DNA from: Longimicrobiales bacterium
Lineage (GTDB): Bacteria > Gemmatimonadota > Gemmatimonadetes > Longimicrobiales > Gaopeijiaceae
Length of the DNA: 64,000 nt
Direction of reading: 5' to 3'
NCBI GenBank assembly: GCA_965219445.1
Contig: CBDCNQ010000004.1
Coordinates: 1,164,103 to 1,228,102 of the forward strand
A program made the translations under genes and the position numbers. Below are positions 1-64,000 of this stretch, one piece after another (position 1 is the stretch's first letter; the number at the start of each line of letters is the position of its first letter). The notes below the pieces were generated by a model that made no database searches, was not told where the DNA came from, and worked only from the letters and a program-made list of their open reading frames with translations.

Positions 1-1064
1 TGCGCCGTGATGAAGCAGCTCTCCTCGAAGAAGCGGGTGCACCCATTGATGCCGTTGAGTACCTTTCCCTGGACGACGATCGGACCGGCCGAGTTGGTGA
101 AGCCCTGGTGATGGTCGGCGATCTGAGTCTCCCACACCGTCTCCCCAGTGCGGGCGTCTAGCGCTACCATGTAGGCGTCCCTGGTCGGGACGAAGATGTT
201 CTCGCCGTAGATCGCCAGGTTGCGGAGTTGATTGAAACCACCGCGTGAAAAGTCGTCCGCGAATTCGCGCCTGTATTCCCAGAGCAGGGTGCCGTCGGTC
301 CCGTCGAGCGCCTGAATGACGTTGCCCGGATTGGCGAGGTAAACGATGCCGTCATGCACCAGGGGCGTCGGCTGGTTGGTCCCGTCGCCCATCGCCCACA
401 CCCACGCGAGCCTCAAACCGTCCACGTTGCTCCGGTTGATCTGGTCGAGCGGGCTGAAGCCCTGCGAATCGTATGTGCGCCGGTAGTTGATCCAATCGCC
501 GTCGTCGGGATTGAGGAGATCCTGTTCGCTAACCGGCTCGAAGTCGGCGATCTCATGGAAGGTCCGAGTCACGCCCCTGGGCCCGGACGGATCGTCATCG
601 GCGGCCGCCCGCCGGCCCGCGTCGGCGGCCGCAGATACCTCGGCCACGGCACCCGTCAGCATGGACCCCACGGTCGTCTCGCGATTCGCTTGGACCACCC
701 GGCCGTCCCACTCCAAACCGTTGGCCGCTAGCACGTAGACCGTAATCGCATCGTATTCGGCCTCCCTCAACGAGTTAGGAGCCTCGGGAGGCATCGTACG
801 AACCGTCGCACGGAATTCGTTGAGCGTGCGCTCCGTCCAAACCGCACGGAAGTTGGGACCCGCCAACTCGGGCGCTTCGAACGATCCTCCGAGTGAGCCG
901 AGGTGACAGGCCGCGCACACGCTTTCATAAGCGGCTTGGCCTGTGGTGTGCACCTCTTCGGTCAGCGAGAGAGGGGCCGCGTCCTGGGCGCTCAGCAGCG
1001 ACCCCGGCGGCAGGAGAAACAGCGCAGCCGCGGCCCAAGCAAAAGATTTGGTAAAGCTCTTCAT
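1..1064 (-). CDS. PQQ-dependent dehydrogenase with N-terminal cytochrome c (runs off left edge)
   Basis: Manual translation from ATG at 1064 gives signal peptide MKSFTKSFAWAAAALF, heme motif CAACH and beta-propeller repeats; paralog of 45380-47584. Confidence 0.85.
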   Translation of the reverse strand, partial: MKSFTKSFAWAAAALFLLPPGSLLSAQDAAPLSLTEEVHTTGQAAYESVCAACHLGSLGGSFEAPELAGPNFRAVWTERTLNEFRATVRTMPPEAPNSLREAEYDAITVYVLAANGLEWDGRVVQANRETTVGSMLTGAVAEVSAAADAGRRAAADDDPSGPRGVTRTFHEIADFEPVSEQDLLNPDDGDWINYRRTYDSQGFSPLDQINRSNVDGLRLAWVWAMGDGTNQPTPLVHDGIVYLANPGNVIQALDGTDGTLLWEYRREFADDFSRGGFNQLRNLAIYGENIFVPTRDAYMVALDARTGETVWETQIADHHQGFTNSAGPIVVQGKVLNGINGCTRFFEESCFITA

Positions 1065-1134
1065 AGGAGTGCGTCCAGTAAGTCGACGGATCCGGTCTTG
1101 GGCGGGCTCGGCGCGCTCGCGGCGGCCCAGCTCC

Positions 1135-1639
1135 GGCGGTTGTGCTGCCGCAGGGCGCGCTCTTCCGCAAGGGTGCCGAGGGCGCCATTCGGCAGCACCT
1201 CTTGGAGCGTGATCTTATCGAAGCAGTCATTGGGTTGGGCCCGAACATCTTCTATGGCACTGGGCTCGCGCCCGCGATTGTCGTCCTTCGGCGGGCGAAG
1301 ACTGCCACGCGGAAGGGACAGGTGCTGATAGTGGACGCTTCGACCATGTTCCGGAAAGGTCGAGCTCAGAACTTTCTCGATCCCGAGCACCGCGAGCACA
1401 TCGTTGCCTGGGTGCACGCTTTCAAGGATGTAGCGGATCGCGCCAAAGTTGTCAGCCTGCGTGAGATCACGGCTGAAGATTGGACGCTCAACATCTCGCG
1501 CTACGTGCTGCCGCCTATCGGGGAGGAGATCCCACCGTTGCCAGAGGCGATCGCGGCCTTCAAGCAGGCGCTCTCTGAATGCCGAGGGGCCGAGGACCGC
1601 CTGCGGGAGGTCATGACCGACGGAAACTGGCTCGCATGA
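1135..1639 (+). pseudogene. hsdM: Type I R-M methyltransferase M1, C-terminal fragment only
   Basis: AVVLPQGALFR..EAVIGLGPNIFYGTG..LNISRYV HsdM C-terminal motifs; no SAM-binding or NPPx motif upstream; ATGA overlap with the next hsdM. Confidence 0.85.
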
Positions 1640-3147
1640 GCACATCCGCTGAACACATGAGCCAGCAGGACCTTGAGTCCTACCTCTGGGGCGCCGCGAA
1701 GCTCTTGCGGGGCCTGATCGATGCCGGCGACTACAAGCAGTACGTCTTCCCGTTGCTCTTCTTCAAGCGCCTGTCGGACGTGTGGGACGAGGAGTACCAA
1801 CGCGCGCGCGACGAGACGGGTAACGCTCGGGCCACTGCCGATGACCGTTTCGTGATCCCCGACGGCGCACACTGGTCCGACGTCCGCAGTGCGTCTCGCG
1901 ACGTGGGCCGGGCACTGCTTAAGGCCTTCCGCGCCATTGAGGCGGCCAACCCGGAGCGCCTGAACGGCGTCTTCGGGAATGCCTCGTGGACAGACAAGGC
2001 GCAGATGCCCGACGAGACGCTGAAGAATCTCATCGAGCACTTTTCACAGCACACCTTGAGCTTGGCCAAGGTCCCAGAGGACGAGCTGGGCAACGGCTAC
2101 GAGTACCTCATCAAGCAGTTCGCCGCCGACAGCGGCCACACCGCGCAGGAATTTTACACCAACCGCACCGTGGTCCATCTCATGACGCAGATGCTTGAGC
2201 CGCAACCGGGTGATCGCATCTACGATCCAACGGCCGGCACGGCCGGCATGCTCATCTCGTCGCTGGCGGAGGTGAAACGCCGAGGCGGTGACGCGCGCAC
2301 GCTGGGGCTATACGGCCAGGAGCTGATCCACATCACGGCCGCCATTGCCCGGATGAACTTGGTCCTGCACGGCGTGGAAGACTTCGAGATCGTCGCGGGC
2401 AACACGTTGAGCCAGCCAGCATTCATCGACCGCGACCACCTACGGACTTTCGACGTGGTCCTCGCCAATCCGCCGTACTCGATCAAGAAGTGGAACCGCG
2501 AGGCGTGGCAGCACGACCCCTGGGGCCGCAACTTCCTCGGGACGCCGCCGCAGGGCCGCGCCGACTACGCCTTCTTCCAGCACATCCTCAAGAGCCTCGA
2601 CCCACAGACCGGCCGCTGCGCAATTCTCTTCCCGCATGGTGTGCTCTTCCGCAACGAAGAAGCGGCGATGCGGCGACAGCTTGTCGAGTTGGACCTTCTC
2701 GAGTGTGTGCTCGGCCTCGGACCGAACCTCTTCTATAACTCGCCCATGGAAGCCTGCGTGGTGGTGTGCCGAACACGGAAGCCCTCCGGCCGCGAGGGAA
2801 AGGTCTTGTTCATCGACGCTGTGCATGACGTGGCACGGGAGCGGGCCCAGAGCTTCCTCAAGGCCGAACATCAGCAGCGCATTCTCACCGCCTATCAGGC
2901 GTTTACCGATGACCCCGGCTTCGCCAAGGTCGCGACGGCGACGGAAATCCTCCAGAAGGACGGCAACCTGTCGATCTCACGCTACGTGCGGCCAGTTGCC
3001 GGTGCAGCCGACGACGCCAGCCCAGGCGGCGATCTGCGGAGCGCTTGGGCCGAGTTCGAAGCGAGCGGCCGCGATTTCTGGCCGCAGATGGACGCGCTCG
3101 TAGACATACTGGATGGCGTTGCCACAGAGGAGACGTCCGATGCTTAA
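1636..3147 (+). CDS. hsdM: Type I R-M methyltransferase subunit (NPPY motif IV)
   Basis: YDPTAGTAGML motif I, ANPPYS motif IV, EFYTNR. Confidence 0.95.
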   Translation: MSTSAEHMSQQDLESYLWGAAKLLRGLIDAGDYKQYVFPLLFFKRLSDVWDEEYQRARDETGNARATADDRFVIPDGAHWSDVRSASRDVGRALLKAFRAIEAANPERLNGVFGNASWTDKAQMPDETLKNLIEHFSQHTLSLAKVPEDELGNGYEYLIKQFAADSGHTAQEFYTNRTVVHLMTQMLEPQPGDRIYDPTAGTAGMLISSLAEVKRRGGDARTLGLYGQELIHITAAIARMNLVLHGVEDFEIVAGNTLSQPAFIDRDHLRTFDVVLANPPYSIKKWNREAWQHDPWGRNFLGTPPQGRADYAFFQHILKSLDPQTGRCAILFPHGVLFRNEEAAMRRQLVELDLLECVLGLGPNLFYNSPMEACVVVCRTRKPSGREGKVLFIDAVHDVARERAQSFLKAEHQQRILTAYQAFTDDPGFAKVATATEILQKDGNLSISRYVRPVAGAADDASPGGDLRSAWAEFEASGRDFWPQMDALVDILDGVATEETSDA

Positions 3148-4321
3148 ATCGGCGTCCAAGAACGGGTGGATCAAGCACCGCTTCGATGAGATGGCGGTCG
3201 TGGTCAATGACCGCATCGATGACCCTGCCAAAGCCGACGTTGAGTACTACGTCGGCCTTGAGCATCTCGACTCTGAGTCACTCGCCATCCGTCGATGGGG
3301 AGCACCCTCTGACGTAGGTGCAACCAAACTGCGATTTCGGGCTGGTGACATCATCTTCGGTCGGCGGCGGGTGTACCAACGCAAGCTGGCGGTGGCCGAC
3401 TTTGACGGCATTTGTTCGGCGCACGCCATGGTACTCCGGGCGAAGCCAGCCGTCGCGTTGCCTGAGTTCCTACCATTTTTCATGCAGAGCGACCTCTTTA
3501 TGGAGAGGGCGAGGGAGATTTCTGTCGGATCCCTGTCGCCGACAATCAACTGGAAGACCTTGGCGAAGGAAGAGTTCGCCCTGCCGCCGCTGGGAGAGCA
3601 GCGGCGGATTGCTGAGGTTCTAGGTGCAGCGGAGTCGGTGGTTGAGTCGCTACGTAACCTGAGACGATCGCTCCACGCTGTAGAAATCGGACACCTTGAG
3701 GACGTCATGCTCGGAATGCCTAATAGTGCACTTGTACCTGTGGCGACACTACTCCGCGAGCCGCCGCGAAACGGCATCTCCCCGAGTGTAAACTCCGATG
3801 GAGAAGGCCTCAAGACAGTGAGTATCAGCGCGGTCAGTGACGGGATCTTCGATCCAACCGGGTGCATCAAACATGCGAAGATCGATGCTGACGTTGCCTG
3901 CCAGTTCTTTGTAAAGCGCGGGGATGCCTTTGTCATTCGTGGCAACGGGAATCGTCAACTTTGCGGCAAGGTGGGCCTCAGCGACGAATCCCACGATGAA
4001 CTCTTCTACCCGGATCTTCTAATTCGGCTTCGTTTTGACACGAACAAAATTCTCCCGCAGTTCGCAGTAGCACAGTGGAACTTGCCCAGCGTCCATAGGC
4101 GGCTTAGTGCTAAAGCTAAGTCATCAAATGGGATCTGGAAGGTCAATGGACAAGACATCCGTGCTCACCATCTCTTCGCCCCTGCTCCTGCGGAACAGCG
4201 GAGCATGATGGGAGATCTCGCCACGCTTCGGGCGGGTCTTTGGAATGTCCGGGCACGCGAAGGAGCCGCTCAGCGTATCAAAGGGATATTAACGACAGAG
4301 GTTGGGTCAATAGGTGTGTAA
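3140..4321 (+). CDS. hsdS: Type I R-M specificity subunit; last codons come from the IS256 end
   Basis: Two TRDs, LPPLGEQRRIAEVL conserved spacer, follows hsdM; reads into the IS256 inverted repeat at 4298. Confidence 0.9.
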   Translation: MLKSASKNGWIKHRFDEMAVVVNDRIDDPAKADVEYYVGLEHLDSESLAIRRWGAPSDVGATKLRFRAGDIIFGRRRVYQRKLAVADFDGICSAHAMVLRAKPAVALPEFLPFFMQSDLFMERAREISVGSLSPTINWKTLAKEEFALPPLGEQRRIAEVLGAAESVVESLRNLRRSLHAVEIGHLEDVMLGMPNSALVPVATLLREPPRNGISPSVNSDGEGLKTVSISAVSDGIFDPTGCIKHAKIDADVACQFFVKRGDAFVIRGNGNRQLCGKVGLSDESHDELFYPDLLIRLRFDTNKILPQFAVAQWNLPSVHRRLSAKAKSSNGIWKVNGQDIRAHHLFAPAPAEQRSMMGDLATLRAGLWNVRAREGAAQRIKGILTTEVGSIGV

Positions 4322-4326
4322 ATGTT

Positions 4327-5571
4327 TCAGGCGGCGTTTTTCCGCTGTTGGGTTGAGACGGGCTTTCCGTCTTCGAACTTTCTTCCTTCAAATACGTCCT
4401 TGAGGAGGTGAGGAGCGTCGAGCCTTCTGAAGCGCTTCTCCGCCACCAAGAGCAGCTTCCAGATCAGCGCCGTAGCGCTCTCGACCCGCTTGAAGCGCTT
4501 CGCCGCCGTTGTCCTGAGCCGTACTGCGGCAAAGGGGCTCTCGACCACGTTCGTCGTGCGTAGATGCTTCCAGTGGTCCTCGGGGAAGTCGTAGAACGCC
4601 ACCATCCGCTCCCAGTCGTCCTCGAGTACATCCACCGCCTTCGGATACCACGGTCTGTAGCGCCTGGCGAACGCCTCACGGGCCTTCAGCGCCTCGGACC
4701 GCCTCGGTGCGTAGACCACGGTCCTGAGAAGGTCCTTCGCCTCGCTCTGCTCCCGCTGAGGCAGCCGGTCCAGCACGTTCCTCATCTTGTGGTTCCAGCA
4801 CCGTTGCTCGCCCGCCTCAGGCCATACCTGCCGTACTGCGCCCCAGATCGCCGCGTTGCCGTCCGCCATCAAAAGCCGGGGCGCCTCGATGCCGCGTGCC
4901 TTCAGATCCCGCAACACCTCGGACCAGGACTCGACCGACTCTCGGTAGCCCGATCTCAGGGCCAACACCTCCTTCGTACCATCTCGCATCGCACCGAGAA
5001 CCACCAGCAGCGCTGCCTTGTCCCGCTCGAGCCCCGCCTTCACGTAGATCCCGTCCGCCCAGACGTAGACGACCTCACGGTCGGCCAGCGAGCGCTTCGA
5101 CCATTCCTCGAATTTCCTTGTCCATCCCGCCCGCAGCCGCCAAATCGAAGACTTCGACAACGGGGCCCCCTCGCCCAGCAGGCCCCGCATCGCCAGCTCG
5201 AAGTCTCCCTCCGCCAGCCCGTGCAGATACAGCTCCGGAAGCAGAGCACCCACCTCCTTCGTCCGTCGTGCGAACAACGGCAACACCCGACTCTCGAACC
5301 GCTCCTCAATGCCTCGAACCCGGGGCCGTCGGAGCATGATCGTGCCCGAGCTCATCGCCAGCCGCCGAGCCTTGCCGTAGCCGTTGCGGTAGCCTGGCGC
5401 CGGGTCTACGACCGTCTTCCGCTCCGACTTCTCCCGGCCGAGCAACTCCGTCACTTCCTCCTCCAGAATCCGCTGGACCATCTCCTGGGCCTTCTCACGA
5501 ACCAGCGCTTCCAAGCACTCCCACGTCGGCGTGCTGGACTCACTCTCGGGTCCCACCATATTCTTCCTCAC
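4327..5571 (-). CDS. IS256-family transposase
   Basis: YRNGY, WADGIY, MADG, QRCWNHK, RTTNVVES motifs; identical protein at 56222-57466. Confidence 0.95.
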   Translation of the reverse strand: MRKNMVGPESESSTPTWECLEALVREKAQEMVQRILEEEVTELLGREKSERKTVVDPAPGYRNGYGKARRLAMSSGTIMLRRPRVRGIEERFESRVLPLFARRTKEVGALLPELYLHGLAEGDFELAMRGLLGEGAPLSKSSIWRLRAGWTRKFEEWSKRSLADREVVYVWADGIYVKAGLERDKAALLVVLGAMRDGTKEVLALRSGYRESVESWSEVLRDLKARGIEAPRLLMADGNAAIWGAVRQVWPEAGEQRCWNHKMRNVLDRLPQREQSEAKDLLRTVVYAPRRSEALKAREAFARRYRPWYPKAVDVLEDDWERMVAFYDFPEDHWKHLRTTNVVESPFAAVRLRTTAAKRFKRVESATALIWKLLLVAEKRFRRLDAPHLLKDVFEGRKFEDGKPVSTQQRKNAA

Positions 5572-5664
5572 GAGGCATCGTTCCTTTCCCCCGGGCGCTC
5601 ACCCGGGATTCGCTGGTTAACTTCTTACTACCTAGCGGAAAGGTACGTCGCCTCTTTTTTTACA

Positions 5665-7564
5665 ATCGGGATAGGGGAGGACCGGCGATCCCGGTCCTTC
5701 CCCTCCCACACCACCAGGCATGCGGGTCCGCACCTGGCGGTTCGGTGAGTTGAGGTCAGTACGGCGTGAGCCGGGGCACACCCAGCTCGTCGAAGTACGC
5801 CCCTGGCAAGGCCGTGTGCAGGGCGTGGTGCGCGGCCACGTGCCACCAGCTTCGCGCGAACCGAGCAGCTCGCCAGGCGAGGTTCTCGCTCACACCGCGA
5901 GCCCTCAACTCCCGGTACGCTGTCCTTCCCCGTTTCCACTGGCGTAATTGCAACGTACGCAGCCGGCGGTGGATCCATTGGTCCAGGTCTCGGAAAACCC
6001 CCGGTGTATCCGCTAAGCCGAAGTATGCCTTCCACCCCAGCACGTAGCGCCGTAGCTCTTCTGCCACCTGTTGCAGGCTCCGCCCGCCACTCCGGCTTGT
6101 AATCTGCCGGACTCGCTCCTTGAACTTCGTCAGGGCCTTCTTGCTGACCCGGCGCTTCACGACCTTCCCTGCCGCTACCCAGAAGCTGTAGCCCAGGAAC
6201 TGTCGATCCCACACTCGCGCCACCGCGCTCTTTTCCTCGTTGACCTGAAGCCGAAGTTTCCCGTACAAGTGCCTCAGCGCCTGCATCACACGTTGTCCTG
6301 CCCGCCTCGACCGCACGTATACATTGCAGTCATCGGCGTACCGGACAAACGCGTGTCCGCGTAGCTCCAACTCCTTGTCCACTTCGTCCAGGAGCACGTT
6401 CGCCAGCAACGGCGACAACGGTCCGCCCTGAGGCGTCCCCATGTGCCGCTCCATCACCACCCCGTTCGCCATGACTCCGGCTTCCAGGTAGCGACGGAGG
6501 ATCCGCAGCATCGCCTTATCCTCGATCCGCTTTGCCAGCCGCCCCATCAGCACGTCGTGGTTCACCCGGTCGAAAAACTTCTCCAGGTCCACATCCACCA
6601 CCCATCGTCTCCCCTCCTGGATGTAGTGCTGCGCTTCGCGCACCGCATCGTGCGCTCGGCGCCCAGGCCGGAAGCCGTGGCTGTGCCGACTGAACGTCGG
6701 GTCGAACCTCGGTTGCATCACCTGCAGGATGGCTTGTTGGATGAACCGGTCCAGCACGGTCGGAATCCCCAACTCCCGGACCCCTCCCCCACTCTTCGGT
6801 ATCTCCTGCCTTCGTACCGGCTTCGGTTGGTAGGTCCCCGCCAGCAACCGCTGTCGGATCTCCCCCCAGTGCCTGCGCAAGTACTCTGGCAGCTCCTCCA
6901 CGTTCATCCCGTCGATGCCCGGACTGCCCTTATTCTGCCGCACGCGTTTCAACGCTCCTACGAGGTTGGCACGCCCGACCACCTCCTGCATCAGGAGATG
7001 CTCGCTTCCTGAGCGCTCGTCTCCATGGGCCACCGTTCCGGCTTCGCCACTCCCCTCTACCTTCGGGGCTTCACCCCTATCCTCCAGTGGGAGCTCCAGT
7101 TGCCTGGACTCCTGGCGCATGGCCTTGCCGAGGTCCACGGTCGTCACGCTCTCCTCTCCGTTCGGCCCTTCGTCCGACAAAGCTGGGTCCAAGCGCATCA
7201 TGCACTTCGTCGGCCTACTATGGCCTCTGCTGACTTCTCGCTCCGCCGGCAGGCCCAACAGCGCAGTGCCGGCGTCACCCTTTCAGGCGTCAGGCGAGAC
7301 CTCCCCGGGTAAGAACGATGACCTTCCCCGCACAATCGCCGGATCTACGCCGCTTCCCCTTGGTCGCAGGAGCTTCGCGGTCAGTGGTCCGCTCGCCCCG
7401 GTCCGCAGCGCCTCGTATCCGGTTCCTGTTCGTCGACTCACGGGTTCGTTTCACGCTTCGTTCAGCGTACGCCTCACGACGAACGCCTTGCGCTTCCCTT
7501 CGGTCCCTGCGACCAGGTTCCGGGAGGACTTTCACCTCCAAGTCATCGCCCATGCCGGGCCCAC
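5665..7564 (-). mobile_element. Group IIC intron, copy 1 (1900 nt)
   Basis: 5' GTGGGCCCGGCATGGG; domain V/VI 3' end GAACCGCCAGGTGCGGACCCGCATGCCTGGTGGTGTG..CCTATCCCGAT; boundaries fixed by comparison with copy 2. Confidence 0.93.
5756..7147 (-). CDS. ltrA: Group II intron reverse transcriptase/maturase (start approximate)
   Basis: GTPQGGPLSPLLAN, RYADD, maturase X domain, no endonuclease domain (class C-like). Confidence 0.93.
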   Translation of the reverse strand: MTTVDLGKAMRQESRQLELPLEDRGEAPKVEGSGEAGTVAHGDERSGSEHLLMQEVVGRANLVGALKRVRQNKGSPGIDGMNVEELPEYLRRHWGEIRQRLLAGTYQPKPVRRQEIPKSGGGVRELGIPTVLDRFIQQAILQVMQPRFDPTFSRHSHGFRPGRRAHDAVREAQHYIQEGRRWVVDVDLEKFFDRVNHDVLMGRLAKRIEDKAMLRILRRYLEAGVMANGVVMERHMGTPQGGPLSPLLANVLLDEVDKELELRGHAFVRYADDCNVYVRSRRAGQRVMQALRHLYGKLRLQVNEEKSAVARVWDRQFLGYSFWVAAGKVVKRRVSKKALTKFKERVRQITSRSGGRSLQQVAEELRRYVLGWKAYFGLADTPGVFRDLDQWIHRRLRTLQLRQWKRGRTAYRELRARGVSENLAWRAARFARSWWHVAAHHALHTALPGAYFDELGVPRLTPY

Positions 7565-7744
7565 CACCCTTCTATGGGGCTGGCGGTCAAGACGCACCTT
7601 CCCCACGCGCCGTCGGCTCATTTTTTGACCGTCGGCGTCCGCATGGTTTGGATTGCCCGGTCGACGACTCAGGGTGGGGAGGGGTGCGCTCGCAGGGTCC
7701 GCATCGCAGTCCGGAAGACGTTCACAGCCGTCGCGTTCTCCGCT

Positions 7745-7880
7745 CTGGAGCGGGAACCATCCTTCTATCTGGGACTCTGTGGCCCATCGCTTCGTTCGGC
7801 TCTCCAGGGGTGCATAGCCTTTGAGTGGGGGCTTGGGCTCTCTGCCCCGGCCCACGGTGTGTATGGATGCTGTCCCCTGT
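7745..7880 (-). ncRNA. Predicted bridge/seek RNA guide loops of the IS110 element (full RNA ends unknown)
   Basis: Two stem-internal loop-stem domains. Loops match the target (GGTGTGTA 7856-7863, CCTTTGA 7818-7824) and the donor junction (CCTTCTAT 7761-7768, CATC 7785-7788). Confidence 0.8.
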
Positions 7881-7956
7881 AACCGGTTCGCTTCCGTTTC
7901 GTCGGACCCCATGTTGTGACCGCTTTCGACCCCACGCTCGCCGATCCCAGGCCGGT

Positions 7957-9012
7957 TTACTCCGTCGCTTCCAGTCTCTTGGGGTCGTACGCTTCGCCCG
8001 TGCGCCACACCGCTAGCACGATCGAGGCGAGCTGACGCGCGATCGTCAGCTTCGCCAGATTCGGCTTCGTGCCCCCCTCCAGGAGTCGCTCGTAGTGGCG
8101 GTACAAGGGCTCGTCCTCGGCCCGACCGATCACCGTCGTCGCTGCGCCCTTGAACACACGCTTCAGCGTGTGGTTGAAGTTCCGATTCAGCCCCCGCGTC
8201 TGCTGTACCGGTTCCCTTACCCACCGCCCACCCGGACCCCGCACCCAGTCCGACGAGCTCCGCATCACGACGCCCAGTCCGCAGTACGCCCAGAACCTGC
8301 TCCGGCTCTGGAACCGGTACGGCGTCACCACCACCGGCAGGAGCTCCGCCGTCCGGATCGGACCCAGACCCGGGCACGTCTTCAGCACATGCCACTCTCG
8401 ATGCTTGCGTGCTTCCGCCAGCAACGCCTTCTCGGCCTTCGCCCTCAATGCCACGAGTGCGTCGTGCTCCTCGTACAGCAACCCGGCCGTCGTCCTGCTC
8501 GCTTCCGGCAGCTTGGCCAACCACTCCTCCCGGTCGCGCTTTAAGTAGACCGAGCGCCCCGCGCCGTAGGCCACTCCTCTCGAGCGCAGCACGCTCTTGA
8601 GCCGGTTCTTCACCCGCACCGTGTCGCCGACCAAGAAGTCGTAGCTCTTCGCCCGTTCCCCCAGCCGCCTGAACTGGCCCCGGTTCTTGTAGACCGTCGT
8701 CTCCAGTGATCCGATCCGCAGCTTCTCCGCCAGGGCAAACGCGTCCAGCTTGTCGGTCTTCGGGCCCCGGCTCTTGCCGACCCCCGCCACCGTCAGCTCC
8801 TCCACGTGCGGCTTCAGCACCTCGTACAGCCACCCCGACAGCGTCCCTTCTTCCAGGCATAAGTGCCGGTTCCTCGGAATCCCTCGCAGCACCTCGATCA
8901 GCGCCCGCGCGTTCGTCTCCACCACCTGCGAGCCCAAGCGCTTGCCGCTGGGGCCTACAATCCCCAGCGTGCAGCTCGACGCGTGTGCGTCGAGTCCGAT
9001 ATACCTCTCCAT
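7957..9012 (-). CDS. IS110-family recombinase/transposase
   Basis: RuvC-like DEDD (YIGLDAH, LEEG, KTDKLDA); C-terminal AYCGL..RSS serine motif; AGGAGG RBS. Confidence 0.93.
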   Translation of the reverse strand: MERYIGLDAHASSCTLGIVGPSGKRLGSQVVETNARALIEVLRGIPRNRHLCLEEGTLSGWLYEVLKPHVEELTVAGVGKSRGPKTDKLDAFALAEKLRIGSLETTVYKNRGQFRRLGERAKSYDFLVGDTVRVKNRLKSVLRSRGVAYGAGRSVYLKRDREEWLAKLPEASRTTAGLLYEEHDALVALRAKAEKALLAEARKHREWHVLKTCPGLGPIRTAELLPVVVTPYRFQSRSRFWAYCGLGVVMRSSSDWVRGPGGRWVREPVQQTRGLNRNFNHTLKRVFKGAATTVIGRAEDEPLYRHYERLLEGGTKPNLAKLTIARQLASIVLAVWRTGEAYDPKRLEATE

Positions 9013-9207
9013 GGGCATCCTCCTCTTGGGTAGGACGGGTTGGGTTGCTTGCTTGCGCGAATAATGATGAACGCGCACCCGCTCCCGGAGGAGAACGCCT
9101 CTTCGTCTTCGGGCTGCTTCGCTGCTGATCGGTACCGGTAGCGGTCGCCATGCCCCTATGATGCCTTTGATCCTAGCTCCCTTGGCGACACACAGGGTGT
9201 GGCCTGG

Positions 9208-12177
9208 ATGGGTAGCTTCAACGAAGCCAATACGGTCGAAGCTTTCATCCGAGACCGTCTATGTGGCGGTACCACACATCACACCGCCGTCCGCTCCGGC
9301 CTGGCCCATCGTCACAGTCAAGTGTCCGGTCTTGGCTGGCACTACCTCGCACCACAGAATCTGTCACGCCAGCCGCACGAAGTCCTCGTTGAGGATCGTC
9401 TCCGTGAGGCGTTGATTCGACTGAACCCGGAAATTGCCGAACAGCCTGACCGTGCGGACGACGTCCTGTACAAGCTCCGCGCCATCATCATGGGCGTACG
9501 TAGCGACGGGCTTGTCAAGGCCAACGAGGGGTTTGCGGCTTGGCTGACCGGCGAGCGGTCGATGCCGTTTGGCGAGCATGGCGAGCACGTGACCGTCCGG
9601 CTGATTGACTTCGAGGACCTCAAGCGCAATCAATACGTCGTCACCACCCAGTTCACCTACCGTGCCGGCGCGACCGAGAAGCGGGCGGATCTCGTCCTGC
9701 TGGTCAACGGCATTCCCCTGGCGGTAATCGAAGCGAAGACTCCCGTCCGGGCCAGCCAAAGCTGGTTCGACGGCGCACTCCAGATCCATGACGACTACGA
9801 ACGCAATGTCCCGGAGCTGTTCGTTCCAAACGTCATCTCCATCGCCACTGAAGGCAAAGAGTTCCGGTACGGGTCCATCGGTCTGCCGGTTGAACTGTGG
9901 GGACCATGGCGCATCGAGGCGGACGCTGAGACACCGGCCCTTGTGCGCATCGCCCAAGCCGTCGACTCGATGCTACGGCCGAATGTCGTTCTGGATCTAC
10001 TGGCCAACTTCACAGCGTACGCCACGGACAAGAATAAGCGCCGCATCAAGATAGTTGCGCGCCATCAGCAGTACGAGGCCATCAATCGAATCATGGAGCG
10101 TGTGGTCGCGGGCCACCCGAAAAAGGGTCTCATTTGGCATTTTCAAGGTTCGGGCAAGTCCCTCCTGATGCTCTTCGCCGCCCGCAAGTTGCGACTGCAT
10201 GCGGCGCTCAAGAATCCCACCGTGATGGTCGTGGTCGATCGCGTCGACCTCGACAGCCAGATTTCGAGCACGTTCTACGCCGCCGACACACCGAACTTGG
10301 TGAAGGCCGACAGTCGGGTCGAACTGCAGCGCCTGCTGACGCAGGACACTCGAAAGATCATCATCACGACGATCTTCAAGTTTGCGGAGGCCGAGGGTGT
10401 CCTGAACGACCGCGGCAACATCATCGCGATGGTCGACGAAGCCCATCGCACGCAGGAAGGCGATCTTGGCCGCACGATGCGCGAGGCGCTACCAAACGCT
10501 TTTCTGTTCGGCCTGACCGGCACACCGATCAACCGCGCTGACCGCAACACGTTTTACGCCTTTGGGGCCGAGGAGGACCAAGCTGGCTACATGAGCCGCT
10601 ACGGTTTCGAGGAATCGATCCGCGACGGCGCCACGATGCCGCTCCACTTCGAGCCGCGGTTACTGGATCTGCACATCGACAAGGAAGCCATCGACCAGGC
10701 GTTCACGCAGCTCACGGGTCGCCTAAGCGACCTGGACAGGGACCAGTTGGCGAAGACTGCCGCGAAGATGGCGGTACTGGTGAAGTCCCCGGAACGGATC
10801 CAGACGGTCTGCGCCGACATCGCGCGGCACTTCCAAGAGAAGGTCGCGCCGCACGGCTTCGGCGCCCAGGTGGTCACCTTCGACCGCGAAAGCTGTGTGC
10901 TCTACAAGGAAATGCTCGACGAGCACCTGCCGTCTGAGATGTCGGACATCGTGATGACGGTCAACAGCGGCGAGGACCAATATGCCGCGTACCGTCGCGA
11001 CCGCGACGCCGAAGAGAAGCTGCTTTACCGATTTCGCGATCCAGCCGACCCACTGAAGATCTTGATCGTCACCTCGAAACTGCTGACGGGGTTCGACGCG
11101 CCTATTCTTCAGGCGATGTACCTCGACAAGCCGCTTCGAGACCATACGCTGCTACAGGCGATCTGCCGCACGAATCGGCCCTTCGGTGAGGTCAAGACGC
11201 ACGGGCTCATCGTTGACTATCTTGGGGTCTTCGACGATGTGGCGCAGGCGATTCAGTTCGACGAGGAAGGAATCACCAGGGTCATCAAGAACATCAGCGA
11301 GTTGGCTGGTCGTCTGCCCGAGGCTGTGCAGAAGTGCCTCGCGTACTTCCCGGACGTCGATCGGATCGTTACCGGTTACGAGGGCCTCGTGGCGGCGCAG
11401 GCCTGCTTACCGACCAACGACGTGCGAGATCACTTCGCCGCCGACTACAGCTACCTGGCGCGATTGTGGGAGGCCCTCTCACCGGATCCTGTCCTGAGTG
11501 CGCACGAGACCGACTACCGCTGGCTCACGCAGGTCTACGAGTCTGTGCGACCTTCGACGGGCACGGGCCGCCTTCTGTGGCATGCACTTGGCCCGAAGAC
11601 CATTGAGCTGATTCACGAGCACGTCCACGTTGACGCCATCAGAGACGACCTCGAAACGCTCGTGCTCGACGCCGATCTCCTTGAGGCTGTGCTCGGCGCG
11701 CCCGATCCAGGGAAAAAAGCGAAGGAGATCGAGATCAAGGTCTCGCGGTGGCTTCGGAAGCGTCTGCACGACCCTCGGTTCAAAGAGCTTGGAGAACGGC
11801 TGGAGGCGCTCAAGGAGAGACATGAGCGGGGACTGCTCACGAGTGTTGAGTTCTTGAAGGAACTGCTTAATCTCGCGCGGGATGTCGTGTCAGCCGATCG
11901 CACGGTGCCTCCGATGGAACGCGAAGAGCAAGGGAAGGCGGCTCTTACCCAGCTCTTTGAAGAGGCGAGAAATCCCGACACTCCGATCATCGTCGAGCGC
12001 GTTGTGACCGACATCGACGAGATCGTGCGGTACGTTCGGTTCGACGGCTGGCAGAGTACGCATGCGGGCGAACGCGAGGTCAAGCTAGCCCTTCGAAAAA
12101 CGCTCTTCAAGTACAAGCTCCATCAAGATCAGGAGCTGTTCAACAGAGCGTACGGCTACATCAGAGAGTATTACTAA
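9208..12177 (+). CDS. hsdR: Type I restriction endonuclease subunit R
   Basis: RADLVLLVNGIPLAVIEAK nuclease motif, HFQGSGKS, DEAHR, LTGTP, LLTGFD, QAICRTNR. Confidence 0.95.
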   Translation: MGSFNEANTVEAFIRDRLCGGTTHHTAVRSGLAHRHSQVSGLGWHYLAPQNLSRQPHEVLVEDRLREALIRLNPEIAEQPDRADDVLYKLRAIIMGVRSDGLVKANEGFAAWLTGERSMPFGEHGEHVTVRLIDFEDLKRNQYVVTTQFTYRAGATEKRADLVLLVNGIPLAVIEAKTPVRASQSWFDGALQIHDDYERNVPELFVPNVISIATEGKEFRYGSIGLPVELWGPWRIEADAETPALVRIAQAVDSMLRPNVVLDLLANFTAYATDKNKRRIKIVARHQQYEAINRIMERVVAGHPKKGLIWHFQGSGKSLLMLFAARKLRLHAALKNPTVMVVVDRVDLDSQISSTFYAADTPNLVKADSRVELQRLLTQDTRKIIITTIFKFAEAEGVLNDRGNIIAMVDEAHRTQEGDLGRTMREALPNAFLFGLTGTPINRADRNTFYAFGAEEDQAGYMSRYGFEESIRDGATMPLHFEPRLLDLHIDKEAIDQAFTQLTGRLSDLDRDQLAKTAAKMAVLVKSPERIQTVCADIARHFQEKVAPHGFGAQVVTFDRESCVLYKEMLDEHLPSEMSDIVMTVNSGEDQYAAYRRDRDAEEKLLYRFRDPADPLKILIVTSKLLTGFDAPILQAMYLDKPLRDHTLLQAICRTNRPFGEVKTHGLIVDYLGVFDDVAQAIQFDEEGITRVIKNISELAGRLPEAVQKCLAYFPDVDRIVTGYEGLVAAQACLPTNDVRDHFAADYSYLARLWEALSPDPVLSAHETDYRWLTQVYESVRPSTGTGRLLWHALGPKTIELIHEHVHVDAIRDDLETLVLDADLLEAVLGAPDPGKKAKEIEIKVSRWLRKRLHDPRFKELGERLEALKERHERGLLTSVEFLKELLNLARDVVSADRTVPPMEREEQGKAALTQLFEEARNPDTPIIVERVVTDIDEIVRYVRFDGWQSTHAGEREVKLALRKTLFKYKLHQDQELFNRAYGYIREYY

Positions 12178-12219
12178 ACTCAAGCGAGGCTGCAGGATCG
12201 TCCAAGGTAGTGTGGGCTC

Positions 12220-12600
12220 AGCCGATGGCCATGGCACCATAGCCGAGGCTCGAACCGATGGAGGCTGTTGGCACCAGTGCCGAGCGCACCCAGAGCGGCG
12301 CGTAGTGCCGCGCATACTGGATAGCATGCCCCGCCTCGTGCGTGGTCACGCCGACGGCGGCGATGGAATCCGACGCATAGACCGGCTCGGAGAGCGCCAG
12401 CTTTCTTCGTCACCGGGTTGGAGTGGTCGGACAGCACGCCGTGGGCGCGGACAATCTGCACGTCGGTGATGCCTGCCCCGCGCAGGAGGGCCGCTGCGGC
12501 CTGGGCGTCCGTGAACCCGCGCCGACCCTGGACCTTCGCACAGTAGTTGAAGGTGCGCTTGACCCGCGCACTCGCCCAGGGCGAGAGTCCCAATCCGGGG
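12220..12600 (-). pseudogene. YugP-like zinc metallopeptidase fragment (frameshifted)
   Basis: Manual translation LSDH.NPVTKK / LALSEPVYASDSIAAVGVTTHEAGHAIQ (HExxH). Confidence 0.75.
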
Positions 12601-12619
12601 AGGGCGGGTTGATTACTGA

Positions 12620-13165
12620 CGATCCTAGGGGTCGAGCGCAGGGGGTTCCTGCTAAGTGCGACGCTCGGGCTCGCGATGTGGAACGCGATGAACTCGCTCG
12701 TGACGGGCGGCGTGGTGTTCGCGGTGGGTTACGGAGCCGGGTGGCCGGCCAGCCGGAAGGACCCCGACATGCTTGGCGTGCTACGCTCGGGGACGCGCTA
12801 CCCGGCTCGCTTCGACCCTGGCAAGTGGGCCGACGAGCCCTGGCATCTAGTGATCCGGAGCGGGCGATGAGGATCTCCGCGGAGCTCAGGGACTACGAGG
12901 CGGCCGGTTCGCTGACCTAGGAGCTGCCCTACTGGGGCTGGCTCGAGGACGGCTGTACCTGCCCGACGCGCTCCGGCGAGCTGATCGCGGTCGGACGTCT
13001 GGAGCCCGCGGTCGTGGATGGGCGTTCACCCGAGCAGATCGACCGTGTGCTGGGCCGCTGGCAGCGTCTGCTCTCGGGGTTGGACGACCATACGCGTCTC
13101 TACTTCTATCTACTCCGCCGGCCGGCCTCGCCCGAGGCCGCGGACATCGCGGGCTCCGGCATCGT
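12620..13165 (+). pseudogene. Relics of T4SS VirB3-like and VirB4-like N-terminus
   Basis: Two-TM ..MWNAMNSLVTGG..RKDPDML overlapping MRISAELRDYEAAGSL*ELPYWGWLED; stop codon, frameshifts and truncation. Confidence 0.55.
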
Positions 13166-13719
13166 AGCGGGTCGTTCCCGGCCTCCCCCCAATTTGGACC
13201 TCCACGGTCCGACCAAACGGCTACGCTCACGCCGGCAACGCCTCGTATCGGGTGCGGCCAACCCCTGCCGCAGCGGCCCGTTCGTTTTGTATATCCGAAG
13301 TGATCCACAGCGTATCGGTGACCGGCTAACCGCCAGCGTAGTAACGGGTTACTGAATAATTCGCCGGTTCAACCCAGACTGCACGATCTGCCGCACTTGC
13401 CGTTGGCCGTTGGCTGATTGCAGCGTACCGAAATAGCGAGAAAACGGCATCGAATGTCGGGAATCCGGGTCGCATCGGGTCCCGTGTCAGCAGTTCGTCG
13501 TGAGTTCCTCACGCTGGCCAAGGTCACGTGGGTGGCCCCCCGTATGACGGCCCACACCTACGCGGGACTCTTCAGCGATCACAAGTGGACGATAGGTCAG
13601 TGGTGGTACGGGAAGGCAGACTGCTGCATCGACCGATGGGCCGGGAACGGGCGCGGCGCCCACACGATCGTTCACGAGGTCTTCCGCCTGTTCAGATTTC
13701 GGCGCCCGGACACACCGCC

Positions 13720-13850
13720 CGACAGAGGCGTCGTCGCCGAGCCATGCGCGGAGCTTCTTCACGACAGTGCGCACGCGATTGGTATCGTCCGAGCCCCGGC
13801 GCCCCCACACTTGGCGGAGGAGCGCGTCCGTGGTCACCCCCGCATGGTCG
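13720..13850 (-). pseudogene. OmpR-type winged-helix response-regulator fragment
   Basis: LLRQVWGRRGSDDTNRVRTVVKKLRAWLGDD. Confidence 0.6.
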
Positions 13851-13967
13851 TGGGTAGCCAACAAGCAATGCTCCCTCCTCGATCAGCAACGCCAGCACCG
13901 ACCGCAACTTCGTTAGGTCCTAAGCCGGGGGCGGTCCCGGGCAGCTCCGGGCGGGGCACCGTCCGCT

Positions 13968-15074
13968 TCAGCGGCGCACGGCCTCGAGCAGGAGCTGCCC
14001 GACCTCCTGGTTCTCCTTCAGTCCACCGAAGCGCTCCGCACCAGGACCCACGGCGAAGAGCGGAACGAACGCGGCCGAGTGGTCCTCGGTGGTGTACTGC
14101 AGGCTGTCGGTGCGGCGCTCGGCCGTGGGGAGGCCGATGCCGCCGGTCTCGTGGTCCGCGGTCACGACGACGAGCGTCTGGGGGCTCCGGCGGCGGAAGT
14201 CGAGCGCCAATCGCACCGCGTCGTCGAAGGCGAGCATCTCCCGGACGAGGATCTCGCGCCCGGCGTTCCGATGAGCCTCTGTGTCGGTGCCCTCGCTTTC
14301 CACCATCAGGAAGAACCCCCCGGGGCGGCCCTCCAGCATCTCGAGCGCGACGGACATCATGGCCGCAAGGCTGGGAGACCGCTCCACTGCGGGCGCCATC
14401 TCGCCCTCGGCGAAGAGGCCGAGGAGAGCGGTCTCCTGATCGGTACGGACGGCTTCCAGCTCTGCGACGGACTCGACGATCTCGTACCGCTCCCTGGCCG
14501 GAGTCCAGAGATCGACGCCCGCCCGCTCCTCCGCAATGTCCAACAGCCCTCGTCCGCCCCCCATGAGCACGTCCACGGGCAGGTCGATCATCTGCCGGAA
14601 GATGCTCACTTGCTCCGTGCGTGAGAGGGCATGGGCGCCGAAGGCTGCCGGAGTGGCATCGGTGATGTACGTCGTCGTGACGAGCCCCGTCCCCATCCCT
14701 TGCCGCTTGGCGGCTTCCAGTACGGTTTCCAGGGAGGTCGAGTCGGGCCCGACGGCAACGGCTCCAAAGAACGTTCGGGTGCCGGTCGACAGCGCAGTGG
14801 CGCCCGCCGCGCTTCCCGTCACGACATGATCGTGGCCTCTGGTATCGACGAGGCCTGTCACGGGGAACTCCCGCACCGCCAGCTGGTTCCGGGCGAAGTG
14901 GGCAAGCGTCCAGTGCTCGACGCCCGCCCCGTCGGCGATCATCACGATGAGGTTTCGGGGCGCCAGCCCGCTCGGAGCGTCGGGGGTGCAGGCCGACACC
15001 CAAAGCGCGGCGAGCGCGACGAGCCCGAGCGAAGGACGGGAAGATGCGGTCATTGAAAAGGTCCTTAGGCTCAT
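13968..15074 (-). CDS. Alkaline phosphatase family lipoprotein
   Basis: MIADGAG, TGSAAGATA, DATPAAF, VTADHETGG; lipobox WVSAC. Confidence 0.88.
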   Translation of the reverse strand: MSLRTFSMTASSRPSLGLVALAALWVSACTPDAPSGLAPRNLIVMIADGAGVEHWTLAHFARNQLAVREFPVTGLVDTRGHDHVVTGSAAGATALSTGTRTFFGAVAVGPDSTSLETVLEAAKRQGMGTGLVTTTYITDATPAAFGAHALSRTEQVSIFRQMIDLPVDVLMGGGRGLLDIAEERAGVDLWTPARERYEIVESVAELEAVRTDQETALLGLFAEGEMAPAVERSPSLAAMMSVALEMLEGRPGGFFLMVESEGTDTEAHRNAGREILVREMLAFDDAVRLALDFRRRSPQTLVVVTADHETGGIGLPTAERRTDSLQYTTEDHSAAFVPLFAVGPGAERFGGLKENQEVGQLLLEAVRR

Positions 15075-15335
15075 CCTAGATCCACGCGCCGTCCTTGATC
15101 GACCCAGACACTCAGGGGTTGGCGCTCTCGCTTCCTCCCCGCCAATCCGCTCCTCCGGTGGCGGAGTCCGCGGGTCCTGGCGCAAAGCGTCCTTTCCCGG
15201 GGCCTCCCGAGCACGCGGTCGGGCCCGCCGTCCGGAGGCTCTGAGTCGTTCCTATGCCGCGTGCGAGAATGTAGCAGGCCGGCTGTCACGAGCCCGAGAG
15301 CTTCTTGCATCGGCGCTTGCCAGCCCCCCGGCCGG

Positions 15336-16175
15336 CTAGGCGGTCGCCCTGGCCCCGGCGCGGCGGCGGAGCCACTCCACCGCGCACAAGAGCAGTACGG
15401 CAAAGCCGATCAGGAAGGTCGCCGCGGCCAGGATCGCAGGACTGATCTGCTCGCGCACGCCGGCCCACATCTGTCGCGGGATCGTGCGCTGCGCCTCGCC
15501 GGCCATGAACAGCACCACCACCACTTCGTCGAACGAGACGGCGAAGGCGAACAGCGCGCCCGAGACGACGCCGGGTGCGATCAGCGGCAGCTCCACTCGG
15601 CGGAACGTGCGCCACGGGCCGGCTCCCAACCCGTTGGCGGCACGCGTCAGGTTGCGGTCGAAGGATGCGAGAGTGGCGGTTACGGTGATGACGACGAACG
15701 GCGTGCCGAGAGCCGCGTGGGCCAGGATCAATCCCAGGTGGGTCTGCGCGAGGCCGAGCGCCGAGTAGAAGAAAAACATGCCGGTCGCCGAGATGACGAG
15801 CGGCGTGACCATGGGCGAGAGGAGGAGCCCCATCGCGAGACGGCGCGCCGGCATGGCGCGGTTCGCGAGCCCGAGGGCGGCCAGCGTGCCCAGGCCGGTC
15901 GCCAGCAGGGTGGCCGCCGTGCCGATGAACAGACTGTTCGCGAGGGCGCGCCGCCACACCGGGTCGCTGGTCACCTGGCGGTACCAGCGGAGCGAGAACG
16001 CCTCGGCGTCGAGGCGCAGCATGCCCTCGGTGAACGTGAAATACGGCTCGACGTTGAAGCTGAGCGGCACCATGACCACCAGCGGCACGAGCAGGAACGC
16101 GAAGATCCCTACGCAGGCCGCGAGGTAGGCCGCGCGCCCCACGCCCACGCCGACGCCGAGCCCCTCCGCCCTCAT
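15336..16175 (-). CDS. Polyamine-type ABC transporter permease (PotC-like)
   Basis: AANGLGA EAA-like loop, FAVSFDEVVV; operon context. Confidence 0.88.
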   Translation of the reverse strand: MRAEGLGVGVGVGRAAYLAACVGIFAFLLVPLVVMVPLSFNVEPYFTFTEGMLRLDAEAFSLRWYRQVTSDPVWRRALANSLFIGTAATLLATGLGTLAALGLANRAMPARRLAMGLLLSPMVTPLVISATGMFFFYSALGLAQTHLGLILAHAALGTPFVVITVTATLASFDRNLTRAANGLGAGPWRTFRRVELPLIAPGVVSGALFAFAVSFDEVVVVLFMAGEAQRTIPRQMWAGVREQISPAILAAATFLIGFAVLLLCAVEWLRRRAGARATA

Positions 16176-17356
16176 CCCAGCCTCATCCGCTCCACCCCGA
16201 CCACCCGGTCGTAGACGAGGTAGAGCGCCGCCACCGACAGGAGCAGGATCCCGCCCAGCGCGCTCGCCAGTCCCCAGTTCAGGGAGGTCTGCATGTGGTA
16301 GGCGATGAAGTTCGAGATCAGCTGGCCGCTTTGGCCGCCCACGAGCGCCGGGGTGATGTAGTAGCCGATGGCCAGGATGAAGACCAGCAGCGAGCCGGCG
16401 CCGACGCCCGGCACGGTCTGGGGCCAGTAGACGCGCCAAAAGGCCCGGGGGAAGCCGGCGCCCAGCGAGGCGGCGGCGGCCATCTGCCGCCGGGGGATGG
16501 AGCGCATCACCGAGTAGAGGGGCAGGACCATGAACGGGAGCAGGATGTGGGTCATGGCCACGAGCGTGCCGGTCATGTTGTGGACCAGGGCGATGCGTCC
16601 GTCGTCGGCGACGAGCCCGGCCCAGACGAGCAGGTCGTTGATGACGCCCTGCGTCTGCAGCAGGACGATCCAGGATGTGGTGCGGACCAAGAGCGACGTC
16701 CAGAACGGCACGAGCACGAGCGCGAGCAGCCAACCGGCGCGCCGCACGGGGGCGTGCGCGATGAGGTAGGCGATGGGATAGCCCAGGAACAGGCAGAACA
16801 CCGTGACGGCTAGGCTGACGGCGAACGTGCGCCCGAACAGCCGTACGTAGATACGCTCGTCCGCCGGGCGGAGCTCGATAGAGCCGTCGGGCGCTCGGTC
16901 CAGATCGACGGCGTGCAGGTAGTGGCGCGCCGTCAGCCGGTCGCCGGCCGTGCGGACGGCGCGCCAGGTCCCCGGATCGCCCCACTCGGGGTCGATGTCG
17001 AGGAACGCCTCCGGCCCCGCGCCGGCCGGCATGTCACGGAACTCGCGCGCCGTCCGGACCAGGACGCTCCTGAGGCCGCCCTGCACTCGGTTGATCCGCG
17101 TGGCGACGCGGCCGAGCGTTCCTTCGTCCGCCGCGCGAGCGAGCTCCGTGGCGGCCGCGGCGTAGACGGCCTCGGGGGGCGGCTCCCGGCCGTCCCACTC
17201 GCCGAGCAGGGCCAGCGTCTGGGGCATGACGTCCGCCACCGTCGGATCGTAGACGCTCCTGACGAGCATCATCGCTACCGGCAGGGCGAACGTGACCGTG
17301 ATGAACGCAGCGAGCGGCAGGACCAGCCCGCCGGCCCTGAGCCGCGCTCGGATCAC
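16172..17356 (-). CDS. Polyamine-type ABC transporter permease (PotB-like)
   Basis: VPFWTSLLVRT, LPFMVLPLY, AAASLGA, YITPALVGG. Confidence 0.88.
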   Translation of the reverse strand: MIRARLRAGGLVLPLAAFITVTFALPVAMMLVRSVYDPTVADVMPQTLALLGEWDGREPPPEAVYAAAATELARAADEGTLGRVATRINRVQGGLRSVLVRTAREFRDMPAGAGPEAFLDIDPEWGDPGTWRAVRTAGDRLTARHYLHAVDLDRAPDGSIELRPADERIYVRLFGRTFAVSLAVTVFCLFLGYPIAYLIAHAPVRRAGWLLALVLVPFWTSLLVRTTSWIVLLQTQGVINDLLVWAGLVADDGRIALVHNMTGTLVAMTHILLPFMVLPLYSVMRSIPRRQMAAAASLGAGFPRAFWRVYWPQTVPGVGAGSLLVFILAIGYYITPALVGGQSGQLISNFIAYHMQTSLNWGLASALGGILLLSVAALYLVYDRVVGVERMRLG

Positions 17357-18444
17357 TGCGCCAGCCAGGCGCTGAACCGCTCGTTCATCTCGTCCATGTG
17401 GTCGCTCCACCACAGCCAGTCGCTCTGTAGAACTCGCGCCATGTTATCCGGGTGCGTCGGCATGTGGGGATTCATGTCGACGCCGGTCTCGACGTGCGTC
17501 CCCACGAGCGGCAGACCCGACCGTCGGGCGGGGCTGTAGGCGATGTGGCCGCCGACGGCGGCCATCGACTCCGCGGTGGTGGCAAAGCGGACCAACTCGA
17601 GCGCGGCCTCGAGGTTCCTGGTGCCGGCGACGATGCCCAGCTGGCCCGTATCGAGCACCTGGCCGTCCCAGACAATCACAAAGGGCTGGCTCTCGAGCAC
17701 CTGGGCGTTGAAGATGCGGCCGTTGTAGGCCGTCGTCATCGCCACCTCGCCGTCGGCGAGCATCTGCGGCGGCTGCGCCCCGGCCTCCCACCACACCACC
17801 TCATCCTTGATGGTGCCGAGCTTGCCCAAGGCCCGCTCCACCCCCTCGGGCGTGTCGAGCACGGCGTATACCTCTTCGAGGGGCACGCCGTCAGCCATCA
17901 GCGCGAACTCCAGATTGACGAGAGGGGTGCGGCGCATCCCGCGGCGGCCGGGAAAGCGCTCCAGATCGAAGAAGTCCTCGATCGTCCGGGGCTTCTCGCC
18001 CGGCGTACGCGCGTCGTTGTAGGCGTAGACGGTGGAATAGAGCACCATGCCCACGCTGCATTCCAAGAGCGTCTCGGGAAGGAAGTCGTCCGTGGCCGGC
18101 GTGCCGTCGGGAGCGGGCGGGAGCTGGGCGGCGTCGATCCCCTCGAGCAGGCCCTCGTCGCAGCCGCTGACCGCGTCGGCAATTTCAAGGTCGACGACGT
18201 CCCAGTGCACGTTGCCCGACTCCACCTGGGCGCGCACCTGGGCCAGGCCGCCGTTGTAGTCCTCCAGGCGCACCTCGATTCCGGTCTCGGCCATGAAGGG
18301 CTCGAGGTAGCCCTTCCTGATGGCCTCGCCGTAGGAGCCGCCCCAGGAAACGACGGTCAGCGAGTCCGCGGGCTCGCCGCCGCAGCCCAGGGCCAGGGCC
18401 GCGATGGCGGCCGCACCGATGGTCCATCCGTGTTTGCCTGTCAT
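17353..18444 (-). CDS. ABC transporter substrate-binding lipoprotein (PotD-like)
   Basis: Lipobox LALGC, VVSWGGSY, LADGEV. Confidence 0.88.
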   Translation of the reverse strand: MTGKHGWTIGAAAIAALALGCGGEPADSLTVVSWGGSYGEAIRKGYLEPFMAETGIEVRLEDYNGGLAQVRAQVESGNVHWDVVDLEIADAVSGCDEGLLEGIDAAQLPPAPDGTPATDDFLPETLLECSVGMVLYSTVYAYNDARTPGEKPRTIEDFFDLERFPGRRGMRRTPLVNLEFALMADGVPLEEVYAVLDTPEGVERALGKLGTIKDEVVWWEAGAQPPQMLADGEVAMTTAYNGRIFNAQVLESQPFVIVWDGQVLDTGQLGIVAGTRNLEAALELVRFATTAESMAAVGGHIAYSPARRSGLPLVGTHVETGVDMNPHMPTHPDNMARVLQSDWLWWSDHMDEMNERFSAWLAQ

Positions 18445-19565
18445 GGCGTGTCCTCCTCGTCTTCGGGGTCGAGCACCCTGCAGTCGGTCGGGGTCCAGCC
18501 GATGCGGACGCGGTCGCCTTCCAGAACGGCGCCGTGGCCGACCATGTTGGGAATCTTGACGATGAAGTCCGAGTGGCCGCAGACATCGACTCTCAAGCGA
18601 AGATGGTCGCCCAGAAACGTGATGTCCTCGAGGCGGGCGTCGAACTCGTTGGTGTAGAGGCCCGGCGTCGGCGCGATGGCGACCCGCTCGGGCCGGATCG
18701 AGATCGTCGTGCGGTCGCCGGGCCCGCATTCGGCGACGCGGAACGCCTGGACGAGCTGGCCGCCGACGTCGACGTCGCATATCGCGTCCCGGACGGCGAC
18801 AACCGTGCCGGCCAGGCGGTTGTTCTCGCCGATGAAGCGAGCGACGAATGAGCGCTCCGGCTCCTCGTAGAGCGTTTCGGGCGAGGCGGCCTGCTCGATG
18901 CGGCCGGCGCGGAAGACCGCGACCCGGTCCGACATGACCATCGCCTCGTTCTGGTCGTGCGTGACGTAGAGGACCGTGACGCCCAGGTCGGCGTGGATGC
19001 GGCGGATCTCGTACTGCAGCTCCTCCCTTAGCCGCCGGTCGAGTGCGCCGAGCGGCTCGTCCATCAGCACGAGCTCGGGCTCGAACACCAGCGCTCGGGC
19101 AATGGCCACCCTCTGCTGCTGGCCACCCGAGAGCTGGCTCGGCCGCCGGTGCTCGAGCCCCTCGAGCCGCACCAGCTCCAGGGCGCGGCCGACCCGCTCG
19201 CGGCGAGCCGCAGGATCGAGCCCGCGCACCTCGAGCGGGAACGACAGGTTCCCGCCCACGGTCATGTGAGGAAACAGCGCGTAGTTCTGGAACACCATGC
19301 CGATGCCCCGGCGCCGGGGTGCCACCTCGTTCATGGCCCGGCCGTCGATGCGGATCGTGCCCGAGGTAGGCTCCTCGAACCCGGCGAGCATCATCAGGCA
19401 AGTCGTCTTGCCCGACCCCGAGGGGCCGAGCAGCGTGAGGAACTCGCCCTTTTGGACCGTCAGGTCGAGGTCGCTTACGACCTCGGTCCGCCCGTTGAAG
19501 CTCTTGGTGACACGTTCGAACTCGACATGGTCAGGACCGTCGGGCGGCTGGCGTCTTGGCCGCAT
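18441..19565 (-). CDS. ABC transporter ATP-binding protein (PotA-like)
   Basis: GPSGSGKT, LSGGQQQRVA, DEPLGALD, TOBE tail. Confidence 0.92.
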   Translation of the reverse strand: MRPRRQPPDGPDHVEFERVTKSFNGRTEVVSDLDLTVQKGEFLTLLGPSGSGKTTCLMMLAGFEEPTSGTIRIDGRAMNEVAPRRRGIGMVFQNYALFPHMTVGGNLSFPLEVRGLDPAARRERVGRALELVRLEGLEHRRPSQLSGGQQQRVAIARALVFEPELVLMDEPLGALDRRLREELQYEIRRIHADLGVTVLYVTHDQNEAMVMSDRVAVFRAGRIEQAASPETLYEEPERSFVARFIGENNRLAGTVVAVRDAICDVDVGGQLVQAFRVAECGPGDRTTISIRPERVAIAPTPGLYTNEFDARLEDITFLGDHLRLRVDVCGHSDFIVKIPNMVGHGAVLEGDRVRIGWTPTDCRVLDPEDEEDTP

Positions 19566-19708
19566 CCTGCGGGTTCCCTCCCGCAGCTCACTACTTAGAG
19601 TCGTCCCACCCTGAGTTGTCCCACCTTCGCGCCGCTCTCGCACAACGGTGCCCTTTATCCTTTAGATCCCGGGTCCCGGGGGCGGACTCACCCTCGGGTC
19701 GACGGTCG

Positions 19709-20458
19709 TCAATCTTCGAGTTCTTCGAAGGTCAGATTGAGGATCGGATAGTCGGACCAGGCCCGGTAGTCGAAGTGCCACCACTCGTAAGGATAGATCG
19801 TGAATCCCTGCTTCTCCATCGCCGTTCTGAGCCGGTTCCTGCTCTCCCGCTCCCGCACGCTCAGGCCCGGATAGTCGGGATAGGAGCGTTCGGTGAACTC
19901 ATCGTAGCCGCTTCCCATCTCCACGTGCCGGCCCGACCCCAGGTCGTAGAGCGTCAGATCCACGGCCGCCCCGCGGTTGTGCCGCGATCCAGAAGCCGGA
20001 TCGGCCACGAAGTCCCGGAGATCCTCGGGCGTCCCCTCCCAGAACATCCAGGTGACGTACCACGGACGATAAGCATCGAAGATGAGCAGGCCAAAGCCTT
20101 GCTCCCCGAGTTCCCGATGGGCTGCTAGCAGAGCCTCGGCCGCCGGCCGCTGGAGGTAGGCCTTGGCCTGCCGGTACAGGGCCGCGCCCATGAAGTTGTT
20201 GGTTCCCGCGTAGCGGACGTCGAACCGCAGGTCCGGATCTAGGAGCGCGAGGTCGACCAGATCGGGCGCGAGCTTCTCTCCATCTTCCACGGGCGGAGTG
20301 GCGGCCAGCGCCTCGGCTTCCAGCTCCTCGACCGGCCGCTGGAGCTCGACGCGGAACGAGCCGGCGTCGCCGGGGCGGTCGCACGCAAGGATAAGGACGG
20401 AGAGGGGGAGCAGCAGGGCTCGAGCGACTTGACGGGGAATCAAGGAGGGTCGGGCCAT
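19709..20458 (-). CDS. D-Ala-D-Ala dipeptidase (M15D, DdpX/VanX-like) lipoprotein
   Basis: FDAYRP, SRHNRGAAVD, EWWHF. Confidence 0.9.
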   Translation of the reverse strand: MARPSLIPRQVARALLLPLSVLILACDRPGDAGSFRVELQRPVEELEAEALAATPPVEDGEKLAPDLVDLALLDPDLRFDVRYAGTNNFMGAALYRQAKAYLQRPAAEALLAAHRELGEQGFGLLIFDAYRPWYVTWMFWEGTPEDLRDFVADPASGSRHNRGAAVDLTLYDLGSGRHVEMGSGYDEFTERSYPDYPGLSVRERESRNRLRTAMEKQGFTIYPYEWWHFDYRAWSDYPILNLTFEELED

Positions 20459-20814
20459 GTTCCGTTCGCGCGCGTTTGAGAGATCCGGGCAGCGGGCAAG
20501 ACCCCGAGGCGGTCCTCGGGCCGGCGCCTGAAACCTAATCATCCACCGGCAAAATCCGAGGGGGCCGGCGGCCGGGCCGCTTTCGTTCGGGGGGCGCCCA
20601 GCCGGAAGGCGGACGGGCGTTCGCCTTCCTTCCGGCAATCGCGTCGTCTTCCGCCGGGGGCGGCGCGACGCCGAAGCGGCCCCGGGAGTGCGCAGGGCGG
20701 GGCACGGAGCCTCAGGGGCCACCTCGCCCGTGGAACCGGGGCCGCCCGAATCGGCCAAAGTGACAGGTACAGATGTCTACACCGATCTGGGGAGGCCATT
20801 AAGTCATTGTGGAG

Positions 20815-21854
20815 GAGGTTGGGTCAATAGGTGTGTAAACGTATCAGGCGGCGTTTTTCCGCTGTTGGGTTGAGACGGGCTTTCCGTCTTCGAACTTTCT
20901 TCCTTCAAATACGTCCTTGAGGAGGTGAGGAGCGTCGAGCCTTCTGAAGCGCTTCTCCGCCACCAAGAGCAGCTTCCAGATCAGCGCCGTAGCGCTCTCG
21001 ACCCGCTTGAAGCGCTTCGCCGCCGTTGTCCTGAGCCGTACTGCGGCAAAGGGGCTCTCGACCACGTTCGTCGTGCGTAGATGCTTCCAGTGGTCCTCGG
21101 GGAAGTCGTAGAACGCCACCATCCGCTCCCAGTCGTCCTCGAGTACATCCACCGCCTTCGGATACCACGGTCTGTAGCGCCTGGCGAACGCCTCACGGGC
21201 CTTCAGCGCCTCGGACCGCCTCGGTGCGTAGACCACGGTCCTGAGAAGGTCCTTCGCCTCGCTCTGCTCCCGCTGAGGCAGCCGGTCCAGCACGTTCCTC
21301 ATCTTGTGGTTCCACCACCACCAGCGCCGCCTTGTCCCGCTCGAGCCCTGCCTTCACGTAGATCCCGTCCGCCCATACGTAGACGACCTCACGGCCCTCC
21401 AGGCGACGCTGGCTCCATTTCTCGAACTCCCTTGTCCATCCCGCCCGCAGTCTCCGAATCGAAGACTTCGACAGCGGTGCCCCCTCGCCTAGCAGTCCCC
21501 GCATCGCCAGCTCGAAGTCTCCCTCTGCCAGTCCGTGCAGATACAGCTGGGGAAGCAGAGCGCCCAGCTCCTTCGTCCGCCTCGCGAACAACGGCAGCAC
21601 CCGACTCTCGAACCGCTCCTCGACGCCCCGAACCCGAGGGCGTCGGAGTGTGATCGTGCCCGAGCTCATCGCCAACCGCCTCGGCTTGCCATATCCGTTG
21701 CGGTAGCCCTCGGCCGAGTCCACCGTACTCCTGCGCTCTGACTTCTCCCGGCCTAACCACTCCGTGACTTCCTCCTCCATGATCTGTTGGATGAACTCCT
21801 GCGCCTTCTCCCTAACCATCCCCTCGAGCGTCTCCCACATCGGCGTGCTGGACG
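20815..21854 (-). mobile_element. IS256 copy B: chimeric, internally deleted, truncated by IS3
   Basis: Same end as copy A at 20815; 3' part encodes the same protein as A, 5' part is divergent; about 200-bp deletion near 21315. Confidence 0.85.
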
Positions 21855-23140
21855 TGACCAGCCCCCAAGAGTGGTACCATCTACTGTGTTAAGTCCGACC
21901 GCCTCCTGGAGCCTGGGGAGAGGGCCTCGGAGTCTGGGGAGATTGAGGAAGGCCGGCTCAGGCCGGATCGCCTCCGGGGCCGGCGGCTGATAGGCCAGAG
22001 AGCTATGCGGTCAGATGGTGTTGTACTCCCGCCGCCACTGCTTGATGAGCACCTGTGCCTCCTCCAGAGAACAGAAGATCTCGCGCTTCAGCACCTCGTC
22101 GCCGAGCGTTCCGTTGAAGCTCTCGTTGTAGCCATTCTCCCACTCGGGCTACCCGGCTCGACGAACAGCGTCTTCACGCCCAGCTGGCCTCAGCCACTCG
22201 CGCACCGCCGTTGCCGTGAACTCGGGGCCGTTGTCGGAGCGGATGTTAGCCGGTGGACCGTGCTCGGCAAAGAGTTCACTCAGCGTCTCCAGGACATCGT
22301 CGGACTGAAGCCTGCGAGCCACCACAATCGCCAAGCACTCCGCGGCTGTACTCATCGAGCACCGTCAGCATCTTCAGCCGCCGACCGTCGTGGGTCCGGT
22401 CCGCCACGAAGTCATAGGCCCAGACGTGGTGCCGGTACAAGGGCCGGAGCCGGATGCAGGAGCCGTCCGTCAACCACAAACGCCCCCGCCTGGGCTGCTT
22501 CTTCGGCACCTTCAGCCCCTCCTGCCTCCAGATCCGCTCCACCCGCTTGTGGTTCACCACCCAACCCTTCGTCCTCCAGCATCCCCGTCACCATCCGGTA
22601 CCCGTAGCGTCCAAACCTGCGGGCTACTTTCACCACGTCCTCCCTCAGCGCCTCTTCGTCCGCACTTCTGTTGCTCCTGCGGCGCTGCGTCGTGCGGGCC
22701 TGGCCCAAGACCCTGCACGCTCTCCTCTCGCTCACCCCGAACCGCTGACGAACTTCTGCCACGCACCGCCTCCGCCGCTCGGGGCTCAAAAGTTTCCCTT
22801 GGACGCCTCCTTCAGGATCAGATTGTCCAGGGTTAAATCGGCCACCGCTCGCTTCAAGAGCTGGGTCTCCTTCTCGAGCTCCTTCAGCCGCCTCGCCTGG
22901 CTCGTCTTCATCCCTCCGTACTCCCGCCGCCACCGGTAGTAGGTCTGCTCGCTCACGCCCAGCTCCCGGCACACCTCCTTGATCCTCTTCCCGTTCGCAA
23001 TCCCGACTTCGGCCTTCCGGAGAGCGTTGATGATCTGTCCCGCAGACATCCTCTTCCGCGCTGCCATGTTGACCTCCTCCTGGTCCCGACCGGCCCAAAT
23101 CCTAGCACTGGACCTGGCCTCGTTTCAGGGGGTCAGGTCA
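21855..23140 (-). mobile_element. IS3-family element (orfA 22786-23067; orfB broken by frameshifts)
   Basis: TGACC..GGTCA inverted repeats, GGGAAAC slippage at the orfA end, WAYDFV and IRSDNGPEF in different frames. Confidence 0.88.
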
Positions 23141-23599
23141 CAGTGATCTGAGACGAAAACCATCTGAACAGTTCATAATGAGAGAGGGCAGGGGCCATCG
23201 ACAACCGCCCTCCGGCAAGCTTCGCTCCTTCGCCGTTTGCCGCAGCTTCCCAATCTTCTTCATCTTCTCGGCACGAGCCGCCGTGTCCGTGCCGGTCAGT
23301 TCGCGATGGCGGCCCGGTAGGCGGCGGGGTCATCGCACCGGTCACGCCGTCGAGAGTGAGCCGGATACTCTACGGAGCAATGGACCCTTCGGCCCCTCGC
23401 CTTGGGACTTAGGCTGATCGCTCGAACTTGTCCGCGGTCGCCTGCGGCCCCGCAGAAACCCAACGGGTAACACGACTTACGACCTTCGGACACACCATGT
23501 GATACACGTCTCTCACAAGGTGTTGCCAAATCTTTGTCCCATAGAGACTTGCGAAGACTGATCCCGGCTTCCCGCTCAAACTGCCGGTCGCGCTCGAAG

Positions 23600-24036
23600 C
23601 GGAGCGCGCCGTGTTCGTCTACGTCGATCCCGGACACGATACCGCGACCGCGCTCCGCTCCTGGGCCGTGGCACATCGCGGCCTCTGGCGCGCGCTCAGC
23701 GAGCCCGGCCGGTCCGTCGAGGTCGTGGCCGTCGTCCGCACCGTGAGGGAGCTGCAGCGGGCCCTGACGATCCTCGAGAACTGGACCAACACATCTACAG
23801 CATCCGGCCCCTCCGCTGTTCCGGAACCCGACAGTGCGGCCCGCCGCGAGATCGCCCGAATCGAGCAGGCCATCCGCGCCAAGGATGAGCGGGTGCTCAA
23901 AGAGTATGGCGACCTGCAGGTCTGCCTCAAGCGGATCGTCGAGCTGAACGACCTCCACCGATCCTCGACTCCCGGAACGATGATCCACGGCTTCGCGACA
24001 TGGCGCTCGAGACGGCTCCCTGGAGGCCGATTTTGA
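23600..24036 (+). pseudogene. C-terminal fragment of a hypothetical element-associated protein
   Basis: Coding-like ORF without a clear start next to the integrase; function unknown. Confidence 0.35.
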
Positions 24037-24456
24037 ACGCGGATCGGCGAGGGTCGTTGCTGATCGGCGCGCGCACATCAGACATCGGGGTGCATGTGCA
24101 CCGAAACGCCATTTTCATGTGCGCGCCAGCGCTCCCTTATGTGCCTGGCTGTCTTGCAGTTGCGGCACGGCCGCCGGAGCTGCGACGCCGCTCCGGAGCT
24201 TTCGGCCGAAGAAGGGAGCGACCCCCCTGTTTCGATGCCTGGTACGGCATCGGGGAGGGTGGACATGTGCACGCACCTGCCACCCTCCCCGGCGGGTCGC
24301 TCCCGGTCCAATGATCCCTCCGGGAAGGGTATTCAACGCCGCTGTTAGGCGGCGGATCGCCAGTTCGCCAGCCGTCCAGCCGGTGTGTGTGTCTGCGCCA
24401 CCGCCCAAGGGACCGGGCGCGGTGCCGCGGACAGCGCCCACCGTGGGAGGTGCTGC

Positions 24457-25740
24457 TCAGCTACCGGGAACGGCGAGCCCCGAGTTGGCGCTCCAGATCC
24501 CCAGCGCCGTCGGTATGTAGATGGCCCCGGTTCCGTGAGTCGCCTCGATCTCTTCCCCCGCCCTGAGCCGGTCCAGATAGTCGGCCCAAGCCTGCATCAT
24601 CACGCGGCGCTCGGGCAGGAACGCCGTCCGGTTGTAGGCCCGGCCGTTGGGATCCCTGACCCGGTGGGCCAACTGGTGCTCGATGAAGTCGGGCCGAAAG
24701 CCCAGCACCTCGTCCAAGATGGTGCGCGCCATCGCACGGAAGCCGTGCGGCGTCATCCGTTCCCGCGGGATGTCCAAGGCCCGGAACGCTCCCCACAGCG
24801 TGGCGTCGCTCATCATCCGCTCCCGCTGCGGATAGCGCGCGTTCGGGAAGACGTAGCGGTGGTGCCCCGTCAGGGGATGCAGCTCGCGAAGGATCTCGAC
24901 CGCCTGACGCGCCAGTGGGACCACGTGCGGCGTGTCGGTCTTCGTCACCGTGTAGCGCCATTCTCCCCCGTCGAGGTCGATGCCGCCCCACTCGGCCTTG
25001 CGCAACTCGCCGGGCCGCACGAAGAGCAGTGGTGCCAGACCGAGCGCGCACCGCACCGGCAACGTGCCCGTGTAGCCGTCGAGGAGACGGAGAAGCGGGC
25101 CGACCTCCTTCGGATCGGTGATCGCCGCGAAGTGCCTCCGCTTCACCGGGGGGAATGCCCCGCGCAGGTCCCACGACACGTCCCGCTCGGCCCGGCCCGT
25201 CGCCACCGCGTAGCGCAGGATCCGCCCACAGAGCTGAAGCGTGCGATGCGCCATGTCCAGGTGGCCGCGTTCCTCGATGCGGCGCAGCGCGGCCAGCAGC
25301 TCCGGCGCCGTGAGTTCCGCGACCGGATTCGCTCCGATCCACGGGAACACATCCTTTCCCAGATCGCATTCGATCCGCCAGACGTAGCGGGCGGACCAAT
25401 TGGGCGAATGCTTCGCGAGCCATTCCGTGGCCACGGCCTCGAAGCTGTTGCTGGCCCACTGCCGCTTCGACTGCTTGCGTGCCTTCCGGTAGGCGCTCGG
25501 GTCGATCTCCCGGGCCAGAAGCTTGCGGGCCTCGTCCCTCCGCTCCCGCGCGAGCTTCAGCGAGACCTCGGGATAGATGCCCATGGAGATCCGCTTCTCC
25601 TTCTCGGCGAAGCGGTACTTGAAGCGCCAGGCCTTGGTGCCGCGCGGGGCGATCTCGAGGTACAGGCCGCGGCTGTCGTAGATCTTGCGCGGCTTCTCGC
25701 GGGGCTTGGCCTTCCGGATGGCCGTGTCGGTCAGTGGCAT
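24457..25740 (-). CDS. P4-like tyrosine integrase with arm-binding domain
   Basis: MPLTDTAIRKAKP..GLYLEI, RPGELR, HGFRAMA, QLAH, AYNR. Confidence 0.93.
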   Translation of the reverse strand: MPLTDTAIRKAKPREKPRKIYDSRGLYLEIAPRGTKAWRFKYRFAEKEKRISMGIYPEVSLKLARERRDEARKLLAREIDPSAYRKARKQSKRQWASNSFEAVATEWLAKHSPNWSARYVWRIECDLGKDVFPWIGANPVAELTAPELLAALRRIEERGHLDMAHRTLQLCGRILRYAVATGRAERDVSWDLRGAFPPVKRRHFAAITDPKEVGPLLRLLDGYTGTLPVRCALGLAPLLFVRPGELRKAEWGGIDLDGGEWRYTVTKTDTPHVVPLARQAVEILRELHPLTGHHRYVFPNARYPQRERMMSDATLWGAFRALDIPRERMTPHGFRAMARTILDEVLGFRPDFIEHQLAHRVRDPNGRAYNRTAFLPERRVMMQAWADYLDRLRAGEEIEATHGTGAIYIPTALGIWSANSGLAVPGS

Positions 25741-26344
25741 GTTGGGGCACCGTGTGAGGGATACGGTAGTCTGCCCCGAAATAGTGCCCCATAAAACTAC
25801 CGGCTGTCAAGGGGTGTAACGGGGTCTCTCTGGAGTATGGAAATCTCCTAACTCTTTGTATATCAGGTGTTATTGGGCTTTTATGGAGCGCTACTGAACG
25901 TCAATAGATGCGTCGATCCCTCCCAGTCATCCTCGTCCGACTTCCCCGTCCGTCCTCGGTGACTGACGGACATGCTCCGAGCCACGGTAAAGAGCCCTGG
26001 CTCGGCTCCTCAGTTCCTTGCGCTACCGGGTGAGATGGCGTTAGGGGGGAAAACGTTAAGTCGGGCTGCTCTTGAAGGCTCGTCCAACCAAGCTAGTGGC
26101 CGCGAGAGAACAAACGGCCACCCCCATCGTTCGAAGGTGGCCGTCTTGTTGTTCGATCTAAGAATTCTTCAACGACCGAGTCGCAACTATTCATTAGATC
26201 CGCCCTCGCAATTTTTCGCAGTTTTCAGTTTTCGAGTGGGACGGTCTGGAGAAGGTCGCTCGCCTTGCAGGTCACGCCTCGTGTCGGCATCCTGAAGCGC
26301 AGCAGAATCGCAGAACCGTTAGACGGACGGGAAAGAACACCGGA

Positions 26345-26896
26345 ATGCTGATTACACTAGGTGGGGCTTCCCGTAGCGGGAAGGGCATCATCTCCAGCGC
26401 GTTGGTCCGAAAGACTGCGATCCCACTCCTGCCGCTCGATGTGCTGAAAATGGGACTGCACCATGCGGTCCCGTCCGTTGGTGTTGACCCATCCGCTCCC
26501 TCGGTTGAGGTCGCAGAAAAGATGTGGCCGCTTGTAAGGGCGATGGCCGAGAATGCGCTCGAGTCCAACGTTGACTGCATCTTCGAGGGTGACATGATCG
26601 TGCCAAAACACGCCGCGGAGCTCCGGGGTCTCGCCGGTGATGACGCGCGTGCTTGCTTCGTGGGCTACGTGGATATTAAGCCAGAGCAGAAGCTGGCAGA
26701 GATCCGCCGACATTCTGGAGGCCCGAACGACTGGTTGAACGAGCATACCGATGAAGAAGTAATGGATCTGGTCGAGGAGAGCATCCGATTCAGTCGATAT
26801 CTCTCAGAGGAGTGCGACCGTCTGGGGTTCAGGTATTTCGACTGCTCGACCGATTTCGAGGGGACGGTTGACGCAGTTGTGAGCTACCTCATGTAG
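26345..26896 (+). CDS. P-loop kinase-like protein
   Basis: N-terminal GGASRSGKG Walker A-like motif, IFEGD. Confidence 0.65.
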   Translation: MLITLGGASRSGKGIISSALVRKTAIPLLPLDVLKMGLHHAVPSVGVDPSAPSVEVAEKMWPLVRAMAENALESNVDCIFEGDMIVPKHAAELRGLAGDDARACFVGYVDIKPEQKLAEIRRHSGGPNDWLNEHTDEEVMDLVEESIRFSRYLSEECDRLGFRYFDCSTDFEGTVDAVVSYLM

Positions 26897-26988
26897 CCCG
26901 TCCAAGCCACGAGAGCACTCCAGCCTAGCCCGGATACCGAATAAACACCGAAGAAGCTTAGAACGCGAATACAGGCTTCTGAGAGGCT

Positions 26989-27137
26989 TCTGCTTGCGCC
27001 TACCGGCCCGCTCTCGGATGTTGAACGCAGTCTGATCCCGGAGTGCGCTCATGTCCGACGCAGTCGCTCGCCTGAACGCAGCCCTCGCAGGTCGCTACGC
27101 CATCGAGCGTGAGTTGGGTGAAGGCGGGATGGCGACC
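26989..27137 (+). repeat. Ser/Thr kinase promoter-leader plus 5' stub (copy 1)
   Basis: Leader shared with 55801 and 61801; MSDAVARLNAALAGRYAIERELGEGGMAT then truncation. Confidence 0.8.
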
Positions 27138-27275
27138 GCCCCTCGCACGTGACCGTTCGACGCAACGACAGTGATCGTCACGTCAGGATCAAGATCGATC
27201 TCGTCCCCCGGCATTAGCCGGATCTCGTTCTCTGCGACGCCATCGTATCGAATGATCTGCGCCTGGGTGACCTTG

Positions 27276-27944
27276 CTACGACTTCATGCGGAACCGGTCT
27301 TCCATGTAGCGCGCGACGACTTCTCTCGATCCGAGACCGACGGCGAGGGCTCCCGCAAGGCACGCAGCGCCGAACAGAATCAAGAAACCGTTTGCTACGA
27401 TATCCTCGCCGATTCGTAGCTGGTTGAGGGCAATCGCAAAGGTAAAGATGATCAGTGCGTATCGCGCCACCACCGCGACCACTTCCGCCTCAGCAATACC
27501 AGCGTTGGCCGCCGCCGTTCGCACTAGGCCGGCCACGAAATTCGCCGCGTAGAGCCCCACGACGAGCACTATAACCGCCACGATGATATTGGGGATATAG
27601 AGGAGAATTTCATTGAGCAGCTGCGACGCCATTTCCAGTCGCAGGGCGTTGACGGTGGTCAACAGCACCATCAACATGACGAGCCAATACACCAGTACGG
27701 CGACCAAGTCTGTCGATGATTGCTTCACGCCGCCCGTCTGTAAGAAACCATCGATTCCTGCCTTTTCCGCGATGGTAGGGAATTTTATCAGCTGCAGACC
27801 ACGACGGACGGCGCCTCGGAAAACTCGAGCGAACAGCCAGCCAATGATGAGGATGAGGATCGCCGCCAGGATGTTCGGCAAGAAATCCCCGACGCCTTCA
27901 AGAAATGCCGCGACCGAATCACGGATGATTTCTTGGATTTGCAT
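27276..27944 (-). CDS. MscS-associated TM-helix repeat protein (CmpX-like)
   Basis: Two LPNILAA/IPNIIVA helix repeats, ALAVGLGSRE. Confidence 0.8.
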   Translation of the reverse strand: MQIQEIIRDSVAAFLEGVGDFLPNILAAILILIIGWLFARVFRGAVRRGLQLIKFPTIAEKAGIDGFLQTGGVKQSSTDLVAVLVYWLVMLMVLLTTVNALRLEMASQLLNEILLYIPNIIVAVIVLVVGLYAANFVAGLVRTAAANAGIAEAEVVAVVARYALIIFTFAIALNQLRIGEDIVANGFLILFGAACLAGALAVGLGSREVVARYMEDRFRMKS

Positions 27945-28017
27945 GTCAACCTCCCGGAAAGAGTGTGTTCATCTGCGGCGGCGCCTGTCCGTTTCCCGTC
28001 AACCTGACAGTGCCACG

Positions 28018-29526
28018 CTAGTCTCCGCCAACGATCCTCAGGAAGTCGGTGTGCGCTCCAACCTGCCCGTGAATGCCGGCATGCCGTTCCACATCAAGAT
28101 TCAGTCGCTGAACGTTTTGATACAGACTCCTCGTGCTCGCACTGGCGGAGGGAGACTGTGCGCCCGGCGCCGGCGGTGAATACAGATCTGCGTTGATCAG
28201 GATCCGTTCCGTTGGGAGATACACGATCAGCATATTGCCATTGTGCCCCAAGCCTTGGACCGGATAGATGTCCATCGTTCGCACACCGTCGCTGAGGACG
28301 TATTTCTCGTTGACCGTCTCAAATGCCGGGATCCGATTCCCCGCAAACCACGGCATGCGGCTCGACAAGATATCAGGCGCTACTGTCCGACGGCCCGGGT
28401 GGAAGAACACAGCATCGTAGAAGTCGCGGTTCCCCTGATGGGTAACCACCGTCGCGCTCTGGGCCACGTACGTTCGGAGCCCACCGGAATGATCGAAGTG
28501 GTGGTGTGTGTTCACCACGTACCGAATCGGCTTAGAGGAAATAACGCGCCGGACTTCCGCGATGACTGCCAAGGACCGCTCCTCGTTCTGGGGCGCCTCC
28601 ACCACCGCGACGAAGTCACGAAACTCAACTGCGATGCTGTGATGAGACCCACCGGCAATCCGCCACACGCCGTCGGCCAGCTCGGTGGACTCAACTCGGG
28701 CGGTTGGTACAGTGGCCTGTCGCACGCTGGCGGGCACGGTCAGAGCAGTGACATCCACGTTGGCCCGGACGCTCGTTACTCGGATTTCCATCCAGTTATG
28801 GCCGGCATTCAAACGGGGATCGCCCTGGTGGGAGTGAAGCACGGTCGGGAACATGACACCGTCGAAGTCTTGATACCCGGTGTACCGGTGGTCGTAGATC
28901 ATGTCACCCAATATGGGGTTCGACACCCAGGTCTGTGTGCGCTCGACCAAGTGGTCCTCATTGATCGTGCCATTGACGCGGTACCTGTTCATTGCTTTAA
29001 AGGACACGATGGTCAGTTCGCGCCCCTCCAGCATCAATGAGACTGCCGTAGCGTCATCTGCCTCCATCGCCGCTTTCAGGAAACCGTGAGGAGACATCCA
29101 GATGTCCAGCTGGCGGACCTCGGCTGCCGCCGGTTGAGGAGCCGGATCGCTGCCATTCATGTTCCAGCTGTAGTCGCCGCTGGTCAGGAGTCGTCGCTGT
29201 TGTTCACCTTGTAGCGGCGCTCCTCCACCGCCCAGAGCTGGATAGTCGCCTTGCCGGCGGATATAGCTTTCTCTCGAAGACCGGTTTTCGTAGTCGATCG
29301 TTCGCGTGTAATTGATGACGTCGAACCGCGGCCAGTCGTCGTTCGGCGTAAAGCTCTGTCCAACGGCCGCCACCCATCCAGCACCGGAGTATTCGATGGA
29401 CCTCACGGTGCCGGCGTCACCCATTGCATCGGCAGCGGCCCGCAACACGGCTTGGGCGTCCTGAGCCGCCGCCTTTCCCGCCAGCAGCGTCCCTAACACG
29501 ACGAGAACACCTAACGTCTTTGTCAT
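28018..29526 (-). CDS. Secreted metallo-beta-lactamase-fold hydrolase
   Basis: Signal peptide, NTHHHFDHSGG, LINADLY. Confidence 0.85.
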   Translation of the reverse strand: MTKTLGVLVVLGTLLAGKAAAQDAQAVLRAAADAMGDAGTVRSIEYSGAGWVAAVGQSFTPNDDWPRFDVINYTRTIDYENRSSRESYIRRQGDYPALGGGGAPLQGEQQRRLLTSGDYSWNMNGSDPAPQPAAAEVRQLDIWMSPHGFLKAAMEADDATAVSLMLEGRELTIVSFKAMNRYRVNGTINEDHLVERTQTWVSNPILGDMIYDHRYTGYQDFDGVMFPTVLHSHQGDPRLNAGHNWMEIRVTSVRANVDVTALTVPASVRQATVPTARVESTELADGVWRIAGGSHHSIAVEFRDFVAVVEAPQNEERSLAVIAEVRRVISSKPIRYVVNTHHHFDHSGGLRTYVAQSATVVTHQGNRDFYDAVFFHPGRRTVAPDILSSRMPWFAGNRIPAFETVNEKYVLSDGVRTMDIYPVQGLGHNGNMLIVYLPTERILINADLYSPPAPGAQSPSASASTRSLYQNVQRLNLDVERHAGIHGQVGAHTDFLRIVGGD

Positions 29527-29716
29527 TGCTAACCTCCTGAGCTCTGCTGGGCTGATGGGATCGTCCGATTCTAATCCCAGGAATTCAATGGTGATGTCAA
29601 GTTGAGGTGAACACCCTAGCTTGATGCCCAACCCGCCGGGGCAGTCCCCTCCGCGACCTCCTGGTTATCAGGCTGATGCCGAGTTCACTGTCAGCCTTGG
29701 GTCGGTCGCCGAGAGC

Positions 29717-31002
29717 TCAGGCGCCCCGGTACATCACTCTCCAAATTCGGCCGGTCCTGTCGTTCGAGATGTAGACGCTACCGTCCGGACCCACGGCGAT
29801 GCCCGAGGGCCGGTACGTCGCGTCGTCGCGGTTCATCAAGGGCGTCTGGCCGGCGAAGCCGTCCGCGAAGATTTCGTAGTCGCCCGTGGCCGGCGCGTCG
29901 CCATCGAACGGCACGAACACGACCTTATACCCGCCCTGGGGCAATGGCGCCCGGTTCCACGAACCGTGGAAAACGATGAACGCACCTCCCTGGTATCTCT
30001 CCGGAAATTGCTCGCCCGTGTAGAACATCAATGCATTAGGTGCCCAGTGGCCCGGGAAGCCGATCAAGGGGAGATCGAACTCGCCGCAGCGGCCGACCTC
30101 CATTCCGTCGCCACTGTACTCCGGCGACAGCACCCGCTTGTCCTGCTGCCAGTCGTGGTAGCAGTACGGCCAGCCGAAGTTCGAGCCCTCTTCCACCCTC
30201 ATGAACTCCTCTGAAGGCAGCTCGGCGTTCTGCTCCTCCGTGAAGCCGTCCCACAACGTGTTCAGCTGATCGCGGCCGTGCTGAACCAGGTAGAGCCCCG
30301 CCGCGAACGGATGCCAGGCCATGGCGAAGTTCTGCCGCATGCCGGTCGCGTAGCGAGTGCCGACGCCTGCGTCTGACCAGGCCGATCCGCGTCGAACTTC
30401 CACACGCCGCCGTGATTCTCGAGCAGCGGGCACGGGTCCATGCCGGGGACTCCGGGCTCTCGATCCTCCGACTGCCATGCGTTCGCGGGTGCGCCGACGT
30501 TCACGTAAATCCCGCCCTCGCCGTCGAAGGCAAAGCCCTTGGACGCGTGGGACCGCTGATCCGGTAGCGTCGCGATCACCTCGGCAAGCCCGTCCGCGAC
30601 GAGCTCGCCGCGCGTCATCGGGTAGCGGACGATCGCGTTGTCGCGACCGAAGTACAGATAGTCGCCGCGCAGCTGTATGCTCTTTCCGCCGTCCTCGCCG
30701 AATCGCTCCTCAAGGTCGGCCCGGCCGTCTCCGTCGGTGTCGCGCAGGGCGATGATCCCGCCGGGGGCGTTCTGCTGGTTACGGATTGCCACGAAGATGT
30801 CGCCGTTCGGGGCCACATCCAGGTGCCGCGCCGCGCCGAGAGCGTCCGCGACGACGAGTGCACAGAACCCGTCTGGAAGCTGGATGCCGCCGTTGTCGGC
30901 GTCACATTCAGGGAAGGCCGTCTGCTCCGCGCAGCTCGTGGTCGTGAGCGCGACCGCCGTCGCCAGGGCGAATCGGAGCGAACCGAGGATCGAGAGTCGC
31001 AT
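29717..31002 (-). pseudogene. PQQ-dependent sugar/sorbosone dehydrogenase family, frameshift near 30370 (could be a sequencing error)
   Basis: LPDGF, ATGMR, NFGWPYC, FHGSWNR split over two frames. Confidence 0.8.
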
Positions 31003-31172
31003 GGCTCCTCCCTATCAAAGAAGAAAACTTCAGCTCCCAGCAATAGCGACGCTCGCAATGCTCGCGTCGCCTTCCGGAGATTCTCAATGTACGCGGAGGT
31101 CGGCTCCGCGCACTACGCGCGTCGCACGGGCCGCTTTCTTCCTCGGTGGCCGAAATGATCCCGGACGGTCGC

Positions 31173-31197
31173 CCCGGCGACCCCCTGAACCCCATTC
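31173..31197 (-). tRNA. tRNA-Pro(GGG) partial fragment (att scar)
   Basis: Reverse complement GAATGGGGTTCAGGGGGTCGCCGG; repeated at 51250-51273. Confidence 0.6.
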
Positions 31198-31416
31198 GTC
31201 CACAGGATGGGCCGAATCCCGGCAAGAACACGTGTAAACCCTTGGTAGGACGCACGATCTGCCGTTCTTGCCTTCAGACTATGCCGGAATCTGCCGCCTT
31301 CAATCGGCCCAATGACCGGCCCAATCGACACAAGAACCGACACAAAGCCGGAAATCGGGGCCAAGCGAAACCCTGGCCGGTCTGGTAGGACCAACCGGGC
31401 AGCCCTGTTCCTCGAA

Positions 31417-31461
31417 GTGGGCCTGGGAAGACTCGGACTACCGACCTCACGCTTATCAGGC
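31417..31461 (-). tRNA. tRNA-Ile(GAU) 3' half fragment (att scar)
   Basis: Reverse complement GCCTGATAAGCGTGAGGTCGGTAGTCCGAGTCTTCCCAGGCCCAC; no D arm or 5' acceptor strand. Confidence 0.85.
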
Positions 31462-31746
31462 GCCTCAGCGGGGGTCGGAATCACGGTAGGATGTCGGAAA
31501 ACTCAGATGGATCGCGCGATTTGCCGCCTTCGCGATTCGTGGATGTCGCGATCTGCCGGGTTCAATCGACAGGACAATCGACAGGACCCACCGACGGTAC
31601 TCCCCTGCCCCGTCGCGGCCACCCCGTTCCCGCTCGGCCACTTTGACCTTTCTGTTGCGAAGAGGCCGGTCAGGAGGTTTATTCGGTCGGCCGCTCCCGC
31701 GTGCGGCCTGGTCTTCATTTACCAAGTTCCGGACAGGCAGACCCCC

Positions 31747-34128
31747 TTGCGCCTTCAACCACATTGGGTTCTTCTAGCATCGGTGCCGGCTCTCGCGCTG
31801 ATTCTCTCGACGGCACCCGCGCCCCTGGCCGGTCAAACTCCGAACCCACCTCGGACGACAACGGCAGACGGTATTGACGATGTCCGGCAGCTTCGCGATC
31901 GAACATCAAATCCGGGTGTCCCGACCCTGGCCGAGCTGGGCCTCCTTCCTGGGCGGCCGAGGGTCACACCCACCCGGACGGACACACCGCCCGCGATCGA
32001 CGGGATGTTGGACGACGAGGTCTGGCTGACCGCTGCCCACATCACCGAGTTCACGCAGCAATCCCCCTTCGAGGGCGAGCCAGCCACCGAGGAGACCGAC
32101 GTCTACATCGCGTACGACTCGGACAACATGTACTTCGGCTTTCACGTGCATTACGAGGACCCGTCCATCATGCGGGCGAACAGGGTCGACCGGGATGGAG
32201 CAGCCATGGACGACCTGATGACCGTGTACTTCGACACGTTCACGGACCAGCAGCGTGGGTACGACTTCGACGTGAACGGTTACGGCGTCCAGGGAGACGG
32301 GATCATGACCGCCGCCCGGGGCGGGGGTCGTGGTAGGGGTGGCGGTCGCGCGGTGACGGCTATTCCTCCGGCGGACAGATCCTGGGATGCGCTGTTCGAG
32401 ACCGGCGCGCGGATCGTCGAGGATGGGTTTGTGGCCGAGATGGCGGTTCCCTTCAAGAGCCTTCGCTATCCCATGCCGCCCGATGGAGAGCCTCATCGTT
32501 GGGGCTTCCAGATCGTGCGCGAAGTCAAGTCGAAGGACCGCGAGAATCAGGTCTGGGCGCCGATGTCCCGCGATGAGACCAGCTTCTTCGCCCAGATGGG
32601 TGTGTTGGAGGGGATGACGGATCTCTCCACCAGTCGCAACATCGAGATCCTACCCACCTTTACAGCGATCCAGTACGGGGAGATCGATCCGACTCTGCCC
32701 GGCTTCGAGAATCAGGACGCGGATCCGGACGCGGGGGCAAACCTCAAGTACGGCATCACATCCGACCTGACTGCCGACTTCACGATCAACCCGGACTTTT
32801 CCCAAATCGAGTCGGACCGTCCGCAGATCGAGGTCAACCAGCGCTTCCCGCTCTTCTTCTCAGAGCTCCGGCCCTTCTTCGTGGAAGGAGCGGAAATCTT
32901 CAACATTCAGGCGCCGGTAACCTTCGTTCACACGCGGACGATCGTGGACCCTGACTACGGAGCAAAGCTGACCGGCCAGGTCGGAGGGTTCTCACTCGGA
33001 TTCCTCACCGCGAACGATGTCGCGCCTGGAAGGGTCGAGGATCCTGCAGAGACAGGCTTCGGCGAGAGGGCGTGGACCGTCATCGGGCGAGTCCGTTACG
33101 ATCTTTACGCCGAGTCGAATATCGGGGCAATCTTCACGGATCGGGAGTTCGTGGACAGCCACAGCCGGCTGGTCGGCACGGATGGCAACTTTCGGCTGAG
33201 TCCGACCATCGCGGCCGACTTCAGAGCCGTGGGCTCCTTCTTCAAAGACTTGGGGGAGGACGAAGTGGACGGCCACATGTTCCAGGCCGGCGTGCGGCGC
33301 GCCGGTCGCTTCTGGAGCTGGGGGCTCACCGGTTACGAGATCTCGCCTGAGTTCGCCACGCAGGTTGGTTTCGTCCGTCGGACGGATACAAGAAGGCTCG
33401 AGGGCAACGTAGGATATCGCTTCTGGCCTGAGACGTGGCTCATCGACTGGGGACCGCAGCTCACCCTCGGGCGGACGTACGATTTCGATGACGTCCTACA
33501 GGACGAGAACGTCGGTGCTCGCGTGAACTTCTCTTTCGCCCGAAACATCGGCCTGAATGCCAGCTTCGATCGAGACCTGGAGCGGTTCGAGGGGATCGAC
33601 TTCACCCAGCAAAGGGTTTCGATGGGCGGGAACGTAAACACCAATCGCCGATACCAGTTCGGGGGGAACATCGCGTTCGGCGATCAGATCTTCTTCGACG
33701 GGCCCTTCCTCGCCTACGAATTCCGTTGGAGTGTGAACGGCACCCTGCGTCCCTTGGACCGGCTGCAGACGAGCCTCAACTTCACGTCCAGCCACCTCAC
33801 GAATCCGAACGACGGCGATGCCGAGTTGTTCGACATCAAGATCATCCGGTCCCAGAACTATCTACAGCTCACGGACCGGTTGGGCTTGCGGAACATCACG
33901 GAGTGGAACACGGAAGACCAGACCTTCGATCTCAACTTCCTGTTCAACTATCGGGTGAACGCGGGAACGGTGTTCTTCATGGGATATGACGATCACTACC
34001 AGCAAGCCGACCTGATCGAGGGAGACCGGGATGGAGACGGAATCGACGAGCAGCTCTTCTTCCGGGATAGGCTCCGGCGAACGAATCGGGCGATCTTCGT
34101 GAAGCTGCAGTATCTGCTCCGCTACTGA
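31747..34128 (+). CDS. DUF5916/CBM9-like outer-membrane protein (start uncertain)
   Basis: IDGMLDDEVW CBM9-like domain, DFTINPDFSQIESD, ELRPFFVEG, C-terminal VKLQYLLRY. Confidence 0.8.
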   Translation: MRLQPHWVLLASVPALALILSTAPAPLAGQTPNPPRTTTADGIDDVRQLRDRTSNPGVPTLAELGLLPGRPRVTPTRTDTPPAIDGMLDDEVWLTAAHITEFTQQSPFEGEPATEETDVYIAYDSDNMYFGFHVHYEDPSIMRANRVDRDGAAMDDLMTVYFDTFTDQQRGYDFDVNGYGVQGDGIMTAARGGGRGRGGGRAVTAIPPADRSWDALFETGARIVEDGFVAEMAVPFKSLRYPMPPDGEPHRWGFQIVREVKSKDRENQVWAPMSRDETSFFAQMGVLEGMTDLSTSRNIEILPTFTAIQYGEIDPTLPGFENQDADPDAGANLKYGITSDLTADFTINPDFSQIESDRPQIEVNQRFPLFFSELRPFFVEGAEIFNIQAPVTFVHTRTIVDPDYGAKLTGQVGGFSLGFLTANDVAPGRVEDPAETGFGERAWTVIGRVRYDLYAESNIGAIFTDREFVDSHSRLVGTDGNFRLSPTIAADFRAVGSFFKDLGEDEVDGHMFQAGVRRAGRFWSWGLTGYEISPEFATQVGFVRRTDTRRLEGNVGYRFWPETWLIDWGPQLTLGRTYDFDDVLQDENVGARVNFSFARNIGLNASFDRDLERFEGIDFTQQRVSMGGNVNTNRRYQFGGNIAFGDQIFFDGPFLAYEFRWSVNGTLRPLDRLQTSLNFTSSHLTNPNDGDAELFDIKIIRSQNYLQLTDRLGLRNITEWNTEDQTFDLNFLFNYRVNAGTVFFMGYDDHYQQADLIEGDRDGDGIDEQLFFRDRLRRTNRAIFVKLQYLLRY

Positions 34129-34179
34129 GGGCGTAGAGGTCCAGTCGGACCGTCGGTCCCTGGGGAACGGGGTCGGGCG

Positions 34180-34200
34180 CCGACCTCACGCTTATCAGGC
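34180..34200 (-). tRNA. tRNA-Ile fragment, 21-bp direct repeat of 31441-31461
   Basis: CCGACCTCACGCTTATCAGGC exact match. Confidence 0.75.
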
Positions 34201-34492
34201 CCTTCCGTTCGGGATCGAATCACGGCAAGGAATCGTCTAAACCCTTACGGGGCTGCACGATCTGCCGCCCTTGCCAACATGTGATGCCGGAAGCTGCCGG
34301 GGTTCAACAGCGGGAATAACGGCGGGAACAGCGGGAAAAAGAGCGGGAATTTCTACGCTCAAACCCACCCCTCAACCCCTGATCATTTCTTCGGGTGGTC
34401 ATCCACGTGAGCCCTCCGTGACGGGGCCAAGAGTGCGCTGTAAACTGGGCTTGGTGCGTCTAGCCCTCTTCCACCCACCGTGAGGCTCTCCT

Positions 34493-34850
34493 ATGAAAAA
34501 GCTCAATGAGCGGTTGGCGCTCTATGCGCTGCTCATAGTCGGGCAATACGACGAGGGCCGCGAAGCACTGGCAAACTACGCGCGACTGAGAACCGATGAC
34601 GTTGACGTAGACGCATGGAGCGCAGCATTTGAAGCGGCGGTTCGCTACCGCGAAACCGGTGAGCCGCAGCCTCTTTCTGAATTAGGGGACGTGGCTACGG
34701 GGCAGAGCTGGGTGTACGCGGAGACAGGACACGCCGACCGCGCAATCGAGCTGCTCGAAGAACTCGTCGGGGAAGGAATCTACGGATGGTTGGCATCTAG
34801 CCACGTACGGCACTTATCCGAGCTCCTGAGCGACGACCCCCGCTCAGCGA
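34493..34850 (+). pseudogene. TPR-like C-terminal fragment (probably of a kinase/TolB-type protein)
   Basis: VYAETGHADRAIELLEE..LLSDDPR; the ORF then runs into antisense of the next gene. Confidence 0.4.
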
Positions 34851-35065
34851 AGCCACACTCACGATCCATCTGGAGGAATCTGGTGAGAGCCAGAGGTTCT
34901 TGGCGACCGTTCTGGGAGGGGTCCCCGCTTTCGGACGCTGGGGACCCCAAGTTCAGCGCAGCGGCATGCACCAACGCCGTAAATCAACAGCTCCCCGCTC
35001 ACCGCTCCCAGCGCAATGGTGGGAAGGGACCGGGCGGGAGTTCTTCTAACTTCTATCTTCTTTTC

Positions 35066-38000
35066 TCAGAAGCCGATAACCGCATTGGAGACGGCTCGGG
35101 GCTGGGGAGGCATGGAGTAGACGTTTCGTTCGTAGTCCCGGTTGTACGGACTGATGTTCAACGTTTCATCCCCGACCACGAGTGTGCTGCTTCCGCCGGG
35201 ATCAAAGCCCATGGCGCTCTCTGCGCCGCGCGCGGAAAGAATCTCGGCCATTTCCACATGGGTCGCACCGACCGATTCTCGGATGCGTCCGTTCACGGTC
35301 AACACCGAGAGCGTACCGCTCCCGTCGACTCCGACCGCGATCCTCGGCCCTCTCATGGCGAGGTAGTCGAGCCGCGCCGCCTGTGTGGCGAGCGAATTCT
35401 TGGTCTTCCAGCCCTCCGCATCCATATCGATGCAACTGCAGCCACCGGACACGAGCATCGGCCCCGCTTCCACCGCCTGATCCACGTCGACCAGGTCCGT
35501 TAGTTCGAAATCGAGCCGCGCGCCATCGACCCATCCGTCCGGCAACTCGCCTCTGGCGAAGGAGAGACACAGTCCCACCGGCAACACCGGAACGTCTTGA
35601 CCGGCGCCGGTGTGGATCACCTCCATCACCTGCGTGCCGGCCAACCTCACCAGTGTCCGTCCATCCCCGGGCAGCTCGCTCCCCGGGAATAACAGATCGT
35701 AGACGCAGGGTCCCGCTCCCGGTGTCACCGCGTTGTAACAACTGCGTTCGAAGTCCACTGACACGCCCGCGCCGCTGACTCGCATGCCGGACCGAGCGTT
35801 GACCCTCCGAATGGAGAGCGAGCCGTCGATTCCCACCAATAGTGCCGGCTTGTTGAAGAGTGGGGGACAGATGACCTCGCCGTCTGAGATGATCATACCC
35901 AGCGGAGAGCCGATGTAGGACTCCGGTAGGCCCAATTTGCCCACGAGCTCTGCGTTCAGGACATAGCCTCCGTTCCACGCGATGCGAGCCCTTGTTTTTG
36001 CACCCCGGTTGAAACGCGTGATGAAATCGAGCACAGTGCGGGGTGGTCCGTTAGACCGGACAATGCGGTACCGCATCCCTGCACCAGCCGGCACGCTGGC
36101 CAGCGCACCGGACCAGGGGAACCCGTCGGCGTAGAGCCCGTTGATGGCCTGCGCCTTGACAGCAGACCTCCTCCCAGCGGGTGGCGCTAACAGTTGCTCG
36201 AGGACGCTCACGACGGGCGATCCTCGCTCCTGGGCGTCTCGCCTCAATTCCTCGAGAACTTCCTTTTCACCCAGTCTCTCGCACGCCTCGCGAAACAGCG
36301 GCCCCTTGAACGTCTCGCTCAGGCTGCGCGCGGTCTGTATCGGCGTCGGGTAGGCGAGCGTAACCCTGAGACCTGCAGGCACCCACTGGACGTAGCCGTC
36401 GCCGGGCGAGAGGCCCATCACACTGGCCGTGAGTATGTCAGACACCTGTCCGACGTGGAACCGCTCGATGTCAACCATGTCGGTGGTGAGGGAAGCGTGT
36501 TCGGTCGCTCCGATCAGGAATCCACCCCCGGAGCGCACCTCGGCTAGCACGCGAAGGGCACGCTTGCCGAGTTGCCTGACGTCAATGCCCACCGAAATCT
36601 GGTTCGTCGGAACGACGCTGCAGACGCCGTTTTTAAACAGCAACCGCAGCTCCTCGTTGCGGATCTCATTGATGTAAGCCTTCAACGTATTAGCGGTGAG
36701 GTGGTTTCCCAGTGGGTTGCTGCGCTGAAAGATGTAGATAGGCGCCAGCTGCTTGCGCCTCAGAAGCCTGCCGGTCATCGTTTCGTGGGTCTCGAGACCG
36801 AGACGGGCACGCACCGATTGGAGGATGAAAAGTTCGATCTCCACCTGTAGCGGGCTGCCGGCGAAATACGCAATGGGCACGTCGGTCTGCAGGCGTTCCA
36901 AAAGCTTGGCCCGATCGTCGATCGCGAGGGATCCGCCGCACCTTTGCTCGATCATCAAATCCCAGTTCGAGAAATGGGACGCGCCGTGACGGGGCGCACC
37001 AAACGAAGGCGGCGCCGCCGCAATCTGCGCGAACAGCAGGTTGATGACGCCTGTCAACTCGTGCCAGGTGAGGTCGCGATACTTGTGGTTCCAGCGGTTG
37101 CGATGCCGATAGGCGAACGCGTGGTCGAACATGATCGGCAGGTCGCCCCCTCGAACCAAGAACAGATTGTCCACGCAATTGAAAAACTCGTGAAATTGTT
37201 CGCGACTCAGGATAGACGGGTCCGGGTTGTCGTACACCAACTGCTGAGCGAATGCGAAAGCCATCCCGCGCTGGCGCTGTTCTTCGACGCGGAAATAACT
37301 CGGGTCGATGAGCGACTTCAACATCAGCATGAACCCCATGCGTCCGTGGCCCGGCAGGTATTCGCGATTGTCGGTATTCATAACTGTGCCAAGCTCGCCG
37401 CGATGACGTCGCACTCGCCTCTCGAACCGCGATAGCACGTCCGATGCGGTCTCCAGGTCACGATCGTTTACCCGAAGTTGCCGGTGGAGCTGTCGGAAGC
37501 AACTCTCGAAGTCGCGGGCCAGCGATTCCATCGCGTAACGACCCTCAACGACCTGGCGGTTGTGTGCGTTGGCCGCCCTGAAACGCAGCGGTTGGAGCAA
37601 ATGCTCTTTGACAGACGTGATGAGAGCGGGTGTGATCCGATTGCGAAAAGAGATTACCTCCAATCGCTCGTCTCGTGCCAGGTGTTCGCCAATCACTTCG
37701 GCGAAAGCGTCCTCCGGATCGTAGCGCCGCGTCATTGTCGAAACACCACAGGCGGCGGATTCTATGATCGGTAGGCCACGGCCCTCCGTTTCACTCGGTA
37801 GCACCACGAGTGACGCAACCCCGTACAGGTCGGCGATCGTACACGGCCGGTCGAACTGTTTTCGAAAACCCGGATGGTCTATCCCGCTGAACAACAGCGC
37901 AAAAAACACCCGATCCTGCACAGACCCTGGAAGCTGGGACACGCACCTGTCGAAGTCACGCACCAGCCTCAGGAAGTAACGTTCGTTTTCGCCCGCCACC

Positions 38001-39211
38001 GGCCCCGTAACCAGCAGCGTAAGCTTGAGGTTCGGAGAGTCTTGGAAGGCGTTGATGAATTCCGCATCGGAAAACAGACGCGAAATGATGCGAAAGTTGG
38101 TTTCGATCTTCTTGCGCTTGATGATCCGAGTGGGCTGCAGCACGATCATGTTGTCGCGGACGAAATCCACGTTTCTCATTTCTCGGACCGCCAGCAGTAA
38201 TGGCTGCGGCCAATCGGCCGCCAGCGGGTTCTTTCGCAGGATTGCGGCGCCTGAATTGGCGCCGAGCCGCTTGCGTGATCCCGTCAGCAGGCTGGAGAGT
38301 TGCCGTAACACCTCGACGCGCCTGGGACGGTTGAGAGGTGCGTAGAGGGCCGTGTTCACGGCGGTACCCAACTCCGCGACGTTGGCCGGGTTGTGGCCAA
38401 ACCGCTGCACCAGTTGGGCCGATTGATTGCGGCTGATGTTAGCCGAAATCCAAGTACGCGCCGCCCAGGGATAGATCATTTGGATGATCGAGAATACCTC
38501 GCCCAGGTGCGAGTTGGTGAAGAAATGGTCGCGCGGTCCTGCAAGGCTCCCCTCCTTCTGTCGTGCTGCGCCGCCCTCCCAGTAGAAGTCGTGGTTGTTG
38601 GCGATGACCGGAATGCGCATGTGTTCGGAGATCAGCACCATCGCCAGGGCCAGGGCAACATTACCCGGGTTAGAATTGACGTTGATGATGTACAACAAAC
38701 GAATGTCACAACGCTCGATCAGCCTTCCGAGGCGTTCCGCGAGAACGAGCACGTCATCCCAGAGCGCGAGAATCAGGGAGTTGTAGAGAGGGCTTCCCCG
38801 CTCCATGCGACGATGGAAGAAGTCCCTGTAGAGGTGCCAGTCAGCAAATCCGTCAATCTCGGGCAACACGTGGCGCTCGACCCTGGGACCCACGATCGGT
38901 TCCGCGCGAACATCGAAACGACCCGTGATCAGGTGGAGTTGCGGCTCCGGCAGTACGTGCCGCATAGCCTCGACGTATTTCGCAATCTCCACTGTAACGC
39001 CATCCACCGAGCAGTGGAATGTCACAAGCCCCACTCCGCGACTTATGTGCCGGGCGAAGGCGTCTAAATCATCGTCGAAATTCAGGCTCGGTGTGCCGCG
39101 CCCGTCGCGGAGCCGGTCGAGCATCAACCCCAGGTCGAACCAGGTGGTTATACCCTCGTCTCGCAGGGCATCGATCATGCGGTCCGCGCTGTAGCGCCGT
39201 CCTCGGTGCAC
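35066..39211 (-). CDS. 1381-aa fusion: GT-B glycosyltransferase, unknown central domain, phosphodiester glycosidase (NAGPA-like)
   Basis: DGVTVE, NHDFYWEG, PTRIIKRKKIE, PSETEGRGLPIIE; C-terminal NGGY, AGPMLV, PRIAVG, FDPGGSSTL. Confidence 0.8.
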   Translation of the reverse strand: MHRGRRYSADRMIDALRDEGITTWFDLGLMLDRLRDGRGTPSLNFDDDLDAFARHISRGVGLVTFHCSVDGVTVEIAKYVEAMRHVLPEPQLHLITGRFDVRAEPIVGPRVERHVLPEIDGFADWHLYRDFFHRRMERGSPLYNSLILALWDDVLVLAERLGRLIERCDIRLLYIINVNSNPGNVALALAMVLISEHMRIPVIANNHDFYWEGGAARQKEGSLAGPRDHFFTNSHLGEVFSIIQMIYPWAARTWISANISRNQSAQLVQRFGHNPANVAELGTAVNTALYAPLNRPRRVEVLRQLSSLLTGSRKRLGANSGAAILRKNPLAADWPQPLLLAVREMRNVDFVRDNMIVLQPTRIIKRKKIETNFRIISRLFSDAEFINAFQDSPNLKLTLLVTGPVAGENERYFLRLVRDFDRCVSQLPGSVQDRVFFALLFSGIDHPGFRKQFDRPCTIADLYGVASLVVLPSETEGRGLPIIESAACGVSTMTRRYDPEDAFAEVIGEHLARDERLEVISFRNRITPALITSVKEHLLQPLRFRAANAHNRQVVEGRYAMESLARDFESCFRQLHRQLRVNDRDLETASDVLSRFERRVRRHRGELGTVMNTDNREYLPGHGRMGFMLMLKSLIDPSYFRVEEQRQRGMAFAFAQQLVYDNPDPSILSREQFHEFFNCVDNLFLVRGGDLPIMFDHAFAYRHRNRWNHKYRDLTWHELTGVINLLFAQIAAAPPSFGAPRHGASHFSNWDLMIEQRCGGSLAIDDRAKLLERLQTDVPIAYFAGSPLQVEIELFILQSVRARLGLETHETMTGRLLRRKQLAPIYIFQRSNPLGNHLTANTLKAYINEIRNEELRLLFKNGVCSVVPTNQISVGIDVRQLGKRALRVLAEVRSGGGFLIGATEHASLTTDMVDIERFHVGQVSDILTASVMGLSPGDGYVQWVPAGLRVTLAYPTPIQTARSLSETFKGPLFREACERLGEKEVLEELRRDAQERGSPVVSVLEQLLAPPAGRRSAVKAQAINGLYADGFPWSGALASVPAGAGMRYRIVRSNGPPRTVLDFITRFNRGAKTRARIAWNGGYVLNAELVGKLGLPESYIGSPLGMIISDGEVICPPLFNKPALLVGIDGSLSIRRVNARSGMRVSGAGVSVDFERSCYNAVTPGAGPCVYDLLFPGSELPGDGRTLVRLAGTQVMEVIHTGAGQDVPVLPVGLCLSFARGELPDGWVDGARLDFELTDLVDVDQAVEAGPMLVSGGCSCIDMDAEGWKTKNSLATQAARLDYLAMRGPRIAVGVDGSGTLSVLTVNGRIRESVGATHVEMAEILSARGAESAMGFDPGGSSTLVVGDETLNISPYNRDYERNVYSMPPQPRAVSNAVIGF

Positions 39212-39222
39212 GATGACTCACC

Positions 39223-40497
39223 TCACTGGGGAAAGATCGCCTGAAGCTTTTGCTCCAACACGTCGAACGAGAAGTGCCTCCGCCCCAGTTCGAAGTTATG
39301 CTCGGCGATTTCCACCTGGAGTGCCTGATCGTGGACAATCCGGTCGATTTCGGCCACGGCCTCGTCCGTGAGGTTATTGTCCTCCAGCATCACGGTCTTG
39401 AAGCCGTGGCTGCCGATATCCGGCCAGTAAACAGGTTTGTAGTTGTTCACGAAAACGGGCCTCCGGGCGACGACCGCCTCGACAAACGCGTTTCCGAAGC
39501 CCTCGTAGGTGCTGAAATAGGTGCAGGCGACGGCGTGTGCGTAGGCGTCGGCCAGGGAGAAAATCCGCTCGCCCGTACTCGACGATCCCCGGCCGCTGAG
39601 AAGCTTGTGGTGGGCAAAGAGGACCCGGTCTTTCAAACCGTTCCTCCCGATCTGCCCGAGAAGCTCCCTGTAGTAGCCCTTGCGATAATCGTCGGCCGCG
39701 CTCCCGGTGATTACCAATTTGACCTTCGGGTCTTCCAGCCGGTCGACGAGTTCGACGGCAACTTCGATCCCCTTGCGCTGGACAATCCTGGTGATCTGGA
39801 AAAGGGGGATGTCACCTTCCTGTAGCCCTATGCTCCCGGGCAGATGGGCGTTGTACAAATCCTTTTGAGCGAAAGGTTTGTCGAAATCCATCACGTTGGG
39901 CACGACCATGGCATCGATGTCGAACTTCTCCTTGAGAACGCCCTTCTGATTGGAGTTGATCACGGCGTGTCGGGCATTGGAGGTACGCAGGGGGAACGTC
40001 TCTTCGACTATCTGCGTGATTTCGGGAAACGGTGAGGCGTAACGCGAGCCCCGCTCCCAGGAGAAATCGTGGTGATGAATGACGATCGGAAGATCGAGCA
40101 GCTCCGCACAACGCATGATGCCCATGCCCAGCGACAAATGGGCTGGCAAGGACGATGCGTTCTCGACGAGGAGCACCTCGATGCGACAGTCCAGGATCCA
40201 CTGGAAAATAGTAGTTGCAACGTGATTGGCGGTCCCGTCAAGGTGACTCAGCAGTCGTTCGGAATCATCCGGTGGAAAGAAAAAGGCCCGGTTCTGCTCC
40301 CATTCGCACTCGGGGGAAAAGAACGAGAGAAACCGAAGGGCCTTCTGGTTCTCCGGTTCAATCACATCCTCTTTGAAATGACCGGAAAGAATGAATATCT
40401 CGTGCCCCATTTTCTTCAGGACTTCTATCCACTTTTCAGTCTCCAAGGCGACGCCGTCGACGTCCCCGATGCGACCGATGATTATTCCGATTTTCAT
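39223..40497 (-). CDS. GT4 glycosyltransferase (mannosylglucosylglycerate-synthase-like)
   Basis: DVDGVALE, HHDFSWER, TRIVQRKGIE, STYEGFGNAFVE. Confidence 0.82.
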   Translation of the reverse strand: MKIGIIIGRIGDVDGVALETEKWIEVLKKMGHEIFILSGHFKEDVIEPENQKALRFLSFFSPECEWEQNRAFFFPPDDSERLLSHLDGTANHVATTIFQWILDCRIEVLLVENASSLPAHLSLGMGIMRCAELLDLPIVIHHHDFSWERGSRYASPFPEITQIVEETFPLRTSNARHAVINSNQKGVLKEKFDIDAMVVPNVMDFDKPFAQKDLYNAHLPGSIGLQEGDIPLFQITRIVQRKGIEVAVELVDRLEDPKVKLVITGSAADDYRKGYYRELLGQIGRNGLKDRVLFAHHKLLSGRGSSSTGERIFSLADAYAHAVACTYFSTYEGFGNAFVEAVVARRPVFVNNYKPVYWPDIGSHGFKTVMLEDNNLTDEAVAEIDRIVHDQALQVEIAEHNFELGRRHFSFDVLEQKLQAIFPQ

Positions 40498-40559
40498 ATC
40501 ATTAACTTACTGTGTTGGATCTGAAGTCGCCGCCACGGTGGGCGTCGGGTGGGAGAGCG

Positions 40560-40798
40560 ATACGACGGATGAGAGAATGGGATTGTACTGGGTCAGAACG
40601 CCGACTTTCTGGATGCCTGAGTTGACACAATTGGACAACGCAAAATCGATGATCCGGAATTTCCCGCCAAAGGGTACCGCCGGCTTGGCTCGCCATTCGG
40701 TCAACATTCTCGAGGCGGGAGCCGCGACCGCCGGCGAGGATAAGCGCTACCGTGTCGCGGGTGAGCCGGCTGACGAACCGGGACTGTCTTGCGGGCAT
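40560..40798 (-). pseudogene. glgC: ADP-glucose pyrophosphorylase N-terminal fragment
   Basis: [11 protein letters not shown] / [26 protein letters not shown]; frameshifted and truncated. Confidence 0.88.
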
Positions 40799-40881
40799 CT
40801 AAAGCTCTTTCACGGGTCGGGATAACGTGAGGGGCAGGACCAAAGCGGTCAACAACGCGGTTCTCTCACGCTTCCGGAGGG

Positions 40882-42078
40882 TTACATCTGACTCGTCATG
40901 ATAAACAACGGCCGTGACCCGAACGTGCTGTACTTCGGCCTGAGCCGCTCGGTGTTGTAGAAGAGGTCCACGTCCACGACCTTCTTCTCCACCACCAAAT
41001 CCACGGGCACCGAGGAGTATACTCCGTTGCGGACCGCCACGAGGAGCCCAACTCTGTTCTCCAGGATGAGGTCCAGCGCCAGGTTTCCGAAGGCCATGGG
41101 TACGATGGAGTCCAGGGCGTCGGGATCCCCGGAGCGCACCAGGTAGCCGAGTCGCTGGTTCACAGTGTTGATCTGCTTCCCGTCGTTGAATTGGGATGAA
41201 ATCCGCTTGATGGCTTCCGATAGTCGGTCCCCGATCCCCCCGAGCTTCTTGTGCCCGAACTGGTCGGTCTCATCGGTGGAGAAGACCATCGCCTCCTGCC
41301 CCACCATGGTGGAGCCCTCGGACACCAGGACCACCGAGTAGCTGCTCGGATTCCGCGCCCGGTCGTCCGCCAAGAGTTCGGTAAGCAGGGCGGGATCGAC
41401 GGGATACTCTGGGATCACGCACCGGTCCGCCGCTCCGGCCATAGTGGGAAGCATCGCCGTGAACCCTGCGTACCGACCGAAGACCTCGATGACCAGGATC
41501 CGCTCGTGGGACCCTGCCGATGTGCGCAGCCGATGGGTCAACTCGATGGTTCGGGTCACGCAGGTGCTGAAGCCGATGCAGTAGTCGGTGCCCGGGACGT
41601 CGTTGTCCATGGTCTTGGGAATGGCCACCACCTTCACCCCCTCCCGGTGGAGGTGGTACGCGTACGACAGGGTGTCGTCACCCCCGATGGGGATGAGGTA
41701 GTCCACACCCAGGAAGTCCAGGTTCTTCAGGATGTCCGGCGTGAGGTCGTTGATCTCGTCCTGGTACTTATCCTTCAGGTGCTCCGGCACGAATGCCTTC
41801 GGCAGATGGCTCGCCCGCGTCCGGGACGTGTGCAGGAACGTGCCGCCGGTTCGACCGGCCCGCTGGACGATCTCGGAGGTGATTTCGACGACACAGGCCG
41901 AGTTGTCGGCGTCCTTGTCGGGCACGAGGTCCGCCAGGCCTCGCCACCCGCGACGGATCCCGAGCACGCGGTAGCCCTCCCTCAGCGCTCGCATCGTGAC
42001 GGCTCGGATGGCCGGATTCAGGCCAGGTACATCGCCGCCGCCCGTGAGAATGCCAATGGTTCCCTTTGCACGAGCCAT
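40882..42078 (-). CDS. 6-phosphofructokinase, probably PPi-dependent
   Basis: TGGGDVPGLN, GGDDT and PKTMDND (Asp/Lys signature of PPi-PFK). Confidence 0.9.
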   Translation of the reverse strand: MARAKGTIGILTGGGDVPGLNPAIRAVTMRALREGYRVLGIRRGWRGLADLVPDKDADNSACVVEITSEIVQRAGRTGGTFLHTSRTRASHLPKAFVPEHLKDKYQDEINDLTPDILKNLDFLGVDYLIPIGGDDTLSYAYHLHREGVKVVAIPKTMDNDVPGTDYCIGFSTCVTRTIELTHRLRTSAGSHERILVIEVFGRYAGFTAMLPTMAGAADRCVIPEYPVDPALLTELLADDRARNPSSYSVVLVSEGSTMVGQEAMVFSTDETDQFGHKKLGGIGDRLSEAIKRISSQFNDGKQINTVNQRLGYLVRSGDPDALDSIVPMAFGNLALDLILENRVGLLVAVRNGVYSSVPVDLVVEKKVVDVDLFYNTERLRPKYSTFGSRPLFIMTSQM

Positions 42079-42250
42079 ATAGGACTTCCCCCTGAATCTC
42101 GGATGCGTAGAATCGTCGTACGGGAATGGCGGCGCAACGGTTGAGTTCAGCGAGGGCTACTGGTGGCGTACTACTTGGTTGAAGCAGTGGCTAAGGGAAG
42201 AGGACTATTTGGAGTTGGCCCCGCACGGTGGACGGTTTTGGACTAGAGAT

Positions 42251-43099
42251 TCACGCGGCGGGGGCGTGTTCCTTTTCGTAGTTAAGAGGAGACAATTGGC
42301 CGAGGGCAGAGTGCCGTCGGTGGGGATTGTACCAGGCTTCGATGAAGTCGAACACGGCCATCCTGGCCTCGGCCTGATTGCGGAAGCTCTTTCGTTCGAT
42401 GAGTTCGGTCTCGAGCGTGGCGAAGAAGCTCTCGCACATCGCGTTATCGTACGCGTCGCCGACCGAGCCCATCGAGGGTCGGACGCTGGCCTCTTTGCAG
42501 CGTAGGCCGAAGGCGATCGAGGTGTACTGGGTACCCTGATCGCTATGATGGATGACACCGTTCGGTCGTCGTTGCTGCAGCGCCATGTTCAGCGCGTCGA
42601 GCACGAGATCGGTCTTGAGATGCGTCTTCATCGACCATCCGACCACATGGCGGCTCCACGCATCGACGACGACTGACAGGTACAAGAAGCCGCTCCAGGT
42701 CGGCACGTAGGTGATGTCGGCAACCCAGAGCTGGTCCGGGCCGTGCACACTGAAGTCGCGCGCGACGAGATCGGGGGCAGGTCGAGCATCTCTGTTTCGC
42801 TTCGTCGTGCGCCACTTCCTTCGCCGCGTAGCGCCTTGTAGTCCTGCCAGCCTCATCAGACGACGCACCCGCTTGTGGTTGACCTGCCAGCCGTCGTCCC
42901 TGAGCTCGGCGTACATCCGTGGCTGGCCATACGTCTCACGGCTGAACGTGTGGATCTCACGCATCCGACCTAGCAGTCGCTCGTTCTCGACCGCGCGATG
43001 CGATGGAGGACGCTTTCTCCATGCGTAGTACCCGCTGGGCGAGACGCTCAGGACTTCGCACATCATCTGCACGCTGAACTCGGCCTGGTTGGCCCTCAC
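42251..43099 (-). CDS. IS3 transposase OrfB
   Basis: WVADITY, HHSDQGTQY, DNAMCESFF. Confidence 0.93.
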   Translation of the reverse strand: MRANQAEFSVQMMCEVLSVSPSGYYAWRKRPPSHRAVENERLLGRMREIHTFSRETYGQPRMYAELRDDGWQVNHKRVRRLMRLAGLQGATRRRKWRTTKRNRDARPAPDLVARDFSVHGPDQLWVADITYVPTWSGFLYLSVVVDAWSRHVVGWSMKTHLKTDLVLDALNMALQQRRPNGVIHHSDQGTQYTSIAFGLRCKEASVRPSMGSVGDAYDNAMCESFFATLETELIERKSFRNQAEARMAVFDFIEAWYNPHRRHSALGQLSPLNYEKEHAPAA

Positions 43100-43410
43100 G
43101 AACTCGAACGCTTCGGGGGCACCGAGTCGGACTCCTGAGCGAACCAGGCCGCGGCTTTTTTTAGGATCTCCCGCTCGACACGAAGCCGCTTGTTCTCACG
43201 CCGAAGCTCGCGGAGCTCCTCGCGCTCTGACGACGTCAGGCCGTCGCTTCTGACTCCCGTGTCGAGGTCCGTCTGCTTCACCCAATTGTGGATCGTCTGC
43301 GCTGTGGGCTCAAACTCCCGACTCAGCTCCTCAGGCGTGCGACCTGCTTTGACCAGCTCCACCATCTGCTGGCGGAACTCCAACGAATACGGCGGTCTCG
43401 TTCTTGGCAT
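43096..43410 (-). CDS. IS3 transposase OrfA
   Basis: HTH, EILKKAAAWF with A6G slippage site. Confidence 0.9.
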   Translation of the reverse strand: MPRTRPPYSLEFRQQMVELVKAGRTPEELSREFEPTAQTIHNWVKQTDLDTGVRSDGLTSSEREELRELRRENKRLRVEREILKKAAAWFAQESDSVPPKRSSS

Positions 43411-43587
43411 CGTGGACTCCTCTCTCTAAAGAGAATAGGTGTCCACCGTCAGGGGCTAACTCCAATTGTTCTCCACCACTCGCCCAGGAACGCGCTACCT
43501 GGAGGCACTCTGGGGGCGTAGAACCATCGATCAGAATCGGCGCCTCGCTCTAGCCGTTCATGCGTATGTGGACGGCCGCTCATGAGG

Positions 43588-43633
43588 GTCCGGGGAGATA
43601 GGTAACAGATTGAGTCCGGGAGATAGGTAACAG
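43588..43633. repeat. Tandem ~21-bp repeat GTCCGGG(G)AGATAGGTAACAG, probable IS-end remnant
   Basis: Two near-identical copies separated by 5 bp. Confidence 0.6.
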
Positions 43634-43800
43634 TTTTCTAAGTTTTTGGGTGACGCATCACAAGGCCTCGGGAGTCAGTGATGCGACCGATTTTTTCGAA
43701 AAACCTTCCGAGCAAACGCCCACCCCCTCCGTTGGGAATAACCACAAAGCCACCAGAAACGCTTGCCTGTAGGCGCAGACGAGGCGCATCTTGTCCGCAC

Positions 43801-43890
43801 ATGTCCGACCCCATCACCCGCCTGAACGCAGCCCTCGAAGGCCGCTACGCCATCGAGCGTGAGCTAGGCGAGGGCGGCATGGCCACGGTG
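43801..43890 (+). repeat. Ser/Thr kinase 5' stub (copy 2)
   Basis: MSDPITRLNAALEGRYAIERELGEGGMATV. Confidence 0.8.
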
Positions 43891-43927
43891 ATGGCTACGC
43901 CGAATCGATCTATGTCAGGAGGCAATA

Positions 43928-44890
43928 GTGAATAGAAAGTCTTGGTTTGCAGCGGTCGGCGTCACTTCGCTCCTGGCGGTAAGTACACCAAGTCCGTCTG
44001 AGGCGCAGACGCCGAACTACACACGGTTCGTCGAGGTGGCCAACGGGTACCGGCTCATACCGAACGTCACCTATCTCCGGGCCGGCGGCCAGGACCTCAA
44101 GCTCGACGTGTACCAGCCGCGGGGGCTGTCGGCGCCAAATCCGACGCTCATCTACTATCACGGAGGCGGCTGGACCAACGGCAGCAAGGAGGGCTCCGCG
44201 CTCACTTTCTTGCCCTACCTCGAGATGGGCTGGACAGTGGTGAATGTGGCGTACCGGCTGGCTGACGTCGCGCACGCGCCCGCGGCGGTCGAGGACTGCC
44301 GGTGTGCGCTGCGATGGGTCTACCGAAACGCCGAGCAGTACGGGTTCGACACAGACGAGATCGTCGTGACTGGCAACTCGGCCGGGGGTCATTTGGCGCT
44401 CATCACCGGATTCCTCCCCGAGTCCGCCGGACTCGACCGTCAGTGCCCTGGTGACCGCAACCGGACGTGGTCGACCGGCACGACATCGACCGACGAGCTG
44501 AAGGTCGCGGCGGTCGTCAACTGGTACGGAATCACCGATGTGTACGACCTCGCCCACCGTCCGGCGGGCATCTCTGGGTCGTTTACCGAGGCCTGGCTAG
44601 GAAGCGCGTCGGACCGTGACGAAGTCGCGAGGCGTGTGTCACCGATGGAATACATGCGGAGGGACCTGCCGCCGGTTATCAGCATTCATGGCGACTCCGA
44701 CCCGATCGTGCCCTACGACCAGGGCACCCGTCTGCACGAGGCGCTCGACGACGCGGGGGTCCCCAATAAGCTGGTGACGGTCCAAGGCGGTGGTCACGGT
44801 GGGTTCACGAGCGAGGAAAACGTGAGGATCTACAACGCGATACTTGATTTCCTTAGGACGCACGACCTCATGGAGACATCGAACAACTAA
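43928..44890 (+). CDS. Secreted alpha/beta hydrolase (esterase)
   Basis: HGGGW, GNSAGGHL, HGDSDPIVP, GGHG. Confidence 0.9.
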   Translation: MNRKSWFAAVGVTSLLAVSTPSPSEAQTPNYTRFVEVANGYRLIPNVTYLRAGGQDLKLDVYQPRGLSAPNPTLIYYHGGGWTNGSKEGSALTFLPYLEMGWTVVNVAYRLADVAHAPAAVEDCRCALRWVYRNAEQYGFDTDEIVVTGNSAGGHLALITGFLPESAGLDRQCPGDRNRTWSTGTTSTDELKVAAVVNWYGITDVYDLAHRPAGISGSFTEAWLGSASDRDEVARRVSPMEYMRRDLPPVISIHGDSDPIVPYDQGTRLHEALDDAGVPNKLVTVQGGGHGGFTSEENVRIYNAILDFLRTHDLMETSNN

Positions 44891-44901
44891 TCGCTAGGAC
44901 G

Positions 44902-45220
44902 ATGACCGACCCGATCACCCGCCTGAACGCAGCCCTCGAAGGCCGCTACGCCATCGAGGGCGAGCTGGGCGAGGGCGGCATGGCAATGGTCTACCTGGCC
45001 GATGATCTCAAGCACGAGCGCAAGGTCGCGCTGAAGGTACTCAAGCCTGAGTTAGCCGCCGTGGTCGGGGCCGCGGCCCGTGGGGACCTACTCGCCAACC
45101 CGTGCCCCTATTCACCTAGATCCTTGCCGTCCCACACGCCTTAGACACCTGTTGTCCGCAATGTCTGACACCCTCACCCGCCCGAACGCTCGAAGGCCGC
45201 TACGCCCTCAAGCGTGAGTT
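44902..45220 (+). repeat. Ser/Thr kinase 5' stubs (copies 3 and 4)
   Basis: MTDPITRL..VALKVLKPELAAVVGA, truncated; degenerate second stub from 45161. Confidence 0.78.
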
Positions 45221-45379
45221 ACGAAAGTGGACGCACAGATCAAACGAATCGTAGTGCTCGCGAATTCCATCAAGAAGTGCGGTCGATGCATAGCTGAGCG
45301 CGAGGTGGCCGCCGAGCCCCGGTGCGCCAGTGATGGAAGACGTGGAGGCCGGAACAGATGTCCGAGCATCGGGCCTACG

Positions 45380-47584
45380 TCATAGCTCGCCCAGCCGGAA
45401 GACGTACATCGCGTTGTGCCTGTTACCAGGCGGAATCAGGATCTCGGGCGCGAGGAAGGTCGAAACCCGCCATGGGCTCCCTCCAATCACGCCAGTGGGT
45501 ACGGCGAGGTACTGCACCCCGTCGACCTCGTAAGTAGTCGGAAAGCCCTGAACCGCGGTGCCCAAGCGGCTCTCCCACAACGTCTCACCGGTCGTGACGT
45601 CATACGCCCGAACCCGTCGGTCATAATCGCCAGCGAAGGCGAGCCCCCCAGCGGTAGTGAGAATCGAGGTCAGGAATGGAGCTCGCTGCTCCACGCTCCA
45701 CACCTCCTCCAGTGTCCTGACATCGTAGGCGGCGAGCTTTCCGAGGTTCCCATTCGTTCCGGGCATTTCCGACCACATCCGACTTTGCCCGGTGCCTCCG
45801 CCCCCCAACACCATGTCGATCTCGCTGGCAACGCTCTCCATGCAGGTCTGGCTGAGCGGGATAACCATCAGGCCGGATTCCGGGTGGTAGCTGGTCGCAT
45901 GCCAATTTTTCCCCCCGGCCGTGGAGGGGCAGACCGAAACCCACTCGCCGACCTGTGCATCGCGGATGTCCGGCCGATACGTGCTCGTACCGGTCTCATA
46001 GTTCAGGTCCAGAATGTTTTGAAAGACGGTCTCCCTCAGGCCAAGAAACCGACCGTCGCGGCGGTCCAGCTTCCAGAGGATGCCGTGCTTTCCAATCTGA
46101 AAGAGCGTTGGCTGGCCATCGATGTCGATCAGCACCTGCTCCATCGCCTCGTCCATATCGAGGGACTCGTCCGGAACGTACTGCCGGTACCATACGATAC
46201 GTCCGGTGTTCTCATCTAACGCCAGCGTCGAGCTGCTGTATAGGATCGAATCCGCCTCGGTCCGGACGGTCCCCCGACTCACCGGCGCCCGCGGCTTCAT
46301 TTGGGATGCGCCGAAGTACACTAGCCCCAACTCCGGATCGTAGCTCCCGATATTCCAGACGTCGCCCCCGCCACGCAGCTCAAAAGGAAGTCCACCCCAC
46401 GTGTTTCCGCCGGGCTCGCCTGGGCGCGCGATCGTGAAAGTGCGCCAGAGCTCATCCCCGAACCGGGCATCGTGCGCGGTGATGAAGCAGCTCTCCGGGA
46501 TCAAACGGGTACAGCCGTTGATGCCATTGATGATCTTGCCGTTGGCGATGACAGGGCCGCTCGAGTTCTCGTAGCCCAGGTTCGGCTCGGCGAGCTTGGC
46601 TTCCCACCGAAGCACACCGGTCCGGGCATCCAGAGCGATCACTTGGGCATCGTTGGTGGACACGTAGATCATGTCCTCCCAAATCGCCAGGGTCCGAACC
46701 CGGCCGCGACCGCGACTCATGCCCTCGGGGAAACTTCGACGGTACTCCCAGAGAAGGTCTCCCGTGGCGGCGTCGAGCGCCTGAATCGTGTTGCCCCAAT
46801 TCGGCAGGAACATGACTCCGTCTCGAATCAACGGCGCCGGCTGACTCCGAGTTCCATCCTCCATCCCCCAGACCCAGACGAGCTCGAGGCGATGGACATT
46901 CTCAGTGCTGATCTGACTCAGCGGGCTATAGCCCCACGAGCCCAGGTTTCCCCGGGGGCTGAGCCATTCGCCGTCTGGTGGGTTTCTGAGCTCTGCGTCG
47001 GTAACCGGCGTGAACCCTTCCAATCTTCTATACGTCCGGGTAACCCCGGTGGGAGTCTCGGACAGCCCGCCATATGGAGGAACGGCGTTTCTGCCCCCTG
47101 GCGAGGGGATCGAACCCGCAACACCAGGAATGGGCGTGGTGCCGCCGGCGGCCAGCACGGCCCCCTCGGCCATCGCCAATCCCCCCTCCGACGCGAAGCT
47201 CAAGGGAGTCGTGCCCGGGTCGACTCCGTTCTGGCTCATGATGTACGCGGTTATGGCGGAGTACTCCTCGTCGCTCAGCGACCCTTCACCTCCGGGCGGC
47301 ATGGAAGAGCGTATGTAGAGCAGCACCTGTGAGACGGGCCGGCCCCCCCAGGTGTTACGGAAGTTGGTTCCCGCGAGCTGGGGCGCGGTGCCGCCCTGCA
47401 GATCAGTGAGATGGCAGGCGGCGCACGCCGCCTGATAAATTGAAGCCCCACTATTCGCCTGCTGATCCGTATAGGAGGCCTGTTGAGCAAAAGCCGCGGA
47501 CCGCGGAACGAACACACCGGCGAACACCGCCAGAGCGACCGAGGTGATGCGTACCAACCTGGGTCGTCGGTTCACTCGTTTCAT
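45380..47584 (-). CDS. PQQ-dependent dehydrogenase with N-terminal cytochrome c
   Basis: Signal peptide, [16 protein letters not shown] propeller repeats, GVQYLAV. Confidence 0.9.
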
Positions 47585-47723
47585 CACTTCACTCCTAACC
47601 GGTAGCGGTGGCGCTGAGGGTGTCGGCCGTAGACGAGAACTTGAAGATCCCCTCGGGGGGATTGGGCCCCGGGGGGATCCCCAGTCATGGCTCGGGCGAA
47701 AGGTTGACCCGCGTGCGAGCGGG

Positions 47724-48914
47724 TCATAGGGGTAGGTAGATCGCCTCTCCTGTCCGGGCACTGCGATAGACGGCCTCGGTAAACTCCATGTAATGGACGC
47801 CCGTTTCGAAAGGCACCATCGTAATCTCCTCGATGCCGCGGATCGCGTTGATGAACTCCTCCTCGACGCGGGAATACGCCTGTTCCTCCCGGGGGTTGGG
47901 CACGGGAGAGAGCTCGGAGTCGCCCTGGCGCCCCGCGAAGACATTCATCCGCTCGTCGACGTGGAGCGTGCCTTCCGTTCCGTAGATCCAGGTCTGATTC
48001 CCGTTCGAGAGGCCCGTCGAGGCACTGAACCTCATGTGGACTTGAGCCCCGTTCATCAGTTCATACATGATATCCACGTGATCGGGGATGGTCACTGAGG
48101 TCAGTTGACCGCGATTGTCGTATCGGTAAGGAACGTGGACCTTGGACATCGCCATGACCCGGGTGCCCCGGCCCAACCAGCGGATCATCGACTCCTTGGT
48201 TGAACCGATATTCAGGGAGTTCATTCCGCTGAACTGGCGGTCATGGCGCCAGCTCAAATCACCGCCGGTATCGGCGAATCCCCCGGGTCCCGTTCTGGCG
48301 CCCGTCTGCAAGCGCTGGATCTCGACCGAGAGCACTTCCCCAAGATATCCTTCGCCGATCAGCCGCTTGATCACATTGTCGATCCGGTAGCTCGTCGACG
48401 TCGGCACCAACTGGCTCACCAGCTCAGGGTGGCGTAGCGAGGCCTCGAGCATGTCTCGAGCTTCCTGCCCCGTGTTTGCCATGCGTGCTTGGCACAGCAC
48501 ATGTTTGCCAGCCTCGAGGGTGGCCAGCGTAAGGGTGCGGTGCATATACGGCCACGTCCCGATAAGGACCGCATCTACGCCGTCATCGTCCAGCAACTCT
48601 TCCCAACCGCCGTACGGCCTCGGAATATCGAACTCGTCCGTGACTCGCTGGCTAGACTCAAGACTGCGATTCGCCACCGCAACTACCTCGCATCCCGCGA
48701 TACGTCGAAAGGCCGGAAGCATCACGTTACGAACGTTCGCACCCGCCCCGATGATCCCGACACGGATCGTACTCTGTACAGACCGCCTCCTCGTCGCCCT
48801 CTCGGAGCCGAACTCGGTGGCTTCGGCGGCAGCCACAAGCGGGAGAGCTCCCACGGAAAGAAACTCTCGGCGATTCAGTCCCCCAGCAGCTTGGCTATCG
48901 AATCCGTCGCTCAT
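47724..48914 (-). CDS. Gfo/Idh/MocA oxidoreductase with Tat-like leader
   Basis: [23 protein letters not shown]. Confidence 0.88.
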
Positions 48915-49049
48915 TTCGTCTCTGCCCCCGTAGCGTTAGTGGAGTCCCGAATGAATGCATGACCGGCGAGGTCGTCATCGCGATCAGCGTACCGGGGGGT
49001 CGAGTCGCACGCAAGACTCGACTGACGAAGACCACCCCGTTGACGAATT

Positions 49050-49414
49050 TCGCGGCAAGATTGAGGTTTTCGTGCGTCCTTTTCCCGAAGCGGGCACGTC
49101 CCTACGACAAGTGTCCGTGAATGGGGGGACGGAACCCGTGTGGGCGCACCGCGCGCGAATCGTTCTACCGGAACGGGGCGAACGAACTCGTCGCCGTCCA
49201 GTTGAGCGCGGATTCTTCGTTCGCCTGGGATCGTCAAGACGTCCTGTTTTCCATGGCTGATTACCCGCGGAGCGCACGACACCAGATGTAGGACGTAAGC
49301 CCCGACGATCAGCGGTTCGTGATGTTGCGGTTCGGTGACGCCGAGAACGCCGAGTCCGATGTCTACCTCGTCACCAACTGGTTCGAGGAGCTTCGCCAGC
49401 GGATGGAGAATTGA
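49050..49414 (+). pseudogene. C-terminal PD40/TolB-like fragment of a Ser/Thr kinase
   Basis: VFVRPFP..QVSVNGGTEPVWAH..DVSPDDQRFVM..VTNWFEEL with frameshifts and a stop. Confidence 0.65.
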
Positions 49415-49454
49415 CCCCTGAAGCGACCCACTGAAGCACCATCAGGTGTACCCG

Positions 49455-49531
49455 ATTCATTATTCGGGGTGTTTTCCTGAGTTCATCTGAGTGTGGATCA
49501 GTGCCGTAAGTGTATTCTCCGTTGGCACTTA
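49455..49531 (+). repeat. ~77-bp direct repeat of 51270-51346
   Basis: ATTCATTATT..TGTTTTCCTGAGTT..TAAGTG..CACTTA in both copies. Confidence 0.8.
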
Positions 49532-49553
49532 GGTGAGGCCACTCCTCTGCTCG

Positions 49554-50846
49554 CTACCACTGCGGCAGATAGGTCCGTCCGCCCTTGACGGTTCGCCACG
49601 GTACCAGCTTTTCCCGGCCCACTCTCACTCCGCCGAAAGCATCCACGAACCTGTGCTCGCCGGTCTGCAGCTCGAAGATGGCGACATCGCCCTCCGCGCC
49701 CACGCGAAGGGTTCCGATCTCCACGTCCCATGCTAGTGCGGCGGCGGGGGTTACCGTGGTCCTCCGCACCGCTTCCTCGAGCGAGAGCCCGAGGTACAAG
49801 AACTTGGAGAGGGTCGTTGCCAGGTCATACGCCGGCCCTTCTTCACCGACGTTATACGCGTGTACGTCACTGCTTATCGTGCTCGGCAGTACGCCCTGTC
49901 GCATCGCCATTTCCATGGTGTCGAATGAGAAGCTCGACTGACCGTGGCCGACGTCGAACAGCACGCCCCGCTCCAAGGCCTCGCCCGCGGAAGTGCGAAG
50001 GATTCCTTCGCTCGTCAGGATCCCGTCGTTCGCTGATTCCGGCGTTCCGGACCGGCGGAAACTGTGGGTCAGCAGGTCTCCGGGTCGCAACATCCCAAGG
50101 AGCTCATCGATGGGGGTCACGGTCGAGGTAATGTGCATCATGATGGGCAGTCCAAAGGCCTCCGCGGCTTCGAGGGCTCGCTCGACCGCGACCAAGTCGT
50201 TCGGTCCGGACTGACCTCTGCCGGCCCGGACCTTCACCCCCAAGATCACGTCTCGATGCTGCTCGATGGTTTGAACGGCACGGTTGACGTTGGCGTGCTC
50301 CAGGTCCTCGAGCTCTCCCCGCAGATTGGTGACCATACCTGTGGCGGAGATGTTCAAGAACGTCCGAATTCGGGTGGACTGCACCTCGATGACATACTTC
50401 CGAAAGCCGGGGAAGGTCTGTGCCCCGGCGGATCCGGGATCCAGGATCGTCGTGGAGCCTCGGCTGAGACAATACTTGTCCGCGTTTATGCCATAGTGGG
50501 AAACGCCTTCGAAAACATGGGCATGCAGATCGATCAAGCCGGGCGTCACGATCCGCCCGTCCGCCTCGATGACCTCCCGCCAACCCGCAGGATCAATCAC
50601 CTGGGCCACTTCGGCGATTCTGCCGTTCCGGATGCCAACGTCATATCGGCCGCTCAACTCCTGCGACGGATCCACGACCCTCCCGCCACGAATGAGAACA
50701 TCCGAGGCCTGCTGTTTCTCGATCAAGGTGGGCGTTGATGCAAAGGCCCGCCGGCCAGAGAGGCCTGTAGTCAATGCAGCAGCTGTTCCTACGGCGGCTG
50801 TCAAGAAACGCCGTCTCGGTATGGCATGTGCGTGTTTGTGGCCCAT
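49554..50846 (-). CDS. Amidohydrolase/deacetylase-family metallohydrolase with Tat-like leader
   Basis: RRRFL, PGLIDLHAH, GVKVR, DVGHG, ISSDVH. Confidence 0.88.
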   Translation of the reverse strand: MGHKHAHAIPRRRFLTAAVGTAAALTTGLSGRRAFASTPTLIEKQQASDVLIRGGRVVDPSQELSGRYDVGIRNGRIAEVAQVIDPAGWREVIEADGRIVTPGLIDLHAHVFEGVSHYGINADKYCLSRGSTTILDPGSAGAQTFPGFRKYVIEVQSTRIRTFLNISATGMVTNLRGELEDLEHANVNRAVQTIEQHRDVILGVKVRAGRGQSGPNDLVAVERALEAAEAFGLPIMMHITSTVTPIDELLGMLRPGDLLTHSFRRSGTPESANDGILTSEGILRTSAGEALERGVLFDVGHGQSSFSFDTMEMAMRQGVLPSTISSDVHAYNVGEEGPAYDLATTLSKFLYLGLSLEEAVRRTTVTPAAALAWDVEIGTLRVGAEGDVAIFELQTGEHRFVDAFGGVRVGREKLVPWRTVKGGRTYLPQW

Positions 50847-51240
50847 GACATCCACTCCCTGAAAGCGTGAATGGGTACGAAGTCGCGCGAGGCACTCCCA
50901 GTGAACAGTTCTCGGCTCTTCCACCAGCCTGGGAGGTCCAGCTTAGCCAGACGAGGTGTTGCTCAACAGTGCGAGGGATTAACCAAAGTCCGAACAGAGG
51001 CGGACCAGGGATGCGGTTCCCTGCGTGAGGCGAGACAGCCGCCTACCACGAGGTGGAGGCAGGATTACGCTGTTGGTGCTTGGTGTTGTTGTCCGGCTTG
51101 TCGGCCGACAATTGTGAATCCGGCCGCGGTCAAGAAAGAAATCGTCAATCGGGACGGCCGGATTGACCTCCGGTCGCCTTCGGCGATCCTCGCTCGTCTC
51201 GCGGAGGCCATGCGGATCTATCGAGAGCGCTGCTGACGCT

Positions 51241-51274
51241 CGGCTCGAACCGGCGACCCCCTGAACCCCATTCA
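51241..51274 (-). tRNA. tRNA-Pro(GGG) fragment, anticodon loop to T arm (att scar)
   Basis: Reverse complement TGAATGGGGTTCAGGGGGTCGCCGGTTCGAGCCG. Confidence 0.7.
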
Positions 51275-51477
51275 TTATTTGGGCTGTTTTCCTGAGTTTG
51301 GCTGAGTATGGCTCAGTGCTGTAAGTGTATCTTCTGTTGGCACTTATGTGGGGTTGCTCTTCCGTTCAGTATTTTCCTGTTTGGCCTTGTTTGGCTGAGT
51401 TGGCACACTGGTGGCACACAAAATCGGCCGTGATTTGGCGCTTCTCGGAGGGCGTCTGGCTGACCGGCACACTTTGG

Positions 51478-51522
51478 GCGAGCCGGCGGGTGGATTCGAA
51501 CCCCCAACCTCCTGGTTAACAG
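51478..51522 (-). tRNA. tRNA-Asn(GUU) 3' half fragment (att scar)
   Basis: Reverse complement CTGTTAACCAGGAGGTTGGGGGTTCGAATCCACCCGCCGG; 5' anticodon stem absent. Confidence 0.8.
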
Positions 51523-52306
51523 GCGGGCCCAGTAGGGGCCGTATTTCACAAACCGCCGCGTGATCTTCAGGATCCGGTCGTCGTCCGAGGCTACCGGAGT
51601 CGGTCGGCGCGTTCTTATGATCGTTTCCTCCTTGTCGTACAGACCCGCCGAACGCCCCTCACGACACGTAGTGCCTCGGCGCACGGCCATCGGCTGGACA
51701 TCGAATACCTGGGCCATGCTCGTGGGAGATGACCTGGCCATCCGTAGCCGAAGGAGGCACAAAGTACGCATTGGTCGGATGAACTTCAAAAGAGCTACTT
51801 ACAAATTGTAAGCGAAACTGTGCACAAATCACCGAGAGAATCAGGACTTACAGGTAGTCACAGAGGCACTCGGAAAAACTGGCATACTAGTTGCACTTTG
51901 TGCCACTTCTTGTTCACGAATATTGGGGACGAGCAACTCATGATATCTGATCAAACGGGTTCGGAGCAATCAGAATCCATGCAAGCACTTGTTCCCATGG
52001 TGGATCTGTTTGCTGTGCTTGCGATTGTGTTCATGATTCATTCGAACGAAATCACTGCCGCCCAAACAGAGGTCCAAGAGGCGAGATACGCGCAAGAAGC
52101 GATTGACGATGCAGAACGGACCAGAAGAGAGCGCAGAGAATTGATGGCAAACGAGGCGACTAAGTCGCTAGAACAAATTCAAGAAGAGCGAGCGAGACAA
52201 GCAGAAGAGTTACTGGCGCAATTCACCGAAATGTTAGCGGCTCCCTCTCTGCCAATATCAGTGAGACACCTGGCACCTTTGGAATTACTGAAGGGGGCGG
52301 AGGTGG

Positions 52307-52801
52307 ATGGCGATGGTAGAGGGGAGAGATACGATGATTGGTATGGGTGTGGGTGCTCGGGCCCTGGGGGGCGAGGAGCGTAGCGACGAGGCCGCCAGGG
52401 CCCGAGTCGCCGAGCGGAATCGGGCTCGGGATCCGGAGGTGGTGGCCAAGCCGACCCGCCGGCAGTTCACCGCGGAGTACAAGCTCAGGATCCTGGAAGA
52501 GACCGACCGGTGCTCGGAGCCCGGCGAGGTTGGGCGGATCGTGCGTCGGGAGGGTCTGTACAGCTCTCATCTCACGGCATGGCGAAAGGCACGGCGCGAG
52601 GGCTCTCTGAAGGGCCTGACGCCGAAGCGGCGGGGCCGCAAGCCGGCCCGCCGCAACTCCCTCCAGAAGAGGGTGGATGAGCTCGAGGCCGAAGTGGCCC
52701 GGCTCGAGAAGCAGCTTGCCACGGCGGAAACGATCCTGGAAGTCCAGGGAAAAGTTGCCGGGCTGCTGGGGTTGAGCTTCGACAGCGGAAAGAACTCCTG
52801 A
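52307..52801 (+). CDS. Transposase OrfA (HTH)
   Basis: RRQFTAEYKLRILEE..RREGLYSSHL..WR. Confidence 0.85.
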   Translation: MAMVEGRDTMIGMGVGARALGGEERSDEAARARVAERNRARDPEVVAKPTRRQFTAEYKLRILEETDRCSEPGEVGRIVRREGLYSSHLTAWRKARREGSLKGLTPKRRGRKPARRNSLQKRVDELEAEVARLEKQLATAETILEVQGKVAGLLGLSFDSGKNS

Positions 52802-53802
52802 TGGCCGCTGCCTCCCTGGCTCGGGAGGTCGGCGCCGCGCCGGCGTGCCGAGCACTGGGTGTGGCGCGTGCCACGTTCTACCGGCGCCGTAAGCCCACGA
52901 CCGGGCACCAGCAGCCCAGGCAGCGCCCCGCCCGGGCTCTCGATGAATCCGAGCGCGAGAAGGTGCGTGAGACCCTCGCTTGCCCGCGCTTCGTCGACCG
53001 ATCTCCCGCAGAGGTTGTGGCCACCCTCCTCGACGAGGGCGAGTACCTCTGCTCAGAACGCACGATGTACAGGATCCTCCAGGAGGATCACCCCGTGCGT
53101 GAGCGGCGCAGTCAGCTCACGCATCCCGCCTACACGAAGCCCCAGCTCGTGGCCACGGCACCGAACCAGACCTGGTCGTGGGACATCACCCGGCTTCTCG
53201 GACCCGAGAAGTGGTCGTACTTCTACCTCTACGTCCTCATCGACATCTTCAGCCGGTACGTGGTCGGATGGATGGTCGCCGACCGCGAGAACTCCGCGCT
53301 CGCCTGCCGGCTCATCCAGGAGAGCTGCCTCAAGCAGGATGTCCAGCCCGAGACGCTGACCCTGCACTCCGACCGCGGGGCCCCGATGACCAGCAAGTGC
53401 ACGGCCCAGCTGCTCGCCGACCTCGGGATCACCCGCTCGCTCGGCCGTCCCCGGGTCAGCGACGACAACCCCTTCTCGGAGGCGCACTTCAAGACCGTCA
53501 AATACTACCCCAACTTCCCCGGACGCTTCGCCGACATCGGCGCGGCGATCGACTTCTGCCGATCCTTCTTCCCTTGGTACAACCATGAGCATCGCCACGG
53601 CGGAATCGCGATGCTCACCCCGGCTGATGTCCATCACGACCGAGCCCGTGACGTGCTCGCCCAGCGTGAGCGCACTCTCCAGCAGGCGTGGTCCGAACAC
53701 CCTGAACGCTTCGTGCAGGGAATCCCCACGCCCCAGCCTCTCCCAACGGAGGTCTGGATCAATCCACCAGCTGCGGCTCCGACACCGCAGCCTGCTCACT
53801 AA
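52801..53802 (+). CDS. DDE transposase OrfB
   Basis: WSWDIT, DIFSRY, HSDRG, DNPFSEAHF. Confidence 0.9.
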   Translation: MAAASLAREVGAAPACRALGVARATFYRRRKPTTGHQQPRQRPARALDESEREKVRETLACPRFVDRSPAEVVATLLDEGEYLCSERTMYRILQEDHPVRERRSQLTHPAYTKPQLVATAPNQTWSWDITRLLGPEKWSYFYLYVLIDIFSRYVVGWMVADRENSALACRLIQESCLKQDVQPETLTLHSDRGAPMTSKCTAQLLADLGITRSLGRPRVSDDNPFSEAHFKTVKYYPNFPGRFADIGAAIDFCRSFFPWYNHEHRHGGIAMLTPADVHHDRARDVLAQRERTLQQAWSEHPERFVQGIPTPQPLPTEVWINPPAAAPTPQPAH

Positions 53803-54088
53803 TCTATGACTCCCCGTGTCTCATCGCTGTTGACAGGTTCCGGCTCAACAAAGTAGCACGGATACGGAATATGAAAACATCCTAGCTCGTATTGAAAACG
53901 ATCTGGAACAACAGACGCAGGCGGACCTGGAAGAGACAAGAGCAGAGCTGGAAGCAGACCTTGAAACGCAGAGATCGGAGTTGGCGGCGCAACAAGAACA
54001 ACGCATAGAAGAGGCGAAAGACGAATTTGACAGAATAATTTCGTCCACGGAAACGAGGCTTGCCAGTACCCAAGATGCGCTCGTTGAT

Positions 54089-54450
54089 GCCGAACAGGCA
54101 CGAATTGACGCATTGGCCACACAGGCAGCAGCACTCGACGAACAAAGGCAACTCGAGGTGGCCAGGGCAGAGCAGCAGCTCAGAGCGCAGGCCGATCGTC
54201 AAGCCGCGAACTCGAGAAGGGAAACAGACGCCGCGTTAGCAAGAGCCGAACAGGCACAAGTTGACGCATTGGCCACACAGGCAGCAGCACTCGACGAACA
54301 AAGGCAACTCGAGGTGGCCAGGGCAGAGCAGCAGCTCAGAGCGCTAGCCGATCGTCAAGCAGCGAACTCGAGAAGGGAAACAGACGCCGCGCAAGCAAGA
54401 GCCGAACAGGCACAAGTTGACGAATTGGCTGCACAGGCAGCAGCACTCGA
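54089..54450 (+). repeat. 156-bp (52-aa) in-frame tandem repeat, about 2.3 units
   Basis: AEQARIDALATQAAALDEQRQLEVARAEQQLRAQADRQAANSRRETDAALAR repeated. Confidence 0.9.
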
Positions 54451-55191
54451 TGTGGAACGTCAAAGCGACCTAGACGCTCAGAGAACTGCGCTCGAAGAAG
54501 AAAGGGCAAGAGCCCTGGCAGACGCAGCGGATGAGCTTGCGCCTTACCTCCAGGCAGTCGAAGCCAAGAACCAGATCGTCAAAGAGCTCAATGAGAACTT
54601 CGGGGACTTCGATAATTCAGCCGTCGAAATAGACCCAGAGACAGGAAAGGTAAGACTCCACTTTCAGGAGTCCTATTTTGCGATCGGATCTCACGAACTA
54701 TCAGCAGAAATGAAGAGTTTTCTCAGAGCGATGATTCCCAGATATGCAAGCAGCATTTACGGAAACAGGGACGCTGCGGTTTAGCGGAGCAAGTAGAGTC
54801 TCTAAACATTTCAGGGATGGCATCGCCCATCTATCAGGGAGTGTATATCGACATTTTCGATACATCTCCCGAAACACAGGAAGCACGCGAATACAATATG
54901 GCGCTGAGTAACAGACGGGCGGACGCCCTGTATGCCTTCATCTTCGATGAAGATGAGATGGGTGACTATGCGTTTCGTACTAGAATGGAAGCAGATATGA
55001 GCATTGCGGCACTGGGCTTCCAGAACGCAACCCCCGTTAGGGATGAATTAGTGGGCAAACCTGCACGGTGCATAGAGTATGATTGCCAGCAAGAGCAGGC
55101 TACGGTATTGCAGTTTCAGCTCTTTTCGGGAGGGTTCTAGGCCGCTTCCTAAGCGGCATATTGACGCAAGCTTTTGGGTTAGGGAGTCATA

Positions 55192-55541
55192 ATGTTTAAA
55201 TACGTATTCTCTTTAATTCTGGTGGCAGTATTCTGCTTAGTATTCCTATTTGATATTGCGCTTACCAATGAGGCAATCGGAATCCTGTTTGTCACGGGCA
55301 TCCTTGGTTGTTTGGTCTTCCTGTTTCGTTATTTATGGAATACCTAAACACGTTGTTTCCAGACAAAAATCGATACCGACAGGCGTTCAACAAATTCAAA
55401 GTAAGTCTGGAAATGCTTTTCGATCACGAACAAGAGCTTAATAAGGGGAAACGTAGCGGTCGAAAAGACCGACGCCACACCGGGCAAGTCGAAGGTGAAT
55501 ATGGAGCTCGCATTGGCGAAAGCCGAACAAGAACGAGTTGA
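55192..55541 (+). pseudogene. Membrane-protein relic (possible MotA-like partner)
   Basis: Hydrophobic MFKYVFSLILVAVFCLVF.. joined out of frame to LFGLPVSLFMEYLNTLFP. Confidence 0.4.
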
Positions 55542-55800
55542 CGCATTGGCCGAACAGGAAGCAGAACTCGACAAACAAAAGCTACTGGAGCTGACCAAGG
55601 CAGAGCAGGAGCTCAAGAAGTAAGCCGATCGTCAAGCCGCGTCTCCGATCCATCGCTCACCTGAAGGAACCCAGCAAAGGACGGCATGGCTCGGGTTTCG
55701 ACCTGGCCCTCACGTTGTCCCCACCCGCCGCTCTATTGGCGATCTCGAACAGCCGGCTACGGGACCATAGCGCTTGGAGCGCTTTGGGCGTCTGACAGGG

Positions 55801-56192
55801 CTTCTGCTTGCGCCTACCGCCCCGCTCTCGGATCTTGACCGCAGTCTGATCGCGAGGTGCGCCCATGTCCGATCCAGTCGCTCGTCTGAACACCGCCCTC
55901 GAAGGCCGCTACGCCATTGAGCGTGAGTTGGGCGAGGGCGGGATGGCCACGGTCTACCTGGCCGACGACCTCAAGCACGAGCGCAAGGTCGCGCTGAAGG
56001 TTCTGAAGCCCGAGTTGGCTGCCGTGGTCGGAGCCGAGCGCTTCCTGGCCGAGATCAAGACGACAGCCAACCTGACTCACCCGCATATCCTGCCGCTCCA
56101 CGACTCGGGCGAAGCGGATGGCTTCCTTTTCTACGTGATGCCCCACATCGAAGGGGAGAGTCTGCGCGAGAGACTTGATCGGGATCATCAAC
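55801..56192 (+). pseudogene. Ser/Thr kinase leader plus N-lobe, truncated by IS256 (stub copy 5)
   Basis: GEGGMATVY, VALKVLKP, HPHILPLHDSG. Confidence 0.88.
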
Positions 56193-57580
56193 GAGGTTGG
56201 GTCAATAGGTGTGTAAATGTTTCAGGCGGCGTTTTTCCGCTGTTGGGTTGAGACGGGCTTTCCGTCTTCGAACTTTCTTCCTTCAAATACGTCCTTGAGG
56301 AGGTGAGGAGCGTCGAGCCTTCTGAAGCGCTTCTCCGCCACCAAGAGCAGCTTCCAGATCAGCGCCGTAGCGCTCTCGACCCGCTTGAAGCGCTTCGCCG
56401 CCGTTGTCCTGAGCCGTACTGCGGCAAAGGGGCTCTCGACCACGTTCGTCGTGCGTAGATGCTTCCAGTGGTCCTCGGGGAAGTCGTAGAACGCCACCAT
56501 CCGCTCCCAGTCGTCCTCGAGTACATCCACCGCCTTCGGATACCACGGTCTGTAGCGCCTGGCGAACGCCTCACGGGCCTTCAGCGCCTCGGACCGCCTC
56601 GGTGCGTAGACCACGGTCCTGAGAAGGTCCTTCGCCTCGCTCTGCTCCCGCTGAGGCAGCCGGTCCAGCACGTTCCTCATCTTGTGGTTCCAGCACCGTT
56701 GCTCGCCCGCCTCAGGCCATACCTGCCGTACTGCGCCCCAGATCGCCGCGTTGCCGTCCGCCATCAAAAGCCGGGGCGCCTCGATGCCGCGTGCCTTCAG
56801 ATCCCGCAACACCTCGGACCAGGACTCGACCGACTCTCGGTAGCCCGATCTCAGGGCCAACACCTCCTTCGTACCATCTCGCATCGCACCGAGAACCACC
56901 AGCAGCGCTGCCTTGTCCCGCTCGAGCCCCGCCTTCACGTAGATCCCGTCCGCCCAGACGTAGACGACCTCACGGTCGGCCAGCGAGCGCTTCGACCATT
57001 CCTCGAATTTCCTTGTCCATCCCGCCCGCAGCCGCCAAATCGAAGACTTCGACAACGGGGCCCCCTCGCCCAGCAGGCCCCGCATCGCCAGCTCGAAGTC
57101 TCCCTCCGCCAGCCCGTGCAGATACAGCTCCGGAAGCAGAGCACCCACCTCCTTCGTCCGTCGTGCGAACAACGGCAACACCCGACTCTCGAACCGCTCC
57201 TCAATGCCTCGAACCCGGGGCCGTCGGAGCATGATCGTGCCCGAGCTCATCGCCAGCCGCCGAGCCTTGCCGTAGCCGTTGCGGTAGCCTGGCGCCGGGT
57301 CTACGACCGTCTTCCGCTCCGACTTCTCCCGGCCGAGCAACTCCGTCACTTCCTCCTCCAGAATCCGCTGGACCATCTCCTGGGCCTTCTCACGAACCAG
57401 CGCTTCCAAGCACTCCCACGTCGGCGTGCTGGACTCACTCTCGGGTCCCACCATATTCTTCCTCACGAGGCATCGTTCCTTTCCCCCGGGCGCTCACCCG
57501 GGATTCGCTGGTTAACTTCTTACTACCTAGCGGAAAGGTACGTCGCCTCTTTTTTTACACACCCTTCGATCCTAGCTCCC
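56193..57580 (-). mobile_element. IS256 copy C (uninterrupted)
   Basis: Both imperfect inverted repeats present; no TSD visible. Confidence 0.93.
56222..57466 (-). CDS. IS256-family transposase
   Basis: Identical protein to 4327-5571. Confidence 0.95.
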   Translation of the reverse strand: MRKNMVGPESESSTPTWECLEALVREKAQEMVQRILEEEVTELLGREKSERKTVVDPAPGYRNGYGKARRLAMSSGTIMLRRPRVRGIEERFESRVLPLFARRTKEVGALLPELYLHGLAEGDFELAMRGLLGEGAPLSKSSIWRLRAGWTRKFEEWSKRSLADREVVYVWADGIYVKAGLERDKAALLVVLGAMRDGTKEVLALRSGYRESVESWSEVLRDLKARGIEAPRLLMADGNAAIWGAVRQVWPEAGEQRCWNHKMRNVLDRLPQREQSEAKDLLRTVVYAPRRSEALKAREAFARRYRPWYPKAVDVLEDDWERMVAFYDFPEDHWKHLRTTNVVESPFAAVRLRTTAAKRFKRVESATALIWKLLLVAEKRFRRLDAPHLLKDVFEGRKFEDGKPVSTQQRKNAA

Positions 57581-57700
57581 GGGTTTCGGGCTCCAACAAG
57601 TGTTTGCTACTGTCGCGATACCGGGAGGGTCGCGCACTACGCGCGCGGAATGCAGATTGACGCGCAGCAGAAACACGAGACGTTAGACAGCGACGGACCC

Positions 57701-58155
57701 ATGAGTATGCCAGACAGGATGAATGTCGACCTGCAAATACGCGAAGCAACCGAATCAGACCTGCCGGCCATCGTTGATATCTATAACGAGTCCATCCCAG
57801 CCGGCTGGTCCACGGCGGACACAAAGCCTGTCACAGTCTCAGAGCGCGTTGAGTGGTTCCGAAGATCTGACTCCGCCAAGCGACCGATATGGGTGGCCGA
57901 AGCAGACGGTCTGGTCGTCGCAACCGTCTACCTATCGTCGTTCTACGAAGGCCGCCCCGCCTACGACGCTACCGCCGAGGTCAGTATCTACGTGGCGACT
58001 GACTACCAGCGGCGAGGGATCGGTCGTCGCCTAAAGGAATGGGTGATCGACCAGTGCCCGCGACTGGGAGTCACGACGCTTCTGAGCATGCACTTCGATC
58101 ACAATCAGGCTACACGCCACATCAACGCAACATTGGGATTCCAGCAGATGGGCCA
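57701..58155 (+). pseudogene. GNAT acetyltransferase (PAT-like), C-terminus apparently truncated
   Basis: IREATESDLPAIVDIYN, AEVSIYV..QRRGIGRRL; ends GFQQMG then unrelated sequence. Confidence 0.75.
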
Positions 58156-58259
58156 AAGGGCGGCGAAAGACGGCGGAAACGCCGAAAAAGGCGGCGGAGA
58201 CGAGCGCAGAAACGGCTTAACTAGGCGAAGTTCGCCGGATGGGGTGCGCCTCCACCAAT

Positions 58260-58302
<43 letters not shown>

Positions 58303-58305
58303 CTG

Positions 58306-58342
58306 AAAACGACCTCGGGGCTCTTGCCCCGGGGTCGTTTTT
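58306..58342 (+). terminator. Intrinsic terminator hairpin targeted by intron copy 2
   Basis: AAAACGACCTCGGGGC-TCTT-GCCCCGGGGTCGTTTTT. Confidence 0.85.
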
Positions 58343-58355
58343 GATACGGCTGGTG

Positions 58356-60255
58356 GTGGGCCCGGCATGGGCGATGACTTGGAGGTGAAAGTCCTCCCGG
58401 AACCTGGTCGCAGGGACCGAAGGGAAGCGCAAGGCGTTCGTCGTGAGGCGTACGCTGAACGAAGCGTGAAACGAACCCGTGAGTCGACGAACAGGAACCG
58501 GATACGAGGCGTTGCGGACCGGGGCGAGCGGACCACTGACCGCGAAGCTCCTGCGACCAAGGGGAAGCGGCGTAGATCCGGCGATTGTGCGGGGAAGGTC
58601 ATCGTTCTTACCCGGGGAGGTCTCGCCTGACGCCTGAAAGGGCGACGCCGGCATTGCGCTGTTGGGCCTGCCGGCGGAGCGAGAAGTCAGCAGAGGCCAT
58701 AGTAGGCCGACGAAGTGCATGATGCGCTTGGACCCAGCTTTGTCGGACGAAGGGCCGAACGGAGAGGAGAGTGTGACGACCGTGGATCTCGAGAAGGCCA
58801 TGCGCCAGGAGTCCAGGCAACTGGAGCTCCCGCTGGAGGATAGGGGTGAAGCCCCGAAGGTAGAGGGGAGTGGCGAAGCCGGAACGGTGGCCCATGGAGA
58901 CGAGCGCTCAGGAAGCGAGCATCTCCTGATGGAGGAGGTGGTCGGGCGTGCCAACCTCGTAGGAGCGTTGAAACGCGTGCGGCAGAATAAGGGCAGTCCG
59001 GGCATCGACGGGATGAGCGTGGAGGAGCTGCCAGAGTACTTGCGCAGGCACTGGGGGGAGATCCGACAGCGGTTGCTGGCGGGGACCTACCAACCGAAGC
59101 CGGTACGAAGGCAGGAGATACCGAAGAGTGGGGGAGGGGTCCGGGAGTTGGGGATTCCGACCGTGCTGGACCGGTTCATCCAACAAGCCATCCTGCAGGT
59201 GCTGCAACCGAGGTTCGACCCGACGTTCAGTCGGCACAGCCACGGCTTCCGGCCTGGGCGCCGAGCACACGATGCGGTGCGCGAAGCGCAGCAATACATC
59301 CAGGAAGGGAGACGATGGGTGGTGGATGTGGACCTGGAGAAGTTTTTCGACCGGGTGAACCACGACGTGCTGATGGGGCGGCTGGCAAAGCGGATCGAGG
59401 ATAAGGCGATGCTGCGGATCCTCCGTCGCTACCTGGAAGCCGGAGTCATGGCGAACGGGGTGGTGATGGAGCGGCACATGGGGACGCCTCAGGGCGGACC
59501 GTTGTCGCCGTTGCTGGCGAACGTGCTCCTGGACGAAGTGGACAAGGAGTTGGAGCTACGCGGACACGCGTTTGTCCGGTACGCCGATGACTGCAATGTA
59601 TACGTGCGGTCGAGGCGGGCAGGACAACGTGTGATGCAGGCGCTGAGGCACTTGTACGGGAAACTTCGGCTTCAGGTCAACGAGGAAAAGAGCGCGGTGG
59701 CGCGAGTGTGGGATCGACAGTTCCTGGGCTACAGCTTCTGGGTAGCGGCAGGGAAGGTCGTGAAGCGCCGGGTCAGCAAGAAGGCCCTGACGAAGTTCAA
59801 GGAGCGAGTCCGGCAGATTACAAGCCGGAGTGGCGGGCGGAGCCTGCAACAGGTGGCAGAAGAGCTACGGCGCTACGTGCTGGGGTGGAAGGCATACTTC
59901 GGCTTAGCGGATACACCGGGGGTTTTCCGAGACCTGGACCAATGGATCCACCGCCGGCTGCGTACGTTGCAATTACGCCAGTGGAAACGGGGAAGGACAG
60001 CGTACCGGGAGTTGAGGGCTCGCGGTGTGAGCGAGAACCTCGCCTGGCGAGCTGCTCGGTTCGCGCGAAGCTGGTGGCACGTGGCCGCGCACCACGCCCT
60101 GCACACGGCCTTGCCAGGGGCGTACTTCGACGAGCTGGGTGTGCCCCGGCTCACGCCGTACTGACCTCAACTCACCGAACCGCCAGGTGCGGACCCGCAT
60201 GCCTGGTGGTGTGGGAGGGGAAGGACCGGGATCGCCGGTCCTCCCCTATCCCGAT
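58356..60255 (+). mobile_element. Group IIC intron, copy 2 (1900 nt)
   Basis: Near-identical to 5665-7564; inserted 13 nt after the terminator U-tract. Confidence 0.93.
58773..60164 (+). CDS. ltrA: Group II intron reverse transcriptase/maturase (start approximate)
   Basis: PQGG, YADD, X domain; GGAGAGGA RBS before GTG at 58773. Confidence 0.93.
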   Translation: MTTVDLEKAMRQESRQLELPLEDRGEAPKVEGSGEAGTVAHGDERSGSEHLLMEEVVGRANLVGALKRVRQNKGSPGIDGMSVEELPEYLRRHWGEIRQRLLAGTYQPKPVRRQEIPKSGGGVRELGIPTVLDRFIQQAILQVLQPRFDPTFSRHSHGFRPGRRAHDAVREAQQYIQEGRRWVVDVDLEKFFDRVNHDVLMGRLAKRIEDKAMLRILRRYLEAGVMANGVVMERHMGTPQGGPLSPLLANVLLDEVDKELELRGHAFVRYADDCNVYVRSRRAGQRVMQALRHLYGKLRLQVNEEKSAVARVWDRQFLGYSFWVAAGKVVKRRVSKKALTKFKERVRQITSRSGGRSLQQVAEELRRYVLGWKAYFGLADTPGVFRDLDQWIHRRLRTLQLRQWKRGRTAYRELRARGVSENLAWRAARFARSWWHVAAHHALHTALPGAYFDELGVPRLTPY

Positions 60256-60616
60256 CGGATTCTCTCCTTTTGGTTCGAGCCGAGGCGAGATATATAGTTC
60301 TGCGAAGCGGACCTGACTGTAGACCACCGAGACGAGCGAGGAGGCCCGAAGGGCCCCCGCAGCTCCATCCTGTCGGGCGTGGCGGGAATAATCAATACGA
60401 TTGGAGCGGTTTCTCCTAAGGGTGAACGGCGAGAGACGGCTTCGAGTCTTCGTGGAAGGCGTAGTGATCGTGGGCAAACTACGAACCAGCGGACTACCCG
60501 CCCACACGTTAACGTGGAAATTCCCCCGGCTGGCCGTTGCTTTAAGAATCCCGACCCGTCAACGGGCTTTGGATTAACTCTCCTTGCCCACCGCCCTGTC
60601 GTACAAGCACCGCCGT

Positions 60617-61474
60617 CTAAACCGAAGCAAGCTGATGCGCCCGGAGGAAGGACCGTATCTGGCGCACCGCCAGAGGAATCCGCTCCTGGGGCTCTTTCCA
60701 CGGGAAAATGCTCACTTCGGCCTTCGGCGCGAGCATCGCGGCCTCCATGGCGACGGCGTACGGATGCGCCGGGATATCATCCGGCAGGATCAGTACGGGC
60801 GTCTGGCAATTGCGCACGAATTCACGTGTCACGGTGAAGACGAAGTCGGCGTTGGTGCGGTACATCCTCGTCAGAAATCGGTCGACCATTTCCATCGTGA
60901 CCTCGGGCCGACGGGCGGCCAGCGCAGGACCCCAGCCCCTCATATTGTTTTCGTAGAAATAGTCGGGCGTCTCCGGACTCCAGCCGCTGGGCTGCGCCAG
61001 CACGGCAGCGACGACTCGGTCGGGCGCGCGTTCGAGCAGGTTCCAAATGAAGGGGCCGCCGATGCAGAAGCCCAATACCATGAACTTGTCGATGCCCAGG
61101 TGATCCATCAGACCGAGATGGTCATCGGTATAGGCATCCCACGGTCGGTCGACCTCGAGCGGGCCGGAGGACTGGCCGTCATTGGCGTTTCGCAAGTCCG
61201 ACCCGATGCAGCGGTACTCTCCCTCGAACTCCTCGATCGGGTTGAAAGGTCCACGGGCCAAGCCGGAAAACGTCGAGTTCAATCCCCCGCCGGGGATGAG
61301 CAACAACGGGAAGCCGGAACCGGCCTCCTCATAGTAGATACGAACGGGGCCTCTTTCGTAGAAGGAAATGTCCGTCCCACCTTGCCCAGTCTGCCGACCA
61401 AACACGCGCTGCGCTGCGGCCAGCACCGTCGCCGCGGCGCCCGCTGCCAGGATGCTGCGTCTACTCGGATCCAT
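60617..61474 (-). CDS. Alpha/beta hydrolase with Cys nucleophile elbow and Tat-like leader
   Basis: SRRSIL, LLIPGGG, GFCIGG. Confidence 0.82.
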   Translation of the reverse strand: MDPSRRSILAAGAAATVLAAAQRVFGRQTGQGGTDISFYERGPVRIYYEEAGSGFPLLLIPGGGLNSTFSGLARGPFNPIEEFEGEYRCIGSDLRNANDGQSSGPLEVDRPWDAYTDDHLGLMDHLGIDKFMVLGFCIGGPFIWNLLERAPDRVVAAVLAQPSGWSPETPDYFYENNMRGWGPALAARRPEVTMEMVDRFLTRMYRTNADFVFTVTREFVRNCQTPVLILPDDIPAHPYAVAMEAAMLAPKAEVSIFPWKEPQERIPLAVRQIRSFLRAHQLASV

Positions 61475-61800
61475 GATCGGCGTTCTCCTTACTCATTGTC
61501 GAGTCAGTGTCAAACGCTGAAAAACGGGCTGAAGTTAGCTACCGGTAGGATTTATTATCAAGGACAGTGTCAACACTCGCCGTACGACGTTGTAGTCGAT
61601 TGAGCGCTGTGCCTAGTGATGGGAGTAGCACCGGCCGGCAGTGCTCACTGTTCGTTCCGCCTCATCCTGTTGAGCAAGCTCCGACGCCTCCGCTGACACG
61701 GGCGATGAGCGTCCTAAGCCACGAGGACGCACCGCCCAAGTCTCGATACCGAAGAAAGACCGAATCCTCCTAGACGGCGATTCTGTGGCGTCTGAGACGA

Positions 61801-61885
61801 TTCTGCTTGCGCCCACCGGCCCGCTCTCGGATGTTGACCTTCGGTCTGATCCGGGAGTCCGCCCATGTCCGATCCCGTCACTCGC
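61801..61885 (+). repeat. Ser/Thr kinase leader plus very short stub (copy 6)
   Basis: Shared leader followed by ATGTCCGATCCCGTCACTCG (MSDPVTR). Confidence 0.75.
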
Positions 61886-61895
61886 GACCCCGTAG

Positions 61896-62150
61896 CTACC
61901 CCGAGGTGCTCAGCTTGACGCCTTTCATGGGGACGACGACCTCGACGTGGGCGCGTTGCACGTTGAGAAACGGCGCGCTGAGCACGAGACGCCCCGTGTG
62001 GTCCGTGACTTCCGCCTTGATAACGGCGATGAATTCCTTGGCCTCGAGCATGTAATCCGTCAACCGGCGGTTTTGGGGGGCCAGCGCCACCTCCCCGGCG
62101 ACGCGATAGTTTCGGGTGAAAATTACTACGCTGGTGACGTCGTCTCGTTC
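61896..62150 (-). CDS. Small hypothetical protein (start uncertain)
   Basis: VVIFTRNYRVAGEV..RRLTDYM..FIAV..FLNVQR; coding-like. Confidence 0.5.
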   Translation of the reverse strand, partial: ERDDVTSVVIFTRNYRVAGEVALAPQNRRLTDYMLEAKEFIAVIKAEVTDHTGRLVLSAPFLNVQRAHVEVVVPMKGVKLSTSG

Positions 62151-62966
62151 CGGCACGATCCCTCCTCCGTGATTTCGTATCCCCCCCCCGGCCAGCGGGG
62201 GCGTCCTCGCGACCCTTCTTAGAACGATTTCCCGGTTGGAAGGCAAAATCAAGGAGAAATCGACGTACAGTTCCGCCGCCGGGTTGCACACCCCCCGGGT
62301 ATTGTCAACTTGTGCCGATGACGGGTTTGGCCTTCAAGGGCCGTGCTCAATCGATTGGCTCCCCACGCGCGACTTTCCATCATGGCCAGGGCGCGCGGCG
62401 CTCATTCAATGGGCCCGAGATACGACTGCAGTCGAGCTTAGCCGTCCTTTTCGATCTTGCGTTCCGGGGAGGAGTCCAGATATGACCCGCCAGATCCCCT
62501 GGCTTCGCGTCTTCGTGGAAGGCGTGGTGATCGTCGGCGAAGTGGGCTCGCAGTAGTCCGTCTAACCGATGGTCCGGATTGCGACATCCCCACTCGCAGT
62601 GTTTCGGCCTAAGGAATCGTACAAAATGCAGATCCCCCAGCGGAGGAAGCTGGGATGTATGCCGCGCAGCCGAGTCGATGCATCCTAAGGTCTGGCGTAA
62701 ACTCAACAGACCCAGGTAATTTGTGCGCGTGTATACGTTCGATGCTTGGGCGGCGCCACCTAAAGGTATGCATGACTCAGCGTCGCCAGCTCATCTTCGT
62801 CGTACTTACGACGCTTGCCTTTTCCTGGAAGCGCAAAAGCCGTTAGGAGCCTGGACGGCTTCCGTAAAGCACCCTCTTTGCGCCTCGTCCGCGGGTCGGT
62901 TACACTGTATTCGTGGCTTCCGCCGTTCTGCGACGCGACCGTCACCAACTGACCGGAGAGTGTCAC

Positions 62967-64000
62967 ATGAGTAGAACCAAAGGACTTCCGAATATCTGGG
63001 TAGCATTCGCTGGTGCGGTGCTAGCCGGAACGGTGGCGTGGCCGCAGGCTGCCGCCGCGCAGGACGTAACCTACGCCGAGCACGTTGCGCCCATTCTGCA
63101 GGAGAACTGCGTGAGGTGTCATCGGCCGGGCACGGCGGCGCCGATGGTTCTCGAAACCTACGAGCAAGTACGGCCGTTTGCGTCAATGATCCAGCACTCG
63201 GTGGAGACACGGACGATGCCACCGGGCTGGTATATCGACCGGACCGTGGGAATCCAGGACTTCAAGAACGACCCGTCGCTCTCGGTTCAGGAGATCGAGA
63301 CGATCGCCCGTTGGGTGGACTCGGGTACGCCGGCGGGGGACCTGTCGAACCTCCCGGTGCCGCGTGATTGGAAGCCAGACCACGAGTATTGGCAGCTCGA
63401 ACAGGACCAGGGTTGGGGTCCACCGGACTTGATCATCCAGTCGCCACCGTTCACGGTTCCTGCCAATAGCGGGGATCAGTGGTGGGAGCCGGACGCAGCC
63501 CTAACCGATGTAATGGACGCGGCGCTAACAGAAAACCGGTGGGTCAGGGCGGTGGAGACGAGGCCCGCGGACGCTGAGAGCGGATACGTCTTTCATCACG
63601 CCAACACGAGTCTCTTTCAGCTGTCGGACAACGAGCGGCGCGGAGGGCTTTCCTCCTCCGCGGTCGGAAAAAGAACGGACATGTATCCGGAGGATGCCGG
63701 CAAGCTGATCCAGCCCGACGACCAGATCCACTTTTCGATGCACCTTTTCCCGATCGGGAGGGAAGTGGTCGACGCGATGATCCAGGTGGGCGTTTGGCTC
63801 TACCCAGAGGGAGAAGAGCCAAAGTACGCCACGAACGACGAGACTTCCCACAATTCGGGTGAGAGTCGTGATTTGGGCCTGCCGCGATACACCGATATGC
63901 TCATTCCGCCCCATGGGTACCAGATGTTGCGTGGCAACTTTGTGCTCGAGCGGAACGCGCGGGTTCATAGCATACGCGGCCATATGCACTTCGAGGTGGG
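62967..64000 (+). CDS. Secreted cytochrome c / Cu type II monooxygenase-like protein (runs off right edge)
   Basis: Manual translation: signal peptide, VAPILQENCVRCHR, TMPP, HHAN, GHMH. Confidence 0.8.
   Translation, partial: MSRTKGLPNIWVAFAGAVLAGTVAWPQAAAAQDVTYAEHVAPILQENCVRCHRPGTAAPMVLETYEQVRPFASMIQHSVETRTMPPGWYIDRTVGIQDFKNDPSLSVQEIETIARWVDSGTPAGDLSNLPVPRDWKPDHEYWQLEQDQGWGPPDLIIQSPPFTVPANSGDQWWEPDAALTDVMDAALTENRWVRAVETRPADAESGYVFHHANTSLFQLSDNERRGGLSSSAVGKRTDMYPEDAGKLIQPDDQIHFSMHLFPIGREVVDAMIQVGVWLYPEGEEPKYATNDETSHNSGESRDLGLPRYTDMLIPPHGYQMLRGNFVLERNARVHSIRGHMHFEV

Follow-up and report, generated by a model that had tools for sequence, protein, structure and literature searches.

A putative RNA-guided IS110-family element with an IS1111-type layout, programmed on the left terminal repeat of IS256 elements in a Longimicrobiales genome

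In the genome of a Longimicrobiales bacterium, a type I restriction locus is interrupted between hsdM/hsdS and hsdR by three nested elements, all on the minus strand. One of them, an IS110-family element, sits within a terminal repeat of another, an IS256-family element, and this raises the question of what brought it to that site. We analyzed the surrounding 64,000 nucleotides, which we will call the window; coordinates are positions in it unless a contig is named. We conclude that the inner element very probably encodes an IS110-family bridge recombinase, has an IS1111-type layout, and parasitizes IS256. This conclusion rests on the identities of the parts, the site preference of the copies, the covariation between guides and flanks, and the helices of the RNA. 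Expression of the RNA, the circular intermediate, and the chemistry would follow the precedent of IS621.

The IS256 host element occupies 4298-5664, 7565-7567, and 9166-9179, as judged from its other copies in the genome. It contains a right terminal repeat (4298-4322), a transposase gene (4327-5571; PF00872, and NF033543 with 295 bits), and the inner part of the left terminal repeat (up to 5664). The transposase is of the mutator type, the two ends are alike, and copies have 8-9-bp target duplications, as in the IS256 family. Next comes an intron with a reverse transcriptase/maturase (5665-7564; Rfam RF02001, RF01998, and RF00029; TIGR04416), which we take to be of group IIC type. Three bases of the left repeat (7565-7567) separate the intron from the IS110 element (7568-9165, including both CC cores), which has 23 complete copies in this genome. 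The outer part of the left repeat follows (9166-9179), and on the plus strand it begins with the right target arm, TTTGA.

A preliminary description of this DNA proposed that excising the intron and the IS110 element restores the IS256 end. Indeed, TACA (5661-5664), CAC (7565-7567), CC, TTTGA (9166-9170), and TCCTAGCTC (9171-9179) join to form an end that exists uninterrupted in relatives, including 44 perfect copies in genome G063. Counting variants and this genome, an unbroken IS256 left end is present in 24 of the 201 family genomes searched. The window contains a second IS256 copy (56193-57578, minus strand) with an identical body and a free left end whose target is altered (TCGAAGG).

Because the intron splits the left target arm, it most likely arrived last, after the IS110 element. 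Just one of its 13 copies in the genome is in an IS256 end, and the junction of IS110 and IS256 was seen without the intron in contigs from two other sequencing runs. The 5' exons of the 13 copies end in GGTG (9 copies), TGTG (2), or TGTT (2), and hairpins are predicted, with no shuffle control, upstream of the insertion sites. Another copy of the group II intron (58356-60255, plus strand) is immediately 3' of a strong hairpin. As for the restriction locus, the 4.9-kb nested element parts hsdR from hsdMS (3113-4321 and 9199-12177), hsdS terminates within the IS256 right repeat, and the target duplication has been lost. The nested insertion may uncouple restriction from methylation.

The IS110 element encodes a 351-residue protein (7957-9012, minus strand) with the features of a DEDD/serine bridge recombinase. 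It matches PF01548 and PF02371, both above the cutoff, and it scores below the cutoff for the NCBIfam IS110 equivalog (112 versus 140). The putative catalytic residues D8, E55, D87, D90, and S253 align with those of IS621 and are conserved in 99, 91, 102, 102, and 101 of 102 relatives (those below 93% identity). An AlphaFold model (pLDDT 84, built with 41 sequences) best matches the structures of IS621 and ISCro4 (E = 7e-14, TM 0.62-0.66), to which the protein is 19-20% identical. Close relatives come from records of Longimicrobiales or Gemmatimonadota. A search of 72,556 plasmids gave 139 matches, and the best 40 of these have identities of 27% or less; the nearest named elements among those 40 are 23-26% identical and belong to mixed groups. 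The IS1111-group motif GL-P----S(t)G is absent: the protein has GLGVVMRSSS instead, with no proline, so we do not file the element as IS1111 sensu stricto. The residue following S253 is S in 70 of the 102 relatives, A in 17, and G in 15. Five copies in this genome (C2:522575, C3:162171, C4:326807, C5:1611139, and C5:1629063) have in common a frameshift close to codon 345, which lengthens the protein to 400 residues. They may have spread in trans, or the frameshift may be tolerated.

The element has 387 bp of non-coding sequence downstream of the recombinase gene and 151 bp upstream (cores excluded). The preliminary description saw two internal-loop domains in the downstream region, read on the minus strand. 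For the target loop (7806-7878) this was correct, as the loop lies between outer and inner helices that covary across 48 sequences. The second domain, the predicted donor-binding loop (7754-7802, minus strand), is less certain: its inner hairpin covaries and its closing stem has two competing pairings. Across the 48 sequences, 96% of the cells in the helices are paired, 11 of 26 pairs have two-sided changes, and covariation is 0.293 as compared to 0.138 after shuffling; control helices that were slid out of position are 36-53% paired. As a single sequence, the RNA region folds no better than shuffled sequences (z = 0.65 and -1.14), and no Rfam family matches the RNA. We fetched 157 related loci, and a scan for its motifs recovered the RNA at 98 of 187 loci.

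The loops contain four putative guides, each preceded by CC[A/G/C/U] and followed by UG. On the minus strand, the left target guide UACACACC (7863-7856) lies in a nine-nucleotide slot (7863-7855) between CCA and UG, and the right target guide CUCAAAGG (7818-7825) matches 7 of 8 bases here and 8 of 8 in a variant from genome G064. Handshake bases CU (7817-7816) directly follow the right target guide. The right donor guide AUAGAAGG (7768-7761) matches the donor at all 8 positions and tracks the element's right end in 64 of 65 family rows. These guides had been reported from the sequence as UACACACC, UCAAAGG (7824-7818), and AUAGAAGG, and we found each in its place. When the 359-nt non-coding region was resampled 200,000 times under a Markov model, both target guides co-occurred at a frequency of 2.5e-5 and the right donor guide occurred at 0.0025.

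The left donor guide was originally identified as GAUG. However, GATG occurs three times in the region and overlaps the conserved UG anchor, and only 26 of 41 distinct family elements retain it, so we rejected it. The guide in register after CCG is AACGAAGC (7796-7789, minus strand), with a 5/8 match to the donor. In one covarying relative, L052, guide (ACCGAUAC) and donor (AACGATAC) are altered together and match at 7 of 8 bases. The proposed 14-bp target (7+2+5) does match over 14 bp at this locus, but the right target guide of the family has 8 nucleotides (6+2), which gives the family a nominal site of 15-16 bp. As in IS621 (PMC11208158), the first handshake base and donor position 7 can pair, with G-U pairs counted, in 38 of 41 elements.

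The ends of the element fit a circular intermediate. On the plus strand, the right end carries core CC (7568-7569) and the right donor arm TTCTAT (together 7568-7575), and the left end carries the left donor arm TATGATG and core CC (9164-9165; together 9157-9165). Joining them gives TATGATG-CC-TTCTA(T), the circle junction that was first described. On the minus strand, a right subterminal repeat (7573-7585) overlaps a -35-like TTGACC (7585-7590), so that these features span 7573-7590. The left subterminal repeat (9146-9158) matches it at 10 of 13 positions, and the terminal extensions are 7 bp and 3 bp. The complement of the left donor arm gives a -10-like CATCAT. In the predicted circle, the joined ends read TTGACC-17-CATCAT, with a spacing of 17 nucleotides, so circle formation would create a putative junction promoter. 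A role of the donor arm in this promoter may explain why the arm has drifted from the left guide. A scan of the linear locus for consensus promoters found none, and the circle junction is absent from the assembly and from the joints listed in four sequencing runs. Contigs of the one RNA run that was searched do not extend over the guide RNA. CC should be considered a nominal core. Four family rows have AG at the left junction and GG at the right junction, a pattern expected if the cut falls between the core bases or if pairing of the core is tuned to the exchanged state.

If the RNA chooses the site, then guides and insertion flanks should covary across recombinase homologs, a check that the preliminary description had proposed. 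Both target guides do covary with the flanks. With each distinct guide represented only by its first row, positions 1-6 of the right target guide agree with the flank at 116 of 132 positions (22 guides from 68 rows; 68±5 under the null), and the left target guide agrees at 172 of 216 (27 guides; 106±6 under the null). For the left guide we took the best of four registers and used 56 of 65 rows, after dropping 9 with a slipped anchor. Neither observed match was reached in any of 20,000 shuffles, a comparison that overstates significance because kin are not independent. The misses are L134 and L124 (4/8) and L092 and L065 (5/8) for the right guide, and L027 and L046 (3/8) and L029 and L041 (4/8) for the left guide. 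In L092, L124, and L134, the left flank fits the guide of a sister element rather than the element's own guide. This may reflect guidance in trans, mosaic copies, or a change of guide after insertion.

The distribution of the element within this genome points the same way. Besides the 23 complete copies, which are 98-100% identical with sharp ends, there is one broken copy and one relic left end. The preliminary description had proposed mapping the copies to see whether they lie in IS256 ends, and 22 of the 23 share a single insertion base in the IS256 left repeat, in one orientation. No copy was found at a site unrelated to the loops: the sole off-target copy (C2:336723) fits the loops, not IS256, matching the right guide at all 8 bases and the left guide, in a shifted register, at six. 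(An apparent 9-bp target duplication at this copy is an artifact.) A fixed target and orientation go with the lack of terminal inverted repeats in the element. A whole-genome scan for perfect empty 14-bp targets found none, and each of the five free IS256 left ends is altered within the 14-bp target.

Could the sites instead be chosen by contacts between protein and DNA, or by the IS256 transposase or the structure of its ends, with the RNA match being secondary? One element type is strongly preferred and the left donor guide is weak, as this explanation would predict. But the IS256 right repeat, which is nearly identical and lies two mismatches away from the target, is unused (0 of 29 intact repeats are occupied). 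Also, off-target sites outside of IS256 match the loops, and relatives that are 77-82% identical go to different sites, in keeping with their loops. We therefore consider this explanation to be highly improbable. The RNA-guided reading, that an IS110/IS1111-type element is programmed on the IS256 end, is what the preliminary description had inferred, and the sites of the copies and the fit between guides and flanks support it.

A different concern is whether most of the occupied ends arose from one or a few RNA-guided insertions, followed by co-transposition of an IS256::IS110 composite or by gene conversion. Exact 8-9-bp target duplications flank 7 of the 19 composites for which both ends were found, but these are also expected if IS256 inserted first. 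In G064, an A is beside the junction in 5 of 5 occupied ends and 0 of 10 free ends, yet the occupied bodies do not form a tight group apart from the free bodies. The IS110 haplotypes are mosaic, and duplications have been swapped between several copies, which implies recombination between copies. On the other hand, the 23 copies comprise 22 haplotypes, and the only identical pair is in IS256 copies that are 154 differences apart. The element occupies IS256 copies that are up to 280 differences apart, and the 12 composites that share an identical IS256 body each have a different IS110 haplotype. Because identical-body composites differ in their IS110 part, these sequences favor independent insertions, with the argument blurred by recombination between copies. 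Finally, the terminal repeat of a composite is split by 1.6 kb, which is expected to block IS256. On balance, spread as composites or by conversion seems unlikely to explain most of the occupied ends.

We also noticed several rearrangements. Target duplications are swapped reciprocally between composites on contigs C2-C5, such as C2:416894 and C2:467802; these may be inversions, exchanges between copies, or misjoins. Two different composites have the same 9 bases outside the left end (window 9180-9188 and C4:110857). At C5:1612737, 511 bp of the element's 3' part, with all or most of the bridge RNA, is tandemly duplicated. Similar duplications occur twice in G062 (458 bp each) and once in G168, where the copies are joined inside the left guide (three genomes in all; L221 and L276). 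They are possibly half-match events.

In the favored RNA-guided reading, the element would form a circle, by excision or by copy-out, and the joined ends would create a promoter. The recombinase would bind an RNA from the downstream non-coding region, whose target loop would pair with both strands of the left terminal repeat of IS256 and whose donor loop would pair with the circle junction. The DEDD/serine sites would exchange strands at the CC core, and the element would land 14-16 bp inside the IS256 end. Copies would have entered, independently, IS256 elements that were already in place, with the intron coming last, and the clade would have gained IS256 guides in two lineages.

Related elements are found in IS256 left ends in other genomes as well. 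In this genome, 22 left ends are occupied, 0 are free and perfect, and 5 are free and altered. The corresponding tallies are 4, 1, and 2 in G007; 4, 1, and 0 in G095; 2, 0, and 1 in G108; 5, 0, and 10 in G146; 6, 5, and 0 in G141; and 1, 44, and 1 in G063/G166. G141 (6 occupied and 5 perfect free ends) and G063 (1 and 44) rule out saturation as a general property. In these two genomes, every intact recombinase gene encodes G101R, and 89 of 102 relatives have G at this position; G101R is possibly a weak allele (two genomes only).

Off-target copies in three genomes resemble the loops rather than IS256. In G168, a 77% identical relative with other guides is found at matching other sites and is absent from that genome's 40 free IS256 ends; the target of this relative (L270 and L273) is another repeated sequence. 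In G095, a guide variant accompanies an end variant to which it is not exactly complementary, and three occupied ends carry a changed arm. One copy in G065 has changed guides, with its left junction in the IS256 right repeat and its other flank outside of IS256. A relic in G168 has the same inner-stem base as the window's RNA at 24 of 29 positions (counted by eye), and its guides are different. L274, in G141, has its right junction in IS256 and a left flank that is not IS256 and that matches the right guide at 8/8; it is possibly a one-ended rearrangement by the recombinase.

What do the altered free ends represent? They could be scars or escape variants, or they could be ordinary variation or assembly errors that have nothing to do with the IS110 element. 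We give this second view a substantial chance, though somewhat less than an even one. Ends with TCAAAAGG and TCAAATGG are found in genomes without an occupied end (37 of 40 ends in G168, for instance), and one altered end is a one-base loss in a run of A. Perfect free ends also persist beside the element, 5 in G141 and 44 in G063, but these are the genomes whose intact recombinase genes all encode G101R. In other members of the family, circle formation was found to leave no regenerated target (PMC11187229; bioRxiv 2025.10.25.684509), so an easy route to scars is lost. Against ordinary variation, three of the 15 copies with identical bodies have free, altered ends. About 0.03 altered targets would be expected among them, and the probability of three or more is about 5e-6 unless the bodies were homogenized. 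Furthermore, each of the three altered ends combines the left part of the target with the element's right end. Such hybrid ends could come from imprecise removal or from abortive cleavage, and homogenized bodies or a homopolymer error could mimic them. We do not consider escape variants to be proof of an arms race, as the same end variants occur in genomes without the element. Given those variants, and because saturation is not general, an arms race is only suggested.

Many relatives in the wider clade seem to have other hosts. Among the 78 parsed family RNAs, 34 predict at least 11 of the 16 bases of the ISCR27 oriIS (as printed in PMC8894482). Among 157 loci, many of them with short flanks, 11 have an IS91-type transposase gene facing the right end of the element. 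By their sequences, the members appear to be specialists for the ends of other mobile elements, with IS91/ISCR oriIS-like ends as common targets. Left-end relics of a related element, with the oriIS-type flank GGGATAG, are found at C2:661605 and at L230 and L234; in the genomes with these relics, the current element targets IS256.

IS256 guides occur in two lineages, the window's and L092/L093, which are nested among oriIS-type elements; L093 is located in an IS256 end. An AU test rejects a single clade of IS256-guided elements (p = 4.5e-64; 28 family rows, quick trees, with the tested group named after the first tree was inspected). Recent block transfer of the target loop between the lineages is not supported, as the linker and the flanks follow the protein clades and the inner stems of the two lineages are 0.66-0.69 identical. 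The best reading of these sequences is that only the guides changed, in both lineages, and an old transfer of the target loop is possible. By rewriting their guides, relatives thus seem to have changed their host transposon more than once.

A bolder view is that this deep IS110 clade is a dedicated and reprogrammable predator of transposons. It would have moved at least twice from IS91/ISCR origins to the IS256 left end by exchanging its two guide segments alone, it would fill every end and stop its host, and it would leave immune scars or select for escape ends, with guides tracking the variants. We hold this view only tentatively and think that it is more probably wrong than right. If true, transposons would be engaged in an RNA-guided arms race in nature, which would offer a direct means of asking how bridge RNAs gain new guides.

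Targeting by bridge RNAs and the habit of inserting into other transposons are already published. Insertion into another transposable element at a specific site is shared with IS4321/IS5075 and ISEc21. IS4321/IS5075 reportedly insert into the terminal repeats of Tn21-family transposons, whereas the host here is an IS256 terminal repeat and relatives are on IS91/ISCR oriIS-like ends. The host of ISEc21 is an IS3-family transposase gene (PMC11187229) instead of a terminal repeat of IS256.

According to PMC11208160 and PMC11208158 and structures 8wt6 and 9t56, IS621 and ISCro4 share with our element the fold, the DEDD and serine residues, four guides in two loops, a two-base core, and the position of the handshake bases after the right target guide. 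Besides the low identity, they differ in that their RNA is upstream of the gene rather than downstream, their core is CT rather than CC, and their target is a REP sequence rather than a transposon end; our element also has 8-nt right guides and an imperfect left donor guide. The IS1111-group seekRNA elements ISEc11, ISKpn4, ISPa11, and ISPst6 (PMC11187229) have a long downstream non-coding region, as does our element. Those elements likewise have a guide for the top strand before one for the bottom strand (here, the guide at 7863-7856 pairs with the top, gene strand and comes first), 13-bp subterminal repeats with 7/3 extensions, and a junction promoter, which for our element is a prediction. 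Natural redirection among relatives was also described there, for ISEc11 versus ISXne4. Unlike the IS1111 group, with its perfect or near-perfect 11-13-bp repeats and its proline motif, our element has a 10/13 repeat and GLGVVMRSSS, and it lacks a close named relative (27% identity at most in the best 40 of 139 plasmid matches).

TIGR-Tas and box C/D guides share the CC[A/G] and UG frame, as described in PMC12045711, which already states that IS110 RNAs share these box C/D-type boxes. Our profile and fold searches show weak similarity to TIGR-Tas. Unlike TIGR-Tas, our element has no array and has an active-looking recombinase within an insertion sequence. We did not find IS256 or oriIS as an IS110 target in the literature searched; ISfinder, subscription papers, and preprint supplements may hold the clade. 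For instance, neither target appears in the available text or supplements of PMC11208160, PMC11187229, or 10.64898/2026.10.21.760802 (outside of the 32,190-RNA set of the latter).

The basic mechanism is not new, and what this clade adds is a dense natural dataset and a repeated switch of host. It provides a well-supported natural bridge recombinase that is distant from those tested (19-20% identity), with a CC core and 8-nt right guides. Because of these features and the signs of recent movement (23 near-identical copies), its sequence makes it a sound choice to test as a programmable tool. The genomes also contain natural controls for studying how nature rewrites guides: two lineages whose IS256 guides are nearly the same, guides that vary stepwise, off-target copies, and altered free targets.

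Two further relatives may be mentioned. In genome G005, a 40% identical relative has 15 copies that are clustered in a few regions of one chromosome. Two copies of a 16-bp palindrome-like sequence, presumably parS-like, flank the relative at locus L054.
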